A stretch of DNA of 63,417 bases, counting the filler, from Desulfonatronovibrionaceae bacterium (lineage in GTDB: Bacteria; Desulfobacterota; Desulfovibrionia; Desulfovibrionales; Desulfonatronovibrionaceae): the NCBI GenBank assembly GCA_046539845.1. It is 3 parts of 3 records of this genome, joined end to end, with 100 filler letters (N's around TTAATTAATTAA, not from the genome) between each part and the next. Parts side by side here need not be neighbours in the genome. Positions count along the whole stretch, not along the records: positions 1 to 27,426 come from JBKHGE010000030.1; 2 more parts are not named here. The stretch is one strand, 5' to 3'. The number at the start of each line of letters is the position of its first letter. Position 1 is the stretch's first letter. The translations under genes and the position numbers were made by a program. This document shows positions 1-63,417 of this stretch, piece after piece. The notes beneath the pieces are model-generated. The model had not been told where the DNA came from and did not search any database. It was given only the letters and a program-made list of their open reading frames with translations.

Positions 1-356
1 ACCGCGTGGCCACGGGCATCATCAGGGCGGCCACGGGCATTATCAGGGCGGCCACGGGCATTATCAGGGCGGCCACAGGGGGCCGCCCCTACGATGACAA
101 CAATTCCATGAATATGGTTGGGCATGACAACAAACGCATCAATTCCAATTCCAGGATAATGCAACGGGATTTCATCCCATACCGTTTGTACCATCCGCCC
201 TGCATCGTTCGATACCATTTCCCGGTTCACAATTTCACCGAACAAACATTCCCGGTTCTGGGTACAGATGGTCACAAAATACGCCCCGGCCTGTGAATAA
301 TCGTATTCTTTCAATCGAATCGACCGGCGATGACGAATATCGGGATTGTATTTCAT
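1..356 (-). CDS. REP-associated tyrosine transposase (RAYT, Y1/HUH family), 3' part outside the window; missing from the ORF track
   Basis: Manual translation from ATG at 356: [42 protein letters not shown]...DAFVVMPNHIHGIVVI. Contains the RRSIRL..YDY..G.YFVTICT signature and the HUH motif MPNHIHG. ATG overlaps the hsdS stop (ATGA). Confidence 0.9.
   Translation of the reverse strand, partial: MKYNPDIRHRRSIRLKEYDYSQAGAYFVTICTQNRECLFGEIVNREMVSNDAGRMVQTVWDEIPLHYPGIGIDAFVVMPNHIHGIVVIVGAAPCGRPDNARGRPDNARGRPDDARGHA
8..77. repeat. Tandem 21-bp repeat (3 full copies plus a partial) inside the RAYT gene
   Basis: GGCCACGGGCATYATCAGGGC at 8-28, 29-49 and 50-70, partial at 71-77. Encodes (GRPDNAR)n in frame on the minus strand. 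Confidence 0.95.
66..92 (-). repeat. REP-like palindrome (GTAG plus GC-rich hairpin)
   Basis: Minus strand GTAG-GGGCGGCC-CCCTGT-GGCCGCCC-T: GTAG tetranucleotide followed by a perfect 8-bp stem, the typical REP layout. Confidence 0.85.
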
Positions 357-1657
357 AGCCCGGCCTCTTCAATAAATTTCTCGGCATTCGGAGGTCGCAG
401 TTCTCCGGAAATGAGCTTCGGGAGAAGAGTTTCGCGAAGAGAAGCAAGAAAACCATTTTCATTAATATTTGCCAAAATATAATCCATTAATGGCTTTAAC
501 ATACTGTCAAAAGAATTGGTAAGTTTAGCTGGTGGACAGGCTATTCGGAGAGTCTTAAAGGTATCGCGTGTGATCGTGTTGAATACGGACCCATGTCCAC
601 TCCTCTGTAAATCAGCTACCTGTCTCCTAATTGTAAAATAAACGAAATAATCGCTTATGCCGTGTTTGCTCTGGAGCCCGTAACAGGATTGATTCATGGC
701 CATTGACCGTCCCACCAGAGCACACTTTCCAACCGTGCCCCGCGCACTAATTATCGTTGTCCCTTTGCGAAGTACTTTAGCAGATGATTTTTCAACCCCA
801 AGCTGGGTAATATGCTTCTCAGTATCAGTTACAAATACATCTGTTTCACTCGGCGCATCCACAACTGAAAACCAAGGGATATCACCATCCCAATATTCCT
901 TCACTTTTGTTTTCGGCGTTCCCCCGCCGATTATGTCTAAGACTTCGGATAGTGGTAAAACCCTCCACCCCGCCGGAATCTCCCCCAGCTCCGAATCTTC
1001 AAAACTATCAGGAAAAAGCGCTGCAATCTCCTCAGGCAAGCCTGTATCCCGGCCTTCAGCCTTGGCATACACCGGATCAAAATCCACGAACCAGGACTTA
1101 AAGATGGCACGGGCCATAGATTCCAGGGTTTCGTTCATCTGGCGGTTGAGTTCTATTTTGTCGTCGAAGGAGCCGAGGATGTGAGCTATGGCGCGTTGTT
1201 CCTCATATGGTGGGCAATAAAATGAATATTTTTGAAGAGTCGGTGCGGGTACACGTTGCCGCCCAGAGGAGCCCTCCATACGAGCTATTGCGAAGTTACG
1301 AAATTGAGGTAAACGGGAAAGATAATAGACGAAGAGCTTATCTGTAACGCCTTCAATTCCTGAAAGCACTATAAATTCTGTTGAACCATGCCCTACTTCC
1401 ATGTCCTCAAGAAAATCCACATAGGCAGTTTTCCCATTTTCAAGGCAAGGCGTAATACGCGCTAAAAGTGTATCTCCATTCTGAAAACGAGAACCTGACC
1501 CCTTGAAGGGCCTATGAGCAATTTCGTTGACTGATCGATTTTCAGACTCGACTTGCTGCATTGATATATATACTGAGTCGACACCTTTGCTGAGGGGGCG
1601 CGATGGATTTATTGAGATTAAATCCCCCAATTCACAGCGTTTCCAATCATTCCCCAT
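353..1657 (-). CDS. hsdS: Type I restriction-modification specificity subunit
   Basis: Two TRDs separated by the conserved [37 protein letters not shown] spacer; ends [13 protein letters not shown]. Confidence 0.95.
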
Positions 1658-3479
1658 AACCCAAGACCTCCAGATTCTTCTTAATCGCAGTCTTTAGCCT
1701 GTCGGACTCGGCAAACTGCTCATACAGCGTGGCGGAAAGTTCAGACATCTTCTCCTCAAAAGGGATGCCGCCTGCCTGCCGCGCCCGGCCTTCGGCGATG
1801 GCTTTTTTGATCCATCTGCGACCTGATGTGGTTTTTAGTTCTTTTTCACGAGCAACTGCTTCTTCTCTGCTTTGAAATTCCTCATAGTGAGGAATGTATC
1901 GAGGCTTGTTTTTCTTCGTCCAATCTGCGCCTTTACCGGTGATATGCTCTTGCCATCGCCGAGGAAGGTTGTCTGTATGTCCGATATAATAGCTGTCACC
2001 TTCACATGCGATCACATAAACGAAGAACACACCCGGCCGCGGCGCAGGCAGGTCATCTTCGATTTCAGCAGCCCCCACATATCGGCCCGGAGTCAAAACA
2101 TAGCCGTGTTCCCGAATTTTTTCAGTGGGAACACTTTTGCAAAAGCCCGGCACATCCTCATAAGTCCCGGCGCCTTTCTCCCCGCGCCAGGCATGATAGG
2201 TGGCGGCAATTTTTTGTATGTCATTGTCAGAAAGTTCTCTATGCACACGGTCTATCAATTCGCCCATGTTTCGAGCATCGATAAAAAGCGTGTGTTTTTG
2301 TCTGTTTTGAAACTTACCGTTGCTTTTGTTTCTGGACAGAAACCACAAACAGGCCGGGATTTGAGTGGTATAGAAAAGCTGCCCCGGCAGGGCAATCATG
2401 CAGTCTACCAGGTCATCCTCGATAATGGCCTTTCGGATTTCGCCTTCCCCTGAACTATTGGAAGACATGGACCCGTTGGCCAGGACGAAGCCGGCGATCC
2501 CGGAAGGAGCCAGGTGATAAATGAAATGTTGAATCCAGGCGTAATTGGCATTATTTACCGGCGGTATGCCGTATTTCCACCGGGCATCCTCCCGCAGTCT
2601 CTCCCCGCCCCAGTCGTTCATGTTAAAGGGCGGATTGGCCAGGATATAATCCGCGCGCAGGTCTTTATGCAGGTCATTGTGGAAGCTGTCCGCGTTTTGT
2701 CCGCCCAGATTGGCGTCTATTCCCCGGATAGCCAGGTTCATCTTGGCAAGGCGCCAGGTTGTGGGATTGGACTCCTGGCCATAAATAGAAATATCCCCCA
2801 GCCGGCCGCCGTGTTCTTCCACGAATTTTTCACTCTGGACAAACATGCCCCCTGAGCCGCAGCAGGGGTCAAAAACCCTGCCCTTGTAGGGCTCAATCAT
2901 ATTGACCAACAGTTTGACCACGCATTGGGGAGTGTAGAATTCACCGCCACCCTTGCCCTCGGAGGCTGCAAACTTGCCCAAGAAATATTCATACACCCGG
3001 CCAAGAACGTCCCTTGATTTTGCTTCATCATCGCCAAGCCCGATTTTGCTGATAATGTCGATAAGCTCACCCAGACGGTATTTGTCCAGGGATGGGCGGG
3101 AGTAGTCCTTGGGCAGCACACCTTTAAGGTTCGGGTTTTCTTTCTCAATAGCCACCATGGCATCATCAATGACTTTGCCAATGGTCGGCTGCTTGGCATT
3201 GGCCTGCAGCTTGTCCCAGCGGGCTTCCTTGGGAACCCAGAAAATATTGGCGGCCGAATATTCGTCCCTGTCCTCCGGATCTGTATATTCAGTCTCTTTT
3301 GTGGCTTCCAGCTGGTTGTATTTGGCTTGAAATGCATCGGATATGTATTTGAGGAAAATCAGTCCGAGAACCACGTGTTTGTACTCGGAAGCGTCCATGT
3401 GGCCCCGGAGTTTATCCGCAGCAGCCCACATCTGATTTTCAAAGCCGAGATTGGCTCCGTTGTTGTTCTTCTTTGTCAT
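1647..3479 (-). CDS. hsdM: Type I R-M methyltransferase subunit with an in-frame GIY-YIG insertion near the C-terminus
   Basis: N-terminal [22 protein letters not shown], motif I DPCCGSGG, motif [14 protein letters not shown]; 94 extra residues lie between EIEDD and GIPFEEKM. Confidence 0.95.
1771..2052 (-). mobile_element. 282-bp inverted-repeat-bounded insertion encoding a GIY-YIG nuclease domain, in frame within hsdM
   Basis: Ends CCTGCCTGC (1771-1779) and GCAGGCAGG (2044-2052) are perfect inverted repeats. Insert encodes [27 protein letters not shown]...[10 protein letters not shown]. Removal restores GAA GAT GAC GGC ATC CCT TTT (EDDGIPF). Mobility is inferred. Confidence 0.8.
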
Positions 3480-3713
3480 AAACTCCCTCTTGTATTAGCC
3501 CACCAGGTGCGCAGGCTTTTCAACTCCTATTAAATACTAAACAAAATCTGAACTATCCCCAAATATCCGCAATGTAAATTTTCACTTATGTGTCATTATA
3601 CTTTGCCCTTAAATATCAACATCCTTTTTAATAAAGAAAATCAGGCCGCACAACCCCACAGCTGACGCCCACTTAATAACAAACAAAGGCAGCGGCAAAA
3701 CAAACTTGAACCC

Positions 3714-3746
3714 AAAAAAAAGGCCGAAGCTTTTGGCTTCGGCCTT
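3714..3746 (-). terminator. Intrinsic terminator downstream of tRNA-fMet
   Basis: AAGGCCGAAGC...GCTTCGGCCTT stem followed by a T-run on the minus strand (A-run 3714-3721 on plus). Confidence 0.8.
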
Positions 3747-3796
3747 GATTATTCTCAACGGACTGAATTTTAAAATTCCAGTCATATTATTTTTCC

Positions 3797-3873
<77 letters not shown>

Positions 3874-3889
3874 CCGTGAACTTTAACTT

Positions 3890-3916
3890 ATTATATTCTC
3901 CGCTGTCGCCTGTCAA
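3890..3916 (-). promoter_or_regulatory. Sigma-70-type promoter for tRNA-fMet
   Basis: TTGACA-N15-TATAAT on the minus strand just upstream of the tRNA; the spacer is short. Confidence 0.6.
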
Positions 3917-5073
3917 GAGCTTTTTTCCGGGTTTAGCTTGTTTCGAAATAAAAACAGGGCCAGGCCAACGGCCAGGATGGGTAGTACCGCGCAGTAAAAG
4001 GGCAGGGATATCCCGCCGATCTCGGCCAGTGCGCCCATCATCAGCGGGCCCAGAAAAGTGCCCAGGGTAAGGGTGGAGAACCTGAGCCCCATGGCCAGAC
4101 CGCGGCGGTCATCGGCACTGCTTTCCGAGACCATGACCATGGACAAAGGCTGGGAGAGCCCGAAACCCAGGCCGAATACGGCCAATACCGTGGCCAATGC
4201 CCAGGCCTGATCCAAAAGCGGCAGTATGCCTACTGCAGAGCCGGTGACCACCAAAACAAAGGTCATCACACCCAGCCTGGAGAACCGGCCCAGGATCCTG
4301 CCCACCATGACCCGGACCAGAGTCATGGATACCGCAAAAACCGAAAGCATGGCCCCGATATACACCCCGCTCACCCCTTTGGACTGGAGCAAAATGGGCA
4401 GAAACGAGCCGCGCAGGCAAACGGCAAGGATAACCCCCAGGGTAAAGGCCAAAACTATTGCCATGCGCGGATTTCTGGCCATCCGGGTAAGCTTGGCCAA
4501 TTTCTCGGCCAAAGGCTCAAACGGCTTGGCCCGGCCGGTACGGGAAGCGTCCATACGAAGGCCAAAGACCACCGCCCCCAAAAGGGACACCCCGATTGCC
4601 GCAGCAAAGACCAGGTCAAAGGAACCAATGGAAAGCAACCAGCCACCGCACAAAGGGCCGGTGGATTGCCCCACTGCGGCGGCCAAGGTGACCCGGGAAA
4701 AATTCTTCTCCCGTTCCCTGACTCCGGGCAGGCCAGAGATATAGGCCTGAGTGCAAACAATTAAGAGCAAAAAACCCAAACCGCCTATTATCTGGGTCCC
4801 CACCAGTGCCCAGGGGTTTACAGCCGCATACAAAAGCAGACTATAGACAAGGTTGCACACTGCACCGGCAATCAGCATCTTCTTGATGGATATCCGGTCC
4901 GCCAGATCACCGACCACAAGGCCCAGGAGCAGTGAAAGGGCGTTAAAGCTCCCGACCACCAGCCCGACCATGGACGCACCGGCCCCGAGATCCTGGGCAA
5001 ATAGCGGGACCACGGGCAAAACCATGCCGTGGCGCAGGAAGTGTACGAAATACATTAAAAGCAGAATGCGCAT
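3913..5073 (-). CDS. MFS transporter
   Basis: About 12 hydrophobic segments with motif A GDLADRISIKK. Start placed at ATG 5073 (MRILLL); the ORF extends to 5160. Confidence 0.85.
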   Translation of the reverse strand: MRILLLMYFVHFLRHGMVLPVVPLFAQDLGAGASMVGLVVGSFNALSLLLGLVVGDLADRISIKKMLIAGAVCNLVYSLLLYAAVNPWALVGTQIIGGLGFLLLIVCTQAYISGLPGVREREKNFSRVTLAAAVGQSTGPLCGGWLLSIGSFDLVFAAAIGVSLLGAVVFGLRMDASRTGRAKPFEPLAEKLAKLTRMARNPRMAIVLAFTLGVILAVCLRGSFLPILLQSKGVSGVYIGAMLSVFAVSMTLVRVMVGRILGRFSRLGVMTFVLVVTGSAVGILPLLDQAWALATVLAVFGLGFGLSQPLSMVMVSESSADDRRGLAMGLRFSTLTLGTFLGPLMMGALAEIGGISLPFYCAVLPILAVGLALFLFRNKLNPEKSS

Positions 5074-5281
5074 ATCTGAAATCCACTTTAAAACCCAATA
5101 ACCCAGGCCGAAAAATTCGTCTTTGGGCGTGGGCCGCGGCTGCCTTGAATAACCAATCACAGCCGGAAGTCAAATCAGGGTGAGCATACACACCCCGGCC
5201 GGAAAATCTGTTGCCTGTGCATTTTTGATATGCCAAAGTGAAAAACCGGATCAGAAACAGCCAGCGGAGGTAAAGTACACT

Positions 5282-6556
5282 ATGCTCAGCGGGTACAAAA
5301 AATACTCAGAACCGTGGTACGCGGGATACGCCTTTCAGGGAGCGGTTGTCCTGGGCATCGCCCCCATCCTTATCCCCCTGGTGGTGGGCAACGCCCTGGG
5401 TGCGGCCGCCGCCGGAACGGTTGTGGCCGCGTTCTACGCCGGGCAGCTGACCGCCCCTATACTGGGCGCACTCACGGACAAAAGCGGCCGATACCACTTC
5501 TTTTACTTGGCCGGCTACGTGCTCCTTGCCCTGGGCCTGATCTTTTTCCCCGCCCTTAAGTCCTTCTGGTTCTGGACCGGCCTGGCGTTTATCCAGGGCA
5601 TGGGCTCGGCAGTGACCAACACTGTCTCGGCCATGTTCATTGTCGAGAACAAGCCCAAATCTGAATGGGACCAGCGGATCGGCTGGCTGCAGACATTCTA
5701 CGGTACCGGCCAGGCCGCCGGATTGGCCCTGGTCGCCCTGCTGCAGCTGAACCCGCAATTGGGTATGGTCATAGCCGGCTTGCTCATGCTCCCGGGTTTT
5801 ATTTTAGGCCGCATGCACCTGCCTTCGGATCACAAAAGCAGGGTAAACAAAAAGGATATACAATTCGCTTACCGTACCCACCGCCCGGCCCGGGGGGCAT
5901 TCTCCATCCTGCACACCTACGAGCAAAACCTGCCCCACTATCTGCGGGAGGTAAAGCAGATAATAAAAACCCCGTTCGCCTTGTACATCCTTGCCTGGTT
6001 CTGCATCATGTTCAGCAACTGGGTCATATACAATCTCTATCCCCTGCTCATGCACGATGTGTATACGGTGTCCGCGGGGAAATCATCGCTCTACTACGCC
6101 ATTGGCGCCGGGATCGGGGTATTTGCCTACGCCCCGGCCGGGGCCCTGGGCAAAAAGATCGGGGACGGCTGGGTGGTCATGATCGGGGCGCTCATGTCTT
6201 TGCTCTCTTTGCTCGCCCTGACCGGCCTGGCCTTTATCCAAACCGGGATAAACCCCTGGCTCGTGCCCCTTTTCTTTTTCCTTTTGCCCGTGGCTTGGTC
6301 CCCGCTGATTGTGGCCGGTACCGATTACACAGCGGAACTGTCCGAACTGCCCCAGGGTACGGCTGTGGGCATATTCAACGCTACGACTGCTGTGGCCAGC
6401 CTATTGAGCGCGTTTGCCGCCGGGCTGCTGGCCGATCAGCTGGGCTACAAGAGTCTGCCAATAGCCGGACTGATCCTGGCTGGGGCCGGAACCGCCCTTA
6501 TGCTCATGCTTCTAAAAGGGGTGCAAAAGAAGGCATCCAGGCGGAAAACCGCCTGA
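5282..6556 (+). CDS. MFS transporter
   Basis: About 12 TM segments with motif A GALTDKSGR; ATG at 5282 follows a GGAGG RBS. Confidence 0.85.
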   Translation: MLSGYKKYSEPWYAGYAFQGAVVLGIAPILIPLVVGNALGAAAAGTVVAAFYAGQLTAPILGALTDKSGRYHFFYLAGYVLLALGLIFFPALKSFWFWTGLAFIQGMGSAVTNTVSAMFIVENKPKSEWDQRIGWLQTFYGTGQAAGLALVALLQLNPQLGMVIAGLLMLPGFILGRMHLPSDHKSRVNKKDIQFAYRTHRPARGAFSILHTYEQNLPHYLREVKQIIKTPFALYILAWFCIMFSNWVIYNLYPLLMHDVYTVSAGKSSLYYAIGAGIGVFAYAPAGALGKKIGDGWVVMIGALMSLLSLLALTGLAFIQTGINPWLVPLFFFLLPVAWSPLIVAGTDYTAELSELPQGTAVGIFNATTAVASLLSAFAAGLLADQLGYKSLPIAGLILAGAGTALMLMLLKGVQKKASRRKTA

Positions 6557-6588
6557 TACACCCGAAAGACAGGGGAAAAGAATCCGGG

Positions 6589-6843
6589 TCAGATGTCCCC
6601 GTTTTCCTTTATTTTTTTATCCTCGTAAGGGGAAAGGCGCCTGCGGTACCATTCCAGCTTGGCGTGCTCCATGGCTGAGGAGCACATGGCCAGCTTGGCG
6701 TAGCTCTCACCGACGCGGGCGATAAGCTCAGTGGACAGCTTGTAGAAACAATAATTGAGTTCGCCTTCCTCTTCCACCCGCGCGGCCAGATCCTTGATCA
6801 GACCGTCCAGCTCGCCGCGTTTGCTTAGTTTTATATACGGCAT
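6589..6843 (-). CDS. Conserved small hypothetical protein (resembles the DUF6899 family)
   Basis: MPYIK...GELNY...KLEWYRR..PYEDKKIKENGD pattern, GGAGG RBS; family assignment from memory. Confidence 0.6.
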   Translation of the reverse strand: MPYIKLSKRGELDGLIKDLAARVEEEGELNYCFYKLSTELIARVGESYAKLAMCSSAMEHAKLEWYRRRLSPYEDKKIKENGDI

Positions 6844-6991
6844 CAGTCCTCCGTTTAAAAAGATTTATACCCACCCGCTTTAAGCTCGCCGGGCGACCTT
6901 GCAAAAAAACAGCGGCCTGGACCGGCTTTTATCCGGCAGGTGCTTGAAATCTTTTTGCCCTTTTACCCCCGGCCCGATGCCGGCCCCGGAT

Positions 6992-7279
6992 TCACTTCGA
7001 GTTATTCGCCTCCCTGATGCCCAGCATATACCTATACGGCCCCGGGGTGCCCGGAGGAACAAAGGCGACGCGGTCTCCGTCTTGCAGATAATAGTCCGGG
7101 GTCCTGATCCGGCCGTTAACAAATACGCCCTCGACTTCGGACTGATCCAGACCGAGCTCGGCAATAAGCCCGCCCACAGTACAGCCGTTTTTCACCTGCA
7201 TGCGGGACTGGGGCGCAATGCCGCTTGCGCGCAGCCTTGCCTGTAAAAAGGAAAAGGCCTTGAAATCGAGTTCAATCAT
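6992..7279 (-). CDS. MoaD/ThiS-family beta-grasp protein
   Basis: TVGGLIAELGL...VFVNG.....LQDGDRVAFVPP pattern; lacks a C-terminal GG. Confidence 0.75.
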   Translation of the reverse strand: MIELDFKAFSFLQARLRASGIAPQSRMQVKNGCTVGGLIAELGLDQSEVEGVFVNGRIRTPDYYLQDGDRVAFVPPGTPGPYRYMLGIREANNSK

Positions 7280-7442
7280 CTTCTACGTCCTTTGGGGCCC
7301 TTTTGCGGTCAAGCAGGGACCCCGGGGGAGGAGACGGGTTCCGGCACTACCCGTTCCACCTCCCTGATAAAAACCAAAAGGGGAGAGTCGGGACCTGTTT
7401 TAAACAAGCCGCTACCGGCGGTCCGTCCGGGGACAGGGCCGC

Positions 7443-8693
7443 CTAATCGGCCTGCATGCGGATAAACGAGGGGATCTCGAATTCATCCTCGTCAAAAATG
7501 AACTCCTCCCCGTTGCCGTTCTTCCTGGTCACCGGCTTCTTTTTGGGCGCCTTGGACTGACTCTCGTTGTTGCGGTTCTGCTGCCGGATGTAAGCCGGGA
7601 TGCGCAAATCCTCCTGCTCGTCCGGCCGGATATTGGACTTTCTCGGCCGCTGGGCGGCAGCCGGGACCTCTTCCTTCTGCTTCCGGCTGATCGGGGTTAT
7701 ATTCTGTCTGCTCCGATCCTCGCCCGCCTGTTCCTCTTCGGACTCGATTCCGGTGGCAATCACGGTCACCCGGAGTTCATCCCCAATATCCTGGTCGAAC
7801 ACACATCCGAAATAGATCTTGGCGTCCTCGTGTGCGGCTTCGTGAATGAAATTGGCCGCCTCGCTGACCTCGTCAATGGTTAGATCCGGGCCGCAGCTGA
7901 CATTCATGAGCACCCCTTTGGCCCCTTCAATGGACACATCTTCGAGCAGGGGACTGGTAATGGCCTTCATGGCCGCTTCCCTGGCCCGGGACTCGCCGCT
8001 GGAGATGCCCGTGCCCATCATGGCCAGGCCCATCTCGGCCATGACCGCCTGCACGTCCGCGAAGTCCAGATTGATAAGTCCCGGGACCATTATCAGGTCC
8101 GAGATGCCCTTGACTGCGTAGTACAGGACCTCGTCCGCCTTTTTGAGCATGTCCAGGAAGGTGGCCTTTTTCGAGGCCAAAGACAAAAGCCGGTCATTGG
8201 GGATGGAGATGATGCTGTCCACAACATCGGTCAGCTCTTCAATCCCCTTTTCCGCCAGGCTCAGACGGCGCTTACCCTCAAAATAAAACGGTTTGGTCAC
8301 CACCCCGACGGTAAGGGCTCCCATTTCCTTGGCGATCTCGGCGATGACCGGTGCCGCTCCGGTCCCGGTCCCGCCGCCCATGCCGGCGGTGACAAAGACC
8401 ATATCGCTTCCGGCTAGACATTCCTTGATCAGTTCTGTGCTCTCCTGCGCAGCCTCTCGTCCGATTTCTGGATTTGCACCCGCGCCCAGCCCCTTGGTTA
8501 GTTTCTCACCGAGCTGGAGTTTGTGCGGGGCCTGAGAATGCTTCAAGGCTTGCACGTCAGTGTTCGCGGCGATAAAACTCACTCCCTGCATAGCGGAGCA
8601 GATCATGTTGTTCACGGCGTTACCGCCGCCCCCTCCGACACCGACGACCTTGATCTGGGCGTTGCTTTCCATTTCAATCTCTGTAAATTCCAT
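7443..8693 (-). CDS. ftsZ: Cell division protein FtsZ
   Basis: [28 protein letters not shown] and C-terminal EIPSFIR core. Confidence 0.99.
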
Positions 8694-8799
8694 GGTTCCT
8701 CCTTCCCCTTTTTTTCAACTGAAAAATTGCGGGCTACAGTCAAACATCCACCCGTTTCCGGTACTGCCGGACGACCGGGAAACGGTTTTTCCGCATTTC

Positions 8800-10026
8800 T
8801 TAGGATATATCTGAAAACCATTTCCGCATGCGGCCCAGAATGCGGTTGAACACATTCTTGTCCCGGATGCGGAAGCGGTCTTCAGTACCCTCTTTTTTCG
8901 CCCCGTACTGCAGCAGCCCGACAGCTGTGGCGTACATGGGGCTGTTGACCACGTCAGTAAGCCCGCCCACTCCCACGGGATATCCCACGCGGGTGGGCAT
9001 ATTGAAAATCTGCTCGGCCAGGTCCTGAACACCCTCGATAAGGGCGGACCCACCGGTCAAAACCACCCCGGCCCCGATAATATCCTTGTACCCGGAGCGG
9101 ATCAGCTCCTGGTCCACCAGGGCCAGCAGCTCCTCCATACGGGGCTCGCATATCTCGGCCAATACGTGCCTGGACAGCTCACGGGGATCGCGACCGCCCA
9201 CACTGTCCACCAAAATGGTCTCATCATCCGGGACCAAGTCGGCCAGAGCACATCCATACTGGACTTTTATTTTTTCCGCCGAGGCCATGGGTGTGCGCAA
9301 ACCAAAGGCGATATCATTGGTCAGATTGGTCCCGCCGATGGCCAGGACACTGGTGTGCTTTATGGAATCATCGTTGAAAATGGCCAGATCCGTGGTCCCG
9401 CCGCCGATATCAACCAGTGCCACCCCGATTTCCCTTTCCTCTTCAGTAAGCGCGGCCTTGGCCGAGCCCAGAGACTCCAAAACGATATCCGAAACATCCA
9501 GGCCGGAACGGTGGCAGGAGCGGACGATATTCTGGGCACTGCTGACCGCGCCGGTGACAATGTGCACCTTGACCTCCAGGCGCACCCCGGCCATGCCCAA
9601 AGGATCGGCGATCCCCCGTTGATCGTCCACTATATACTCCTGGGGCAGGATGTGGATTACCTCCCGGTCCAGAGGAATGGCCACGGCCTTGGCCGCGTCA
9701 ATGACCCGCTCCATATCCCGGGCGTTGACCTCCCCGCCCTTGACCGCGATGACCCCGTGGCTGTTGAAGCCCTTGATATGGCTGCCCGCGATCCCGGCAT
9801 ACACGGAGCGGATCTCGCAGCCGGCCATGAGTTCGGCTTCTTCCAGGGCCCGCTTGATGGACTGCACGGTCTGTTCGATATTCACCACCACCCCCTTGCG
9901 CAGACCGGTGGAGGGACTGCTCCCGATCCCGATCACATCCACGCCGTTCGGAGTGATCTGCCCCACAACGGCGCAGATCTTGGTGGTCCCCAGATCAAGT
10001 CCGACAATCAGGTCTGATTTGGACAT
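8800..10026 (-). CDS. ftsA: Cell division protein FtsA
   Basis: GLDLGTTK, VDIGGGTTD, VLTGG; position in the dcw cluster. Confidence 0.99.
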   Translation of the reverse strand: MSKSDLIVGLDLGTTKICAVVGQITPNGVDVIGIGSSPSTGLRKGVVVNIEQTVQSIKRALEEAELMAGCEIRSVYAGIAGSHIKGFNSHGVIAVKGGEVNARDMERVIDAAKAVAIPLDREVIHILPQEYIVDDQRGIADPLGMAGVRLEVKVHIVTGAVSSAQNIVRSCHRSGLDVSDIVLESLGSAKAALTEEEREIGVALVDIGGGTTDLAIFNDDSIKHTSVLAIGGTNLTNDIAFGLRTPMASAEKIKVQYGCALADLVPDDETILVDSVGGRDPRELSRHVLAEICEPRMEELLALVDQELIRSGYKDIIGAGVVLTGGSALIEGVQDLAEQIFNMPTRVGYPVGVGGLTDVVNSPMYATAVGLLQYGAKKEGTEDRFRIRDKNVFNRILGRMRKWFSDIS

Positions 10027-10028
10027 AT

Positions 10029-10844
10029 TTAACCCGTCCTTTTTTTGAATTCCACCCAGGCAATGTCTCCGACGGTGCCCAGATACGCCGTTCCCCCTAG
10101 CTCGCCCCTGGCTTCAAGATCATCCCATACCCGGCCCAGTCTGCCCACGCTCTGCGGCCAGTTCTCCGTATCCATCTCCACCTGCATCTCCCGGTCGCGC
10201 AGACCAAAAATCACCGAGCCGGACCCGGTGACTCGGGCCCAGGCCACCTGCTGCAGGGAAAAAGGCATCTTGCCCTGCTGAAAGCTCTTTACCACCTCTT
10301 TGAGCCGGGCGCTGTCCCCGCCCGAATACAAAAGAGGCAGGGAGACAAAGCCCCGGGCCCGAACCGGAGCGATCGTTTCCCCGTTTTGGTCCGCGTAAAA
10401 CAATTTTTCCCCTTTTTTCACCCAGAAGCAGGCCTGGCGCTCGGACAGAGTGAGGGTCAGCCTGTCCGGGAATTCCCGGGTGACAATCACCGAACTGACC
10501 CAGGGATTCTCTTTCAGCCTGCTTTTTATATCCGAGATATTCAGCCCGGCCAGATTGTCCCCCGGCTCTACCTGTGCGGCGGCAAGCACCTCCTGGTTGC
10601 GCAGGTGCTCGTTCCCGGTGATTTCGATCTTTTTCAGGGCCAGAAGAGAGCTGGTGACCACCTCACGGTAGCCAAAAAGGATAAGCAGGCTGAACCCGAG
10701 CACCACTACCAGTGCGGCTGCAATCTTTAAGACCGCTATGATCAGGCCGAGGATATCCGCAAGCCGTGACCTGCTCCCGGACCGAGGCCGGCTCGTGGAA
10801 AAGGCGGCCCTGTTTTTTCTGTACCTGGAGACTGCTACGGACAT
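10029..10844 (-). CDS. ftsQ: Cell division protein FtsQ/DivIB
   Basis: Single TM plus POTRA-like ITGN...PWV...R.FPD.L; lies between murB and ftsA. Confidence 0.9.
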   Translation of the reverse strand: MSVAVSRYRKNRAAFSTSRPRSGSRSRLADILGLIIAVLKIAAALVVVLGFSLLILFGYREVVTSSLLALKKIEITGNEHLRNQEVLAAAQVEPGDNLAGLNISDIKSRLKENPWVSSVIVTREFPDRLTLTLSERQACFWVKKGEKLFYADQNGETIAPVRARGFVSLPLLYSGGDSARLKEVVKSFQQGKMPFSLQQVAWARVTGSGSVIFGLRDREMQVEMDTENWPQSVGRLGRVWDDLEARGELGGTAYLGTVGDIAWVEFKKRTG

Positions 10845-11716
10845 GGGATTATCCTTATCTCGGTTTCCAGCCGGATCCCTTTTTTTTGCCAGGCCGCGTC
10901 CCGGGATTTTCGGATAAGCTCCAGGGCCTGCTCCGAAGTACCGCCGCCCTCGTGGACCAGAAAATTGGCATGCATCCGGGAAAAACCCACCCCGCCCAGG
11001 CGCATGCCCCTAAAGCCGAGCTCATCCAGGATCCTGCCCGCGGTCTTTGGACCGGGGTTCTTGAACACGCATCCGGCGGTACGCTTCAGTACGGGCTGAA
11101 CAGATTTCTTGCGCACGAACCACTTTCGGACCGCCTTTTTCACCTGCTCCGCTCCGGTCCTGCGCAGGGCGAACCAGGCTTTGACCACCACCGGGGACCC
11201 CGGACAAGGAAAGCCCATCTCCCTGTATTTCGGACTGAGTTCGGCCGCCTGGATATCCATCTCCCCGCACTCTGCAGTCCACACCCGGACCGAGGTGAGC
11301 AGATCGCCAGTCTCCACGCCGTGCGCCCCCGCATTCATGGCCACGGCCCCGCCCACGCTGCCCGGAATCCCGGCCAGCGGCTCCAGACCGGAAAGCCCAT
11401 TCTCTGCGCACCAGCCTATAAGACGCGGCAGACGCACCCCGGCGTCCGCGGCCACCACGACCTCCTTGCACCGTTGTTCGTGCACCGAGATGCTGGATGT
11501 ACCGGCCCATTTGACCAGGACCAGCTCTTCTGCTTCCGGGGTAAAAAGTATATTGCTTCCCTCGCCCATAAACATAATCTTTGTGTCTTTTCCCTTCTCC
11601 GGGCCAAATATTTCCCTCAAATCCGCGGTACTTTCCACCAGATAAAGGGCCCGTCCGGTCCCGCCCAGACGCAGGGTGGACAGCCCGGCCAGATCCGGAC
11701 GACTATAAACACGCAT
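10835..11716 (-). CDS. murB: UDP-N-acetylenolpyruvoylglucosamine reductase
   Basis: [41 protein letters not shown]. Confidence 0.97.
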
Positions 11717-13076
11717 CGCGATTCAAAAACCTTTCGCCCACACGCCAGACACTGCCGGCGCCCTGGGTGATAAACACGTCTCCCGGCTGGAGTATATCCA
11801 GCAGGGCTTTGAAGGCGGCATCAAAGTCCTGGACGAAATCCACCTCGGTCTGACTGACCTGCCTTATCCCCTGGGAAAGGCTCAATCCATTCACTCCGGG
11901 TATCGGCGCCTCGGATGCCGGATATATCTCGGTCAAAAGGAGCCGGTCCACGTCCTGAAAAGTACTACAGAAATCCCCGAAAAGCGCTCTGGTCCGGGTA
12001 AAACGGTGAGGCTGGAACAGGACCACCAGCCTGCGGCCCGGATAGCACTGCCTGGCCGTCTCCAGGGTGGCCCGGATCTCGGTCGGGTGGTGTCCGTAGT
12101 CGTCTATGACCAGGACCCCGTTTTTTTCGCCCTTGACCTCGAATCTGCGGCCCACCCCGCCGAAAAGCTCCAGCCCGGCAACTATCTTCTCCCGCGGCAG
12201 ACCAGCGACTATGGAAATACCCACCGCTGCCAAGGCGTTCAGGATATTGTGCCTGCCCGGCTGACTCAGCCGGACCCGGCTCCACTTTTCCCTGTCCAAG
12301 AAGATTTCGAACTCAGAGCAGGTGGAGGAAACAATATCTCTGGCCTGCAGGCGGTTCCCGGGCCCTACACCATAGGTCATAACCGGCCTTTTCACCCTGG
12401 GGATCAGTTCCATGACCCCGGGATCGTCACCGCAGACCACGTTAATCCCGTAAAAAGGGACCGAATTCATGAACTGGACAAACACGTCCTTTATCTCCTG
12501 CAGGTCGCGGTAGTGATCCAGGTGATCCGCATCCACGTTGGTGACCACGTTCATTATGGGGAAAAGGCACAGAAAGGACTTGTCCGATTCGTCCGCCTCC
12601 GCGATCAGAAAGTCCCCGCGCCCCGGCAGGGCATTGCTCCCGTAGGAGTTGAGCCTTCCGCCTATGATCACCGTCGGATCCAATCCGGCCTCCTTGAATA
12701 TGGTCCCCAGAAAAGATGTGGTTGAGGTCTTGCCGTGGGTCCCGGCCACTGCAATCCCGGTCTTGAGGCGCATGAGCTCGGCCAGCATCTCCGCCCTGGG
12801 GATAACCGGGATGCTTTTCTCCCGGGCCCGGACCAGCTCCGCATTGTCTTCGTCTATGGCCGTGGACTTGACCACCACCTCGGCCTTTTCCACATTGTCC
12901 GGGTCATGACCGATACACACCCGGGCCCCGGCCTGCCGCAGCTGCTCCACCGCCCCACTCTCGCTCAGGTCCGAACCGGACACCCTGTAGCCCAGATTCA
13001 AAAGGACCTCGGCGATCCCGCTCATTCCCGAGCCGCCGATTCCGACCATGTGTATGCGCCTGACTTTGTCTTTCAA
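11703..13076 (-). CDS. murC: UDP-N-acetylmuramate--L-alanine ligase
   Basis: [35 protein letters not shown] start. Confidence 0.98.
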
Positions 13077-13107
13077 CTTTTGATCCTGTCTGCTTATAGT
13101 CTGCGCC

Positions 13108-14184
13108 TCAGTTAGCGTTCATTTCTTCCAATTCTTTTATGATATCTTTGGCTGCATTCGGTCTTCCCAGGCTTTTGGCCGCCTCACCCATATCCTTCAG
13201 TTTCTGCCTGGCCCCGAGCAGATCCCCGATCAGCGTGGCCAGATTAACCTCGCCCAGATAGTTCTGCATAAGGAGCATGGCCGCGCCCGCCTCCTCCAGG
13301 TATCTGGCGTTGTTCAACTGGTGGTTGTGCGTGGCATAGGGAAACGGGACCAGCACTGAGGGCTTGCCCGCAGCGCACAGCTCGGCCAGTGTTGTCGCTC
13401 CAGCCCGGCACAAAACCAGATCAGCAAAGGCATATGCCTCGGCCATATCCTGGATAAACCTGTCCACCCTGGCCTCGGGATAGACCTGTTCATATCTGGG
13501 GCTCACCTCATCAAACCCTTGCTCTCCGGCCTGATGCCAGATGCTTATGCCCTGCTCACGGAGTTCGGGCAGACAATCGACTACTGCCCTGTTGACCCCC
13601 CTGGCTCCCTGGCTCCCGCCCAGGACCAGGAGATTCTTCCCCCGCTTTTGCCCCTTTTTCCGGTCCGCGGCCATCAGGACCTCTTTGCGCACCGGATTGC
13701 CAAAAGTGCGTACCTTATCCGGATCAAAGAACCCGTATTCGTCCGGAAAAGAGAGAAACACCCGGTGTACACGCCTGCCCAGGACCCTGTTGGTCATCCC
13801 GGGCAAGCTGTTCTGTTCGTGCACCGCGGTTGGAATGCCCAGCCACTTGGCGGCCAGGACCGGAGCGAATCCGGCGTAGCCGCCGAAGCCCAGGACAGCG
13901 TTCGGTCTTAGCCGGCGCAAAAGGAGCAGGGCTATGGTCAGGCTGCGGCCCATGCGGAAGAAAGCGCCCACGGATTTGAACCCGCGGCCCATTATTCCCC
14001 GGGCGGGCAGGGCCACAAAACGAATTCCGTTTTGCTCTGCCAGTTCCTTCTCCGGGCCGTACCTGCCGCCGACAAAGATTATTTCGCAGTCCGGACGGGT
14101 ATGGCGCACAGTTTCGGCCACGGCCAGGGCGGGAAATATATGCCCGCCGGTGCCGCCTGTGGTCAAAACAAGACGCTTTAGCAT
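13108..14184 (-). CDS. murG: Lipid II GlcNAc transferase
   Basis: [30 protein letters not shown]. Confidence 0.98.
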
Positions 14185-15296
14185 CTCTTCCTCCGGGAGA
14201 GATTCAAAAGGACCCCGGCGCAGAAGAAGCTGATCAACAAACTGCTTCCCCCGTAGCTGATAAAGGGCATGGCTACTCCCTTGGGCGGGACCGCACCCAG
14301 AACTACGGCCATATTCAAAAGAGCGGCCAAGGTAACCACCAGCCCCAGACCACAGCCCAAGAATCTCTTCTCCAGTTCGTCCTGATCCAGGGAGATCTTA
14401 AACGCCCGCCACATCCACAGCCCCAGGAGCAAAAACACGATAGATATCCCGATAAAACCCAGCTCCTCGCCCAAAACAGCCAAAATAAAGTCGTTATGCG
14501 CCTCCGGGAGAAAAAACAGTTTTTGCCTGCCTTCGCCCAGGCCGCGTCCCCAAACCCCCCCTGCGCCCAGGCCGTACAAAGACTGGACCAGCTGATACCC
14601 GGAGTCGCTCGGATCCTTGAACGGGTCCAGGAACACGAACCAGCGCTTGAACCGATAGGGGGAATTGATGATCATGGCCGTTCCCGTGGCCACGGCCAAG
14701 ACGGCTGCCGGAAACAAATACATGAGCCTGGTCCCGCCGATAAGGCTCATAAAAAACAAAAGTCCGGCCAGAAACACGGCCCCGCCGAAATCCGGCTGCA
14801 GCAATAAAAGCACGCACATGGCGCCGGTTATTACGCTGGGCGGAAGAAAGCCCACGCTAAAGGTCTTTACCAGGTGCTGCTTGTTGGCGAAAAAATAAGC
14901 CAGATAGATGACCAGCCCGGCCTTGGCCGCCTCCAGGGGCTGGAGGCCCACCCCGCCCAGACTGACCCATCTGCTGGCCCCGCCGGATTCCACCTGCCAC
15001 GGGGAGACCACGCTCAAAATCAGAAGGGCAAAGACCAAAATCAGCCACACGTATTTTAAACGGGTCAAAAGCCGGACCGGGAAATACATAAAGAAGGACA
15101 TGACCAGGAGCCCGAGCAAGGTGAACACGACCTGCTTTTCAAAGAAATAATACTTGTTGGACCAGAATTTCTCGGCCATAAGCGAACTTGAGCTTAGAAC
15201 CATGATCAGTCCGATGGCGGACAGACCCAGGACCGAGGCCAAAAGGACATAGTCGAATCCGGGATGGGCTGCGGTCTTGTTCTTTCTTTTGCTCAT
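14178..15296 (-). CDS. ftsW: SEDS peptidoglycan glycosyltransferase FtsW
   Basis: GASRW, QPLE..K, QPDFG, LPEAHNDF, PFISYGGSS. Confidence 0.97.
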   Translation of the reverse strand: MSKRKNKTAAHPGFDYVLLASVLGLSAIGLIMVLSSSSLMAEKFWSNKYYFFEKQVVFTLLGLLVMSFFMYFPVRLLTRLKYVWLILVFALLILSVVSPWQVESGGASRWVSLGGVGLQPLEAAKAGLVIYLAYFFANKQHLVKTFSVGFLPPSVITGAMCVLLLLQPDFGGAVFLAGLLFFMSLIGGTRLMYLFPAAVLAVATGTAMIINSPYRFKRWFVFLDPFKDPSDSGYQLVQSLYGLGAGGVWGRGLGEGRQKLFFLPEAHNDFILAVLGEELGFIGISIVFLLLGLWMWRAFKISLDQDELEKRFLGCGLGLVVTLAALLNMAVVLGAVPPKGVAMPFISYGGSSLLISFFCAGVLLNLSRRKRC

Positions 15297-16585
15297 ATGT
15301 GAACAGCCCTTTTTACGGTTTCCTTGAACGTATCCCCTCTAGCCTTGTAGTCCGGAAACAAATCAAAGCTGGCCGTGGCCGGAGACAAGATGACATTGTC
15401 CCCGGGAGAACTCTCTTCAACCGCCCTGCGGGCCGCGGCCTCCAGACTTGAAAACCATTCCATACCCACCGCTTCCTTCCAGGCGGACTCGAATATCTCC
15501 CGGCTGTCCCCAAACAAATAGACTTTGGCCGCTTTTGCCTGCAAAAGCCCGTTTACCTGGCTCAAGTCACCGCCTTTGAACACCCCTCCGGCCAACAGCC
15601 GTACCGGGGCGGGAAAGCTGGCCAAGGCGGCCCGGAGCGCATCCACGGACGTGGCCTTGGAGTCATTCACATATCTGATCCCGTTATGGACCAAAAAGAT
15701 CTCCTGCCTGTGCTCCGGGGGCCTGAAACCGTTCAATGCCTTTTGGAAGCTTTCTTCGCTTACCCCGAAATAGCGGCAGGCGTGATACGCGGCCTCCATA
15801 TTGGCCTGATTGTGTTCCCCGGGCAGGGCCGAACAGACAAACACCCCTCTGGGCATGAAATACACGGTCTTTGCCGCGGTGAAATCCAGCCGGGCAAGCC
15901 TCTCCCGCAGGGCAAAAGGCACAACCGCCAGATCTTTTTCCTGCTGCCTGGCAAAGAGTTTCAGTTTGGCCTCCAGGTACTCCTGTTCATCGGCGTGATA
16001 GTCCAGGTGATTGGCACTGAAATTGAGCAGCACCCCGACTGCGGGCCTGAAGCCGCTGCAGTTCTGGAGCTGAAAGCTGCTCACTTCCAGGAGCAAAATA
16101 TCCGCTTTGCGGCCCTCCAAGACGAATTCCGATAGAGGCGTGCCGATATTCCCGCCGGTGAAAACCGTCTTGCCGCACTCGGTCAGGACATGACTGAGCA
16201 GCAGCGTGGTCGAGGTCTTGCCGTTGGTCCCGGTTACAGCCAGAATCGGGGTGGATACGAACCAGGAGGCGAATTCCAGCTCGGAAAAGACCTGGGCCTG
16301 GCTCGGCAGGCAATGCTTTAGTTTTTTTCTGGGCACACCAGGGCTTAAAACGATCATCTGCGCCTCCCGGAAATGCTCCGGGCGGTGCTCTCCGGACACG
16401 AGCGTCCATCCGCTTCTCTTTGCCCGGTCTTTGACCTCCGGGGAGAAGCTGTCTTTTCTGTCTGCGACAAGCACGCGGGCCCCGAGGGCTGAAGCCAGGG
16501 AAGCGGCGGCCAAACCGGAGCTTCCGGCCCCTACAACCGCCACGCAGTGCCCGCGCAATTGTTCCCGATGGATCAACTCGTTCAT
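15293..16585 (-). CDS. murD: UDP-MurNAc-L-Ala--D-glutamate ligase
   Basis: GTNGKTST, GGNIG, EVSSFQL, NDSKAT, SPATASFD. Confidence 0.98.
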   Translation of the reverse strand: MNELIHREQLRGHCVAVVGAGSSGLAAASLASALGARVLVADRKDSFSPEVKDRAKRSGWTLVSGEHRPEHFREAQMIVLSPGVPRKKLKHCLPSQAQVFSELEFASWFVSTPILAVTGTNGKTSTTLLLSHVLTECGKTVFTGGNIGTPLSEFVLEGRKADILLLEVSSFQLQNCSGFRPAVGVLLNFSANHLDYHADEQEYLEAKLKLFARQQEKDLAVVPFALRERLARLDFTAAKTVYFMPRGVFVCSALPGEHNQANMEAAYHACRYFGVSEESFQKALNGFRPPEHRQEIFLVHNGIRYVNDSKATSVDALRAALASFPAPVRLLAGGVFKGGDLSQVNGLLQAKAAKVYLFGDSREIFESAWKEAVGMEWFSSLEAAARRAVEESSPGDNVILSPATASFDLFPDYKARGDTFKETVKRAVHI

Positions 16586-16588
16586 CTG

Positions 16589-17665
16589 CTACCTCAGCTT
16601 GAGTGTGCTTAGGGCCAAAAGGGCCAGGAGTATGGATAAGATCCAGAAACGAATGATTATCTTGGACTCCGGGACCCCTTTGAGTTCAAAATGGTGATGC
16701 AGCGGGGCCATTTTAAATATCCTCTTGCCCCCGCTCACCTTGAAATATCCCACCTGAAGTATGACCGAGAGGGTCTCGACCACAAACAGCCCGCCGACAA
16801 TGACCAGCAAAAGCTCCTGCTTGCACAAAACAGCTATAAAGCCCAACACACCGCCTATGCTCAGACTGCCCACATCACCCATGAACACCTGGGCCGGATA
16901 GGCATTGAACCACAAAAATCCCAGTCCGGCCCCAACCAGGGCACTGCAGAACACAGCCACCTCTCCCACTCCCGGGATGTACGTGACCTGCAGATAGTCG
17001 GCCAAGTGATAGTGGCCGCTTACATAGATAAAAAGGGCGAAACAGCCGGCGGTTACCACGCAGGGCCCGATAGCCAGTCCGTCCAGCCCGTCGGTCAGGT
17101 TCACTCCGTTGGACGCGCCGACCATGACCAAAACAGCGAACGGGAGATACAGCAGGCCCAGATCCGGAGTCAGGCCCTTGAAGAACGGAACCATGAGTTC
17201 CGAAGAGTAGCCGGGCATTATCATCAAAACCGAGACCGCGCCTATGCCTACGATTATCTGTCCGCTGAACTTGCCCCACGGCCTAAGCCCCTGATTCTTT
17301 TTTTTGACCACCTTCAGATAGTCGTCAAAAAATCCGACCAGCCCGAATCCGACGAACACGAAGATAATCAGCCAGGTATAGACATTGCTCAAATCGCCCC
17401 AGAGCAGCACACTGGTCAAAACCGTCCCGCAAATGAGCAATCCGCCCATGGTCGGGGTCCCGGCCTTGCTCTGGTGATTCGGTCCGTCCTCCTGGATATA
17501 TTGGCCGAATTTTATTTTCTTCAGCCACCTGATGACCCGGGGCCCCAAGAGTATGCTTAAAATAAGGGCCGTAAGCAGGGCGTATATGCTCCGGAAGGTG
17601 ATATACCGAAAGACATTGAATGCCCCCACATACTCGGCCAAAGGAAACAGCAGGTGATAAAGCAT
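16589..17665 (-). CDS. mraY: Phospho-N-acetylmuramoyl-pentapeptide transferase
   Basis: [35 protein letters not shown]. Confidence 0.99.
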
Positions 17666-17670
17666 GGATC

Positions 17671-19062
17671 TTAATTCTCTCCCGGGTTATGGCCCAGTTC
17701 AGTGCTCAGGGCCTGCAGATATCTCTCCATTTGGGCGCTTCTGGAACCTTTGAAAAGGGTGACCGCAGCAGCCGGGGCATCCTTCCTCCAGGCCCGGAGG
17801 AAATCCTCCGGGGAATCCACGGCCTGAAATACATCCCTTCTTTCCGGATCAATACCAATGCGGACCTCCTCCCGGCTGGGGCCGGCAAAATAGGCCTTTT
17901 CACAGCCGCTCTTTTCTATCCAGGCCCCAAGCTCGCGGTGCTTTTCCGCCCGCTTGTTTCCGAGTTCGCCCATCTCACCCAGAACCAGGACCAGTCCTCT
18001 GCCGCCGGCCGCCTCTTTTGCCGCCTGGATGGCCCCGGACATGGACAAGGGATTGGCGTTGTAAGAGTCGTCCAAAATCAGCCGCTCTCCGAACAGCATG
18101 GAGCGCATGCGGCGCTCCGGGACCCTGACCCGGGCAAGCCCATTTGCAATCCTGTTTTCTGTCATTCCCAAGGCGCTGGCAGTGCAGGCGGCTGCAGCCA
18201 CGCTCTCCGCCAGATGCCGCCCGAAAAAGGGAAGAAAAACCTCTGCTTCCCGGTCTTGGACCGAAATACGGTATACTCCCCCGCCTTCCCTGGGTCCGGC
18301 ATATTCGGCCCGGCACTGCGCACCTTGTCCGCCAAACCAAAGCTTTTGGATATCTCTTCGGCAGCCCAGCTCCTGTAACAGCTCCGGGTGGTCAGCGCTG
18401 GCAACGCACAGGCCCTGTTTTGGGAGGTAGTCGGCAAGTCTGGCCTTGGCCCGGGCCACACCTTTTTCGTTTTCAAGTCCCTGCAGGTGACAGGGGCCGA
18501 TATTGATCACCACCGCCACGTCCGGCTCACAAATCCTCCCCAGCTCGTCCATGTCCCCGGGGCAATTAATCCCCAGTTCCAGGATCCAGAATTCTTCGTC
18601 TCCATCCATGGCCAGTATACTCAAAGGCAGTCCGACCTGATTATTGAAATTCTTGTAGTTGCGGCCGGTTTTGCCCTGGGTCTGCAGGACCGCGTATAAA
18701 AGCTCCTTGGTAGTGGTCTTTCCAGCCGAGCCAGTGACCGCTATGACCCGGGAGCTTGTCCGTCGCCGGGCGTAAACGGCCAGATCGCCCAAGGCGACAA
18801 GGGTATCCCGGACCATGAGCACCGGGACCGCGGTGATATCCGGCAGGGGCTTATGGGCCACCACTGCTGCCGCCCCTCTCCGAACCGCATCCGGGGCAAA
18901 ATTGTGCCCGTCAAAGGCTTGGCCGCTCAGGCAGAAAAAGACATCTCCCTTTTGGATCGCCCGGCTGTCGGTTTGGACCCGGACAAGACCGCTGGCTGCG
19001 GTTTGGTCCAAATCGCCCAGAGCACGGATGGCGGAGGCTATCTCCTGCAGTTCAAATCTCAT
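17671..19062 (-). CDS. murF: UDP-MurNAc-tripeptide--D-Ala-D-Ala ligase
   Basis: [35 protein letters not shown]; start placed at ATG 19062 overlapping the murE end. Confidence 0.96.
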
Positions 19063-20491
19063 TTCCCACCTCGGCCAAGACCTTGGCGTCGTCGAATTCC
19101 CGGCGCTCACCGCGGACTTCCTGATAGGTCTCGTGTCCCTTGCCCGCGACCAGAAGGGCCCCGCCGGCAGGACATTTTTCCAGCCCCAGCCTGATTGCCT
19201 GCCGCCGATCCGGCTGGACAAAAACCTGTGTGCACTCCCCGGTCCCGGCCAGAATCTCTTGGATTATATCCTCGGGATCCTCATCCCGGGGATTGTCCGA
19301 AGTGACGACCACGGTATCCGCATACCTGCAGGCGATACCGCCCATAAGCGGCCTTTTCTGCCGGTCCCGGTTGCCTCCACAGCCGAAGACCACGACCAGG
19401 GCGGTGAAATCCGCTCCTCGCAGGGCCCGGCAGCAATTTTCCAGGGCATCCGGGGTGTGGGCGTAATCAACAAACATATTTTTGCCCCGGTCGTTGGGCA
19501 CCTTCTGCAACCGTCCGGGGATGCCCGGAAATTTCTCCAAGGCCCGGAAGTCTTCCGGGGCTAGACCCAGCTTCAGTCCGATGCCTGCGGCTGCAAGCAG
19601 ATTGGAGGCGTTGTATTCCCCGACAAGCGGGCTTTTGATCTCCCAGGATCTGTCTTGGTAAAAGCATCTGAGTTCCAGGCCGCCGGGGCCTGTCCGGATA
19701 ATCTCTCCTTTCAGGGCCGGCTCAAACTGGCCTTGCAGGCCGTAAGTAAGCGCGGAGCCGATTTCCGCGGCCAGTTCGCGACCAAAGAGGTCGTCAGAAT
19801 TGACCACCGCCGCAGGCCGTTTCCCACGGGCAGGGAAAAACAATTTTTTCTTGGCCTGGAAATAGCTGTCCATATCCGAATGATAGTCCAGGTGCTCCCG
19901 GGTCAGATTGGTGAACACAGCCGCATCAAAGTCTACACCGGCCAGCCTGTTCTGTTCCAAGGCGTGTGAGGAGACCTCCATACACACCGCCTTCACCCCG
20001 CAGTCAGCCATTTCCCGCAGCAGGGCATGGGTCTGGAGGCAATCCGGGGTAGTCATCCCGGCCGTACGCCTCACCCCGGGCCAGCGGTACTCCACAGTGC
20101 CGATCACGCCCGTCTGGTATCCACAGGAAAAAAGCAGGTGCTCCAACAGATAAGTACAACTGGTCTTTCCGTTGGTCCCGGTGATGCCGATAATCTGCAT
20201 ATCCAGTTTTGCGGTTTGATATGCGGCCCTGGCCAGTTCCCCCAAAGCCTCTCGGCTGTCCGGGACCCGGACTATCCGCCTGTCTTCGACCCGGACGCGG
20301 TCCCCTGCGGAGACCACGGCAAAGGCGGCCCCACTGTCCAGGACCCGGGGCACAAATTTTATCCCGTGCACATGGGTCCCGGGAAGGGCAACAAAGATAT
20401 CCCCTTTTCCCGTCCGGCGGGAGTCAATGCGTATCCGCCCCCTGTCTGCGGCGTACTCCAGGACCCTTTGCCATTTGTGCCGCTCATCCAT
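19052..20491 (-). CDS. murE: UDP-MurNAc-dipeptide--meso-DAP ligase
   Basis: GTNGKTS, MEVSSHAL, VDYAHTPDAL, DNPR (DAP-specific motif), AGKGHETYQ. Confidence 0.98.
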   Translation of the reverse strand: MDERHKWQRVLEYAADRGRIRIDSRRTGKGDIFVALPGTHVHGIKFVPRVLDSGAAFAVVSAGDRVRVEDRRIVRVPDSREALGELARAAYQTAKLDMQIIGITGTNGKTSCTYLLEHLLFSCGYQTGVIGTVEYRWPGVRRTAGMTTPDCLQTHALLREMADCGVKAVCMEVSSHALEQNRLAGVDFDAAVFTNLTREHLDYHSDMDSYFQAKKKLFFPARGKRPAAVVNSDDLFGRELAAEIGSALTYGLQGQFEPALKGEIIRTGPGGLELRCFYQDRSWEIKSPLVGEYNASNLLAAAGIGLKLGLAPEDFRALEKFPGIPGRLQKVPNDRGKNMFVDYAHTPDALENCCRALRGADFTALVVVFGCGGNRDRQKRPLMGGIACRYADTVVVTSDNPRDEDPEDIIQEILAGTGECTQVFVQPDRRQAIRLGLEKCPAGGALLVAGKGHETYQEVRGERREFDDAKVLAEVGNEI

Positions 20492-22439
20492 TGTCTTTAC
20501 CGTCCTCGGTCCATAAAACTACCGGGCTTTCCGGATCCAGATCCGCTCCGGGCTCCGGGCTCTGCTTGGAAATCAATGTCCCCCGGCCCCTGATGCTGGG
20601 GATCCGGCCAGAACCGGCCAGGGCCTCCACAGCCGTGCGCAGGCCAAGGCCACGCAGATCAGGCATCTTGCCCTCGCGCGTATCCCTGCTTGCCCGGGAC
20701 CGGACATCGCGCCTGACCCGGGACTTTTTGACCCCGTCGGAAGCCGCGGAACCGCTTTTTTCAATGCCGGCAAGCAGGATATCACTTGCCGACACTATCC
20801 TGGTGCCTACGTCTCTTATCACCGGCGCAGCCACCACTCCGCCGTAAATATTTTTCTCCGGGTCATCCACAAGGCACATAATCAGATATTCCGGATCCAT
20901 GGCCGGAATAAGCCCAATGAATGAAGCCACGTAATTTTGGCTGTAACCCCCGCCCACCGAAGCCTTTTGGGCCGTTCCGGTCTTGCCTCCCACTCGTACC
21001 CCCTGGATCCGGGCCAGCTTGCCGGTGCCGTCTTCCTGGACCACATCCTCAAGCATGGTCAGGATTTTTCGAGCCACCTCCGGGGAAAAAACCTTTTCTC
21101 CCGGGGACTTGGGCTGATTCGGATCCTTAAGGATATTCATCTCCTTCATCACCCCGCCGTTGGCCAGCCCGAGGTAGGCCCGGGCCAGATGCAGCGGAGT
21201 AGAGGCCAGCCCCTGACCGAAGGAGGCTGCGGCAAGATCCACGGCAGTCCATTTGTGCGACGGCCTGAGTATGCTCTTGCCCTGTCCGGGCAGGGGCATA
21301 CTGATGGGCCGATTGAACCACAGCCGGGTCAGATAGCTGTGGAAGCGGTCCGCCCCCAGATCCACACCCAGCTTGGCCGCCCCGATATTGCTTGAATAGC
21401 GCAGCACTTTGCTCACCGGGAGCCAATCGTATTCATGGGTGTCGTTGATCTCCTCGCCCCCAATTTCCCATTTGCCGTTTTCGCAAAAGTATAGCGAGTC
21501 TGTCTTGCACACGTTTTCCTGCAGGGCCGCGGCCACCAGAAACGGCTTTAAAGTGGAGCCGGGCTCGGTCAGATCTGTTGCGCTGTGGTTACGCCAGTTC
21601 GCCGGAGAAGACTGCTTATAGCGATTGGGGTTGAAAAACGGGTAATGGGCCCAGGCCAGGACATCTCCGGTCTTCACCTTGAGGACTATGGCCATGCCCC
21701 TTTTCCCGGAGTGTTTTTCAACCGCTCGGGCCAGGGCCTCCTCAGCCGCGAACTGCAGCCGGCCGTCAATGGTCAGGGCAACGTCCTCCCCATCCACTTT
21801 TTGTCCGCTTTCCCGGGGATCGGCTATAACCGCTCCCGACCCGTCCCTCTGCATGACTATGCGGCGCTCGCCGGCCTGCAGCTGCTCGTTGAGACTCTTT
21901 TCCAGGCCCTCAAGGCCCTTGCCGTCAACCCCCACGAATCCCAGGACCTGGCCCAGGAGCCGACCCTGCGGATAGACCCGCTCATATTCCTCCAAAAGAT
22001 GTATCCCGGACAGATCCTTTTCCCTGATCTCCTGCGCGGTCCTGTCCCCGATCTTGCGTCTGATCCAGACGAAATTCTTTTTTTTCCGCAGCTCGTTTTT
22101 GACCTCCTCCATCGAGAGCCCGAGGGTACGGGCCAGAAACCGGCTGCTCTCATCAACATCTTCTACCTGCACCGGATTGGCGTATACCGAGCTTACGGCA
22201 ACGCTTTTGGCCAGAAGAAGGCCCTTGCGGTCATAGATCTCTCCGCGGCGGCCGTGTACCTTTTTCTGGCACCAGTATTGCCCCTTTGCCTTTCTGGCCA
22301 ACTCTTCGCCCTGGACCACCTGGAGCATGTACGCTTTGGCCCACAGCCCGCCCCAAAAAGCGAAAAAGAGCACCCCGATCCCGACTATCTTGAACCGGCT
22401 GTACTCCTTGCGGGAAAATGTCTTTTTGCCCTTGCTCAT
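20484..22439 (-). CDS. ftsI: Penicillin-binding protein 3 with C-terminal PASTA-like domain
   Basis: RGEIYDR, EPGSTLK (SxxK), SSN, KTGT. Confidence 0.96.
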   Translation of the reverse strand: MSKGKKTFSRKEYSRFKIVGIGVLFFAFWGGLWAKAYMLQVVQGEELARKAKGQYWCQKKVHGRRGEIYDRKGLLLAKSVAVSSVYANPVQVEDVDESSRFLARTLGLSMEEVKNELRKKKNFVWIRRKIGDRTAQEIREKDLSGIHLLEEYERVYPQGRLLGQVLGFVGVDGKGLEGLEKSLNEQLQAGERRIVMQRDGSGAVIADPRESGQKVDGEDVALTIDGRLQFAAEEALARAVEKHSGKRGMAIVLKVKTGDVLAWAHYPFFNPNRYKQSSPANWRNHSATDLTEPGSTLKPFLVAAALQENVCKTDSLYFCENGKWEIGGEEINDTHEYDWLPVSKVLRYSSNIGAAKLGVDLGADRFHSYLTRLWFNRPISMPLPGQGKSILRPSHKWTAVDLAAASFGQGLASTPLHLARAYLGLANGGVMKEMNILKDPNQPKSPGEKVFSPEVARKILTMLEDVVQEDGTGKLARIQGVRVGGKTGTAQKASVGGGYSQNYVASFIGLIPAMDPEYLIMCLVDDPEKNIYGGVVAAPVIRDVGTRIVSASDILLAGIEKSGSAASDGVKKSRVRRDVRSRASRDTREGKMPDLRGLGLRTAVEALAGSGRIPSIRGRGTLISKQSPEPGADLDPESPVVLWTEDGKDNG

Positions 22440-22723
22440 TTCCCTCTCATCTTTCGCACCTGGCCCGCTTGCGGGTCTTCTAGGCCCTGCTCTTCGGCAA
22501 TTTGCTGCAGATTGTAGGAGGAGAGGAGGTTGTCCCTTTCCACAATCAGCTTGGCCTGGAGCCGGCGGTTTTTATCCACGTCCTGCTGCAGCTTTTCCAG
22601 CTCATAGGCCAAATCCACCCTCTCCACATTTACCCAGACCCGGCCCAGCCCCAAACACAAGGCCAGAAAAAAGGAAAAGACCATGAAAACCACTTGTTTT
22701 CTTTTGGCCGGGACCGGACTCAT
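22436..22723 (-). CDS. ftsL: Cell division protein FtsL-like
   Basis: Short TM plus coiled coil between rsmH and ftsI. Confidence 0.8.
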   Translation of the reverse strand: MSPVPAKRKQVVFMVFSFFLALCLGLGRVWVNVERVDLAYELEKLQQDVDKNRRLQAKLIVERDNLLSSYNLQQIAEEQGLEDPQAGQVRKMRGK

Positions 22724-23658
22724 AGCCTCTCTGCCACCCGGAGCTTGGCGCTGCGGCTCCTGGGGTTTGCCCCGGCCTCATCTCTTCCGGCCTGCAGGGG
22801 CTTTTTGGTCAGTATGCGCAAAGACCTTTTATGTTTGCACCTGCATACCGGCTCCTCCCTGGGACAGATGCAGTCCCTGGCCTCGCGGCGGAAAAACCAT
22901 TTCACAGTCCGGTCCTCCAGGGAATGAAAGGAAATCACCGCCAGCCTGGCCCCTGAAGCCAGATAGGGGACTATCTTTTCCAGGAAGGCCTCGAGTTCTT
23001 CCAACTCTTTGTTCACCGCAATGCGCAGGGCCTGAAAGGTCTTGGTCGCCGGGTGATTGCGGGCAAGGGCCCTTCTTTTGGCCGGGTAGGCGCCGGCCAC
23101 GATTTCGGCCAACTCCACGGTGTCTGTCACCGCTTTCTTCTCCCTGGCTTTGACTATGGCCCTGGCTATTCTTGCGGCCATGGGCTCCTCCCCGTATTTC
23201 AGGATAATGCTCCGCAGCTCTTCAAATCCGGCCCTGTTCACCATATCCCGGGCACTTTCCAGGCCCTGCTCTCCGGACATGCGCATGTCCAGGGGGCCGT
23301 TTCTCAGAAAACTAAAACCCCGTTGCGGTGAATCCAGGTGTAAAGAAGACACCCCCAGGTCCAGAAGCACACCGTTTAAACTATCCCAGCCCAGCTCCTG
23401 CATCGCCGTGTCAAATTCACTGAAGGACATGCGGAAAAAATGGACATTGGCATAAGCCTTAAGTCTCTCCCTGGCAATTTCCAGGGCCCGGGGGTCCTGA
23501 TCAATTCCCAGTAGCTCCAGTCCCTTTCCCTTTTCGAGCAAAAACCGGGCGTGCCCGCCCAGTCCGAGAGTCCCGTCCAGAAAGAGCCCTCCCTGCTCCG
23601 GCCTGAGAAAAGCGAGTACTTCAGTCGGGAGTACAGGCAGATGTTCACAGGGCTCCAT
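22720..23658 (-). CDS. rsmH: 16S rRNA m4C1402 methyltransferase
   Basis: HLPVL, DGTLGLGGH, DLGVSS, PLDMRM, FQALRIAVN, SFHSLEDR, NPRSRSAKLR. Confidence 0.98.
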   Translation of the reverse strand: MEPCEHLPVLPTEVLAFLRPEQGGLFLDGTLGLGGHARFLLEKGKGLELLGIDQDPRALEIARERLKAYANVHFFRMSFSEFDTAMQELGWDSLNGVLLDLGVSSLHLDSPQRGFSFLRNGPLDMRMSGEQGLESARDMVNRAGFEELRSIILKYGEEPMAARIARAIVKAREKKAVTDTVELAEIVAGAYPAKRRALARNHPATKTFQALRIAVNKELEELEAFLEKIVPYLASGARLAVISFHSLEDRTVKWFFRREARDCICPREEPVCRCKHKRSLRILTKKPLQAGRDEAGANPRSRSAKLRVAERL

Positions 23659-23685
23659 AATAATATTCCGGTCCTTTTAGTCGGC

Positions 23686-24141
23686 TCAGATCATCAGCTC
23701 CACGCCGCTTTCAGCCAGACTGTCCATCACATTGTCCAGCTCCATCTCCATCTTGCTGCGCTGGGCCTCGAACCTCTCCAAGTCCCAAATTTCAAACTTC
23801 CGGCCCACCCCGGCCAGAACTGCCTCCCTGCGCAGCCCGGCGTAATCGCGCAGATAAGGTGGGACAAGTATCCGGCCTTGCTTGTCCAAAGCGGCCTCCA
23901 TGGCCCCGGAAATAAAAAAACGGTGGAAATCCCTAAATTTTCTGTTAGCCATATTCAGGCGGCTGAAGCGCTCCTCGATCTTCTCCCAGTCCGGGATCGG
24001 ATATCCGACCACGCACTGATCAAAATTGGTCAGCATGAGCCTGCCTTCGGAATCGCCCTGATAAATCTCCTCCCGGAATTCGGGTGGGAGCATTATCCTG
24101 CACTTGCTATCCAGGCTCCTATGGCTGTGTCCCCTGAACAT
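23686..24141 (-). CDS. mraZ: dcw cluster repressor MraZ
   Basis: MFRG....LDSKCRI.LP..FR, DKQGRILVP..LR.YA, FEIW. Confidence 0.97.
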   Translation of the reverse strand: MFRGHSHRSLDSKCRIMLPPEFREEIYQGDSEGRLMLTNFDQCVVGYPIPDWEKIEERFSRLNMANRKFRDFHRFFISGAMEAALDKQGRILVPPYLRDYAGLRREAVLAGVGRKFEIWDLERFEAQRSKMEMELDNVMDSLAESGVELMI

Positions 24142-24167
24142 GGATTACCTTTTATCCTTTCCCCTTT

Positions 24168-24191
24168 CCACTTATTACCACCTTTTACCAC
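24168..24191 (-). promoter_or_regulatory. MraZ-binding direct repeats
   Basis: Three GTGG boxes at 10-bp spacing on the minus strand (CCAC at 24168, 24178, 24188) just upstream of mraZ. Confidence 0.8.
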
Positions 24192-24417
24192 CCACTCTTC
24201 CATGAAGCAAGTAAAAGTCAAGCTTTTTTTGAAAAAAAACTTTATTCCGCCGTGTATTTGGATTAAAAGGATCGATATCAAGCAGAAATTAATGCTTTGG
24301 CTCCCGGCCTACGGGATCCGGCGCACAGGCCGGTCAGGGAAGGCTGAGAGGCCTCTAGAGGCTGGACAGGGCAGGCGGGAAAAGACAGCCGGGCGGGGCA
24401 GAAAACAGGAGAGAAAG

Positions 24418-25827
24418 ATGAAAAGCAAGATTATCTGCACCATAGGACCGTCCAGCGAGTCAGCGGGTGTGCTCAAGGATCTGGTCCAGTCCGGGATCAG
24501 GATTTTCCGCCTCAATTTCTCGCACGGGAATGCAAACGACTTCCAGACCATCGTCAGACGCCTGCGAGACATTGAGGACGCCTCCGGCTGCGGGCTGACC
24601 CTGCTCCAGGATCTGTCCGGGCCGAAAATTCGCACCGGAGAACTGCCCGAGTCGCCTTTAAAGGTGACCGAAGGCGAAACCGTGCACATGGGCACCTCGG
24701 ACTGCCCGGCCCGCGGGGAGGAAAAATTCATCCCCTTTAATCACCTAGAGCTGTTGCAGGATTTGTCTCCGGGAGACACGGTCCGCCTGAGCGACGGGGG
24801 CCTCAAGTTCCGGGTGCAGTCCGGGCAAGAACAAAGCGTTGCCATGCTGGCCTTGACTTCCGGACTCATCACCTCCCGCAAGGGAGTATCCTTCCCGGGC
24901 AAAAAGTCCAAACTGCCGGCGCTGACCGAAAAGGACAAAATCGATCTGGAACAGGGCCTTGACCTGGGGCTTGACGCCGTGGCCCTGTCCTTTGTCCAGG
25001 GTCCGGAGGACATAGCCCGGGCAAAGGCGGTCATAACCCGCAAGGGGCATAAGACCCCGGTCATAGCCAAACTGGAGAGACAGGCCGCGGTGGACCGCCT
25101 GGAGGAGATACTGAATATCGCCGACGGGATAATGGTCGCCCGCGGGGACCTAGGTCTGGAATGCCCCCTGCCCTCCCTGCCCACTCTGCAAAAGAGGATA
25201 ATCCGGGCCTGCAACCGGCGGGCAAAACCGGTTATAGTGGCCACCCAGATGCTCCTGTCCATGGTAAACAATCCCATGCCCACCCGGGCGGAAACCACTG
25301 ACGTGGCCAACGCCATTTTGGACGGCACGGACGGGCTCATGCTCTCCGAAGAAACAGCGGTCGGCAAATATCCCGTAGAATGCGTCCAGTACATGGCCGA
25401 TATAGCCCGGGCCGCTGAAGAGCACTATTTTGAAAACGACCCCGAACCAGTCCGGCACCCAAACGACTCCGGGGAGAGCTTCTTGTCCTATGCCGCCTGC
25501 CTTTTGGCCCAGAACATCAAGGGACGCGCCCTGCTCGCCCACACTGATTCCGGATCTACGGCCCGGCTGCTGAGCGCCTGCCGGCCGGCCCAACAGATAT
25601 TCGGGCTGACTCCGTTCAAGGCGGTGGCCAAATACCTGAATTTCTCCTGGGGAGTGACCCCGGTGCAGGTCCCGGAAGAACCGGAAGACCACCTGCGCAG
25701 GGTGGAGAAATACATCCAGGAAAAACGGGGTTTCTATTCCGGAGAAAAACTGATCATCACTGCCGGGCACCCCAAAACCGGCCAGTCCCGTGCTCCAACC
25801 AATCTACTCAAAATATTCGTCAAATAG
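24418..25827 (+). CDS. pyk: Pyruvate kinase
   Basis: KIICTIGP, RLNFSHG, DLSGPKIR, IAKLE, MVARGDLG, ATQML.SM; ATG 24418 follows a GGAG RBS. Confidence 0.98.
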   Translation: MKSKIICTIGPSSESAGVLKDLVQSGIRIFRLNFSHGNANDFQTIVRRLRDIEDASGCGLTLLQDLSGPKIRTGELPESPLKVTEGETVHMGTSDCPARGEEKFIPFNHLELLQDLSPGDTVRLSDGGLKFRVQSGQEQSVAMLALTSGLITSRKGVSFPGKKSKLPALTEKDKIDLEQGLDLGLDAVALSFVQGPEDIARAKAVITRKGHKTPVIAKLERQAAVDRLEEILNIADGIMVARGDLGLECPLPSLPTLQKRIIRACNRRAKPVIVATQMLLSMVNNPMPTRAETTDVANAILDGTDGLMLSEETAVGKYPVECVQYMADIARAAEEHYFENDPEPVRHPNDSGESFLSYAACLLAQNIKGRALLAHTDSGSTARLLSACRPAQQIFGLTPFKAVAKYLNFSWGVTPVQVPEEPEDHLRRVEKYIQEKRGFYSGEKLIITAGHPKTGQSRAPTNLLKIFVK

Positions 25828-25829
25828 CC

Positions 25830-26834
25830 ATGAACGCATTCAATCCGGAACTAAAGAAATTCGAGGAAGAATACTACCAGATATCCCCGGCCATCCTCTC
25901 CAGCTTCTCCAAATTCCGTCTCCCCTTGAATCTATACCTGTTCAAGGAGGGGTCAAACACCCTGGTCCCGTACTATTACGCGGATAACCGGCTGAGTGCG
26001 GAAAAACAGGCCGAGCTGTCTGAACTCAGCGACCAGGGACTCATATTTGTGGCCCGCTCCGAGCACCATATCTATGCCAAGCATATAAGCAAGCAACTGG
26101 ACCTGGTCTTGGTGGATACCCAGCTCACCCCCGGAGAGGCGGCCCTGGTATTCAGAAACGCACTCACCGAAGATGTGGCCGCCTTTTTTGAGCAGCCGGT
26201 CAAACCGGCTTTGAATAAGCTGCAGGAATCGGTGTCTATCCTCATCCAATACCTGCTGGAGGACCAATATCGGATAAAAAGCTTCTATCCCAGGCTGCAC
26301 ACCGAATACAGCCTGGAAAACTCCGGCTTCAATTCCGGGATCCTGGCAACTGCCATATACATGAACATGCAATCCGAGCCGAAAGAGAAATTTTTGAACC
26401 AGGCGGCCTTAGGCTTTTTTGCCCTTGATCTGGGCATGGCCAAGATCCCGAAGTTCATCCGGGAAAAAAAAGGCAATCTGAGCCGTGAGGAGCAGCAGAA
26501 ATTTTTGCAGCACCCGCTTATAGGGGGCGAGATCCTGCACAAACTGGGTGTCTCGGAAACGCTCACTCTGGGCAGTTTGACCGAGCACCACGAGAGGCTG
26601 GACGGCAGCGGCACCCCCAGAGGTCTAAAAGGCGGGCAGATAAGCCTGTCCGGAAGGATAGCCGCGGCTGTGGCCTCCTTTGTCCAGTTGACTTTGGTCG
26701 GAGACCCAAAGCCTGTCCCGGCTCGAGAGGCTGCCGACCGTCTTTATTCCGACCGGGTCGGCCTGGACCAGAAAGTGACCGGCGCACTAAAAAACATCAC
26801 CCTTTCGCCCGCATTTGAGCAGCAAAAAAACTGA
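25830..26834 (+). CDS. HD-GYP-like protein with degenerate active site
   Basis: HP..G, HHERLDGSGTPRGL; the usual HDIGK reads LDLGM. Confidence 0.8.
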   Translation: MNAFNPELKKFEEEYYQISPAILSSFSKFRLPLNLYLFKEGSNTLVPYYYADNRLSAEKQAELSELSDQGLIFVARSEHHIYAKHISKQLDLVLVDTQLTPGEAALVFRNALTEDVAAFFEQPVKPALNKLQESVSILIQYLLEDQYRIKSFYPRLHTEYSLENSGFNSGILATAIYMNMQSEPKEKFLNQAALGFFALDLGMAKIPKFIREKKGNLSREEQQKFLQHPLIGGEILHKLGVSETLTLGSLTEHHERLDGSGTPRGLKGGQISLSGRIAAAVASFVQLTLVGDPKPVPAREAADRLYSDRVGLDQKVTGALKNITLSPAFEQQKN

Positions 26835-27018
26835 TTATCCCCTAACCGAGTGTCAAAGTAGCCCGGGCTGTTTTGCAATCACAAGGAACGGAACGGGCGG
26901 ATAGGATTTTAAAACCCGCAAGGCTTACCCAAGGAGCAAACATATCTAGTCAACGGACTTGGCGGCTTGAGCGCAGCTCGGTTCGCTCTCAGAAATACAC
27001 TCCGACCGCAGGGAGCAT

Positions 27019-27062
27019 AAAAAAGGCGCCGGGCGATTGACAACAATCATCCGGCGCTTTTT
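27019..27062 (-). terminator. rRNA operon terminator (bidirectional hairpin)
   Basis: AAAAGGCGCCGG...CCGGCGCTTTTT directly downstream of the 5S gene. Confidence 0.8.
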
Positions 27063-27075
27063 AGAATAAAAAAAG

Positions 27076-27192
27076 TCCTGGCGACGACCTACTTTCCCGC
27101 TCTTAGAAGAGAAGTATCATTGGCGCTGGAGGGCTTAACTTCCGAGTTCGGAATGGTATCGGGTGTGACCCCTCCGCCATGGTCACCAGGAC
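27076..27192 (-). rRNA. rrf: 5S rRNA
   Basis: Minus strand CCTGGTGACCATGGCGGAGGGGTCACACCCGATACCATTCCGAACTCGGAAGTTAAG...AGTAGGTCGTCGCCAGG; ends approximate. Confidence 0.95.
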
Positions 27193-27230
27193 TAAATATA
27201 TAAGCTAAACAGGGGGTAAGGATTTTTTGA

Positions 27231-27426
27231 GATTAAGACTAACGGACTATTAGTACCGGTTAGCTGAACATATTGCTATGCTTACACACCCGGCCTATCT
27301 ACCTGGTCGTCTTCCAGGGTCCTTCATTCGGCACTCACCGAAGTAAGTACCGAAGGGAGACCTCATCTTGAGGCAGGCTTCCCGCTTAGATGCCTTCAGC
27401 GGTTATCCCTTCCGATCATAGCTACC
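27231..27426 (-). rRNA. rrl: 23S rRNA, 3' fragment cut by the assembly gap
   Basis: Conserved GGATAACCGCTGAAGGCATCTAAGCGGGAAGCC and CAGCTAACCGGTACTAATAG on the minus strand. Confidence 0.95.
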
Positions 27427-27526
27427 NNNNNNNNNNNNNNNNNNNNNNNNNNNNNNNNNNNNNNNNNNNNTTAATTAATTAANNNNNNNNNNNNNNNNNN
27501 NNNNNNNNNNNNNNNNNNNNNNNNNN
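27427..27526. other. Assembly gap with artificial six-frame-stop linker
   Basis: N-runs flanking TTAATTAATTAA (27471-27482). Confidence 0.99.
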
Positions 27527-27527
27527 T

Positions 27528-28778
27528 CTGGGATTTGGGCTGGCCTCGGGCATGGAGCCCGGCAAGGTTGTTCAGAACATAAATACCGGCTTCGGCCAGA
27601 CCATAGGTGAAATAGGGATTGTCATCCTGGCCGGGACAATAATCGGGATATTTCTGGAAAAATCCGGAGGAGCACGGCGCATCGCTGATAGTGCACTACG
27701 CTTGACAGGCAAAAAAAATGTGCCCCTGGCCTTGGCTATCACCGGATATATCGTCTCTCTCCCTGTTTATTGCGACTCAGGGTATGTCATCCTCTCCCCA
27801 TTAAATAAAGTTCTGACCCGCAGGGCCGGTCTCTCCCTGGCAACCGGGACAGCCTGTCTCAGCCTGGGGCTCTATGTGGCCCATACCATGGTCCCGCCAA
27901 CTCCGGGCCCGATTGCAGCCGCGGGCATCCTTTCCGCGGACCTGGGGCTGGTCATTATGCTGGGGCTTGCTGTCAGTGCTGTCGCCCTTACCGCGAGTTG
28001 GCTGTTTGCAATAACTTATGCATCCAGGATTGAGATAGCTGAGCCGGACAGTTCAGGCAAAGAAGTCTCAAGGCATGAATCCTGCGGACCCGAGGATAAT
28101 TCCCCGCCGACCATATTATCCCTGCTGCCCATAATCCTGCCCCTCTTATTGATCATGCTTGGTTCAATGGCCCAAAGTCCTTTTAATCCGTTTGCGCAGG
28201 GACTTGTCTACAAATGGATAACTTTCGCGGGACAACCGGCCGTGGCCCTTTTGTGCGGGCTTGGCTGTGCCCTGCTTTTGCCCTCCAAGCTTGAGCGGAG
28301 GCTGCTTTCATCCTCGGGCTGGGTTGGCCAGGCCATAAAATCAGCAGGAACAATTCTCATCATTACCGGAGCCGGAGGCGCATTGGGCAAAGTCCTGCAG
28401 GAATCCGGCATAGCTGATCTGCTTGGCTCCAATCTACAATTTATTCAGCTGGGCATTTTTCTGCCCTTTATCCTAGCCGCCGGGATAAAAACCCTACAGG
28501 GTTCCTCCACCGTGGCCATGATCACCACGGCAGCCATGCTGGCTCCCCTGCTGGATGCCCTGGGTCTTGGCGAAGAGACGGGCAAGGCCCTGGCGGTTGT
28601 TGCCCTGGGGGCCGGTTCAATGGTGGTCTCGCATATAAATGACAGTTACTTCTGGGTTGTTACCCAGTTTTCGGACATGCAAGTAGGGCAGGGATGCAAG
28701 GTGCAGACGCTGGGCTCGCTGGTTGCCGGACTGTCGGCCTTTGCCGCCATAGTTGCTCTCCGGGGGCTCCTGATATAA
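27528..28778 (+). CDS. GntP-family permease, 5' end cut by the gap
   Basis: GFGQT, LEKSGGA..IA, PVYCDSG, HTMVPPTPGP, QGSSTVAM, SHINDSYFW; frame is open back to the gap. Confidence 0.92.
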   Translation: MGFGLASGMEPGKVVQNINTGFGQTIGEIGIVILAGTIIGIFLEKSGGARRIADSALRLTGKKNVPLALAITGYIVSLPVYCDSGYVILSPLNKVLTRRAGLSLATGTACLSLGLYVAHTMVPPTPGPIAAAGILSADLGLVIMLGLAVSAVALTASWLFAITYASRIEIAEPDSSGKEVSRHESCGPEDNSPPTILSLLPIILPLLLIMLGSMAQSPFNPFAQGLVYKWITFAGQPAVALLCGLGCALLLPSKLERRLLSSSGWVGQAIKSAGTILIITGAGGALGKVLQESGIADLLGSNLQFIQLGIFLPFILAAGIKTLQGSSTVAMITTAAMLAPLLDALGLGEETGKALAVVALGAGSMVVSHINDSYFWVVTQFSDMQVGQGCKVQTLGSLVAGLSAFAAIVALRGLLI

Positions 28779-28826
28779 GCACGGGGCTTTCGATTTGCAC
28801 ATTCTTTCAGGCTAACCAGATCAATT

Positions 28827-30581
28827 ATGTCAGCATCTGAAAATGTATCTAAAAATCAGGAAGAAAACAGACCCGCTACTCCGGGCAATCTTCTATTTGC
28901 GGTCAATGAAAATCCCCCGGAGTGGCTTAGCGCCTTGCTGGGCCTGCAACTGATCCTGATCATTGCCGGGCCCATAGCACTGACCCCGGTGGTTGTTGCC
29001 CGGAAGGCGGGGATTGATCCCGCCCAGATTCCCTGGATAATTTTTGCCTCCTTTCTGGCCAGCGCGATCGGGACCTTGATTCAGGTGCATCGTTTTGGCC
29101 GGGTGGGTTCGGGCTATCTGCTCTTTGTCGGCTCCTCGGGTACTTTCCTGGCCTGTGCCCTTTCGGCGGCCGAAATCGGGGGGATGTCCCTGGTGGCTAG
29201 CATGTCTGTACTCTCCGCCCCTTTGCAGATCCTTTTCGGCTGGTTTCTGGGCCCGTTGCGCCGCATCATAACTCCGGCCGTGGGCGGAGTAGTCATTATG
29301 CTCATTGTGGTCAGTGTCCTGGGCATAGCCCTGGATCTCATGAATGGCCAGCAGGGACCGGGACCGGACCTTCATCATCTGCTGGTCTCGATATTTACTC
29401 TGGCCAGCATTGTCGCCCTGGCCGTGTTCGGCAACAAGACCCTGCGTCTGTGGAGTCTTTTTATCGGCATATGTGCCGGGACATTTCTGGCTATGGCTCT
29501 GGGCATGGCGGATTTTTCCCGGATAGCCGAGGAAAGCTGGACAGGTATGCCCCAAATGGCCTGGCAGGGTTTTAATCTGGACTTTGGCCCTGAATTTTTT
29601 TCCCTGTACCTGGCCTTCGCATTGGTGACCATTGTGGGCGCGGTGGAGACCCTGGGCGACAGCATGGCCATCCAGCAGGTTTCCGATCGCAATTTTCGCA
29701 AAATAAACTATGCAACCGTTCAAGGGGCCATATATGCGGACGGGATAGCCAACGCCATAGCCGGGGCTCTGGGGACATTGCCCAATACCACATATTCCAA
29801 CGCCATCTCCGCTGTTGAACTTACAGGTGTTGCCGCTCGCAGGGTCGGTTATTATACATCCTTTTTTCTTGCCCTGCTGGCCTTTTGCCCCAAAGTAAGC
29901 GCGCTTTTGGCGGCCATCCCCTCGCCCGTGGTCGGGGCGTTTTTATTCGTGCTTCTAGCCATGCTCTTTGTCACCGGAATAAAACTGGCTACCGCGCAAG
30001 GGCTGAGCTATGAAAACAGCATTATCATCGGACTATCGTTCTGGATTGGCTATACCTTTCAAAACAAACTTTTTTTTGCCGAATTCATCCCCGAGAGCCT
30101 GACTCCATTTTTAAACAACGGAATGGCTGTAGGCGGGATGAACGCGATCCTGCTGAGTCTGCTTTTCAGTATGAAACCGGCTGGCCAGGCCAAATTAGTG
30201 CTCAAACGCCAACCAAAAGAAGCCGCCAGGCTACAGCAATTTTTAAATAATTACACCGCAACCCGGAATATCCCCTCATATCTGGGACAACAGCTGCACC
30301 TCACAGCTGAGGAACTTTTCCTTCACCTGTGCGCTTCCGGACGAGCCGCGGCTGACAACCTGCGGATAAAGCTGCGCAAAGGCGAAGAAACCCTGCAGGT
30401 GGAATTTATCGACTCCGGGTTTACCTGGGACCTGGATGATCAGGTCCAGGCTGCCCGGGCCAAGCCTGGCGAGCTTCTGCCCGAGGATTTGGGGCTTTTG
30501 CTTTTGGGTAGATATGCGCTAAATTTACGACATATTACTATCGGCGGCTACAATTATATTTCCTACGAACTGCCGCTGTAA
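28827..30581 (+). CDS. NCS2/NAT (xanthine/uracil) permease with C-terminal HATPase_c-like (RsbW-like) domain
   Basis: LGLQ, ETLGD, ADG.AN, PNTTYSNA...TGVAARRV NAT-like motif, IPSPVVG; tail L.AEELF...VEFIDSG...LGL.L resembles a GHKL fold. Confidence 0.8.
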   Translation: MSASENVSKNQEENRPATPGNLLFAVNENPPEWLSALLGLQLILIIAGPIALTPVVVARKAGIDPAQIPWIIFASFLASAIGTLIQVHRFGRVGSGYLLFVGSSGTFLACALSAAEIGGMSLVASMSVLSAPLQILFGWFLGPLRRIITPAVGGVVIMLIVVSVLGIALDLMNGQQGPGPDLHHLLVSIFTLASIVALAVFGNKTLRLWSLFIGICAGTFLAMALGMADFSRIAEESWTGMPQMAWQGFNLDFGPEFFSLYLAFALVTIVGAVETLGDSMAIQQVSDRNFRKINYATVQGAIYADGIANAIAGALGTLPNTTYSNAISAVELTGVAARRVGYYTSFFLALLAFCPKVSALLAAIPSPVVGAFLFVLLAMLFVTGIKLATAQGLSYENSIIIGLSFWIGYTFQNKLFFAEFIPESLTPFLNNGMAVGGMNAILLSLLFSMKPAGQAKLVLKRQPKEAARLQQFLNNYTATRNIPSYLGQQLHLTAEELFLHLCASGRAAADNLRIKLRKGEETLQVEFIDSGFTWDLDDQVQAARAKPGELLPEDLGLLLLGRYALNLRHITIGGYNYISYELPL

Positions 30582-30612
30582 AAACATTTGAGACTTGAGA
30601 GTATTGCCTTGT

Positions 30613-30640
30613 GCCCGGTAAGCAACGCTAGCTTCCGGGC
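30613..30640. terminator. Hairpin between convergent genes
   Basis: GCCCGGTAAGC...GCTTCCGGGC imperfect stem. Confidence 0.5.
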
Positions 30641-30665
30641 CGAAAAAGTCGTTTTTGATTTAAAA

Positions 30666-32943
30666 CTAGTTTAGCGTATGAATCTGCTGGGCCTTTCTAT
30701 TGCTGGGACTGCCGGCCCGGAGTTCCTTCTTGTCCTGCCTCAGCCTTACATAATCGCTCAAAAGGAAAATGATGCGCTCCACCTTGTGCGTGGACTGTAA
30801 GACTGCCTCAAGATGAACATCCCCGCCTTCCTGTTGCCGGACAAAGTATTTGTTGCGCAAATTGTCGAACCTTTGCCGATACTTCGAAGTAAGGCTCTCC
30901 AGCATGCCGAAGTCCATATGGTCCCGGGATTCCACGGCCATGGCCGTCGTGTCTATCAAGGTCCTCAGACCCTCGTGCATTAGTTGCTGCAATTCCAGCC
31001 CATCCGAGGAAACCTGCAAGCCCGTGCCTGGTCGCTGTTCAAGAAAGGTAAAAAGATTGTATTCCAGGGATTGGGCTATTTCCAGGCAGGCGTTGCATTG
31101 GCGGTAAGTATTTATGCTGCTTTCGTTTAGAGGCTCCGCAGCCACCTGGTGCAGGGATTCTTTAAGTTCTCCGGTCAAATACATAAACCGGTTGTGCACC
31201 TCTTCCAATCCGGCTCGGGGAAGCGGAGCGGTCCGGGAATGTTCGTCGTCCGCGTAGTACTCGGAGATAAGTTTAAACAGCTCCGGCTCTTTGCTCATGA
31301 ACTGCTGCAGGCGGGTGTCCGGGTGGGTATATACATCCCCGAACTGAAGCGGATTCATATACCCTTTCCAAAGGAGAAAAAATCTCAGCCCGAACAACAA
31401 AAGCACCATGGCCACGGTTAGATAAAAAATAAACGTCAGGCTCAAGTCATAAGAAGAGTTCATCAGAACGCAGGTATAGATAATGCCCCCGAAAAGAGAA
31501 GTTTCCGCATAGGTATCCTGCTTGAGCATTTCTATATTGAAATCCGCCCGAACTATGTCCCGCAGAATCACCCCCCCCGGAAGCAGTAAGCACAGCCATG
31601 GCCGGCCCCCAGAGCCATAACGGCTCGACGCGCATTTCCAGGGCCACTCCGACCCCGATGACTGTAAAACTGGCCACGGCCCAAGCATCAAAAAACTTAA
31701 ACAGTCGTCCAAAAACACTCCCCAGCTTCCTTTCAATAAAGCTGTCGATTTTCCGACCCAATACAGCAGAACGATCGTGAATGAAATCGTAGCATTTAAT
31801 GCTCACGAAACCGGCCAGCACGACACAAATGGCCACCAGAAAATAGGCTGGAGTCTTTAATACGAAGACCTGATCCACGCCCAGGAAAAGATCCCGCAAA
31901 ACACCACCCCCTATGGCCGGCAATGTAGCCAGCACCAAGGCTCCGAAAAGATTGTACCGCTCCTTGCGGGCCAAAAACAACGCGGAAACGCAAAAGGCGA
32001 CAATGCCCAAAAGATTCAGGACGGTAAACCAGCTCTGTCCCGTGGTTATTGACAGATAAGCGGGCAAAACGAATTCCCGCAGCAGATCGTTTATGCGACC
32101 TTGTTTTTGCATCTCCATGAGGAGGGAGTTAAATTCTTCGAGTTGATTTCTGGATATGCTCTTTTTGCTGAACAGGATATGTACTGGAATTTCCCGGGAT
32201 TTTATCCCGAGTTTGCGCACTGCGGAGGTACTCTCTGTCTCCGCGATGAGGCGATCCATAATTATGGGATTGGCCGCAAAAAGATCCACAATCCCCTCGA
32301 GCATCAGGGTCAGGCTCTCCCGGTAACTCTGCGTGGGAATAAGATTGAGATTCGAGGGCGGATCGCGCACAAGACGCGCGAACTTTTTCGAACCGTAGGC
32401 ATGGCCTTCGACAACGGCTAGGTTCAGGTTTTCGCTTTGCAAAAAATCGAGGACATCCTGCACGCTTTTTAGATTGTCCAGGTTTCCAATACTTTCGTGG
32501 TAGTAAATATCGTTTCTTTCTGTGCGGTAGGGCCTTGAATAATACGCGAATTCTTCCCGGGATTTTTTGTAATAGGCCCCCATGAGAAACTCTGTTTCTC
32601 CGGTTTGCAGGCCCGTCAAAATTTCAGACCAGGACATGGGCTCGAAGATCACCCGATACCCGCCTTGCTCGAACAGCTCTCTGCTTATCTGAATATCCAG
32701 CCCGGAGAGTTCGTTCGCAGAACCCGGGCGGGCCTTCATCTGATAGGGTTCGTCCGGGTACCATCCACTTCGCAGTTCCCGTGATTCGGCATTGGACTCA
32801 GCCGGACAAGGGCAGGCGAGTAAAAACAGATACAGAAAAACCAGAATGGGAAAACAACATTTTCGAGAAATCGAAATCAACCGATTGCTTTCCGAGAGTT
32901 TTTCTTCCGGGGATAATACTCTGATAATATATAAATCAATCAT
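30666..32943 (-). pseudogene. Amino-acid-type substrate-binding domain + TRIC/UPF0126 membrane domain + helical C-terminal domain; one gene frameshifted at a G8 tract (31571-31578)
   Basis: SBP family-3 motifs (PY....GLDI....F..MSW...R), TRIC repeat 1 AIGGGVLRDL and repeat 2 split as LTASGG|VILRDIV across the two ORFs. Start uncertain (ATG 32943 or TTG 32880). Confidence 0.8.
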
Positions 32944-33127
32944 CGGGTCACATGTTAGCTGCTGAGAATGTTTCCCCGTACCAGGACACGGCTTTTCTGC
33001 AATAATATAACTAGCTGTTCAAACTAAAAGATTTGCAGTCAGCTTTTTTCATATTTTATTGCGTCTGACAAGCCATGAAAATATCCTAAAAATCCACCGT
33101 ATTTTGTGCATTCATTCAAAAACTTAC

Positions 33128-33231
33128 TGCCAACCATGATGCCAGACTGCCAACGAAATTGGCACAACGGCTTGTTTTCTCTAGAAAGATCCATTTATCC
33201 CAAGCAGTTAACTATTGGCACAAATTTTGTT
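33128..33231 (+). promoter_or_regulatory. Putative sigma-54 promoter with upstream enhancer palindrome
   Basis: TGGCAC-N5-TTGT at 33216-33230; perfect TGCCAA-N5-TTGGCA at 33148-33164 and a second TGCCAA half-site 20 bp upstream. Confidence 0.6.
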
Positions 33232-33397
33232 ACAATAAATACAAAGTTATTGATTTTGATAAAGATCGGCTTTAAATTGCATTCATTTTAAAATTCACAA
33301 TACCCCAAAACACCTCGCAAGGACCAAGGGCAGTAGCTAAAAATAAATGTCATGCAATATCATTTGCTGAAATGTTTCAAGAAAAAAGGAGAACGAC

Positions 33398-33805
33398 ATG
33401 AAAACAGTTCCCAATCAAATTGCCGTGTTGGCTGCCTTCATTTTTATTGCAATCTCTTTTCACCCCGCAATTGCCGAAAACAGCCAATTTGAAGAACTGG
33501 ATAAAGTAACGGATTGCTATAAAAAATGTGTTGTCTCATGCTATGAGCGCAAAAATCCGGATTCGAATATTGACGATACCCCCCGACTGGAAGTCCGTAG
33601 ATCATGCGAAAACATTTGCTCCAAGCAATGCTACGGTCAAGAGATAGATCCGATAATTACGCCCCCATTAAAGCCGACCTCCGGGGTATATCTATCCACA
33701 CCTCAGGCAGACAAACCCTGGTTAACGAAATGTCTGTCGCATTGTAGTGAAAAGCCGTCACATGTCAGGACCTTTTGCAGGAAACTGTGCCAAGAACTGA
33801 AATAA
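33398..33805 (+). CDS. Secreted Cys-rich hypothetical protein
   Basis: AGGAG RBS, signal peptide (AIA-E), 10 Cys arranged as CxxxCxxxC twice and CxxxC twice. Confidence 0.75.
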   Translation: MKTVPNQIAVLAAFIFIAISFHPAIAENSQFEELDKVTDCYKKCVVSCYERKNPDSNIDDTPRLEVRRSCENICSKQCYGQEIDPIITPPLKPTSGVYLSTPQADKPWLTKCLSHCSEKPSHVRTFCRKLCQELK

Positions 33806-33834
33806 ATAGCCAAACAATTAAAAAGGAAGAAACT

Positions 33835-34269
33835 ATGAACAAGACATTTCTGCTTTTTATTCTATCGTTTATCTTCATTAGCGTAAACGCTTATGCGTAT
33901 GATGACGACCATGTCATAAAAAAGACGGTATGTACAAGTAAAGATAGTTCAAGCTGCAAGACCATTAAATTCTCATGTGAAATTAAATCTGAATCTGATG
34001 ACAATAATAACTTTAATCTAGAAGTAAAGAGAACATTTCCCTTAGAAGATGCTGTAAGAAAATGCTTTTGCAGAGAAGCAGACTCCAATTTCCTGCAGAC
34101 AACTTATTTCAAATGTGATTGTAGTGGAGATGTTCCATATGGTATGAGAAGAGATTTTGAATTTAATTGGCTTTTATTTGGCTCCACAGAAATGACATGC
34201 AATCATTTTATAAATAATCTATACAGAGAGGACTATGATGACATTGACCCAGATATGATTGGTTGGTAG
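33835..34269 (+). CDS. Secreted Cys-rich hypothetical protein
   Basis: AAGGAAG RBS, signal peptide MNKTFLLFILSFIFISVNAYA, 8 Cys, AT-rich. Confidence 0.75.
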   Translation: MNKTFLLFILSFIFISVNAYAYDDDHVIKKTVCTSKDSSSCKTIKFSCEIKSESDDNNNFNLEVKRTFPLEDAVRKCFCREADSNFLQTTYFKCDCSGDVPYGMRRDFEFNWLLFGSTEMTCNHFINNLYREDYDDIDPDMIGW

Positions 34270-34374
34270 CGGCAAGCGGCAATAAAATCACCAATTGCTT
34301 TTTGTTGCTGCTGGACGCTTCACATTCAAGACAACTCACCAGGCCAAGCTTTAAACAACGAGGAAAAACCGGTC

Positions 34375-37300
34375 ATGTATGCGTCAGACATATTTTTAAA
34401 CGCACTCAACCGCCTTTTATTTTTGCTCATATTCCTTTTTATCGCCATGTCGAGCGCATGGGCGGACGACATGCCGGCAAGTTTCGATTTGTGCGATGTC
34501 GACGGCCGGTCTTATCTGAGTCCGATCAAGAACCAGAATCCATGGGGGACCTGCTACGCATTCGGGGCCGTGGCCGCAGCGGAAAGCACCTATAACCGGG
34601 CTATGGACTTGTACGACGAAGACGCGGTCTCTTTATCCGAAGCCTTTATCATCTGGAGCCTGGGCCCGAAATATGCAGGATTTCCGCTGAAAGCAAATGG
34701 CTCCAGCGGCAGCCCTGACTATGATCAACTTCAGGCACTGGTCGATTACGGTACGGTAAGGGAAAGCGTATTTCCGTACCGACCGGATTTCATGGCCTAT
34801 GCCAAAGACGAAGATCATCTGCTGGATTACCATTGGGACGCCCCGCGCACAAAATTCGCCGGCTGGCACCGTTTGCCGGTAAACGATCTCGCGACCATGA
34901 AGGAAACGATCACACGATTCGGAGCCCTGGCTGCGGCGATTGATGCCAACAGTACCGAATTCGGCAATTATAAAGGCGGAGTATTCGAATATAACGGCAG
35001 CGCCCCGAATAACTATCTTGAATATTATTCAGGAAGCAATCATGCAATCTCTCTGGTCGGCTGGGACGACGACAAGCAGGCCTGGATTCTACGCAATTCC
35101 TGGGGCAAGGGTTGGGGCGAGGACGGATACATGTATATCGACTACCACTCCGCTTTTGTCGGAACAGCAGCAAGCTACCTGCACTACGAGCCCTGGTCCG
35201 GAGAGGATTTCAGCGTAACCAATACATCGAATATAAACGCCACAGTCGATTACTCCGGTTACCAGCCGGTGGCCAGAGGCATGTATAAATGGGGCGGCAA
35301 TCACGCATCAATGAGCAACGAAGCAAGCATTGAAGCCGTGGCCGATGTCGACGCGGGCAATCCATACGTACACGGCATGTATCTCTGGGCCGGGAACAGC
35401 AGCCGCATTGAAAACCACGGAACTATTAAAGCCGGGGCAGCAAGCGATAACGGCCAAGCGACTGCCTACGGCATCTGCCTGCAGGGCAAAGAGGCGCTTA
35501 ACTCCGACACAATCATCGTGGAGGTGGAAAATGGCGGCAACGAGCGAGCCACGGCATATGGAATCAGGCACTTCGGTTTTGACGACACCGCGATCCTTGA
35601 AAACTCTGGCAGCATAAGCTCCACCGCCAATACCGACAACGGCTGGGCCTATGGCCTGTTCGGCTCCAATCTGTCCGAAGTGTTTAACACCGGAACAGTT
35701 TACGCCGAGGCCGAGGGCGCCGCCCTGGGCATTGTTGCCGGTCGAAAATCGCATATTGAAAACCGGGGACAAATAGTTTCCTCCGCATCCTTAGATGGCA
35801 ACGCCTACGGGATATACAAACACAAAGGGAGCGTATTCAATTCCGGGAATATCAATGCCACTTCAATGAGCGGCGACGTTTGCGGGGTATTTGGATATAA
35901 AGCGGGTTTTGAAAACGCCGGCAGCATAATTTCAGAGGCAAAGGCAGGGGACGCCTCCGCGGTTGCGCTCACAGACAGCGAATTCATCAACCGAGCGGAT
36001 GGAACTCTCCAGGCCTCTAATCAGCCGGGTAACGCCACGGCCCTGTATCTTGAACATTCCCTGGGAATAAACAACGGTAAAATCATCGGGGATACCCTGT
36101 TTCAAGACGCCTCCCTGCTGCGCGGCAGCGGCGAATTCAACGGCGATGTTACGAACAAGGGCAGCCGTCTGGCCCCGGGCAATTCCATAGGGACAATGAC
36201 CATAAACGGAAACTACATCCAGAACCAAAACGGAGAACTGGAAATAGAATTCGACGACTCCGCTTCGGACAGGCTTATCGTCGGAGAAACCGCTTCCCTG
36301 GACGGAACCCTGATCCTTATCCCCGAGGGATACGTACCCGGTAGCGGTTACAAAATCATGAATGCCTCGCAAATCAACGGGAACTTCGCCAGAATCATCT
36401 CCCCGGCCGTATTTACTCCCGGCCTAAGCTACTCTTCTACAGACTTGGACCTGGACATCTCCAGAAACAGCTATACATCCCTGGTCGGTCATTCGGACCA
36501 GAAAGACATGGCCGTAGCCCTGGATCATATAAGGCCCACTGCCTCCGGGGATATGGCCTACGTACTGAACGGGATAGACAGGATGCAGCTCTCCGGGGTG
36601 CAGGATTCCATGCTGGACATGTATCCGGGCATGCATGCAGCGGCCGGATATTCCGCGCTTCAGGGTGCACACGACCCCACGAGAATCATCAATGAGCACT
36701 GGGATACACAGCTTTTCGCCGCTGGGCATCAAACCATGCCCGGGAAATTCAAGACCCAAAACGCCACGAATTCCTCCCGGTTCACTTCCTGGGGGACATT
36801 TACCGGAGGCCAGTCCCGGACCAAGGCCACAGGCTCTGTTCCGGGGATAAAAGAAAATCGCTCCGGCATGCTCCTAGGACTGGACTACAAACTGGGCGAG
36901 CATGTTATCATCGGAGCGGCCGGGGCTTATTCGCAAAAGTACCTGGATGAAAGGGACGGTGAAGGATCAGCAGAGATAAAATCCTGGACCGGGCACTTGT
37001 TTTCGCAATGGACCCCAACCCCACAGAAAGGCGGATGGCATGTGTCTGGAGCGCTCGGGGCGGGCAAGGTCTATTTCGACACCACCCGTTCCCTGGACTT
37101 TGTACACCGCGAAGCGGATAGCAACCACCACGGGTATTCATATTCCCTGGCCGCGAAAACAAATTATGACCACCTCGCCGGGAAATGGACCATCAGCCCG
37201 GGCTTTGATCTCAAATACGCCCATTTGTATGAACAAGGGTATACCGAGTCCGGGGCCGATTCCCTGGACCTGGACATGGACTCCCGCAGTTCACATTCCC

Positions 37301-37617
37301 TGCAATCCGGATTGGGAATAGGTATTTCCCGCTCATGTGATCTGAAAAAACTTGAACTTATACCGGCGGTTAAAATCGAGTGGCAGCACGAATTCCTGCC
37401 AGAATCAGAAGACTTAAACGCTCGGTTTAAAGGCGAGTCCCCGGGCTTCGACGCCCCGGGCAGAGATCTGCCAAAAAACGCGGCCGCTGTTGAAGCATCA
37501 CTTACGGCCCGTTTTTCAGATTCATTCCAGGCCACGGCCGGATACGCATGCCGGTTGACCGAAGGCAACCAGGAAACCGCACATAGCTTGAATGCCGAAT
37601 TGCGGATCATGTTTTGA
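34375..37617 (+). CDS. Autotransporter with N-terminal papain-family (C1A) cysteine peptidase
   Basis: Signal peptide; KNQNPWGTCYAF (Gln/Cys), NHAISLVGW (His), RNSWG (Asn); N.G.I beta-helix repeats; APGNSIGT; C-terminal barrel ending in Phe. Confidence 0.92.
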   Translation: MYASDIFLNALNRLLFLLIFLFIAMSSAWADDMPASFDLCDVDGRSYLSPIKNQNPWGTCYAFGAVAAAESTYNRAMDLYDEDAVSLSEAFIIWSLGPKYAGFPLKANGSSGSPDYDQLQALVDYGTVRESVFPYRPDFMAYAKDEDHLLDYHWDAPRTKFAGWHRLPVNDLATMKETITRFGALAAAIDANSTEFGNYKGGVFEYNGSAPNNYLEYYSGSNHAISLVGWDDDKQAWILRNSWGKGWGEDGYMYIDYHSAFVGTAASYLHYEPWSGEDFSVTNTSNINATVDYSGYQPVARGMYKWGGNHASMSNEASIEAVADVDAGNPYVHGMYLWAGNSSRIENHGTIKAGAASDNGQATAYGICLQGKEALNSDTIIVEVENGGNERATAYGIRHFGFDDTAILENSGSISSTANTDNGWAYGLFGSNLSEVFNTGTVYAEAEGAALGIVAGRKSHIENRGQIVSSASLDGNAYGIYKHKGSVFNSGNINATSMSGDVCGVFGYKAGFENAGSIISEAKAGDASAVALTDSEFINRADGTLQASNQPGNATALYLEHSLGINNGKIIGDTLFQDASLLRGSGEFNGDVTNKGSRLAPGNSIGTMTINGNYIQNQNGELEIEFDDSASDRLIVGETASLDGTLILIPEGYVPGSGYKIMNASQINGNFARIISPAVFTPGLSYSSTDLDLDISRNSYTSLVGHSDQKDMAVALDHIRPTASGDMAYVLNGIDRMQLSGVQDSMLDMYPGMHAAAGYSALQGAHDPTRIINEHWDTQLFAAGHQTMPGKFKTQNATNSSRFTSWGTFTGGQSRTKATGSVPGIKENRSGMLLGLDYKLGEHVIIGAAGAYSQKYLDERDGEGSAEIKSWTGHLFSQWTPTPQKGGWHVSGALGAGKVYFDTTRSLDFVHREADSNHHGYSYSLAAKTNYDHLAGKWTISPGFDLKYAHLYEQGYTESGADSLDLDMDSRSSHSLQSGLGIGISRSCDLKKLELIPAVKIEWQHEFLPESEDLNARFKGESPGFDAPGRDLPKNAAAVEASLTARFSDSFQATAGYACRLTEGNQETAHSLNAELRIMF

Positions 37618-37816
37618 TTTTGGAGTAGATGTGTGATGCGCAGATCAAACAAACTGGGAGTCCTATGCTTTGTATGCTTTTTAATAGCGACCTGCCCGAT
37701 GCCACGTGGATCAAGGAGAGAAAATGTGCTTCAAGGGGCCACTAGGGTAGAAAGCAGGAGACGGACATTCCCAAAGTAACTGGGGACAGACGAACTATGT
37801 TGATTTGCTCTTCGCT

Positions 37817-37845
37817 TGGATTACCCGATTAAACCGGGTAATGAC
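37817..37845. repeat. Short REP/dRS3-like palindrome
   Basis: TGG-ATTACCCG-ATTAAAC-CGGGTAAT-GAC, perfect 8-bp stem. Confidence 0.6.
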
Positions 37846-38006
37846 GGGAAGAAATGGTCCTCATCCGCAGGGACCCGAGCGAATGATGTGCATCCCCCTC
37901 TTTATGTCATCCCCATACCGGATCGGGGGGCCGGGAGACGGATCAGGGAGCCTGGCAACAACTCAAACCAAACAGCGCGATGTCCCTTCTTACTTATTAA
38001 AAGCAT

Positions 38007-39353
38007 TTAACCCGGGAAAAGCCGCTTTATCTTTTTTCTAAGCCCCTCCCGGCTTATGCCCAGCATCTCGGCCGCCTGCGTCTTATTACCATCAGTGGCT
38101 TCCAGGGCCCTTTGAATCAGCTTTTTTTCATGCTCGGCCAGACTGCTGAAACCGTTCAGTCCCAAATCCGACTCGGCTTTATCTATACCCAGCGGCTGAT
38201 TCGCATCACAAATCGTTTGCGGCATTTCCGACCCCAGGCTTTCATGCCCGGCAATCCAGGGGGAAAGATCCTCAAGCCTTATCTCCGAAGAGTAGGAAAG
38301 CGCGACCAGGCGCTCAACTTCATTCTCAAGTTCGCGTACATTTCCGGGCCAAGAATAATGCATGAGCGCATCCATTGCCTCCGGGCGGACCTTCATGATC
38401 GGCCGCCCCATGCTGCGGCAATGCACAGCCAGAAACTTCTTTACCAACAGGGGGATATCATCGGGCCGCTTTCGCAAGGGGGGGATATTGATGGATACAA
38501 CATTGAGGCGATAATATAGATCCTTGCGAAAATCCCCGGCCTCGACCATGGCCTGCAGATCAACATTCGCCGCGGCCAGGACCCGGATATCCACGGAAAT
38601 GGACTTCGAGCCCCCGACCCGGACGAGTTCCCGTTCCTCCAGGACGCGCAGTATCTTGGCCTGACTGGCCATGGACATATCCGCGACTTCATCCAGAAGC
38701 AGGGTTCCCCCGTCCGCCTGCTCCATGAGTCCCTTGCGCTTGGTGACGCCGGTGGCCACGCCCTTTTCGATCCCGAAGAGCTCGCTCTCAAAAAGGGTCT
38801 CGGGAATGGCCGAGCAATTCATGGCCACGAAAGGGGCTGTTTTGCGGAAGGAATTGTAATGCAGGGCCTTGGCCACCAACTCCTTGCCCGTTCCGGTCTC
38901 TCCGGTTATGAGCACGTTGACCGGGGTGTCGGCAATGCGCTCTATGCGGCTTAAGATATCGCGCATCATCGCGCTCTGGGCCACAATGCGCTTGGAGGAA
39001 TAGCGATCCATGAGTCCTTTTTTCAGACCGGCGTTTTCATCTTTGAGCCTCTTACGCGACTCCTCTAGTTCTTTATTGGCCTGCCTGAGTTCGACCAGGA
39101 CCTCTTCCATATGGTACTCGCGGGCCTCGACCTTGACCAGCATCATCCCGAAGGATTCGGCCAATCTGGCAATCTGCTCCGGGTACTCCTTTTGTTTGGT
39201 CAGCTCAAAGAGCTCACCCACCCGGTCATACCTGTTCCAGGCCAGATCGTGACAAACCTGCTCCATTTTTTTCAGGAGCGCCCCGACTTCCGGAGTCAAT
39301 GCCTCATTGCCTTTACCCATAACCTGTTTTCCCCGTCCTTGAATTATTGGCAC
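38007..39353 (-). CDS. Sigma-54-dependent Fis-family activator with HAMP-like N-terminus
   Basis: [40 protein letters not shown]-terminal HTH; GAFTGA loop reads GVATGV. Start uncertain (ATG 39320 is possible). Confidence 0.92.
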
Positions 39354-39685
39354 TCACCAGATGAGCGGACAAGAATCAACATCTGTTAACATCCATTTTC
39401 CGGGCCTGATAAGCCCAAAAACCGGCATGCATGTATATGCAGCTAGCATATTTACATCCGGATCGAAACCCGCGTCCAAGATTCAATCCCGCCCGGCCCG
39501 GAGATGCTTTTTTCAGGCTTGCCCTCGGTTGAGGATTAAACTATACGGATTCTTCCTTTCCCATGCCATGACCTGAACATCTCATCTTTTCCTCAGCGAA
39601 GTGCAGTAGCAGATGCCTGTTGTCCCGGTATTTTCCGGGAGATGAATGCATGGGGAACCCAAAATTCAAGACCGGAGTAACAAAG

Positions 39686-41533
39686 ATGCCTGAAAGGAAA
39701 GACAACAATAAATTACGCAATATCGCCATCATCGCCCATGTCGATCACGGCAAGACCACCCTGGTGGACGCCATGTTCCGGCAAAGCGGTCTCTTCCGTG
39801 ACGGCCAGGAAGTGGATGAACGGCTCATGGACAGCATGGACCTGGAACGGGAACGCGGGATCACCATCGCGGCCAAGAACTGTTCCGTGATGTGGAACGG
39901 GGTGCGGATTAATATTATCGACACCCCCGGCCATGCCGATTTCGGAGGGGAAGTGGAGCGGGCCCTGTCCATGGCCGACGGAGCGATCCTTTTGGTGGAC
40001 GCCTCGGAAGGTCCTCTGCCCCAGACCAGGTTTGTTTTGAGCAAGGCCCTTGCCGCCGAGCTGCCCATAATAGTGGTCATGAACAAAATCGACCGCCAGG
40101 ATGCAAGACCGGCGGAAGTCCTGGATGAGATCTACGATCTCTTGATCGAGCTGGACGCATCCGAGGAACAACTTGAGTTCAGCCTTTTCTATGCCGTGGG
40201 ACGGGACGGGGTCGCCTCCCGTTCTCAGGATGAGCCCGGCAAGAACCTGCATCCCCTGTTTGAGGCCATCCTTAAAGACATACCCGGCCCGAAATACACC
40301 CCCGGAGCCCCGCTGCAGATGCTGATCTCCGACCTGGGTTATTCCGATTTTGTCGGCCGCCTGGCCGTGGGCAAGGTGGCCAACGGGTCTATCCGGGTAA
40401 GAGACAACCTGATCTGCATCGGAGAAGGAGAAGACCATAAGCCGCTGAAAATATCCAAGCTGCAGATTTACGAAGGCATGCAGATGAAGGACGTGGAAGA
40501 AGTGGAAGCCGGGGACATAGCAGTAGTGGCCGGACTGGACACCATCCGCATCGGGGACACCATATGCAGGCAGGACGATCCCCGGCCGCTGCCGCGCATA
40601 ACCGTGGATAAGCCCACTGTGGCCATGAAATTCGCGGTCAATGACTCGCCCTTGAGCGGCCGGGAGGGAAAATACATCCAATTCACCCGCATCCGGGAAC
40701 GCTTGGAAAAGGAAGTCCTGGCCAATGTGGCTATCGCCCTGGAGGACACCGAAGACCCGGACACGGTCCTGGTCAAGGGCCGGGGGGAATTTCAGCTGTC
40801 CATCCTGATCGAGACCATGCGCCGCGAAGGATATGAATTCAGCATAGGCCGGCCGGAAGTTATCTTCCGTTATGAAAATGGGGAAAAGCAGGAGCCCATG
40901 GAGCGACTGCTGGTGGACTGCGAAGAACAATTCATGGGCGTGGTCACGGAAAAGCTTTCTTTGCGCAAGGGCAAGATGACCAATCTGGTGAATAACGGCC
41001 AGGGCCGGGTGCGCATTGAATTCTCCATTCCCGCCCGGGGACTTATCGGCTACCGGGACGAATTTTTGACCGACACCCGGGGATCCGGTCTCCTGCATTC
41101 CAGATTCGACGGATATGGACCGTTTCGCGGAGATTTCCCCTCCCGGTTCAGCGGCTCAATCGTGTCCGACCGCTCCGGCAAGGCCGTGCCCTACGCCCTG
41201 TTCAATCTCGAACCCCGGGGGCAGCTCTTTATCCAGCCCGGGGAGCCGGTCTATGAAGGCATGGTCATTGGAGAGCATAACCGCGGACAGGACATAGACG
41301 TAAACCCGTGCAAGGAAAAAAAGCTGACCAATGTCCGGGCCTCGGGCAAGGATGAAAGCGTGACCCTGACCCCGGTCAAGCCTTTGTCCCTGGAGCTGGC
41401 CATAAGCTTTATCCGCGAGGATGAACTCCTGGAGGTGACTCCCGTTTCCCTGCGTATGCGCAAGCAGATTCTATCCGCCCAAAAAAGACACACCCAGCAG
41501 GCCAGGAAACGCAAGATGGAAGACGAAGGGTAA
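39686..41533 (+). CDS. typA: Translational GTPase TypA/BipA
   Basis: RNIAIIAHVDHGKTTLVD, ERERGITI, DTPGHADFGGEVER, NKID, GRGE..L.ILIETMRREG. Confidence 0.98.
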   Translation: MPERKDNNKLRNIAIIAHVDHGKTTLVDAMFRQSGLFRDGQEVDERLMDSMDLERERGITIAAKNCSVMWNGVRINIIDTPGHADFGGEVERALSMADGAILLVDASEGPLPQTRFVLSKALAAELPIIVVMNKIDRQDARPAEVLDEIYDLLIELDASEEQLEFSLFYAVGRDGVASRSQDEPGKNLHPLFEAILKDIPGPKYTPGAPLQMLISDLGYSDFVGRLAVGKVANGSIRVRDNLICIGEGEDHKPLKISKLQIYEGMQMKDVEEVEAGDIAVVAGLDTIRIGDTICRQDDPRPLPRITVDKPTVAMKFAVNDSPLSGREGKYIQFTRIRERLEKEVLANVAIALEDTEDPDTVLVKGRGEFQLSILIETMRREGYEFSIGRPEVIFRYENGEKQEPMERLLVDCEEQFMGVVTEKLSLRKGKMTNLVNNGQGRVRIEFSIPARGLIGYRDEFLTDTRGSGLLHSRFDGYGPFRGDFPSRFSGSIVSDRSGKAVPYALFNLEPRGQLFIQPGEPVYEGMVIGEHNRGQDIDVNPCKEKKLTNVRASGKDESVTLTPVKPLSLELAISFIREDELLEVTPVSLRMRKQILSAQKRHTQQARKRKMEDEG

Positions 41534-41559
41534 CTGACTGCCAAAAAAATCCTTATCCA

Positions 41560-41688
41560 GCAGGTCGTTTTTAAAACTCCGCGGGCAAGGCGCAAAAAAA
41601 AAATCAAGGTCGCAGCTTACTTGTCCGGAAACAAGAACTTAGAATTATTGCTTCAACTCAGCGGTTTGGAGATTTAAGCACGGCCTGC
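41560..41688. mobile_element. Degenerate MITE-like element
   Basis: 21-bp imperfect terminal inverted repeats (17/21): GCAGGTCGTTTTTAAAACTCC and GGAGATTTAAGCACGGCCTGC; non-coding. Confidence 0.65.
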
Positions 41689-41950
41689 CAGATAAAAATT
41701 CCGCATTGAAGACCCCCCAAAAAAATATTATCCAAACCTAGAACATCCTCAATAAAGATGGGGGGGATTCCGCATTAAGGGGCGGATTTTAACACCAGAG
41801 AGCCTTCCTTTTCATCAGTGAAGCGCGAAATAGTTACTCTCCCCCCATTCGTGACCGGAAAAGACGCCGTGCACTGCAATATCATTTTGCCACCAGACCA
41901 GCCCGGCAAATTAGAATTCAGACTCTTGAGACAGAACCAAAGGAGGTGTC

Positions 41951-43222
41951 ATGGCCACTGCTAAAACAGCCGACTCCCGTTCGGTCATCCTTGGAGGATT
42001 GTCCGGGAACATAATGGAGTGGTATGATTTTGCTGTTTATGGATATTTCGCCCCGGTTATATCCCAACAATTTTTCCCCTCCAAAGATCCCATGACCTCG
42101 CTAATCGCCACATTCGGCGCTTTTGCCGCGGGATTTCTGGTCCGCCCCCTGGGCGGAATAATCTTCGGGCACCTGGGCGACCGGGTAGGGCGGAAATACG
42201 TGATGATCCTCTCCGGGATACTCATGGCCGTGCCCAGCTTTCTCATCGGAGTTTTGCCCACTTATTCCCAGATAGGGATTTGGGCCGCGGTCTTGCTTAT
42301 CCTTTTGCGCGTAGTCCAGGGACTTTCCGTGGGCGGTGAATACACAACTTCCATCATTTTCCTGGCCGAACACGCCCAAAAAGACGCTCGGGGGTTCATG
42401 GCCAGTTGGAGCAGCGTAGGAGCGGTGGCCGGGGCTCTTTTGGGATCGGCTGTAGGCGCCCTTTTCAGTACGCTCATGACCGACGCGGCCCTGCACTCCT
42501 GGGGCTGGCGGCTGGCCTTCATCCTGTCCATACTCGTGGGCTGGGCGGCCATATATCTGAGCAAGAAGGTGCCGGAAGTCTCTCTGGACGAAGGAGATAA
42601 AAAGGAATTTGAAGGCACACCCATTTGGGAAGCCCTGCGCACCCAAAAGGCGGCCATGCTGCGGGTGATCGGCATCGTTTTAGCCTATTCCGTGGGCTAC
42701 TACCTGGTATTTTTGTATATCACCACTTTTCTGATCGACATTGTCAAGATCCCGGCATCCGAGGCCCTGGATATAAACACAATCAGCATGGTGGTTCTCA
42801 TGTGCCTGCTTCCGATAATGGCCAAACTCTCGGACAAACTGGGACGTAAGCCGGTGCTAATCACAGCCTCCCTCGGCCTTATTTTTTTAAGCTATCCCCT
42901 GTTCTGGATGATGCACCACCATCAGGCAATGATCATACTCGGCGGACAATTGGGATTTGCCCTGTTCATCGCCGCCTTTGCCGGGACCAACCCGGTGACC
43001 ATGGTCGAGGCTTTTCCCTCGCACTTAAGGTGCAGCGCCATGTCCTTTGCTTTTAATGTCTGCTTCGCGCTTTTCGGGGGAACCACCCCTATGGTCGCAG
43101 CCTATCTCATAAAGCACACGCATGACGACCTGTCCATAGCCTTTCTTTTGATGGGGGCGGGGCTTTTATCCCTTATCGCACTTTTGGTCCATCCGGAGAC
43201 AGCCAAGGAAAAACTACGCTGA
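41951..43222 (+). CDS. MFS transporter, MHS family (ProP-like)
   Basis: GNIMEWYDFAVY, RPLGG..FGHLGDRVGRK, RVVQGLSVGGE, FGGTTP; AGGAGG RBS. Confidence 0.93.
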   Translation: MATAKTADSRSVILGGLSGNIMEWYDFAVYGYFAPVISQQFFPSKDPMTSLIATFGAFAAGFLVRPLGGIIFGHLGDRVGRKYVMILSGILMAVPSFLIGVLPTYSQIGIWAAVLLILLRVVQGLSVGGEYTTSIIFLAEHAQKDARGFMASWSSVGAVAGALLGSAVGALFSTLMTDAALHSWGWRLAFILSILVGWAAIYLSKKVPEVSLDEGDKKEFEGTPIWEALRTQKAAMLRVIGIVLAYSVGYYLVFLYITTFLIDIVKIPASEALDINTISMVVLMCLLPIMAKLSDKLGRKPVLITASLGLIFLSYPLFWMMHHHQAMIILGGQLGFALFIAAFAGTNPVTMVEAFPSHLRCSAMSFAFNVCFALFGGTTPMVAAYLIKHTHDDLSIAFLLMGAGLLSLIALLVHPETAKEKLR

Positions 43223-43280
43223 TGCGGGGAAAATCAGGCGAATGAAACATAAAAATCCATACGCTATGTCGGAGAACCAA

Positions 43281-44258
43281 TCAGGCGCAGGTGAGCCCGA
43301 GGCTGCGGATAAGAAAGATGTCCTGAGTGGCCGTGCGGCCGCGCACTGTAAGGTAGTTCCCGGTCATGAGCCCGCTGGCCCCGGCCTGAAAAATAAACGG
43401 ATGCAGTTCGCCCAGATTCTCCATGCGCCCGCCACAGACGATTATTTCTTTTTCCGGAAGGATGAACCGGAGCATGGCTATAATCTTCAGGCAACGCAAT
43501 GGTGAAGGGGGACAGATAGCAGCAAGAGGTGTACCCGGCACCGGGACCAAGAAATTCACCGGAACGGCATCCACGTCCAAATCGCGCAGCATGACTCCCA
43601 GAGAAGCCACATCCCGGTCGCTCTCCCCGATGCCAAACACCCCTCCGCTGCAAACTGAAAGGCCGGCTTCCTTTGCTGCGCGCACGGTTTCCAGCCTTTG
43701 TTCAAATGTGTGGGTAGTGCATATACGGCTGAAAAAATCCGGAGAGGTCTCCAGATTATGATGATAGCGGGAAAGGCCGGCCTCTTTCATAAAGGCCAGA
43801 TCATCCGGCTGGGCAATGCCCAGGGAGGCGCAGAGCTTGATCCCGGATCTTAGCTCCCGGAAAACAGGCAGAAGGGCCTGCATTTCCTTCCGGCTCATCC
43901 CGCGGCCGGAAGTAACCAGGGAATAGCGGTCTATCCCCTCCCTGGCACAGGCTTGACCCGGGGCAATCATTTCTTCCCCGGATAAAAAAGGGTACTTAAC
44001 TATCTCCGCCCGGCTGCGCCTGGACTGGGCGCAAAAGGCGCAATCCTCGCTGCAGGCTCCGGAGCGGGCGTTTAAGATGGAACAAAGACTTATCCGGGAA
44101 CCGAAAAATTCGCGGCGCAAAAAATCCGCTCCGGGCAGGATCTCCATGGCCCTATCCTGGGGATGATGGATGAGCGCCTGTATATCCTCTTGCGAAGCCC
44201 GGCCGCTTTTCGCGGTCCGGCGGGCGATATCTATCCAGCGGGCAAGAGGCTCATTCAT
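43281..44258 (-). CDS. bioB: Biotin synthase
   Basis: CSEDCAFCAQS, CASLG, YHHNLET, CSGG..G.GES, VPVNFL..PGTP; ATGA overlap with bioD. Confidence 0.96.
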   Translation of the reverse strand: MNEPLARWIDIARRTAKSGRASQEDIQALIHHPQDRAMEILPGADFLRREFFGSRISLCSILNARSGACSEDCAFCAQSRRSRAEIVKYPFLSGEEMIAPGQACAREGIDRYSLVTSGRGMSRKEMQALLPVFRELRSGIKLCASLGIAQPDDLAFMKEAGLSRYHHNLETSPDFFSRICTTHTFEQRLETVRAAKEAGLSVCSGGVFGIGESDRDVASLGVMLRDLDVDAVPVNFLVPVPGTPLAAICPPSPLRCLKIIAMLRFILPEKEIIVCGGRMENLGELHPFIFQAGASGLMTGNYLTVRGRTATQDIFLIRSLGLTCA

Positions 44259-44920
44259 AATAAACCCATATCGCAGCAACAAAAACGCAAGCCGGAAAAG
44301 TGTCTTTCGCCTGCGGACAATATTTTCTCGGGAGTAAGTTCGCTCAACACATCTATCTCCGCAACAACATTTGTCCCGCCGTATTTCTCTACAGCCTTTT
44401 TGTTCTCCGGGTTGGGCTTTCCGTTAAGGACCACGCCCAAAACATCCACTCCGCTTAAGCGCAAACGGTGCACGGTGAGCAGGGTGTGGTTAATGGTCCC
44501 CAGCCCGGAGCGGGCCACCACCAAAACCGGTGCGGCCAGGCGAACGATCAGATCGAGCATGAACTCCTTTTCATTCAGGGGGACCATTATTCCCCCGGCG
44601 CCCTCGGCAATAACCTGCTCGCTGCTTTCCGGCCAGTTCACCTTTAAGGGATCAATCCTTTGTCCCGCCCATTTTGCGGCCAGGTGCGGAGAAACCGGCT
44701 CGGGGAAAGAGTATGTCTCCGGATAAATCCTTTGCCTGGGCACCCCGCAGACCCGTTTCACCCATGCGGAGTCAGTCTCCAAATCGGATCCGGTCTGAAT
44801 CGGCTTCCAATAACACCCCGCGCCCGCAGCAGCCAGCATCCCGGCAACCACTGTCTTGCCCACTCCGGTATCAGTTCCGGTTATGAAAATCCGCTTGGAG
44901 CAGTCAACATGCATTGGCAA
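44255..44920 (-). CDS. bioD: Dethiobiotin synthetase
   Basis: ITGTDTGVGKT, WKPIQTG, SPHLAA, EGAGG..VP, LGTINHT. Confidence 0.96.
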   Translation of the reverse strand: MPMHVDCSKRIFITGTDTGVGKTVVAGMLAAAGAGCYWKPIQTGSDLETDSAWVKRVCGVPRQRIYPETYSFPEPVSPHLAAKWAGQRIDPLKVNWPESSEQVIAEGAGGIMVPLNEKEFMLDLIVRLAAPVLVVARSGLGTINHTLLTVHRLRLSGVDVLGVVLNGKPNPENKKAVEKYGGTNVVAEIDVLSELTPEKILSAGERHFSGLRFCCCDMGLL

Positions 44921-44959
44921 ACCAAAATATTCCAGGGTCCTCGACGTTGGGAGTGAATT

Positions 44960-46249
44960 TCATCCGCCCATCTCCCCAACCACTTTGTATATGGCCGAGC
45001 ACAATCTTTCCAGGTCCGCGGGAGGAATTATATACGGGGGCATGATGTAGATCAGATTCTTGAACGGCCTGATCCATACGCCCATATCCACAAACCGCTT
45101 CTGGGCCCGGGAGACATCCACCTCTTTATCCATCTCCACCACGCCGATGGCCCCCAGAATCCGGACATCCCTGACCCCGGGCAGATCGGCACAGCCCTGC
45201 AGGTTCTCGTGCATGATTCTTTCCACTGCCTGGACCTTGTTCTGCCAAGAGGAGCGAATCAAAAGATTTATGCTCACCTCGGCCACCTTGCAGGCCAAAG
45301 GGTTGCCCATGAAGGTCGGACCGTGCATGAAAACCCCGGGACCGCTGCCAGAAATGGTCTCGGCCACGTTGTCCGTACACAGGGTGGCGGCCATGCTCAT
45401 GCACCCCCCGGTTAGCGCCTTGCCCACGCACATGATGTCCGGGGATATCCCGGCATGCTCGCAGGCGAAAAAAGCCCCCGTCCGGCCGAACCCAGTGGCA
45501 ATCTCGTCCGCTATCAAAAGCACGCCGTATTCGTTACACAATTTCCGCACCCCGGCCAGATACTGCGGGGAGTAGAAACGCATTCCTCCCGCCCCCTGGA
45601 CAATCGGCTCCAGAATAACCGCGGCAATTGACTCTGCGGAATTCTCCAGAAGTTCCTTTAGTTCCGCCAGATCCTCTTCCGTGCATGTACGCTCGAATCC
45701 GGCCGGAGGGGCGGAAACAAAATAATTGGCCGGGAGAAATCCCTTAAACGTGCCGTGCATGCCCGTGACCGGATCGCACACGGACATGGCCCCGAAAGTA
45801 TCCCCGTGATATCCTTTGCTCAGGGCCACAAATTTCTTGCGCGATTCCGAGCCCTTTCCCTGCCAGTATTGCAGGGCCATTTTCAGGGCCACTTCCACGG
45901 AAACCGACCCGGAATCGGAAAAAAACACCCGGTTAAGCCCCTCCGGGGCAAAAGCGATCAGTCTCCGGGCCAGATCCACCGCGGGCTCGTGGGTGAGGCC
46001 GCCAAACATGACATGACTCATGTTTTCCGACTGTTCGGCCAAGGCCTGTTTCAAGACCGGATTATTGTACCCGTGGATCATGCACCACCAGGAGGACATG
46101 CCGTCCAACAGACTCTGGCCGTCTTGCAGATAAATGCGCACCCCGCGGGCCCATTTGACCGGATAGACCGGCAAAGGGTCAAGCATGGAGGTATACGGAT
46201 GCCAGATATGTTCACGATCAAAGTCGAGCATACCTTTTTTACCCGGCAT
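44960..46249 (-). CDS. bioA: DAPA aminotransferase
   Basis: HIWHPYT, DGMSSWW, DSGSVSVE, YHGDT, DEIATGFGRTG, GKALTGG, HGPTFMGN; ATG 46249 follows GGAG. Confidence 0.97.
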   Translation of the reverse strand: MPGKKGMLDFDREHIWHPYTSMLDPLPVYPVKWARGVRIYLQDGQSLLDGMSSWWCMIHGYNNPVLKQALAEQSENMSHVMFGGLTHEPAVDLARRLIAFAPEGLNRVFFSDSGSVSVEVALKMALQYWQGKGSESRKKFVALSKGYHGDTFGAMSVCDPVTGMHGTFKGFLPANYFVSAPPAGFERTCTEEDLAELKELLENSAESIAAVILEPIVQGAGGMRFYSPQYLAGVRKLCNEYGVLLIADEIATGFGRTGAFFACEHAGISPDIMCVGKALTGGCMSMAATLCTDNVAETISGSGPGVFMHGPTFMGNPLACKVAEVSINLLIRSSWQNKVQAVERIMHENLQGCADLPGVRDVRILGAIGVVEMDKEVDVSRAQKRFVDMGVWIRPFKNLIYIMPPYIIPPADLERLCSAIYKVVGEMGG

Positions 46250-46316
46250 ATCGGGACTCCTTTTTGAGCATCTTTTTTGTTTTAAAAGACACAACCGTTA
46301 TCACCCCAAAAATGAT

Positions 46317-46343
46317 AAAAAAAACCCGCCCAAAGCGGACGGG
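46317..46343 (-). terminator. Intrinsic terminator after the tRNA-Ser pair
   Basis: Minus strand CCCGTCC-GCTTT-GGGCGGG followed by a T-run. Confidence 0.7.
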
Positions 46344-46355
46344 AGATCTCTTCTG

Positions 46356-46444
46356 TGGCGGAGGGGGAGAGATTCGAACTCCCGGGCCCTTGCGGGCCTG
46401 CGGTTTTCAAGACCGCCGCCTTCGACCATCTCGGCCACCCCTCC
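46356..46444 (-). tRNA. tRNA-Ser (TGA)
   Basis: GGAGGGGTGGCCGAG...GCGGTCT-TGA-AAACCGC, long variable arm, GTTCGAATC, GCCA end. Confidence 0.96.
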
Positions 46445-46451
46445 AAAAAAA

Positions 46452-46545
<94 letters not shown>

Positions 46546-46698
46546 GCAAGGAATAAATAATTAATTCAACGCCGCCCCGGAGTCAAGCCTGACGCAGACA
46601 ACCCTGTGTTTGTCATGCCGGGGGCATCGCGGTATCTGCCCGGACAGCGCATTGACAATACTAAAACAGTCTTTGTAGGATTTGTTTTATTTTTTAAT

Positions 46699-46876
46699 CG
46701 TTGCAGTCAGCCGTCAAGCCCCTGCCTTGCGGCTTTCGGTTATCGGGAAACAGATCCAAGACAAGAACTCATAGCGGAACGCAACTGATTCTTTCGGATA
46801 AACCATCCGCATCGCCGAGGGATTGAACGAGCACGCGCAAACAACCTGCCCGTCCAGTGACCTCGTGATTGCAACG
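46699..46876. repeat. Long imperfect palindromic element (MITE-like or structured RNA)
   Basis: CGTTGCAGTCA/TGATTGCAACG closing stem with nested complementary blocks; one end resembles 26873-26902. Confidence 0.55.
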
Positions 46877-46956
46877 GCAGGAAAGCCAGCAAAATATCCG
46901 GTTAAGCCGCTTTTGTCCGGCCAGTCAACAGGACACGCAACCCAAGGAGAAGCCAT

Positions 46957-48129
46957 ATGCACCAGTTTCCGCGCATGCACCGCCTCCCCCCCTACGTATT
47001 CGCCGTGGTCAACGACCTCAAAATGCAGATGCGCCGCCAGGGTGAGGATATCATTGACTTAGGGATGGGTAACCCGGATCTGGGAACCCCACAGCATATC
47101 GTGGATAAGCTGGTGGAAGCGGCCCAGAAGCCGGTCAATCATCGCTATTCCGCCTCCAGGGGGATACCCAATCTGCGCAAGGCCATCTGCGATTGGTATG
47201 CACGCCGCTATCAGGTCCATCTGGACCCGGACTCAGAAGCAGTGGCCACTATGGGTGCTAAGGAAGGCCTTTCCCATCTGGCCCTGGCCATGCTCAGTCC
47301 AGGGGATGTAGTCTTTGCCCAGGACCCGACCTACCCCATCCATCCTTACTCAGCCATTATTGCCGGCGCAGATGTGCGCCGCATCCCCATCGGCCTGGAC
47401 CGCGACTTTTTCGAGGACCTGCTCACCGCCACCCGACAGACCTGGCCCATGCCCAAAGTGCTCATTATCTGCTATCCGCATAATCCGACTACGGCCACTG
47501 TGGATCTAAAATTTTTCCAAAAAATAGTCGATTTCGCTAAAGAGCACGGCATTTACGTCATCCATGACTTGGCCTATGCAGACCTTTGTTTTGACGGCTA
47601 CGAGCCGCCCAGCTTCCTCCAGGCCAAGGGAGCCAAAGACGTGGGCGTGGAATTCTTTTCCATGTCCAAGAGCTACTCCATGGCCGGTTGGCGGATGGGT
47701 TTTTGCTGCGGGAACAAGGATATGGTCCAGGCCCTGACCCGGATCAAAAGTTACCTGGACTACGGGATCTTCCAACCCATCCAGATCGCTTCCATAGTGG
47801 CCCTGAACGGGCCCCAGGAATGCGTGTGCGAAATAGTAAATGAATACAAAAACCGCCGTGACGCCCTGTCCGAGGGCCTGAACAGGATTGGGTGGAAGAC
47901 TGATCCGCCCAAGGCGACCATGTTCCATTGGGCCAAAATACCTAAAGAGTTCCGGCACATGGGTTCGGTGGAATTTTCCAAGATGCTTTTAAGAGAGGCC
48001 AGGGTGGCGGTCGCTCCCGGATTAGGCTTCGGCCAGTACGGGGACGATCATGTCCGCTTCGCCCTGGTTGAAAACCGCCACCGCATCAATCAGGCCCTGC
48101 GGGGAATGAAAAAAATTATCGGAGGCTGA
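46957..48129 (+). CDS. alaC: Class I/II PLP aminotransferase, AlaC-like
   Basis: [51 protein letters not shown]. Confidence 0.88.
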
Positions 48130-48130
48130 A

Positions 48131-49426
48131 TTGGACAAACAAACCATCACTTTGGGTCTGGCCGGATTTGGGACAGTGGGTTCCGGATTGGCCCGGATCA
48201 TCGAGGAGAACAAGGAGTGGATCGCCCGCAGGATCGGCAAAAAGCTGGTCATCAAACACATCCTGGTCCGGGACAAGGACAAGGTCCGCCCTTTTGTCCC
48301 CGGTCCGGAGGCGAAATTCACCACCGAGGCGGAGGAACTCCTGGCCGATCCGGAAACAGATATATTGGTGGAGCTAATGGGCGGAACCGATGCGGCCCGG
48401 GAGTTCATAACCCGGGCGCTTGAGGCCGGCAAGCATGTGGTCACCGCGAACAAGGCCCTTTTGGCCGAGGAGGGCGGCAGCCTTTTTGACTTGGCGGAAA
48501 AAAAAGGCCGGGCCCTTTACTATGAAGCCAGCGTAGCCGGGGGGATCCCTATTGTCCAGACCCTGCGGGACAGCCTGGCCGGAAACCGGATCAAAAGCCT
48601 GACCGGGATATTAAACGGCACCGCCAATTACATCTTAAGCGAGATGACCACCACCGGCGTGGACTTTTCCGCCGCCCTGGAGATGGCCAAAGCAAAAGGC
48701 TATGCCGAAGCCGACCCCACCCTGGACATAGAGGGAATCGATGCCGGACACAAACTGGCCATACTCATCCGCCTGGCCCATGGACAGAACTATCCGTTTA
48801 AATCCCTGCCCGTGGAAGGGATATCCGCAGTCAGCCCTGCGGACATCGAATTGGCCAAGGAGTTCGGATACATCTTAAAGCTGATCGCCCAGGTCAAGGA
48901 AAAGTCCGGCCGGCTGCAGGCCGGTGTGCACCCGGTGTTTCTGCCCCAAGACCATATCCTGGCCAAGGTGGACGGGCCGTTCAATTCCATTTTGTTGAAC
49001 GGTAATGCAGTAGGCCCGATCATGCTCTACGGCCAGGGGGCCGGGGACCTGCCCACCGGCAGTGCGGTCCTGGCGGACATCCTGGCCTTGGCCCGGGATG
49101 AACGGCACCCGAACAATACAGGATTTTTGGAAAATCCGTTGCCTGACGCGGATATTTTGGATCCGGAACTCACGGTCAGCGGGCATTATTTCCGGTTCAC
49201 AGTCCAGGACCGTCCCGGAGTCCTGTCCGCCCTTTCCGGAATACTGGGGGAAAACAATATAAGCATCGCCCAAGCCGTGCAAAGACAGGACAACGAAGAC
49301 AAATCCGTGCCCGTGGTCTTTTTCACTCATCAGGCACTTATGCGCGACGTATCCAGGGCTCTCAAGGAAATCTCTTCCTTTGATTTCATAAACGCTCCTA
49401 CAGTCCACTACAGGATAATCAAATGA
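48131..49426 (+). CDS. hom: Homoserine dehydrogenase with ACT domain
   Basis: GFGTVG, VVTANKA, EASVAGGIP, GILNGTANY, GYAEADP..D.EG.DA, DRPGVL. Confidence 0.97.
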   Translation: MDKQTITLGLAGFGTVGSGLARIIEENKEWIARRIGKKLVIKHILVRDKDKVRPFVPGPEAKFTTEAEELLADPETDILVELMGGTDAAREFITRALEAGKHVVTANKALLAEEGGSLFDLAEKKGRALYYEASVAGGIPIVQTLRDSLAGNRIKSLTGILNGTANYILSEMTTTGVDFSAALEMAKAKGYAEADPTLDIEGIDAGHKLAILIRLAHGQNYPFKSLPVEGISAVSPADIELAKEFGYILKLIAQVKEKSGRLQAGVHPVFLPQDHILAKVDGPFNSILLNGNAVGPIMLYGQGAGDLPTGSAVLADILALARDERHPNNTGFLENPLPDADILDPELTVSGHYFRFTVQDRPGVLSALSGILGENNISIAQAVQRQDNEDKSVPVVFFTHQALMRDVSRALKEISSFDFINAPTVHYRIIK

Positions 49427-50610
49427 AATATCTGTACCTTGTCGCCGACGGCATGGGGGATTGGCCTCTGGATAAACTGGGAGGCCGCACTCCCCTGGAA
49501 GCGGCCCACACACCGGAGATGGACAAACTGGCCGCAACTTCCCTGGTCGGACAGTGCCAAACCATCCCCGAGGGGATGGAACCGGGCTCGGACATCGCCA
49601 ACATGGCCCTTATGGGCTACAATCCGGCCCGGTATCACACCGGCCGGGGGCCGATAGAGGCTGCCGCCCAGGGCCTGGAGACCGGGCCAAAAGACCTTAT
49701 CTGGCGCATGAACCTGGTTACCCTGGAAGGGGAAAACAGCCGGGATATCATGCGCGACTACAGCGGAGGGCATGTGGAGACCGAAGATGCCCGAAAACTC
49801 ATAGACAGTGTGGCGGATGCCGCTCCCCAGGACATGACCCCGATAACTGGAGTGCAGTACCGCCATCTGCTGGTGCATAAGGACGGGGCCCAAACACCTG
49901 CCTCCAAAGTCTCCATCCGCCCGCCACACGACATACTGGACAAGGATATTGCCCCGGATATTCAGGCCTATTCCGCTTACAGGCCGCTATCTGATTTCTG
50001 GAATAAAGCCAGAAAAATCCTATCCGGCCCGGAAAACCCCACCACAGCCAACGCAATCTGGCCCTGGGGTCAGGGTACCCCGCTTTCTCTCCCGGATTTT
50101 TCCCAAACCCGCGGTCTCAGCGGCGCGGTGATCTCCGCCGTGGACTTGGTCCGCGGTCTGGGCCGGGCAGCGGGTATACACGTCCCGGACGTGCCCGGAG
50201 TGACCGGCCTGGTGGACACCAACTATCAGGGCAAGGTGGATGCGGCCCTGGACTTTCTGCAGCAGGGGGATTTCGCGTTCGTGCACTTGGAGGGCCCGGA
50301 CGAATGCGGGCACATGGGCGATCCGGAGGAGAAGATAAGGGCGATTGAGAACTTTGATCAGCAAATCCTGGGCAGGCTTCTTGAGGCAGTGTCCGGACAG
50401 AATTTCACAGTCGTGGTCTGCTGCGACCACCTGACTCCGATAAAAATCCGCACCCACGCCCCGGATCCGGTGCCCTTCATGATCCACTTTTCTAAAAAAA
50501 GCCTGGCCGGCGTGGACGAATTCAGCGAAAAAACTGCCGCCTCCACCGGCGTATTCCTCGGACAGGGCACGGACATCCTGGAGACAGCTCTAAAGGGAGA
50601 CTCGATATGA
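49423..50610 (+). CDS. apgM: ApgM-like cofactor-independent phosphoglycerate mutase family protein (proposed homoserine kinase subtype)
   Basis: DGMGD, TPLE.A.TP..D, PGSD, GRGP.EA, ISAVDL..G, H.E.PDECGH, DH.TP...THA.DPVP. Confidence 0.88.
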   Translation: MKYLYLVADGMGDWPLDKLGGRTPLEAAHTPEMDKLAATSLVGQCQTIPEGMEPGSDIANMALMGYNPARYHTGRGPIEAAAQGLETGPKDLIWRMNLVTLEGENSRDIMRDYSGGHVETEDARKLIDSVADAAPQDMTPITGVQYRHLLVHKDGAQTPASKVSIRPPHDILDKDIAPDIQAYSAYRPLSDFWNKARKILSGPENPTTANAIWPWGQGTPLSLPDFSQTRGLSGAVISAVDLVRGLGRAAGIHVPDVPGVTGLVDTNYQGKVDAALDFLQQGDFAFVHLEGPDECGHMGDPEEKIRAIENFDQQILGRLLEAVSGQNFTVVVCCDHLTPIKIRTHAPDPVPFMIHFSKKSLAGVDEFSEKTAASTGVFLGQGTDILETALKGDSI

Positions 50611-51023
50611 CCGCTCCGGCCGCAGACTTTCCCGCTCCCTGCATATGGCAACCGCATCGGGTGTATTACGGCGAGACTGACTCCATGGGCGTGGTCTATT
50701 ACGCCAACTACCTGCACTGGTTCGAGATAGGCAGAAATACATATATCCGGGAGCGGGGGCTCACCTACCGCGAAATCGAGGACCGGGGGATATTTCTGCC
50801 TGTGACCCGGATGGAATGCAGGTACCTGGCCCCGGCCACCTTCGATCAGGAAATCTTTATCCGTGCGGGGATAAAAAAGTGGGGCCGGGCCTCACTGGTG
50901 TTCGCCTATGAAATCACGGACAAGGACAAACAAAAAGTACTGACCAAGGGATTTACCGAGCACGCCTGCGTTAATTCCAGCAGCCGGCCTACCCGGGCCC
51001 CGGACTGGCTGAAGGAGCTTTAA
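50607..51023 (+). CDS. YbgC/FadM-family acyl-CoA thioesterase
   Basis: RVYYGETDSMGVVYYANYLHWFE.GR. Confidence 0.92.
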   Translation: MTAPAADFPAPCIWQPHRVYYGETDSMGVVYYANYLHWFEIGRNTYIRERGLTYREIEDRGIFLPVTRMECRYLAPATFDQEIFIRAGIKKWGRASLVFAYEITDKDKQKVLTKGFTEHACVNSSSRPTRAPDWLKEL

Positions 51024-51025
51024 CC

Positions 51026-51826
51026 CTGGCCAAAATAAAAAAATCCCCGGAAAGGAAAAAGCTGCTTTGCTTTTTCACCGCCCTGATCCTCCTAACCCTT
51101 GGATGCTCGGCCGCGCATAAAGACACCGCCTTTCAGACCTCGACCATTGATGCGTTACTTGCCGGAGTCTACGACGGGGACATGTCCTGCCGCGAACTGC
51201 TGCGGCACGGAGACTTCGGCATCGGCACTTTTGACCACCTCGACGGGGAAATGGCCCTCATAAACGGGAATATCTACCAGATAAAAGCGGACGGAAAGGT
51301 GTACAAGCCGGACCCGACCCTTAAGACCCCGTTTGCCACGGTATGCAAGTTCGCCCCGGAGCATACGTTAACCATAAACCCGGGCGCGGATTATGATACG
51401 CTAAAAAAGCTTATCGATTCCGACTTTCCCAACCAAAACCTGTTTTATGCCCTAAAAGTGACAGGAAGATTCCGGAGCATAAAGACCAGAAGCGTGCCCG
51501 GACAGAAGAAGCCCTACCCGCCGCTTAAGGAAGTGACCAGAAACCAGCCGGAATTCAGTATGCAGGACATTTCCGGGACCATCGTCGGATTCAGGTGCCC
51601 GCCCTTTGTTCAGGGTATAAATGTCCCCGGATATCATTTGCACTTTATAAGCCGGAACAGGAAAGAAGGCGGGCATGTCTTGGAGTTTGAGATTGAAAGC
51701 GCGGAATGCGAAATAGATGTAATCAACCGCTACACCCTGGTCCTTCCGCAAAAGGAAAGCAAATTCTCCCGAACCGATCTCGGCCGGGACAGAAGCAAAG
51801 AGCTAAAGGAAGTGGAGGGCAGGTAA
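51026..51826 (+). CDS. budA: Alpha-acetolactate decarboxylase with lipoprotein signal, probable CTG start
   Basis: QTSTIDALLAGVYDG, HGDFGIGTF..LDGEM, GYHLHF...GGH. Homology extends upstream of ATG 51182; in-frame CTG at 51026 lies 8 nt after AAGGAG. Confidence 0.85.
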   Translation: MAKIKKSPERKKLLCFFTALILLTLGCSAAHKDTAFQTSTIDALLAGVYDGDMSCRELLRHGDFGIGTFDHLDGEMALINGNIYQIKADGKVYKPDPTLKTPFATVCKFAPEHTLTINPGADYDTLKKLIDSDFPNQNLFYALKVTGRFRSIKTRSVPGQKKPYPPLKEVTRNQPEFSMQDISGTIVGFRCPPFVQGINVPGYHLHFISRNRKEGGHVLEFEIESAECEIDVINRYTLVLPQKESKFSRTDLGRDRSKELKEVEGR

Positions 51827-51883
51827 GGGTTTAAAAAACATCAAACACCGGATCTTCTGAAGCCGCTTTCATGCAGTCCAAGA

Positions 51884-52837
51884 CTACTCGATTCGGGAAA
51901 GCTCAAGCATAAGCAAATCGCTTTCCGGTGCCGAACCGAAAGCAGCAGGCCGGCCCTTGTCGCTTGATTCATCGCGGATACATAGTTTGAGCTCATTGCC
52001 GCTACATTCATATATTCCTTTCACCGGCACTTGGTCGTCCAACTCGGAAAAGCTCAAATGGTGGGGAGTAACCGCATCGTTCACTGTAAAAAAACAGCCC
52101 TCATCATCACTTTCTTGCCAGGCGCTCTTGATCAGCAATTTGTTTCCCGAAAAAACAAATTTCATATTTTCAAGCCGACTTACCTCTTTTCCGTCCTTCT
52201 TTGCGGACTTTACAAGCCAGCGACCTTCCAGGCAGGGAGCGGTACCTATTTTTGAACACCATGACGGTGTTATCATTCTTCGTTTGAAGCAAAGCCGGTT
52301 CTTCCTGAACTCTCCTGTTTTCAGGTGCCGATCAACGATCTCCTTCAAGCGGGCCGGAGTCATATGCGGATGATTTACCGGAACCCCAAGGGACTCGGGA
52401 TGCAGCCAACAAAAACAAAATGAATCCCCCCCGATATCTTCAAATACTCCGAGGACATATTTACCGGCAATCTTTTCACTATATTCATTGTTTGTCTTTT
52501 CTTCGGCAGCAAAACTATCTACCCTGAATTGCCCAACTCTTTTACCACAAGCTTCAGTCAAATACCCGGTCGCGTTGAAATTAAATATTAGAGGAGACCC
52601 CACAAAACCAGAGGTCTGTTCGTATTCGATTTGGTATGTGTATTTATCCCGTTCCTCTATATGGACCCCGTAAGATCCCTTTGCGGACCCGTCCCTGTTT
52701 GTCCAATCTCCGACCAGACGCTTATCCACGAGAATATTCTTATGATTTGAGTACGGCACGGAAAACAGACAGGCCGAGAGTAACCCGGCGGCAAAAACCG
52801 CCACTACTAATCTAAAAAAAAACTTTATTTTCAGCAA
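51884..52837 (-). CDS. Lipoprotein with C-terminal TIGR03067-like domain
   Basis: TTG start after GGGAG, lipobox LSAC, C-terminal LEGRW.V....DG...KGIY...G.ELKLC......RP..F.S pattern. Confidence 0.7.
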
Positions 52838-53169
52838 AGGCGGCTCCCGTTGGGGACTTCGGCATCCGGCACGGCCAGGACAATGGCCCCGTCCCCACGA
52901 TCGAATCCGGTTATCAGGCACTCGGACATAAACGGCCCGATCTGCCGGGGCGGAAAATTGACCACGCCGAGGACCTGCCTGCCCACAAGACTCTCAACAT
53001 CATACACATCAGTTATCTGGGCGCTGGAATTCTTTATTCCAATTTCCTGCCCGAAATCCACCTTGAGCCTGTACGCGGGCTTTCTGGCTTCAGGAAACTC
53101 CCTTGCCTCGACAATAGTCCCCACCCGCAGGTCAACTTTTTCAAAATCCACCCATTGTATTTGTTCCAT
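52831..53169 (-). CDS. csaA: CsaA-family tRNA-binding/export chaperone
   Basis: [37 protein letters not shown]. Confidence 0.95.
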
Positions 53170-53310
53170 GCAATACTCCTGATATGTTACTCAAATGATA
53201 CTTCATACTGTTTCTTTCAGGTTACTGGATTTCATCTTTCCTTGTAAACCCGCATACATTGGGATAATCATAAATACATACACGCATTTGGCAGACAGAA
53301 AGGAGAAATA

Positions 53311-53779
53311 ATGGCCATCCCCGACTTTCAAACTATTATGCTCCCCTTGCTTGAATATATAGCCGACGGCAATGAACATTCCAATCACGAACTCACCGCG
53401 GCTTTGGCTGAGCATTTCCAGCTGTCCGAAGAAGAGCGCAACCAATTTTTACCAAGCGGCCGACAAAAATTGTTTACCAACCGCGTGGCCTGGGCAAAGG
53501 CGGACTTAAAAATGGCCGGCCTTATCCACAGCCCCAAGCGTGGTATTTCGGTCATAACGGAGCGGGGTTTTGAGGTGCTTAAAAAACCTCCGAATAAAAT
53601 CGACCGAAAATTTTTGAAAAAATTTCCGGAATACTCTCAAAAAATCGGCTCTCCGCACAAAAAAGGCAACACAATCTCACAACAGACGCCACAGGAAATA
53701 TTGGAAAATGCCTACCAAGTGCTCAGACGAGAGCTTTCTTCTGAACTTTTAATCCAGATTAAAAACAGCACACCAGCCT
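53311..53779 (+). CDS. mrr: Mrr-family type IV restriction endonuclease, N-terminal part (cut by the gap)
   Basis: MAIPDFQTIMLPLL...LSEEER...LPSG.Q..F.NRVAWA...LK.AGL; AAGGAG RBS. Confidence 0.9.
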
Positions 53780-53879
53780 NNNNNNNNNNNNNNNNNNNNN
53801 NNNNNNNNNNNNNNNNNNNNNNNTTAATTAATTAANNNNNNNNNNNNNNNNNNNNNNNNNNNNNNNNNNNNNNNNNNNN
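53780..53879. other. Assembly gap with artificial linker
   Basis: N-runs flanking TTAATTAATTAA (53824-53835). Confidence 0.99.
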
Positions 53880-53909
53880 CCTTTGGCGGATGACCGCCTT
53901 TGGCGGATG
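53880..53909. repeat. Tandem short palindromes CCGCC-TTT-GGCGGATG at the contig edge
   Basis: Full copy at 53894-53909; truncated copy at 53880-53892; 17-bp period. Confidence 0.7.
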
Positions 53910-53971
53910 TTAATCTCGTCATTCCTGTCCCTGACGCCGACCATTTGGCGCGTTGCGGCCAAAGCTATTTT

Positions 53972-54226
53972 TCAATAGTGGTATTTGAGTTGCGCAATTT
54001 CAAGGGCATCTTCAGTGACTTTATAGATCAATCTGTGCTCATCGCTTATTCGTCTCGACCAGTAACTGGAAAGGGCGTGTTTTAAAGACTCGGGTTTGCC
54101 CATACCCTCAAATGGATTTCGTTTTGTATCTTTTATGAGGGTGTTGATGCGACGTAATATTTTTTTGTCATTTTTCTGCCAGAAGATATAATCCTCCCAT
54201 GCATTGTCTGAAAAGACGAGCTTCAC
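53972..54226 (-). CDS. yoeB: Txe/YoeB toxin
   Basis: AWEDY..WQ..DKK...RIN.LI....R.PF.G.GKPE.LK....WSRRI..EHRL.Y...HY. Confidence 0.96.
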   Translation of the reverse strand: MKLVFSDNAWEDYIFWQKNDKKILRRINTLIKDTKRNPFEGMGKPESLKHALSSYWSRRISDEHRLIYKVTEDALEIAQLKYHY

Positions 54227-54474
54227 TCCATAAGCTCCTTTTCCTGCCCTTTGCCGTCTTCGAGCTGGGCTATTGACTCCAATAAACGTTTTGCGTTCTT
54301 CGGTGATCGCAATAAATAGGCTGTCTCTTCAAGGGCTTCATAGTCTTCAAGGGACATGATAACTACGGAATTTGAAGATTTGCGGGTCACAATAATTGGA
54401 GAACGGTCACTGCAGACTTTTTCCATTGTTTTTGCAAGGTTTTGTCTTGCGGCTGAATAGGTGATTGCTTTCAT
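54223..54474 (-). CDS. yefM: YefM/Phd antitoxin
   Basis: ITYSAARQNLA...V.MSLEDY..LEETAYLLRSP.NA.RL..SI. Confidence 0.96.
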   Translation of the reverse strand: MKAITYSAARQNLAKTMEKVCSDRSPIIVTRKSSNSVVIMSLEDYEALEETAYLLRSPKNAKRLLESIAQLEDGKGQEKELME

Positions 54475-54486
54475 ATTCTTACCTCC

Positions 54487-54524
54487 TGTACAATTTATTG
54501 TACGAATGTGATTTGATTTGTCAA
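54487..54524 (-). promoter_or_regulatory. yefM-yoeB promoter with autoregulatory operator
   Basis: TTGACA-N16-TACAAT on the minus strand; TGTACA (54487) and TGTACG (54499) boxes 12 bp apart overlap the -10, as in known yefM-yoeB operators. Confidence 0.8.
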
Positions 54525-54763
54525 GATAGGTAAAGGTCCCCAGCAGGGGTCTTGCCCATAGAGCGGGCTTGCGGCGCGGTTTTTTGAGCTATTTTTCTAT
54601 CGGCGGGAAGATCGTAACGCAACCTATCACAGGGTTAATTGATCAAGCCGACGTCCGGTTTCCCGGTGCAAGCGGGTTTGGCTGTCGCCGAGAATGAACG
54701 GGGCCGGGTGCCGGACGATCCCATCCCGTGAGTGCTTACATCGTAACTTATTCACTTAAGCTT

Positions 54764-55939
54764 TTATTTTGATGCAAGCAGCCTTTTCTGAACCAGTTTG
54801 GACAGGGCAAAAGTAAGGGAAAAAATAAGCACGAAAAAAATCGGGCCGAGGACAAGGGAACCCAGCAGCCATTCCCACAGGCGGTAAAGCCCTTCTTTGC
54901 CCAGGGTCTGCAGGGAGACCTCGGTCAAAAATTCTCCGTGGCGCAGAAAATATCCGGTTTCTATGCACAGGGCGGGGACCAACGGGGGCATGCACAATTG
55001 ATTGGTGGCCAGGGCGGTTATCTTGTTCAGGCGGAAGAATCCGGTAACGAGCATGACGCTTATGTAGTGCAGCCCGAATATGGGCAACGCGCCGATAAAC
55101 ACGCCCAGTCCCCCGGAGAGGGATAATTTGAGCGGGGTGTTCTCCTTTTCTAAAAGCAGGTGCAGGGATTTAAGCGGGTGCAGGGGGGTGATGTTCTGTT
55201 CGCTGTCCGCGGCGTACTGGCGATGTGGGATGGGGAGCATGGCCCGGGTGGTCAGCCTGGTGTTTAAAAATGATATGCGCAGGTTGTCCCGGAATTTGTC
55301 AAAATGCGAGATCCGCTTCTCCGGGCTGGGGTAGTGTACCTCCACCGGGACCTCGCGTACGTTAAACCCGGCCCAAAGGGCCCGGACCAAAATCTCCACC
55401 TCAAATGCGTAGCCCTTTTCCCTGGTCTTGAGCGTAGTCAAAAGGATCACCGGGTAGATCCTGAAGCCACTCTGCACGTCGCTTACCCTGGCCCCGGTCT
55501 GTACCCGCAGCCAGAAGTTGGAGAAAGAGCGGCCGAACCTGGAAGCGCCGGGCACGTTTTTTTCCGGGAATTTCCTGGCCCCGATCACAACGGCCAGGGG
55601 GTCCTTTTCCATCTCCGCAATCAGTTTGACCGTTTCCTGCGGCGGGTGCTGCCCGTCCGCATCAATGGTCAGGATATGGGTCTTGCCCCTGCTGCGGGCG
55701 AAGTCCGCCCCGGTCAATATGGCCCGGCCCTTGCCCATATTCCGGCTGTGGCGGATGATCTCCAGGTCCAGCCCCTGGAGCAAGGGACCTGTCTCCGAGG
55801 TACTCCCGTCATCCACGACCAGGACTTCCAGCCCAGCGTCCAGGAGGGCTTCGGCAATGAAGCGTACGGTTTCCGGGTGATTATAGACCGGAATGACCGC
55901 CAGGAGTTTGTCTTTTAGAAGCGGATCAATCTGTCCCAT
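54764..55939 (-). CDS. GT2 glycosyltransferase fused to DUF2062-like membrane domain
   Basis: VIPVYN, VVDDGS, NMGKG.A, TIDADGQH, D.QSGFR.YP, SHF...RDN; hydrophobic tail G.FIG..P..G. Confidence 0.88.
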   Translation of the reverse strand: MGQIDPLLKDKLLAVIPVYNHPETVRFIAEALLDAGLEVLVVDDGSTSETGPLLQGLDLEIIRHSRNMGKGRAILTGADFARSRGKTHILTIDADGQHPPQETVKLIAEMEKDPLAVVIGARKFPEKNVPGASRFGRSFSNFWLRVQTGARVSDVQSGFRIYPVILLTTLKTREKGYAFEVEILVRALWAGFNVREVPVEVHYPSPEKRISHFDKFRDNLRISFLNTRLTTRAMLPIPHRQYAADSEQNITPLHPLKSLHLLLEKENTPLKLSLSGGLGVFIGALPIFGLHYISVMLVTGFFRLNKITALATNQLCMPPLVPALCIETGYFLRHGEFLTEVSLQTLGKEGLYRLWEWLLGSLVLGPIFFVLIFSLTFALSKLVQKRLLASK

Positions 55940-57261
55940 AAAACGCCCTTGTATCCGAAACCGCGCATGACCTTTATCCTGTCCGCGCTCTGCGCAGGGG
56001 GGAAGATGCGGTCGCCCCTGCCGGCAAATCCTTTTTCCAACTCCCGGTTCATCGCTTGAGGATCTATTCCGGGAGAAAAGTAGAATATGGGCCTGAGAAG
56101 CGGGGTTTCAGGGTCGAGCAGCCCTTCGTGTACGGCCCGGTCGTGCAAAGGGGTGTGTTTCAGGATGCGGATCCCGGAAAAGGGAAAGACCACGCATTTG
56201 TCCAGTCGGTTCAGATTGTCTATCCCCTCTCTTACGGTGTCCATGTCCTCTCCCGGCCCTCCGAAGATCACGAAATGGGCGCAGGGCAGCTTCAGCCGGG
56301 TGCATTTTTCCTGAAAGGAGAACACCGTGTCCATGCCAAAGGATTTGTTCAACCCTTGCAGGGTTTGGTCTGTGGAGGCGTCCGTACCCAGCTCTATGCA
56401 TTTCAGTCCCGCCCGCTGCAAGAGTTTGAGCTCTTCAATCCCGGTTTCAGCCGGATGGAAAAACGCCGACCAGCTGACCTCTATGCCCTGGCGCAGGATT
56501 TCCTCGGCCAGCTCTAAATGGTGTCCGCCGGGATCGTTGAACACTGAATCCACGAAAAAGAAAAGCTCCGGCCGGAAGCGGGCCTGCATCTCGGCCATCT
56601 CCCCGGCCACTTCCTTAACTCCCCTTTTCCTGGGCCCGCCCGGCTCCAGGGCCGGGTACGGGCAATAGGCGCAGCAAAAATTACAGCCCCGTTTGCTCTG
56701 GAGATTCAAAATCCCGCTGGTTTGGAGATAGTGCCCGGCCAAGTGCTCGTCTATGTCCGCACCGTTGATTTCCGGTCCGGGGATGCGTCCGAACAGCTCA
56801 AAAGAGCTTATCAGCCTGGGGCAATGCTCCCCGCGCGAGAGTTTGGACACCAGCCAAGGAAGACTCTTCTCTCCCTCTCCGATTACCCCGTGGTCCGCCC
56901 CGGTGTACTCCAGAATCTCTTCGGCCAAAAGGGAAAAGCCCGGTCCGCCGATAATCACCGGGCATCCGTTCTCCTGGGCCTCGGCGGTCAGGTCCCGGGC
57001 CTTTTGTACATACCAGTTGTCCGTGCAGGAATAAGAGTCCACATTATCTATATTGCGCAGGGAGACGGCGATAAATTCCGGTTCCCAGTCCCGGATCACC
57101 TCGCGCAGGCTGCTGCCGCCACTGTTTTGGGCCAGGGGATCGAAAATGTATGCCGCGTGCCCGTTGCGGGCCAGGGCCCGCTGCAAAACCCCCAGCCCCA
57201 GGGGAAAAACCGCATAGGGTTCGGAGCAGGTGTTGGCGGAGACAAGGAGTACCCGGGCCAT
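55915..57261 (-). CDS. B12-binding radical SAM protein (lipid biosynthesis type)
   Basis: PY.VFPLG, SLRNIDN, GGPGFS, GEGE, KRGCNFCCAYC; ATG at 57261. Confidence 0.88.
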   Translation of the reverse strand: MARVLLVSANTCSEPYAVFPLGLGVLQRALARNGHAAYIFDPLAQNSGGSSLREVIRDWEPEFIAVSLRNIDNVDSYSCTDNWYVQKARDLTAEAQENGCPVIIGGPGFSLLAEEILEYTGADHGVIGEGEKSLPWLVSKLSRGEHCPRLISSFELFGRIPGPEINGADIDEHLAGHYLQTSGILNLQSKRGCNFCCAYCPYPALEPGGPRKRGVKEVAGEMAEMQARFRPELFFFVDSVFNDPGGHHLELAEEILRQGIEVSWSAFFHPAETGIEELKLLQRAGLKCIELGTDASTDQTLQGLNKSFGMDTVFSFQEKCTRLKLPCAHFVIFGGPGEDMDTVREGIDNLNRLDKCVVFPFSGIRILKHTPLHDRAVHEGLLDPETPLLRPIFYFSPGIDPQAMNRELEKGFAGRGDRIFPPAQSADRIKVMRGFGYKGVLWDRLIRF

Positions 57262-57262
57262 A

Positions 57263-57721
57263 TTAGAGCTCGCCTTTCTTCCATCTGGAAAGGAAGCTGG
57301 AGTAGAATTCAGGCGGGCTGAGCATGTATTCCCCGTTTTTATCCACGAACATCTGTACGGAATAGCCGGCGGCCACGAGGTGGCCGTCCTGGTTGTCAAT
57401 GGCGAACTCGTGGTTTATCCGGGCCGCCTCGGACCAGACCATGCCGGAGCGGATTTCGAACTCTTCCTGAAAGCGCAGAGGAAGGAAGTATTCCACATGC
57501 ATTTTTTTTATCGGGGCCAGGACGTTGTGGCGGTGGAAGTCTTTGTAGCCCACCCCGTACTTGTCCCCTACCGCCACCCGGGCGTCCTCGAAAAATCCGG
57601 GATAGCGGCCGTGCCAGACAATGCCTATGCAGTCCACCTCCTCGAAGCGGACCACCCGGGATACCCGGGCGGTGAGAGGAGGCGGGTCACCCTGCTTTTG
57701 CTTGAAAAAACGGAGCTTCAT
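57263..57721 (-). CDS. Acyl-CoA/ACP thioesterase (4HBT family)
   Basis: VRFEEVD..GIVWHG.Y..FFE.AR. Confidence 0.88.
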   Translation of the reverse strand: MKLRFFKQKQGDPPPLTARVSRVVRFEEVDCIGIVWHGRYPGFFEDARVAVGDKYGVGYKDFHRHNVLAPIKKMHVEYFLPLRFQEEFEIRSGMVWSEAARINHEFAIDNQDGHLVAAGYSVQMFVDKNGEYMLSPPEFYSSFLSRWKKGEL

Positions 57722-58101
57722 CCGGATATCCTTTGCAGATCCATTCCAAAGCTGGAGGCGGGTCCTTCCGGGCCGCTTATTTGGCAGCTCACCGTGACAA
57801 TATCGGCCTCTTCTTTTTTCACGCCCACCACTGCGGCAATATCCATTCCCGGACCGAGCACTGCGGAGAATTTGGCCCTATGCACCCGCATGGGCTCAAA
57901 TCCTTCGCCCCGGATTTGGCCGAGCACGTCCGTGGCGATCGCGAACTGGACCACGGCCGGCAGAACCGGCCGGTCCGGGAAGTGTCCGGCAAAGCCGATA
58001 AAATCCGGGGTAAATCTAAATACGCCGCGCCAGCCCTCTTCTTGCCGAGTGGCCGGGGACAAAACGCTTTTTTTGATCTGTTCGCTTATTTTGCTGGGCA
58101 T
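57718..58101 (-). CDS. FabZ-like (ApeI-type) dehydratase
   Basis: F.GFAGHFPDRPVLPAVVQ...AKF...L.PG. Confidence 0.82.
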   Translation of the reverse strand: MPSKISEQIKKSVLSPATRQEEGWRGVFRFTPDFIGFAGHFPDRPVLPAVVQFAIATDVLGQIRGEGFEPMRVHRAKFSAVLGPGMDIAAVVGVKKEEADIVTVSCQISGPEGPASSFGMDLQRISG

Positions 58102-58841
58102 AAGCGCTTTACTTCCTTTAATTTGAGACTGACCCGGAAGTCGTCTGCAGTGTATTCCACATGCTCCGGGATGTCTTCTCCGGCATAGGCCACATACTGC
58201 TTGAATGCAACGCTCCATTCCGGGGAAGGTCCGGGCGGGGCCTTTTGCAAAAGGAGCCCTTCGGGGCTGAAGGTATATTCCACTGCTGTCTGGTCTGTCC
58301 TTAGGCAGCCCACAGTCCGATTTCCCTGTCTGTAGCAGTCCGGGTCTTTGTTCGGGGCAAAAAAGGAGCGCCTGATGCTTCTGCCGGCCTTGGAGGCAAA
58401 CCCCGGGACCGACTTCAGCCCGGATTGGATGTAATCGGCCTCGGTTTGGTCCTCAGACACGGTCAGGGTGAACAACTCGGCCCCGAACATAGTCCAGACG
58501 CTTATACGGGCCTTTTTCTCCTTCAAATCCAGGCGCATGATGCCCTCCACCGGGATCTTTTCTCCGGGGAAAGCCAGGGTCCCGGCATGGCGCAAGGTAT
58601 AGCCGGCCCCGGACTCGTTCCATTGTTCGGGACAGCAGACTGTTTGGCTGTCTTCCGGTTCCGGGCAGACTGGCCCGGATGCGGCGCATGCACAGGTAAG
58701 AAACAGGCATGCGGCCAAAACCAGCTTCGGTTTGCCCTGAAGAAGAGCGCTTAGCACAGCCGGGATGCGGTCGGCTGCTGCGGTCAAAAGGGTCCCCAAA
58801 GAAGGTTTTTTTTCTGAGCCGGGGGTGTTGCAGTGGGTCAC
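58086..58841 (-). CDS. Putative lipoprotein (DUF3261-like position and pattern)
   Basis: Hydrophobic segment ending LTCAC, FG..LF.L pattern; GTG start overlapping the MMPL stop is tentative. Confidence 0.55.
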   Translation of the reverse strand: MTHCNTPGSEKKPSLGTLLTAAADRIPAVLSALLQGKPKLVLAACLFLTCACAASGPVCPEPEDSQTVCCPEQWNESGAGYTLRHAGTLAFPGEKIPVEGIMRLDLKEKKARISVWTMFGAELFTLTVSEDQTEADYIQSGLKSVPGFASKAGRSIRRSFFAPNKDPDCYRQGNRTVGCLRTDQTAVEYTFSPEGLLLQKAPPGPSPEWSVAFKQYVAYAGEDIPEHVEYTADDFRVSLKLKEVKRLCPAK

Positions 58842-61231
58842 TTTAATCGCCTTTGTTCGGTCGGTTTTTGGGGGTTGTTGTTTGTGTTCTTCCGGAAAGG
58901 GAGGACGAAAAGGGCGCAGATCGAGGCCGCGCCCACTCCGATCAAGACCGATATCCCCAGTGAACTCAGGGCCGGATGCCCGGCCAGGGCCAGTGCGCCG
59001 AAGGCCAGCATGGTGCTCAGCCCGGAGATGAACACCGCCCCGGGAGTGCCGGATTTGTCTCTGCTTCGTTCCCAAAAGAGCATGAATATCCCGTAGTCCA
59101 CGCCCAGGCCGATGGCCAGGGGCACCCCGGCGGCGTGGAATAGGTTCAGAGGAACGGAAAACAGGGCGAAAAGGCCGGTCAGGGCCAAAACCGCACTTGC
59201 GGGCGGCAGAAAGGCCAAAAATATGTCCAGGGGCCTGCGGAAGACGAGCAAAAGAAAGGCGGCAATAACCGCAAAACCCAGCCCAGCGTAGAGAAGCAGG
59301 TCCTTTTTCACACTCTGGCCCAGCCTGCGGCCTATACCGGCCTCGGAGAGTACATGCACCCCGGGCAGGTCCTCGGCCGTACTGGACAGGGCCGCGGCAG
59401 CTTCCTGGTCCCGGCCGGCGGAGTATGTGTATACCGCGTCATTCGAGCCGATGAATACTTCCGCGAGCCCCGGCAGTCCGATGCGGCTCAGTCCCTCGGG
59501 AGTGATCGCCTCCGGCTTGGTCCGTTGGTCAGTGAGGCGCACAAAGGGGGTAAACGCCTCCGGGCGGAAGCCGAATTCCTTTCCGGCCCGGGTCAGCCAT
59601 TCCCGGAGTTGCTCCTTTTTCTTCGGGGTCCAGAATTCGTGCCAGGTCTCCAGGTTTTCCCCCTGGGTCTTTTTTGCGGGCAAAAGGGGGCTTGAGGAGA
59701 CGAACTCCCGGCTCACCCCCTGACTCTGCAGCTCTCGGTATAAGAGGTCGTTTAAGCGCAGACTCTTTTGCACATCCGCGCCTGCAGCCACGATCATGGT
59801 CCCGTCCCGGGCGGGTCCGGCGATCTCTTTTATCCTTTCCTCGGCGCCGCGGAGCCGATCCGGGAAATAACCCACGTTTTTAAGGTCGCCGCTGAAGCTG
59901 ATAAAAGGGGAGGCGCAGGCTAGAAAAAGCAGGAAGAGGCTCCAAAAGACGATCGGCCGCTTGCCCCGGCCCGGCGGACTGAATCGGGCCAGAAATGCCG
60001 GCCCGGACCTGTTTTTTTGCACCAGCCCGGGCAAAACGAACAGGGCCAGAAAACAGGCGGCCGCTATCCCGCAGACTGCCAGAAAGGACAATTGTCTGAT
60101 CCCGCTAATCCCGGAGAGGGACAGGACCAGAAACCCGGAGCAGGTGGTAAGCCCGCTGGCCATAAGCGGGGCAAATACTTTTCGGGCCGGGTTTTCCCCC
60201 TCCCCGGAGGTTTCCGCAGCCGCGTACACATGGACCCCGAAATCCAGGGTCAGACCGAGCAAAACCGCGCCAAAGCCCAAAACGATGCCCGAGAGCACGG
60301 GAAAGACCAGGCAGTAGGCGGCCGCAGCCCAGAGCAGGCTCAGGGCAGGGATCAAAAGTATCCACAGCGACCTGGGCCGGCGCAGAAAAAGGCCAAAGAC
60401 AAGGAAGAGACCGGCTGCGGACAGTCCGAGGACAATATTCATATCTGAGCGGATAATCCGGGCGTTGGCCTCGGAATAGGCGTGGGCGCTGACCACGGTG
60501 CATTCAATATCCGGGGGGAGTAGGTTTGCCTGGACCTTGTCCAGGGCGTCTAGCATCTCCCGGCTTTTTTTCGAGTCGGTGGGATCCACGCTGCAGGCGG
60601 CGGTAATAAGTGCATCTTGGCCGTTTTTTGAGAGGGTGAATCCTTCTTTGGGGTCAAGGGCGGCCAAACCGCGTAGGTTTTTCAGTCCGGAGAGAAAAAA
60701 GCGGCGCAGGTTGAGGGGGTCCAGACGCACGGCGTCCTTGAAAAAAATCCCCTGGGATCCGCCGGCCAGGGCGCGGTTCTCGCGCATCCTCTTCCGGACC
60801 GCCTCATAGTTGAATTCGTCCTCCAGTTCGGACAGGGCGTCCGGGCCGAGCAGCAGGGGCAGGCGTTCCAGAAAATAGCGGAAAACAACGGTTTGGTCCG
60901 ATCGGTTTAGGCCCAGCACCCGGGGGAAATATTCCCCCGGAAGCTGGTTTGCAAAGGCACCTGCCGCGTTTTGGAGTCTTTGTTCCCCGGTGTTTGGACC
61001 GGCCTCAAGCAGGATAAACACCTTGTCCGCCCACGGGGAGCCGCGGAAAAAATCCAGGTCTCGGGCCACTTTCGGGTCGTTGTCCGGGAGCATGACCGCG
61101 ATATCCTCGCTTATTCGGTCCAGGCTCAGGTAGATGCAGGCCGCGGCTGCCAGGCTGAAGATTGAAACAAGGAAGAAAGCGATCTTCCGGCTCGGCTGGG
61201 GCAGGCGCCCGGGGGGTGAAAACAGGCTCAT
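58838..61231 (-). CDS. MMPL/RND-family lipid exporter
   Basis: Two 1+5 TM repeats with GAVLLGLTLDF and LAIGLGVDYGIF, FGALAL..HPAL.SLG. Confidence 0.88.
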   Translation of the reverse strand: MSLFSPPGRLPQPSRKIAFFLVSIFSLAAAACIYLSLDRISEDIAVMLPDNDPKVARDLDFFRGSPWADKVFILLEAGPNTGEQRLQNAAGAFANQLPGEYFPRVLGLNRSDQTVVFRYFLERLPLLLGPDALSELEDEFNYEAVRKRMRENRALAGGSQGIFFKDAVRLDPLNLRRFFLSGLKNLRGLAALDPKEGFTLSKNGQDALITAACSVDPTDSKKSREMLDALDKVQANLLPPDIECTVVSAHAYSEANARIIRSDMNIVLGLSAAGLFLVFGLFLRRPRSLWILLIPALSLLWAAAAYCLVFPVLSGIVLGFGAVLLGLTLDFGVHVYAAAETSGEGENPARKVFAPLMASGLTTCSGFLVLSLSGISGIRQLSFLAVCGIAAACFLALFVLPGLVQKNRSGPAFLARFSPPGRGKRPIVFWSLFLLFLACASPFISFSGDLKNVGYFPDRLRGAEERIKEIAGPARDGTMIVAAGADVQKSLRLNDLLYRELQSQGVSREFVSSSPLLPAKKTQGENLETWHEFWTPKKKEQLREWLTRAGKEFGFRPEAFTPFVRLTDQRTKPEAITPEGLSRIGLPGLAEVFIGSNDAVYTYSAGRDQEAAAALSSTAEDLPGVHVLSEAGIGRRLGQSVKKDLLLYAGLGFAVIAAFLLLVFRRPLDIFLAFLPPASAVLALTGLFALFSVPLNLFHAAGVPLAIGLGVDYGIFMLFWERSRDKSGTPGAVFISGLSTMLAFGALALAGHPALSSLGISVLIGVGAASICALFVLPFRKNTNNNPQKPTEQRRLK

Positions 61232-61839
61232 TTTCCGGAGAAAATCCCCTGGGGCAGGGAGGTGTTGGTCTGCGTGGAGTTGAACTCTATTCGGGTCCGG
61301 TCTCCGTCCGGCTCAAAAAAGGTGATCTCCTGGATGACCCCTTTTTGTCGGGACATGCGGATCACCAGTTCGGATATCGCATTACGCATGGTTTCTGCTT
61401 TCGGGACGAGGGTCAAAACCAGGGGATCTTTTTTTTTGACCTGTATGCGGTAGTTTTTTTGCAGCCGGGCCATGTCCAGGCGAGACCAGGCTATGAGCTG
61501 CTCGGACAAGATTTCCCACATCGGATTTCCGGTGGTGCTTATCTTTTGTTCCCCGGATATCTCGTCCCATTTCACCCCCTTTTTTTTGCACAGGGCAAAA
61601 CCCTGCTCATACGGGGCGGTGTACTCCCAGCGCAAACAATCCGGGTCTCGGAAGTAGAATCTGCCTTTGGAACGAAGGGTATTTTCGAACATGGACAAAT
61701 CTTTTTTCTGCACGAATCGGCTGGATATGGTCTTTATCTCCCGGGCCTCCCTCTGCAAAGAGTCCAATATTTCCTCTTCCGGGAAGCCGGTGGCCGCGGC
61801 CGGAAAAAGGAGCAGGAAAACAAGAATGAGCCGCTTCAT
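61228..61839 (-). CDS. LolA-like carrier protein
   Basis: Signal peptide, FVQKK.L......S.G.F.F..P..LRWEY..PY, E.DGD.T.I.F. Confidence 0.88.
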   Translation of the reverse strand: MKRLILVFLLLFPAAATGFPEEEILDSLQREAREIKTISSRFVQKKDLSMFENTLRSKGRFYFRDPDCLRWEYTAPYEQGFALCKKKGVKWDEISGEQKISTTGNPMWEILSEQLIAWSRLDMARLQKNYRIQVKKKDPLVLTLVPKAETMRNAISELVIRMSRQKGVIQEITFFEPDGDRTRIEFNSTQTNTSLPQGIFSGK

Positions 61840-62258
61840 GTCACCTCCAGGGGGGACCACAGTTTCAGCCTGGCTTCGCACAGGGCCTCCCCCTGCAGGG
61901 ATACTAAGCCTTCGGCCACGGCGAACTCCTCGAATTCTCCGACCGTCTTTACCCGTATTTCAAGCGGGCTGGAGCAGGGCAGATCCTGCAGGGAACTGCG
62001 CTGCACCCCGACCAGAAATCCGGTCTTCAGGGTCTTTTTTTCATTTTGGGCTTGCCAGGCGCGGTATGCGGCGTAAGCCTGGGCAATCATCTCGATCCCG
62101 GCCAAGCGGTCTAGGAATCTGCCGTCGCTAAAAGGTGCCGTCGGCCCTGGGGCGGCCAGGACAAGTGCCTCGTCGCCAGAGCATTCCAGCAGTTCGTCCA
62201 CCAGGAGCATGGGCGGTTTGTGCGGGATGATGTCTTTGATTTTCGTCGGAAGCTGCAT
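61836..62258 (-). CDS. Hotdog-fold 3-hydroxyacyl-ACP dehydratase-like protein (ApeP-type)
   Basis: IPHKPPMLLVD.L, IEMIAQA.AA, GFLVG. Confidence 0.82.
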   Translation of the reverse strand: MQLPTKIKDIIPHKPPMLLVDELLECSGDEALVLAAPGPTAPFSDGRFLDRLAGIEMIAQAYAAYRAWQAQNEKKTLKTGFLVGVQRSSLQDLPCSSPLEIRVKTVGEFEEFAVAEGLVSLQGEALCEARLKLWSPLEVT

Positions 62259-63304
62259 TACTTCTCCTCCCCGGTTTGCCCCAGCCAGCAGAGCGGGTCC
62301 TCGGCCAGGTAGTCGCCGCTTAACTGGTAGGCCGCACCCCGACAGCCGTAGCAGGGCGGGTTGTGTTCACAGGCGGCGCATTTGCCTTTTATGTTTTTGT
62401 GGATATCTCTAAGATCCTGAAAGACCCGGCTGTTGGAGATTATTTCCTGTAACCACTTTTCCCGGATGTTCCCCCCGGACACGGTTACTCCGGGGCAGGG
62501 AAAGACCTCGCCAGTGGAGGTCACCGTGCAGGAAAACAGGTGCCTCCTGCAGGTAAAAGCGGCGATTGGCGGTTTCGGGGCCCAGTCATGTCCGAAGCGC
62601 TCCCGATCGATGCGGGCCAGATCCTCAAATAGCGGCTTTAGCTCCTCCCCGGGCACGTGCAGGCCCGGATTGCCGCAGGCCCGGCCCTGGTCGGTCAGGG
62701 TCTCGAAATAGGGGATCACCCCTTTTTCCCGTAAATAGGTCCACATGGCTGGGAGTTCGCGGTAGTTCTGGGCGCAGATGATTGTCTGCGCACCCAGGGG
62801 CAGATGGACATCCGGGTACCCGGCGGCGAACAGATTGTCCAGCCCTTGGCGGATAAGTCCTGCCGCCCCTTTTTTCCCGGCAAGGAGGTCCTGCACCCTG
62901 GGGTTTAAGCTGTTGAACTTGACAACCGGTTTGATTTTCCTCTCGGCCAGGAATTGGGCCAGGGCCAAGTCTATCCGGGTGGCGTTAGTAAAGAGTTCGA
63001 TCTCCAGGCCGTTTTGGGCCAAAAAATCCAGGACCGCTTTTATCTCCGGGTATAAAAGCGGCTCCCCCCCGCCAAGGACTATGATTCGTACCGCCCCGAG
63101 TTCCCGGGCCTGAATAAGCGCGTCTTTTATCTCCGGAAGGGTGAGTTCGCGGTCCGGATGGGTCCCGTCCGCCTGGGCATAGCAGTATATGCAGCGCAGG
63201 TTGCACATCCGGCTCAGCTCCAATTCCATGGTCAGAAGACGGCCTTCTTTGCGGGTTTTTTCAATTTTTGCCTCTGTGAACTGAGGGCCCCAGCAGTTAT
63301 CCAT
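62258..63304 (-). CDS. Radical SAM protein with SPASM domain
   Basis: CNLRCIYC, GGGEP, FTN, C-terminal C...G.V.PC and KCAAC.....CYGCR..A.......DPLC. Confidence 0.92.
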   Translation of the reverse strand: MDNCWGPQFTEAKIEKTRKEGRLLTMELELSRMCNLRCIYCYAQADGTHPDRELTLPEIKDALIQARELGAVRIIVLGGGEPLLYPEIKAVLDFLAQNGLEIELFTNATRIDLALAQFLAERKIKPVVKFNSLNPRVQDLLAGKKGAAGLIRQGLDNLFAAGYPDVHLPLGAQTIICAQNYRELPAMWTYLREKGVIPYFETLTDQGRACGNPGLHVPGEELKPLFEDLARIDRERFGHDWAPKPPIAAFTCRRHLFSCTVTSTGEVFPCPGVTVSGGNIREKWLQEIISNSRVFQDLRDIHKNIKGKCAACEHNPPCYGCRGAAYQLSGDYLAEDPLCWLGQTGEEK

Positions 63305-63417
63305 GATAAGAGAAAAACTCCGGTTTGAAATGGATTTTAGTGGTCAAGTCTTTTTAAGGATTAAATGCGCAAGCAGTCTCAATAATCCAAACCGCTACTG
63401 GGTTCAATGTGTTAAAT

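Follow-up and report, generated by a model that had tools for sequence, protein, structure and literature searches.

The hsdM gene of a type I restriction–modification (R-M) system, located in a stretch of 63,417 nucleotides from a Desulfonatronovibrionaceae bacterium (the window), carries a 282 bp element in which two GC-rich inverted ends enclose a single UPF0213/SLX1-like GIY-YIG nuclease. The element is widespread and mobile. With a probability of about 0.55, we regard it as a selfish mini-element of ~280–300 bp that exists as an unspliced domain of host proteins and whose own nuclease starts its spread. A stronger version, to which we give somewhat less than even odds, would make it a new class of autonomous transposable element (~280 bp) in which the GIY-YIG nuclease mobilises itself and a large family of palindromes of 18–39 bp while remaining a permanent unspliced host domain; the class rests on architecture. 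The whole family is apparently undescribed, as an earlier note on this DNA had suspected: no published description was found in a search of mostly open-access literature, without ISfinder, and the supplements of the Ssn paper may list members. The features of the locus, numbered along the window, are as follows.

1771..2052, minus strand: complete 282 bp element; its blunt insertion splits the Asp codon of the empty site GATGA^CGGC (coding strand)
2040..2052, minus strand: left (5') end CCTGCCTGCGCCG, translated L-P-A-P; the same 13 bases in 12 of 12 cassettes from a pattern fixing only nine
1771..1781, minus strand: right (3') end CGGCAGGCAGG, translated R-Q-A-G, which pairs with the left end; the same 11 bases in 12 of 12 cassettes
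1818..2024, minus strand: GIY-YIG nuclease core, HsdM residues 486–554 (Pfam PF01541)
1647..3479, minus strand: hsdM, the host gene, which encodes the methyltransferase subunit of a type I R-M system (610 residues filled, 516 without the insert)
353..1657, minus strand: hsdS, partner gene without insert (context)
3797..3873, minus strand: tRNA-Met gene upstream of hsdM (context), a possible integration site of the R-M locus

The earlier note had described an insert of 282 bp with perfect 9 bp inverted ends, extendable to about 20 bp, that lacks a stop codon and whose deletion restores a 516-residue HsdM, and the sequence bears this out. The element starts with CCTGCCTGC and finishes with GCAGGCAGG, and its inverted arms reach ~20 bp with a 2 nt bulge. 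The ends pair in a predicted single-stranded DNA fold (z = −2.6, with equal stability in three of 100 shuffles) and also in a predicted RNA fold (z = −2.2). The encoded insert (LPAP...ARQAG, 93–94 residues) is in frame in the 610-residue HsdM with zero stop codons and consists throughout (all 93 residues) of the end peptides and the nuclease. The compact GIY-YIG domain proposed by the same note is recovered by Pfam at residues 486–554 (E = 5.9e-14), alongside HsdM_N and N6_Mtase; it has the PF01541 fold and the Tyr, Tyr-x-Gly, Arg, His and Glu residues of the GIY-YIG superfamily, with Tyr488, Tyr498, Gly500, Arg508, His512 and Glu545 all intact. The GC content is 44% in the element interior, 51% in the hsdM gene and 55% in the genome. 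The insert is positioned in the linker ahead of the C-terminal helix of HsdM, and an AlphaFold model based on a 78-sequence alignment (mean pLDDT 84; insert mostly 85–92) predicts it to be a separate domain between a low-confidence linker (residues 473–476) and the C-terminal helix (residues 574–606). The remainder of the model agrees with the HsdM structure 3KHK. That transposase and intein features are lacking, as had been noted, also holds: GIY-YIG is the only Pfam match in the element and the NCBIfam search gave zero matches, which leaves no recognised transposase, and Pfam finds no Hint domain, nor do the junctions have Cys, Ser or Thr or a terminal Asn as in an intein. The CCTGCCTGC-type 9-mer has four matches in the window against 0.89 expected, a number reached in three of 100 shuffles; this count alone is weak evidence for an element, and the proof is the comparison with empty alleles. 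Apart from the element's own ends, the window has CCTGCCTGC 9-mers at 40566–40574 and 52974–52982.

The empty site sought in close hsdM orthologues was found. In a genome of the same family (L027), hsdM is empty and colinear over the site, with 81% identity across 1542 nt and 0 gaps, and a contig from run X4 carries an empty allele with 97.6% identity on one side (12 differences in 497 nt), net length unchanged and two synonymous base differences adjoining the junction. Separately assembled contigs of X1, X2 and X3 cross both junctions with 0 differences and rule out an assembly chimera; X1–X4 all come from one study, and X1 or X2 may be the source of the window assembly. The element has terminal inverted repeats and matching empty sites, as IS elements and MITEs do, and a target-site duplication of the DDE-type IS/MITE kind is ruled out by the empty alleles and the listed metagenome loci (see below). 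The reported absence of a target duplication stands, but the '1-bp C ambiguity' mentioned with it is specific to the window site, because 43 of the 119 metagenome loci listed have a base other than C following the element, which also rules out a one-base duplication.

A tree was built from 78 HsdM proteins after deletion of the cassette (65 are filled and 13 empty alleles, selected from 120 listed of 1573 matches); in it, the window HsdM groups with two empty proteins of 96% identity with a support of 100. The filled/empty label needs six changes on this tree, four of which strong branches make unavoidable, and a close 23-row subset rejects one clade for all filled alleles (AU p = 2e-52). As R-M genes recombine, these switches may be gains, precise losses or conversions, and the best explanation of the window copy is a gain or re-gain in a lineage with empty closest alleles. 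Cassette and host identity are correlated at the hsdM site (Spearman 0.62), and therefore much of the spread is inheritance with the host gene; cassette identity can also far exceed that of the host (87% for the cassette and 57% for the host in P0017). In the comparison made for co-conversion of the flanks, synonymous sites are near saturation.

The family was collected in several ways. A full LPAP...RQAG cassette is present in 94 of 120 proteins listed (of 1573 matches), mostly at the same HsdM codon; the other hosts among those 120 comprise other HsdM sites, HsdS, integrase, RarA-like, radical-SAM and SNF2 proteins. A profile compared with 1.84 billion representative proteins matches 127 proteins at E up to 1e-30, and both end peptides are kept in 98 of the 151 domains of the top 150 proteins. 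When 401 genomes from the phylum of the window were searched with the profile in all six frames, with stops read through, nine copies (E < 1e-26) were recovered in eight genomes, seven in stop-free frames of 310–1251 residues and two decayed. At the DNA level, a loose pattern with 9+9 fixed bases has at least 120 loci in a GTDB sample; the 120 matches listed include 12 cassettes, all with the longer ends CCTGCCTGCGCCG and CGGCAGGCAGG, 11 of them in frame and the remaining one with an extra CCTG. The records of these 12 name eight phyla (Planctomycetota, Desulfobacterota, Latescibacterota, Spirochaetota, Nitrospirota, WOR-3, Omnitrophota and Verrucomicrobia). The other 108 listed loci have no cassette between the ends, and the loose pattern is mostly matched by chance. 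Carriers have one or two cassettes per genome. Carriage by phages is not supported, as the 23 viral loci matched by the loose pattern all lack a cassette and protein-guided viral scans gave no close member. Of two HsdS-type proteins, P0121 has two cassettes and P0177 has a truncated cassette immediately ahead of a full one.

A strict pattern was applied to metagenomes, in which loci were picked by their ends and a size of 269–299 bp and not by content (at least 119 loci); it fixes the terminal 13+11 bases, so that the conservation of the ends rests on the other sets (the GTDB cassettes and the protein domains). This nuclease is encoded by 116 of the 119 loci listed, in 114 cases as an in-frame fusion, once with its own start and stop and once frameshifted. 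Bounded cassettes of 3n length in unrelated host genes, which the earlier note had proposed to look for, are what these 114 represent. Phase-2 fusions account for 112 of the 116; in these the host frame stays open on either side for 18 codons or more, or as far as the fetched DNA extends. Two 291 bp elements (L189 and L279), inserted near the 3' end of genes identified by eye from the sequence as fabF-like, are read in another phase (PACAAP...GAAGR). In the self-contained locus (L260, 287 bp), the same ends enclose a separate ATG and stop; this form matches proteins of 78–83 residues (P0324, P0327 and P0329) and is a candidate for the ancestral one. The ends are common to the fused forms in two frames and the self-contained form. 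Survival as a translational fusion that uses the host's start and stop is therefore the rule among the listed loci (114/116) but is not obligatory, as L260 demonstrates. The phase-2 fusions and the fabF-like lineage in another frame imply that the reading frame is a property of the lineage, which is suggestive of selection for read-through. Main-lineage cassettes are oriented almost only in the sense direction and in frame and have no start or stop of their own, and the host protein therefore carries an extra folded domain.

The 111 unique elements from these listed loci fall into 48 site clusters, or ~45 distinct sites after allowing for over-splitting; with the precise empty alleles, this upholds the idea of a mobile unit with conserved ends at many unrelated loci. 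Hosts were named by Pfam for 110 of the top 150 proteins and for representatives of 35 of the 48 site clusters. R-M and helicase genes (HsdM/S/R, type ISP, type III Mod, DUF1156 and SNF2/NOV_C helicases) predominate, and the position of the insert differs among the HsdM, HsdS and HsdR hosts. Other hosts include Fic, UvrB, RNase R, FDX-ACB (PheT-like), ArgRS (a Taylorbacteria protein), TrmD, trigger factor, QueC, FolK, MsrB, MGMT, TatD, pseudouridine synthases, NUDIX, SET and TfoX; ArgRS, TrmD and trigger factor come from the protein search and not from end-defined metagenome loci. Some inserts lie in or beside motifs that we take to be catalytic: inside HPFQN^GNKR of Fic (L172, L274 and P0257), four residues past PCHRV (PCHRV..D^G) in MGMT (L164, L244 and P0189) and in HVFDD^G of MsrB (L194 and L199). 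The frames are open in all of these. Insertion at such motifs is hard to square with harmless tolerance.

Insertion is blunt, without duplication, at R^Y and mostly at GA^YG. Target information is restricted to positions −2 to +2 (G 36, A 36 ^ C/T 38, G 33 of 47 site clusters). The split codon is Asp in 24 of the 47 clusters, and Asp-Gly stands at the insertion site in 13 of the 47 versus a background of 0.5%, an excess in which a DNA preference and probable selection for turns are mixed. R^Y flanks are found for 35 of 47 long elements and for 35 of 59 non-redundant short elements (described below), the latter count being raw for base composition and kinship; their occurrence in both suggests shared machinery. 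A preference for hairpin-prone targets was rejected, as the predicted folding of empty sites is no stronger than that of control GAYG sites (p = 0.95).

In the unique stop-free cassettes, Tyr12, Tyr22, Gly24, Arg32, His36 and Glu69 are kept in at least 109 of 111. Among same-site cassettes, about half of the synonymous codons are identical to those of the closest relative (e.g. 36/71), and the closest cassettes in the protein set are 84–94% identical. Judged from such comparisons, the cassette nuclease is under purifying selection. The highest DNA identity between elements at different sites is 77%; with no near-identical elements at different sites, jumps to new sites therefore look old or rare in the sample. 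Elements that occupy one site are often grouped in the DNA tree, yet several sites turn up in more than one branch. A set of one cassette per site cluster (48 clusters) and four related copies forms one clade (SH-aLRT 99) that adjoins other small stand-alone GIY-YIG genes and is apart from an SRM-flanked Ssn-like clade (98), in a quick tree of 104 columns with weak deep forks and with an SRM clade of two SRM-flanked genes, whose Ssn identity is inferred from an SRM-like pattern. The best solved relatives are UPF0213 proteins (PDB entries 1ZG2 and 1YWL; E = 7e-17 and 5e-16), followed by SLX1 (E ≃ 1e-3). UPF0213 members occur as separate proteins and SLX1 as a larger repair nuclease of eukaryotes; terminal repeats are not known from either. 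The repeats around seven stand-alone GIY-YIG genes are of other types, with zero of the cassette-end family; four such genes (L345, L332, L333 and L347) lie beside other repeat families (40–156 bp) or near tRNA-like repeats.

Gene-less copies of 18–39 bp have the same ends as the cassettes. Long ends with 0–30 bases between them occur at 32 viral loci, some of them duplicates, and the viral short elements listed are 24–36 bp, in varied frames and with lengths that are all multiples of three. Ten carrier genomes have 0, 0, 0, 1, 1, 1, 2, 3, 10 and 110 short copies by the 9+9 pattern, numbers that do not track their cassette counts. No elements of intermediate size (51–111 bp) were found in 251 genomes of the phylum of G044. 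The link that had been drawn between the element and short palindromes with the same ends holds in that gene-less copies exist, but the window genome has zero short CCTGCCTGC...GCAGGCAGG copies among its 75 9-mer matches, and arrival of the element with the R-M locus, or copying onto it, is therefore probable. Two sites of the window genome (G000 C9:12034 and C39:1537) have a short imperfect hairpin of the kind CCTGCCTGC-N2-4-GCAGGC without the full right end. Genome G041 has a larger intergenic repeat with constant flanks and dozens of copies (G041:C1, e.g. L367–L399), inside which its most frequent 33-mer is nested, and the 19-mers are mostly outside long frames (5 of 25 in frames open for 60 codons on each side). 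A type I R-M operon of the same genome (L396:1623–15669) contains a GIY-YIG cassette, several in-frame short palindromes and DUF559-like domains with other palindromic ends, in frame in hsdM and hsdS; DUF559 looks like a parallel in-frame cassette system (also in P0034, P0040, P0045, P0138 and L179).

The closest parallel in the literature is Ssn (cd10448), a tiny single-domain GIY-YIG protein that is likewise tied to a palindromic repeat family, with catalytic spacing (Tyr6/Tyr17/Glu64 in SsnA) that agrees with that of the cassette (Tyr12/Tyr22/Glu69) (PMC11893778). SsnA binds the hairpin repeat and cuts single-stranded DNA beside it, and Chenal et al. (2025) remark that the NTS-ssnA-NTS layout resembles an IS, with mobility only a hypothesis in that article (PMC11893778). 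However, Ssn is a free-standing gene and each SRM is a whole hairpin, whereas the cassette has half-ends inside the coding frame; NTS rarely occur in genes (2%), in contrast to 114 fusions among the 116 listed cassettes, and the word 'fusion' is absent from the main text of the article (PMC11893778). The cassettes form a separate clade in the quick tree, with a different (CCTGCCTGC-type) repeat and a fused layout, which places them outside Ssn. Rickettsia palindromic elements, intragenic REPs and MITEs are palindromic inserts translated in frame in unrelated proteins, and the short CCTGCCTGC copies are alike; the Rickettsia elements and intragenic REPs encode short peptides only, as far as these sources go, whereas the long form encodes a conserved nuclease (PMC10969869, PMC3733652). 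In the text available, 'GIY-YIG' has no occurrence in PMC10969869 and 'CCTG' none in PMC3733652. The short copies, but not the long form, are RPE-type in being non-autonomous and without an enzyme. REP/RAYT and IS200/IS605 systems resemble the element in having hairpin ends, no duplication, precise empty sites and a single-copy enzyme gene with many short copies (in part PMC3733652, PMC11893778). They use an HUH Y1 transposase, whereas the element has no HUH domain and its GIY-YIG nuclease is fused into host proteins.

A first alternative takes the ends for a MITE/REP family that some other enzyme, a transposase or the free-standing relatives (78–104 residues), mobilises in trans, with the GIY-YIG domain as cargo kept for another reason. 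We consider this unlikely, although several observations lean towards it: short copies far outnumber long ones in some genomes, R-M operons gather several unrelated in-frame inserts (e.g. DUF559 with other palindromic ends) and a RAYT-like ORF below the curated cut-off lies right downstream of hsdS in the window. Against it, the cargo at this size is nearly always of one clade (116 of 119 listed), its catalytic residues are kept even in hosts without a DNA role, and G071 has two cassettes and zero Y1 transposase matches. A Y1 transposase as partner was rejected for want of a tight association with cassette ends, which tightly bound none of 25 Y1 loci (any 9-mer lies within the fetched DNA in three of 25). 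A homing endonuclease without intron or intein, where the fusion cuts empty alleles, gene conversion copies it and new sites are rare accidents, is a less probable account still. Homing endonucleases occur in inteins, in group I introns or free-standing; the element is like them a GIY-YIG domain translated within a host gene, with one codon occupied repeatedly. In its favour, hsdM lineages that diverge strongly from one another and are interleaved with empty ones are filled at one and the same codon, same-site elements often cluster on the tree and the two synonymous differences at the junction of the 97.6% empty contig are a weak hint of co-conversion. Yet the ~45 unrelated sites have only about four target bases in common (47 site clusters, family-wide), which is no long specific target in a cognate allele, and the cassette has neither a splicing domain nor an additional DNA-binding domain. 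Homing also requires no terminal repeats, which here are inverted, invariant and present even without the gene.

That the domain is an adaptive fusion giving R-M subunits an extra nuclease activity is very improbable. R-M or helicase defence genes make up most of the hosts and the domain is intact and predicted to fold, but the same insert is found in ArgRS, TrmD, trigger factor, QueC, FolK and MsrB, its position varies in HsdM, HsdS and HsdR, and the closest alleles are empty. The earlier suggestion of an added nuclease activity for the methyltransferase accordingly finds no support, filled and empty hsdM alleles being interleaved. A last possibility, that the element is taken out of the transcript or the translated product in the manner of an intron or intein so that the host protein is restored, would accommodate the pairing of the ends in RNA and the inserts in conserved motifs and essential genes; we give it hardly any credence, as a 3n length with read-through (114/116 among listed loci) is needless for RNA splicing and the Hint domain and junction residues for protein splicing are absent. 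None of the RNA runs listed contains the stretch.

In the selfish mini-element that we prefer, the host gene would supply transcription and translation, and the nuclease would recognise the paired ends on single-stranded or cruciform DNA and cut at the stem base or at the empty site. This recognition and cutting are modelled by analogy on SsnA, a hairpin binder that cuts adjacent single-stranded DNA. GIY-YIG enzymes hydrolyse DNA without a covalent intermediate, and strand joining therefore needs a partner; host repair or ligation would complete precise excision and insertion, including those of gene-less copies. Out-of-frame landings would yield no nuclease, kill the host gene and be lost. 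Once in an R-M gene, the element would also ride along, with horizontally moving R-M loci as vehicles. Points that weigh against this reading are the need for a joining partner, the 77% ceiling on identity between elements at different sites, the correlation of cassette with host identity, short-copy numbers that do not track cassette counts, the nested 33-mer of G041 and the inserts at catalytic motifs.

By the tests applied, the element is not an IS, an intein, a homing endonuclease, an Ssn or an RPE, yet it is demonstrably mobile. If the nuclease drives this movement, GIY-YIG joins the chemistries that move DNA, and the question of what spreads transposase-less palindromic repeats, such as the CGTC REPs (PMC3733652) and NTS-ssnA-NTS (PMC11893778), becomes testable. 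If the stronger version is true, the cost of landing in genes is solved by a permanent unspliced host domain, even in essential enzymes, in one of the smallest possible elements (~280 bp). The family also amounts to a domain-insertion screen run by nature, in which tolerant loops of dozens of proteins are marked, and it explains many 'X + GIY-YIG' fusions that are open to misannotation as new defence enzymes. Scarless insertion by a 93-residue nuclease that requires 24 bases in cis would make it attractive as a tool.

Two loci merit description in their own right. The RAYT-like Y1 transposase ORF of the window (3–356, minus strand), directly downstream of hsdS, is cut by the contig end and matches NF047646 with E = 1.5e-6; it holds, in its own frame, a GTAG-type palindrome translated VGAAPCGRP and three 21 bp tandem repeats. 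At L492 (G870:C2:257768–257992), an A4-type gene overlaps the 3' end of an apparent hsdR gene, and just after its stop a related short palindrome ending in GCAGGCAGG is followed by an apparent second copy of the hsdR-like 3' end.
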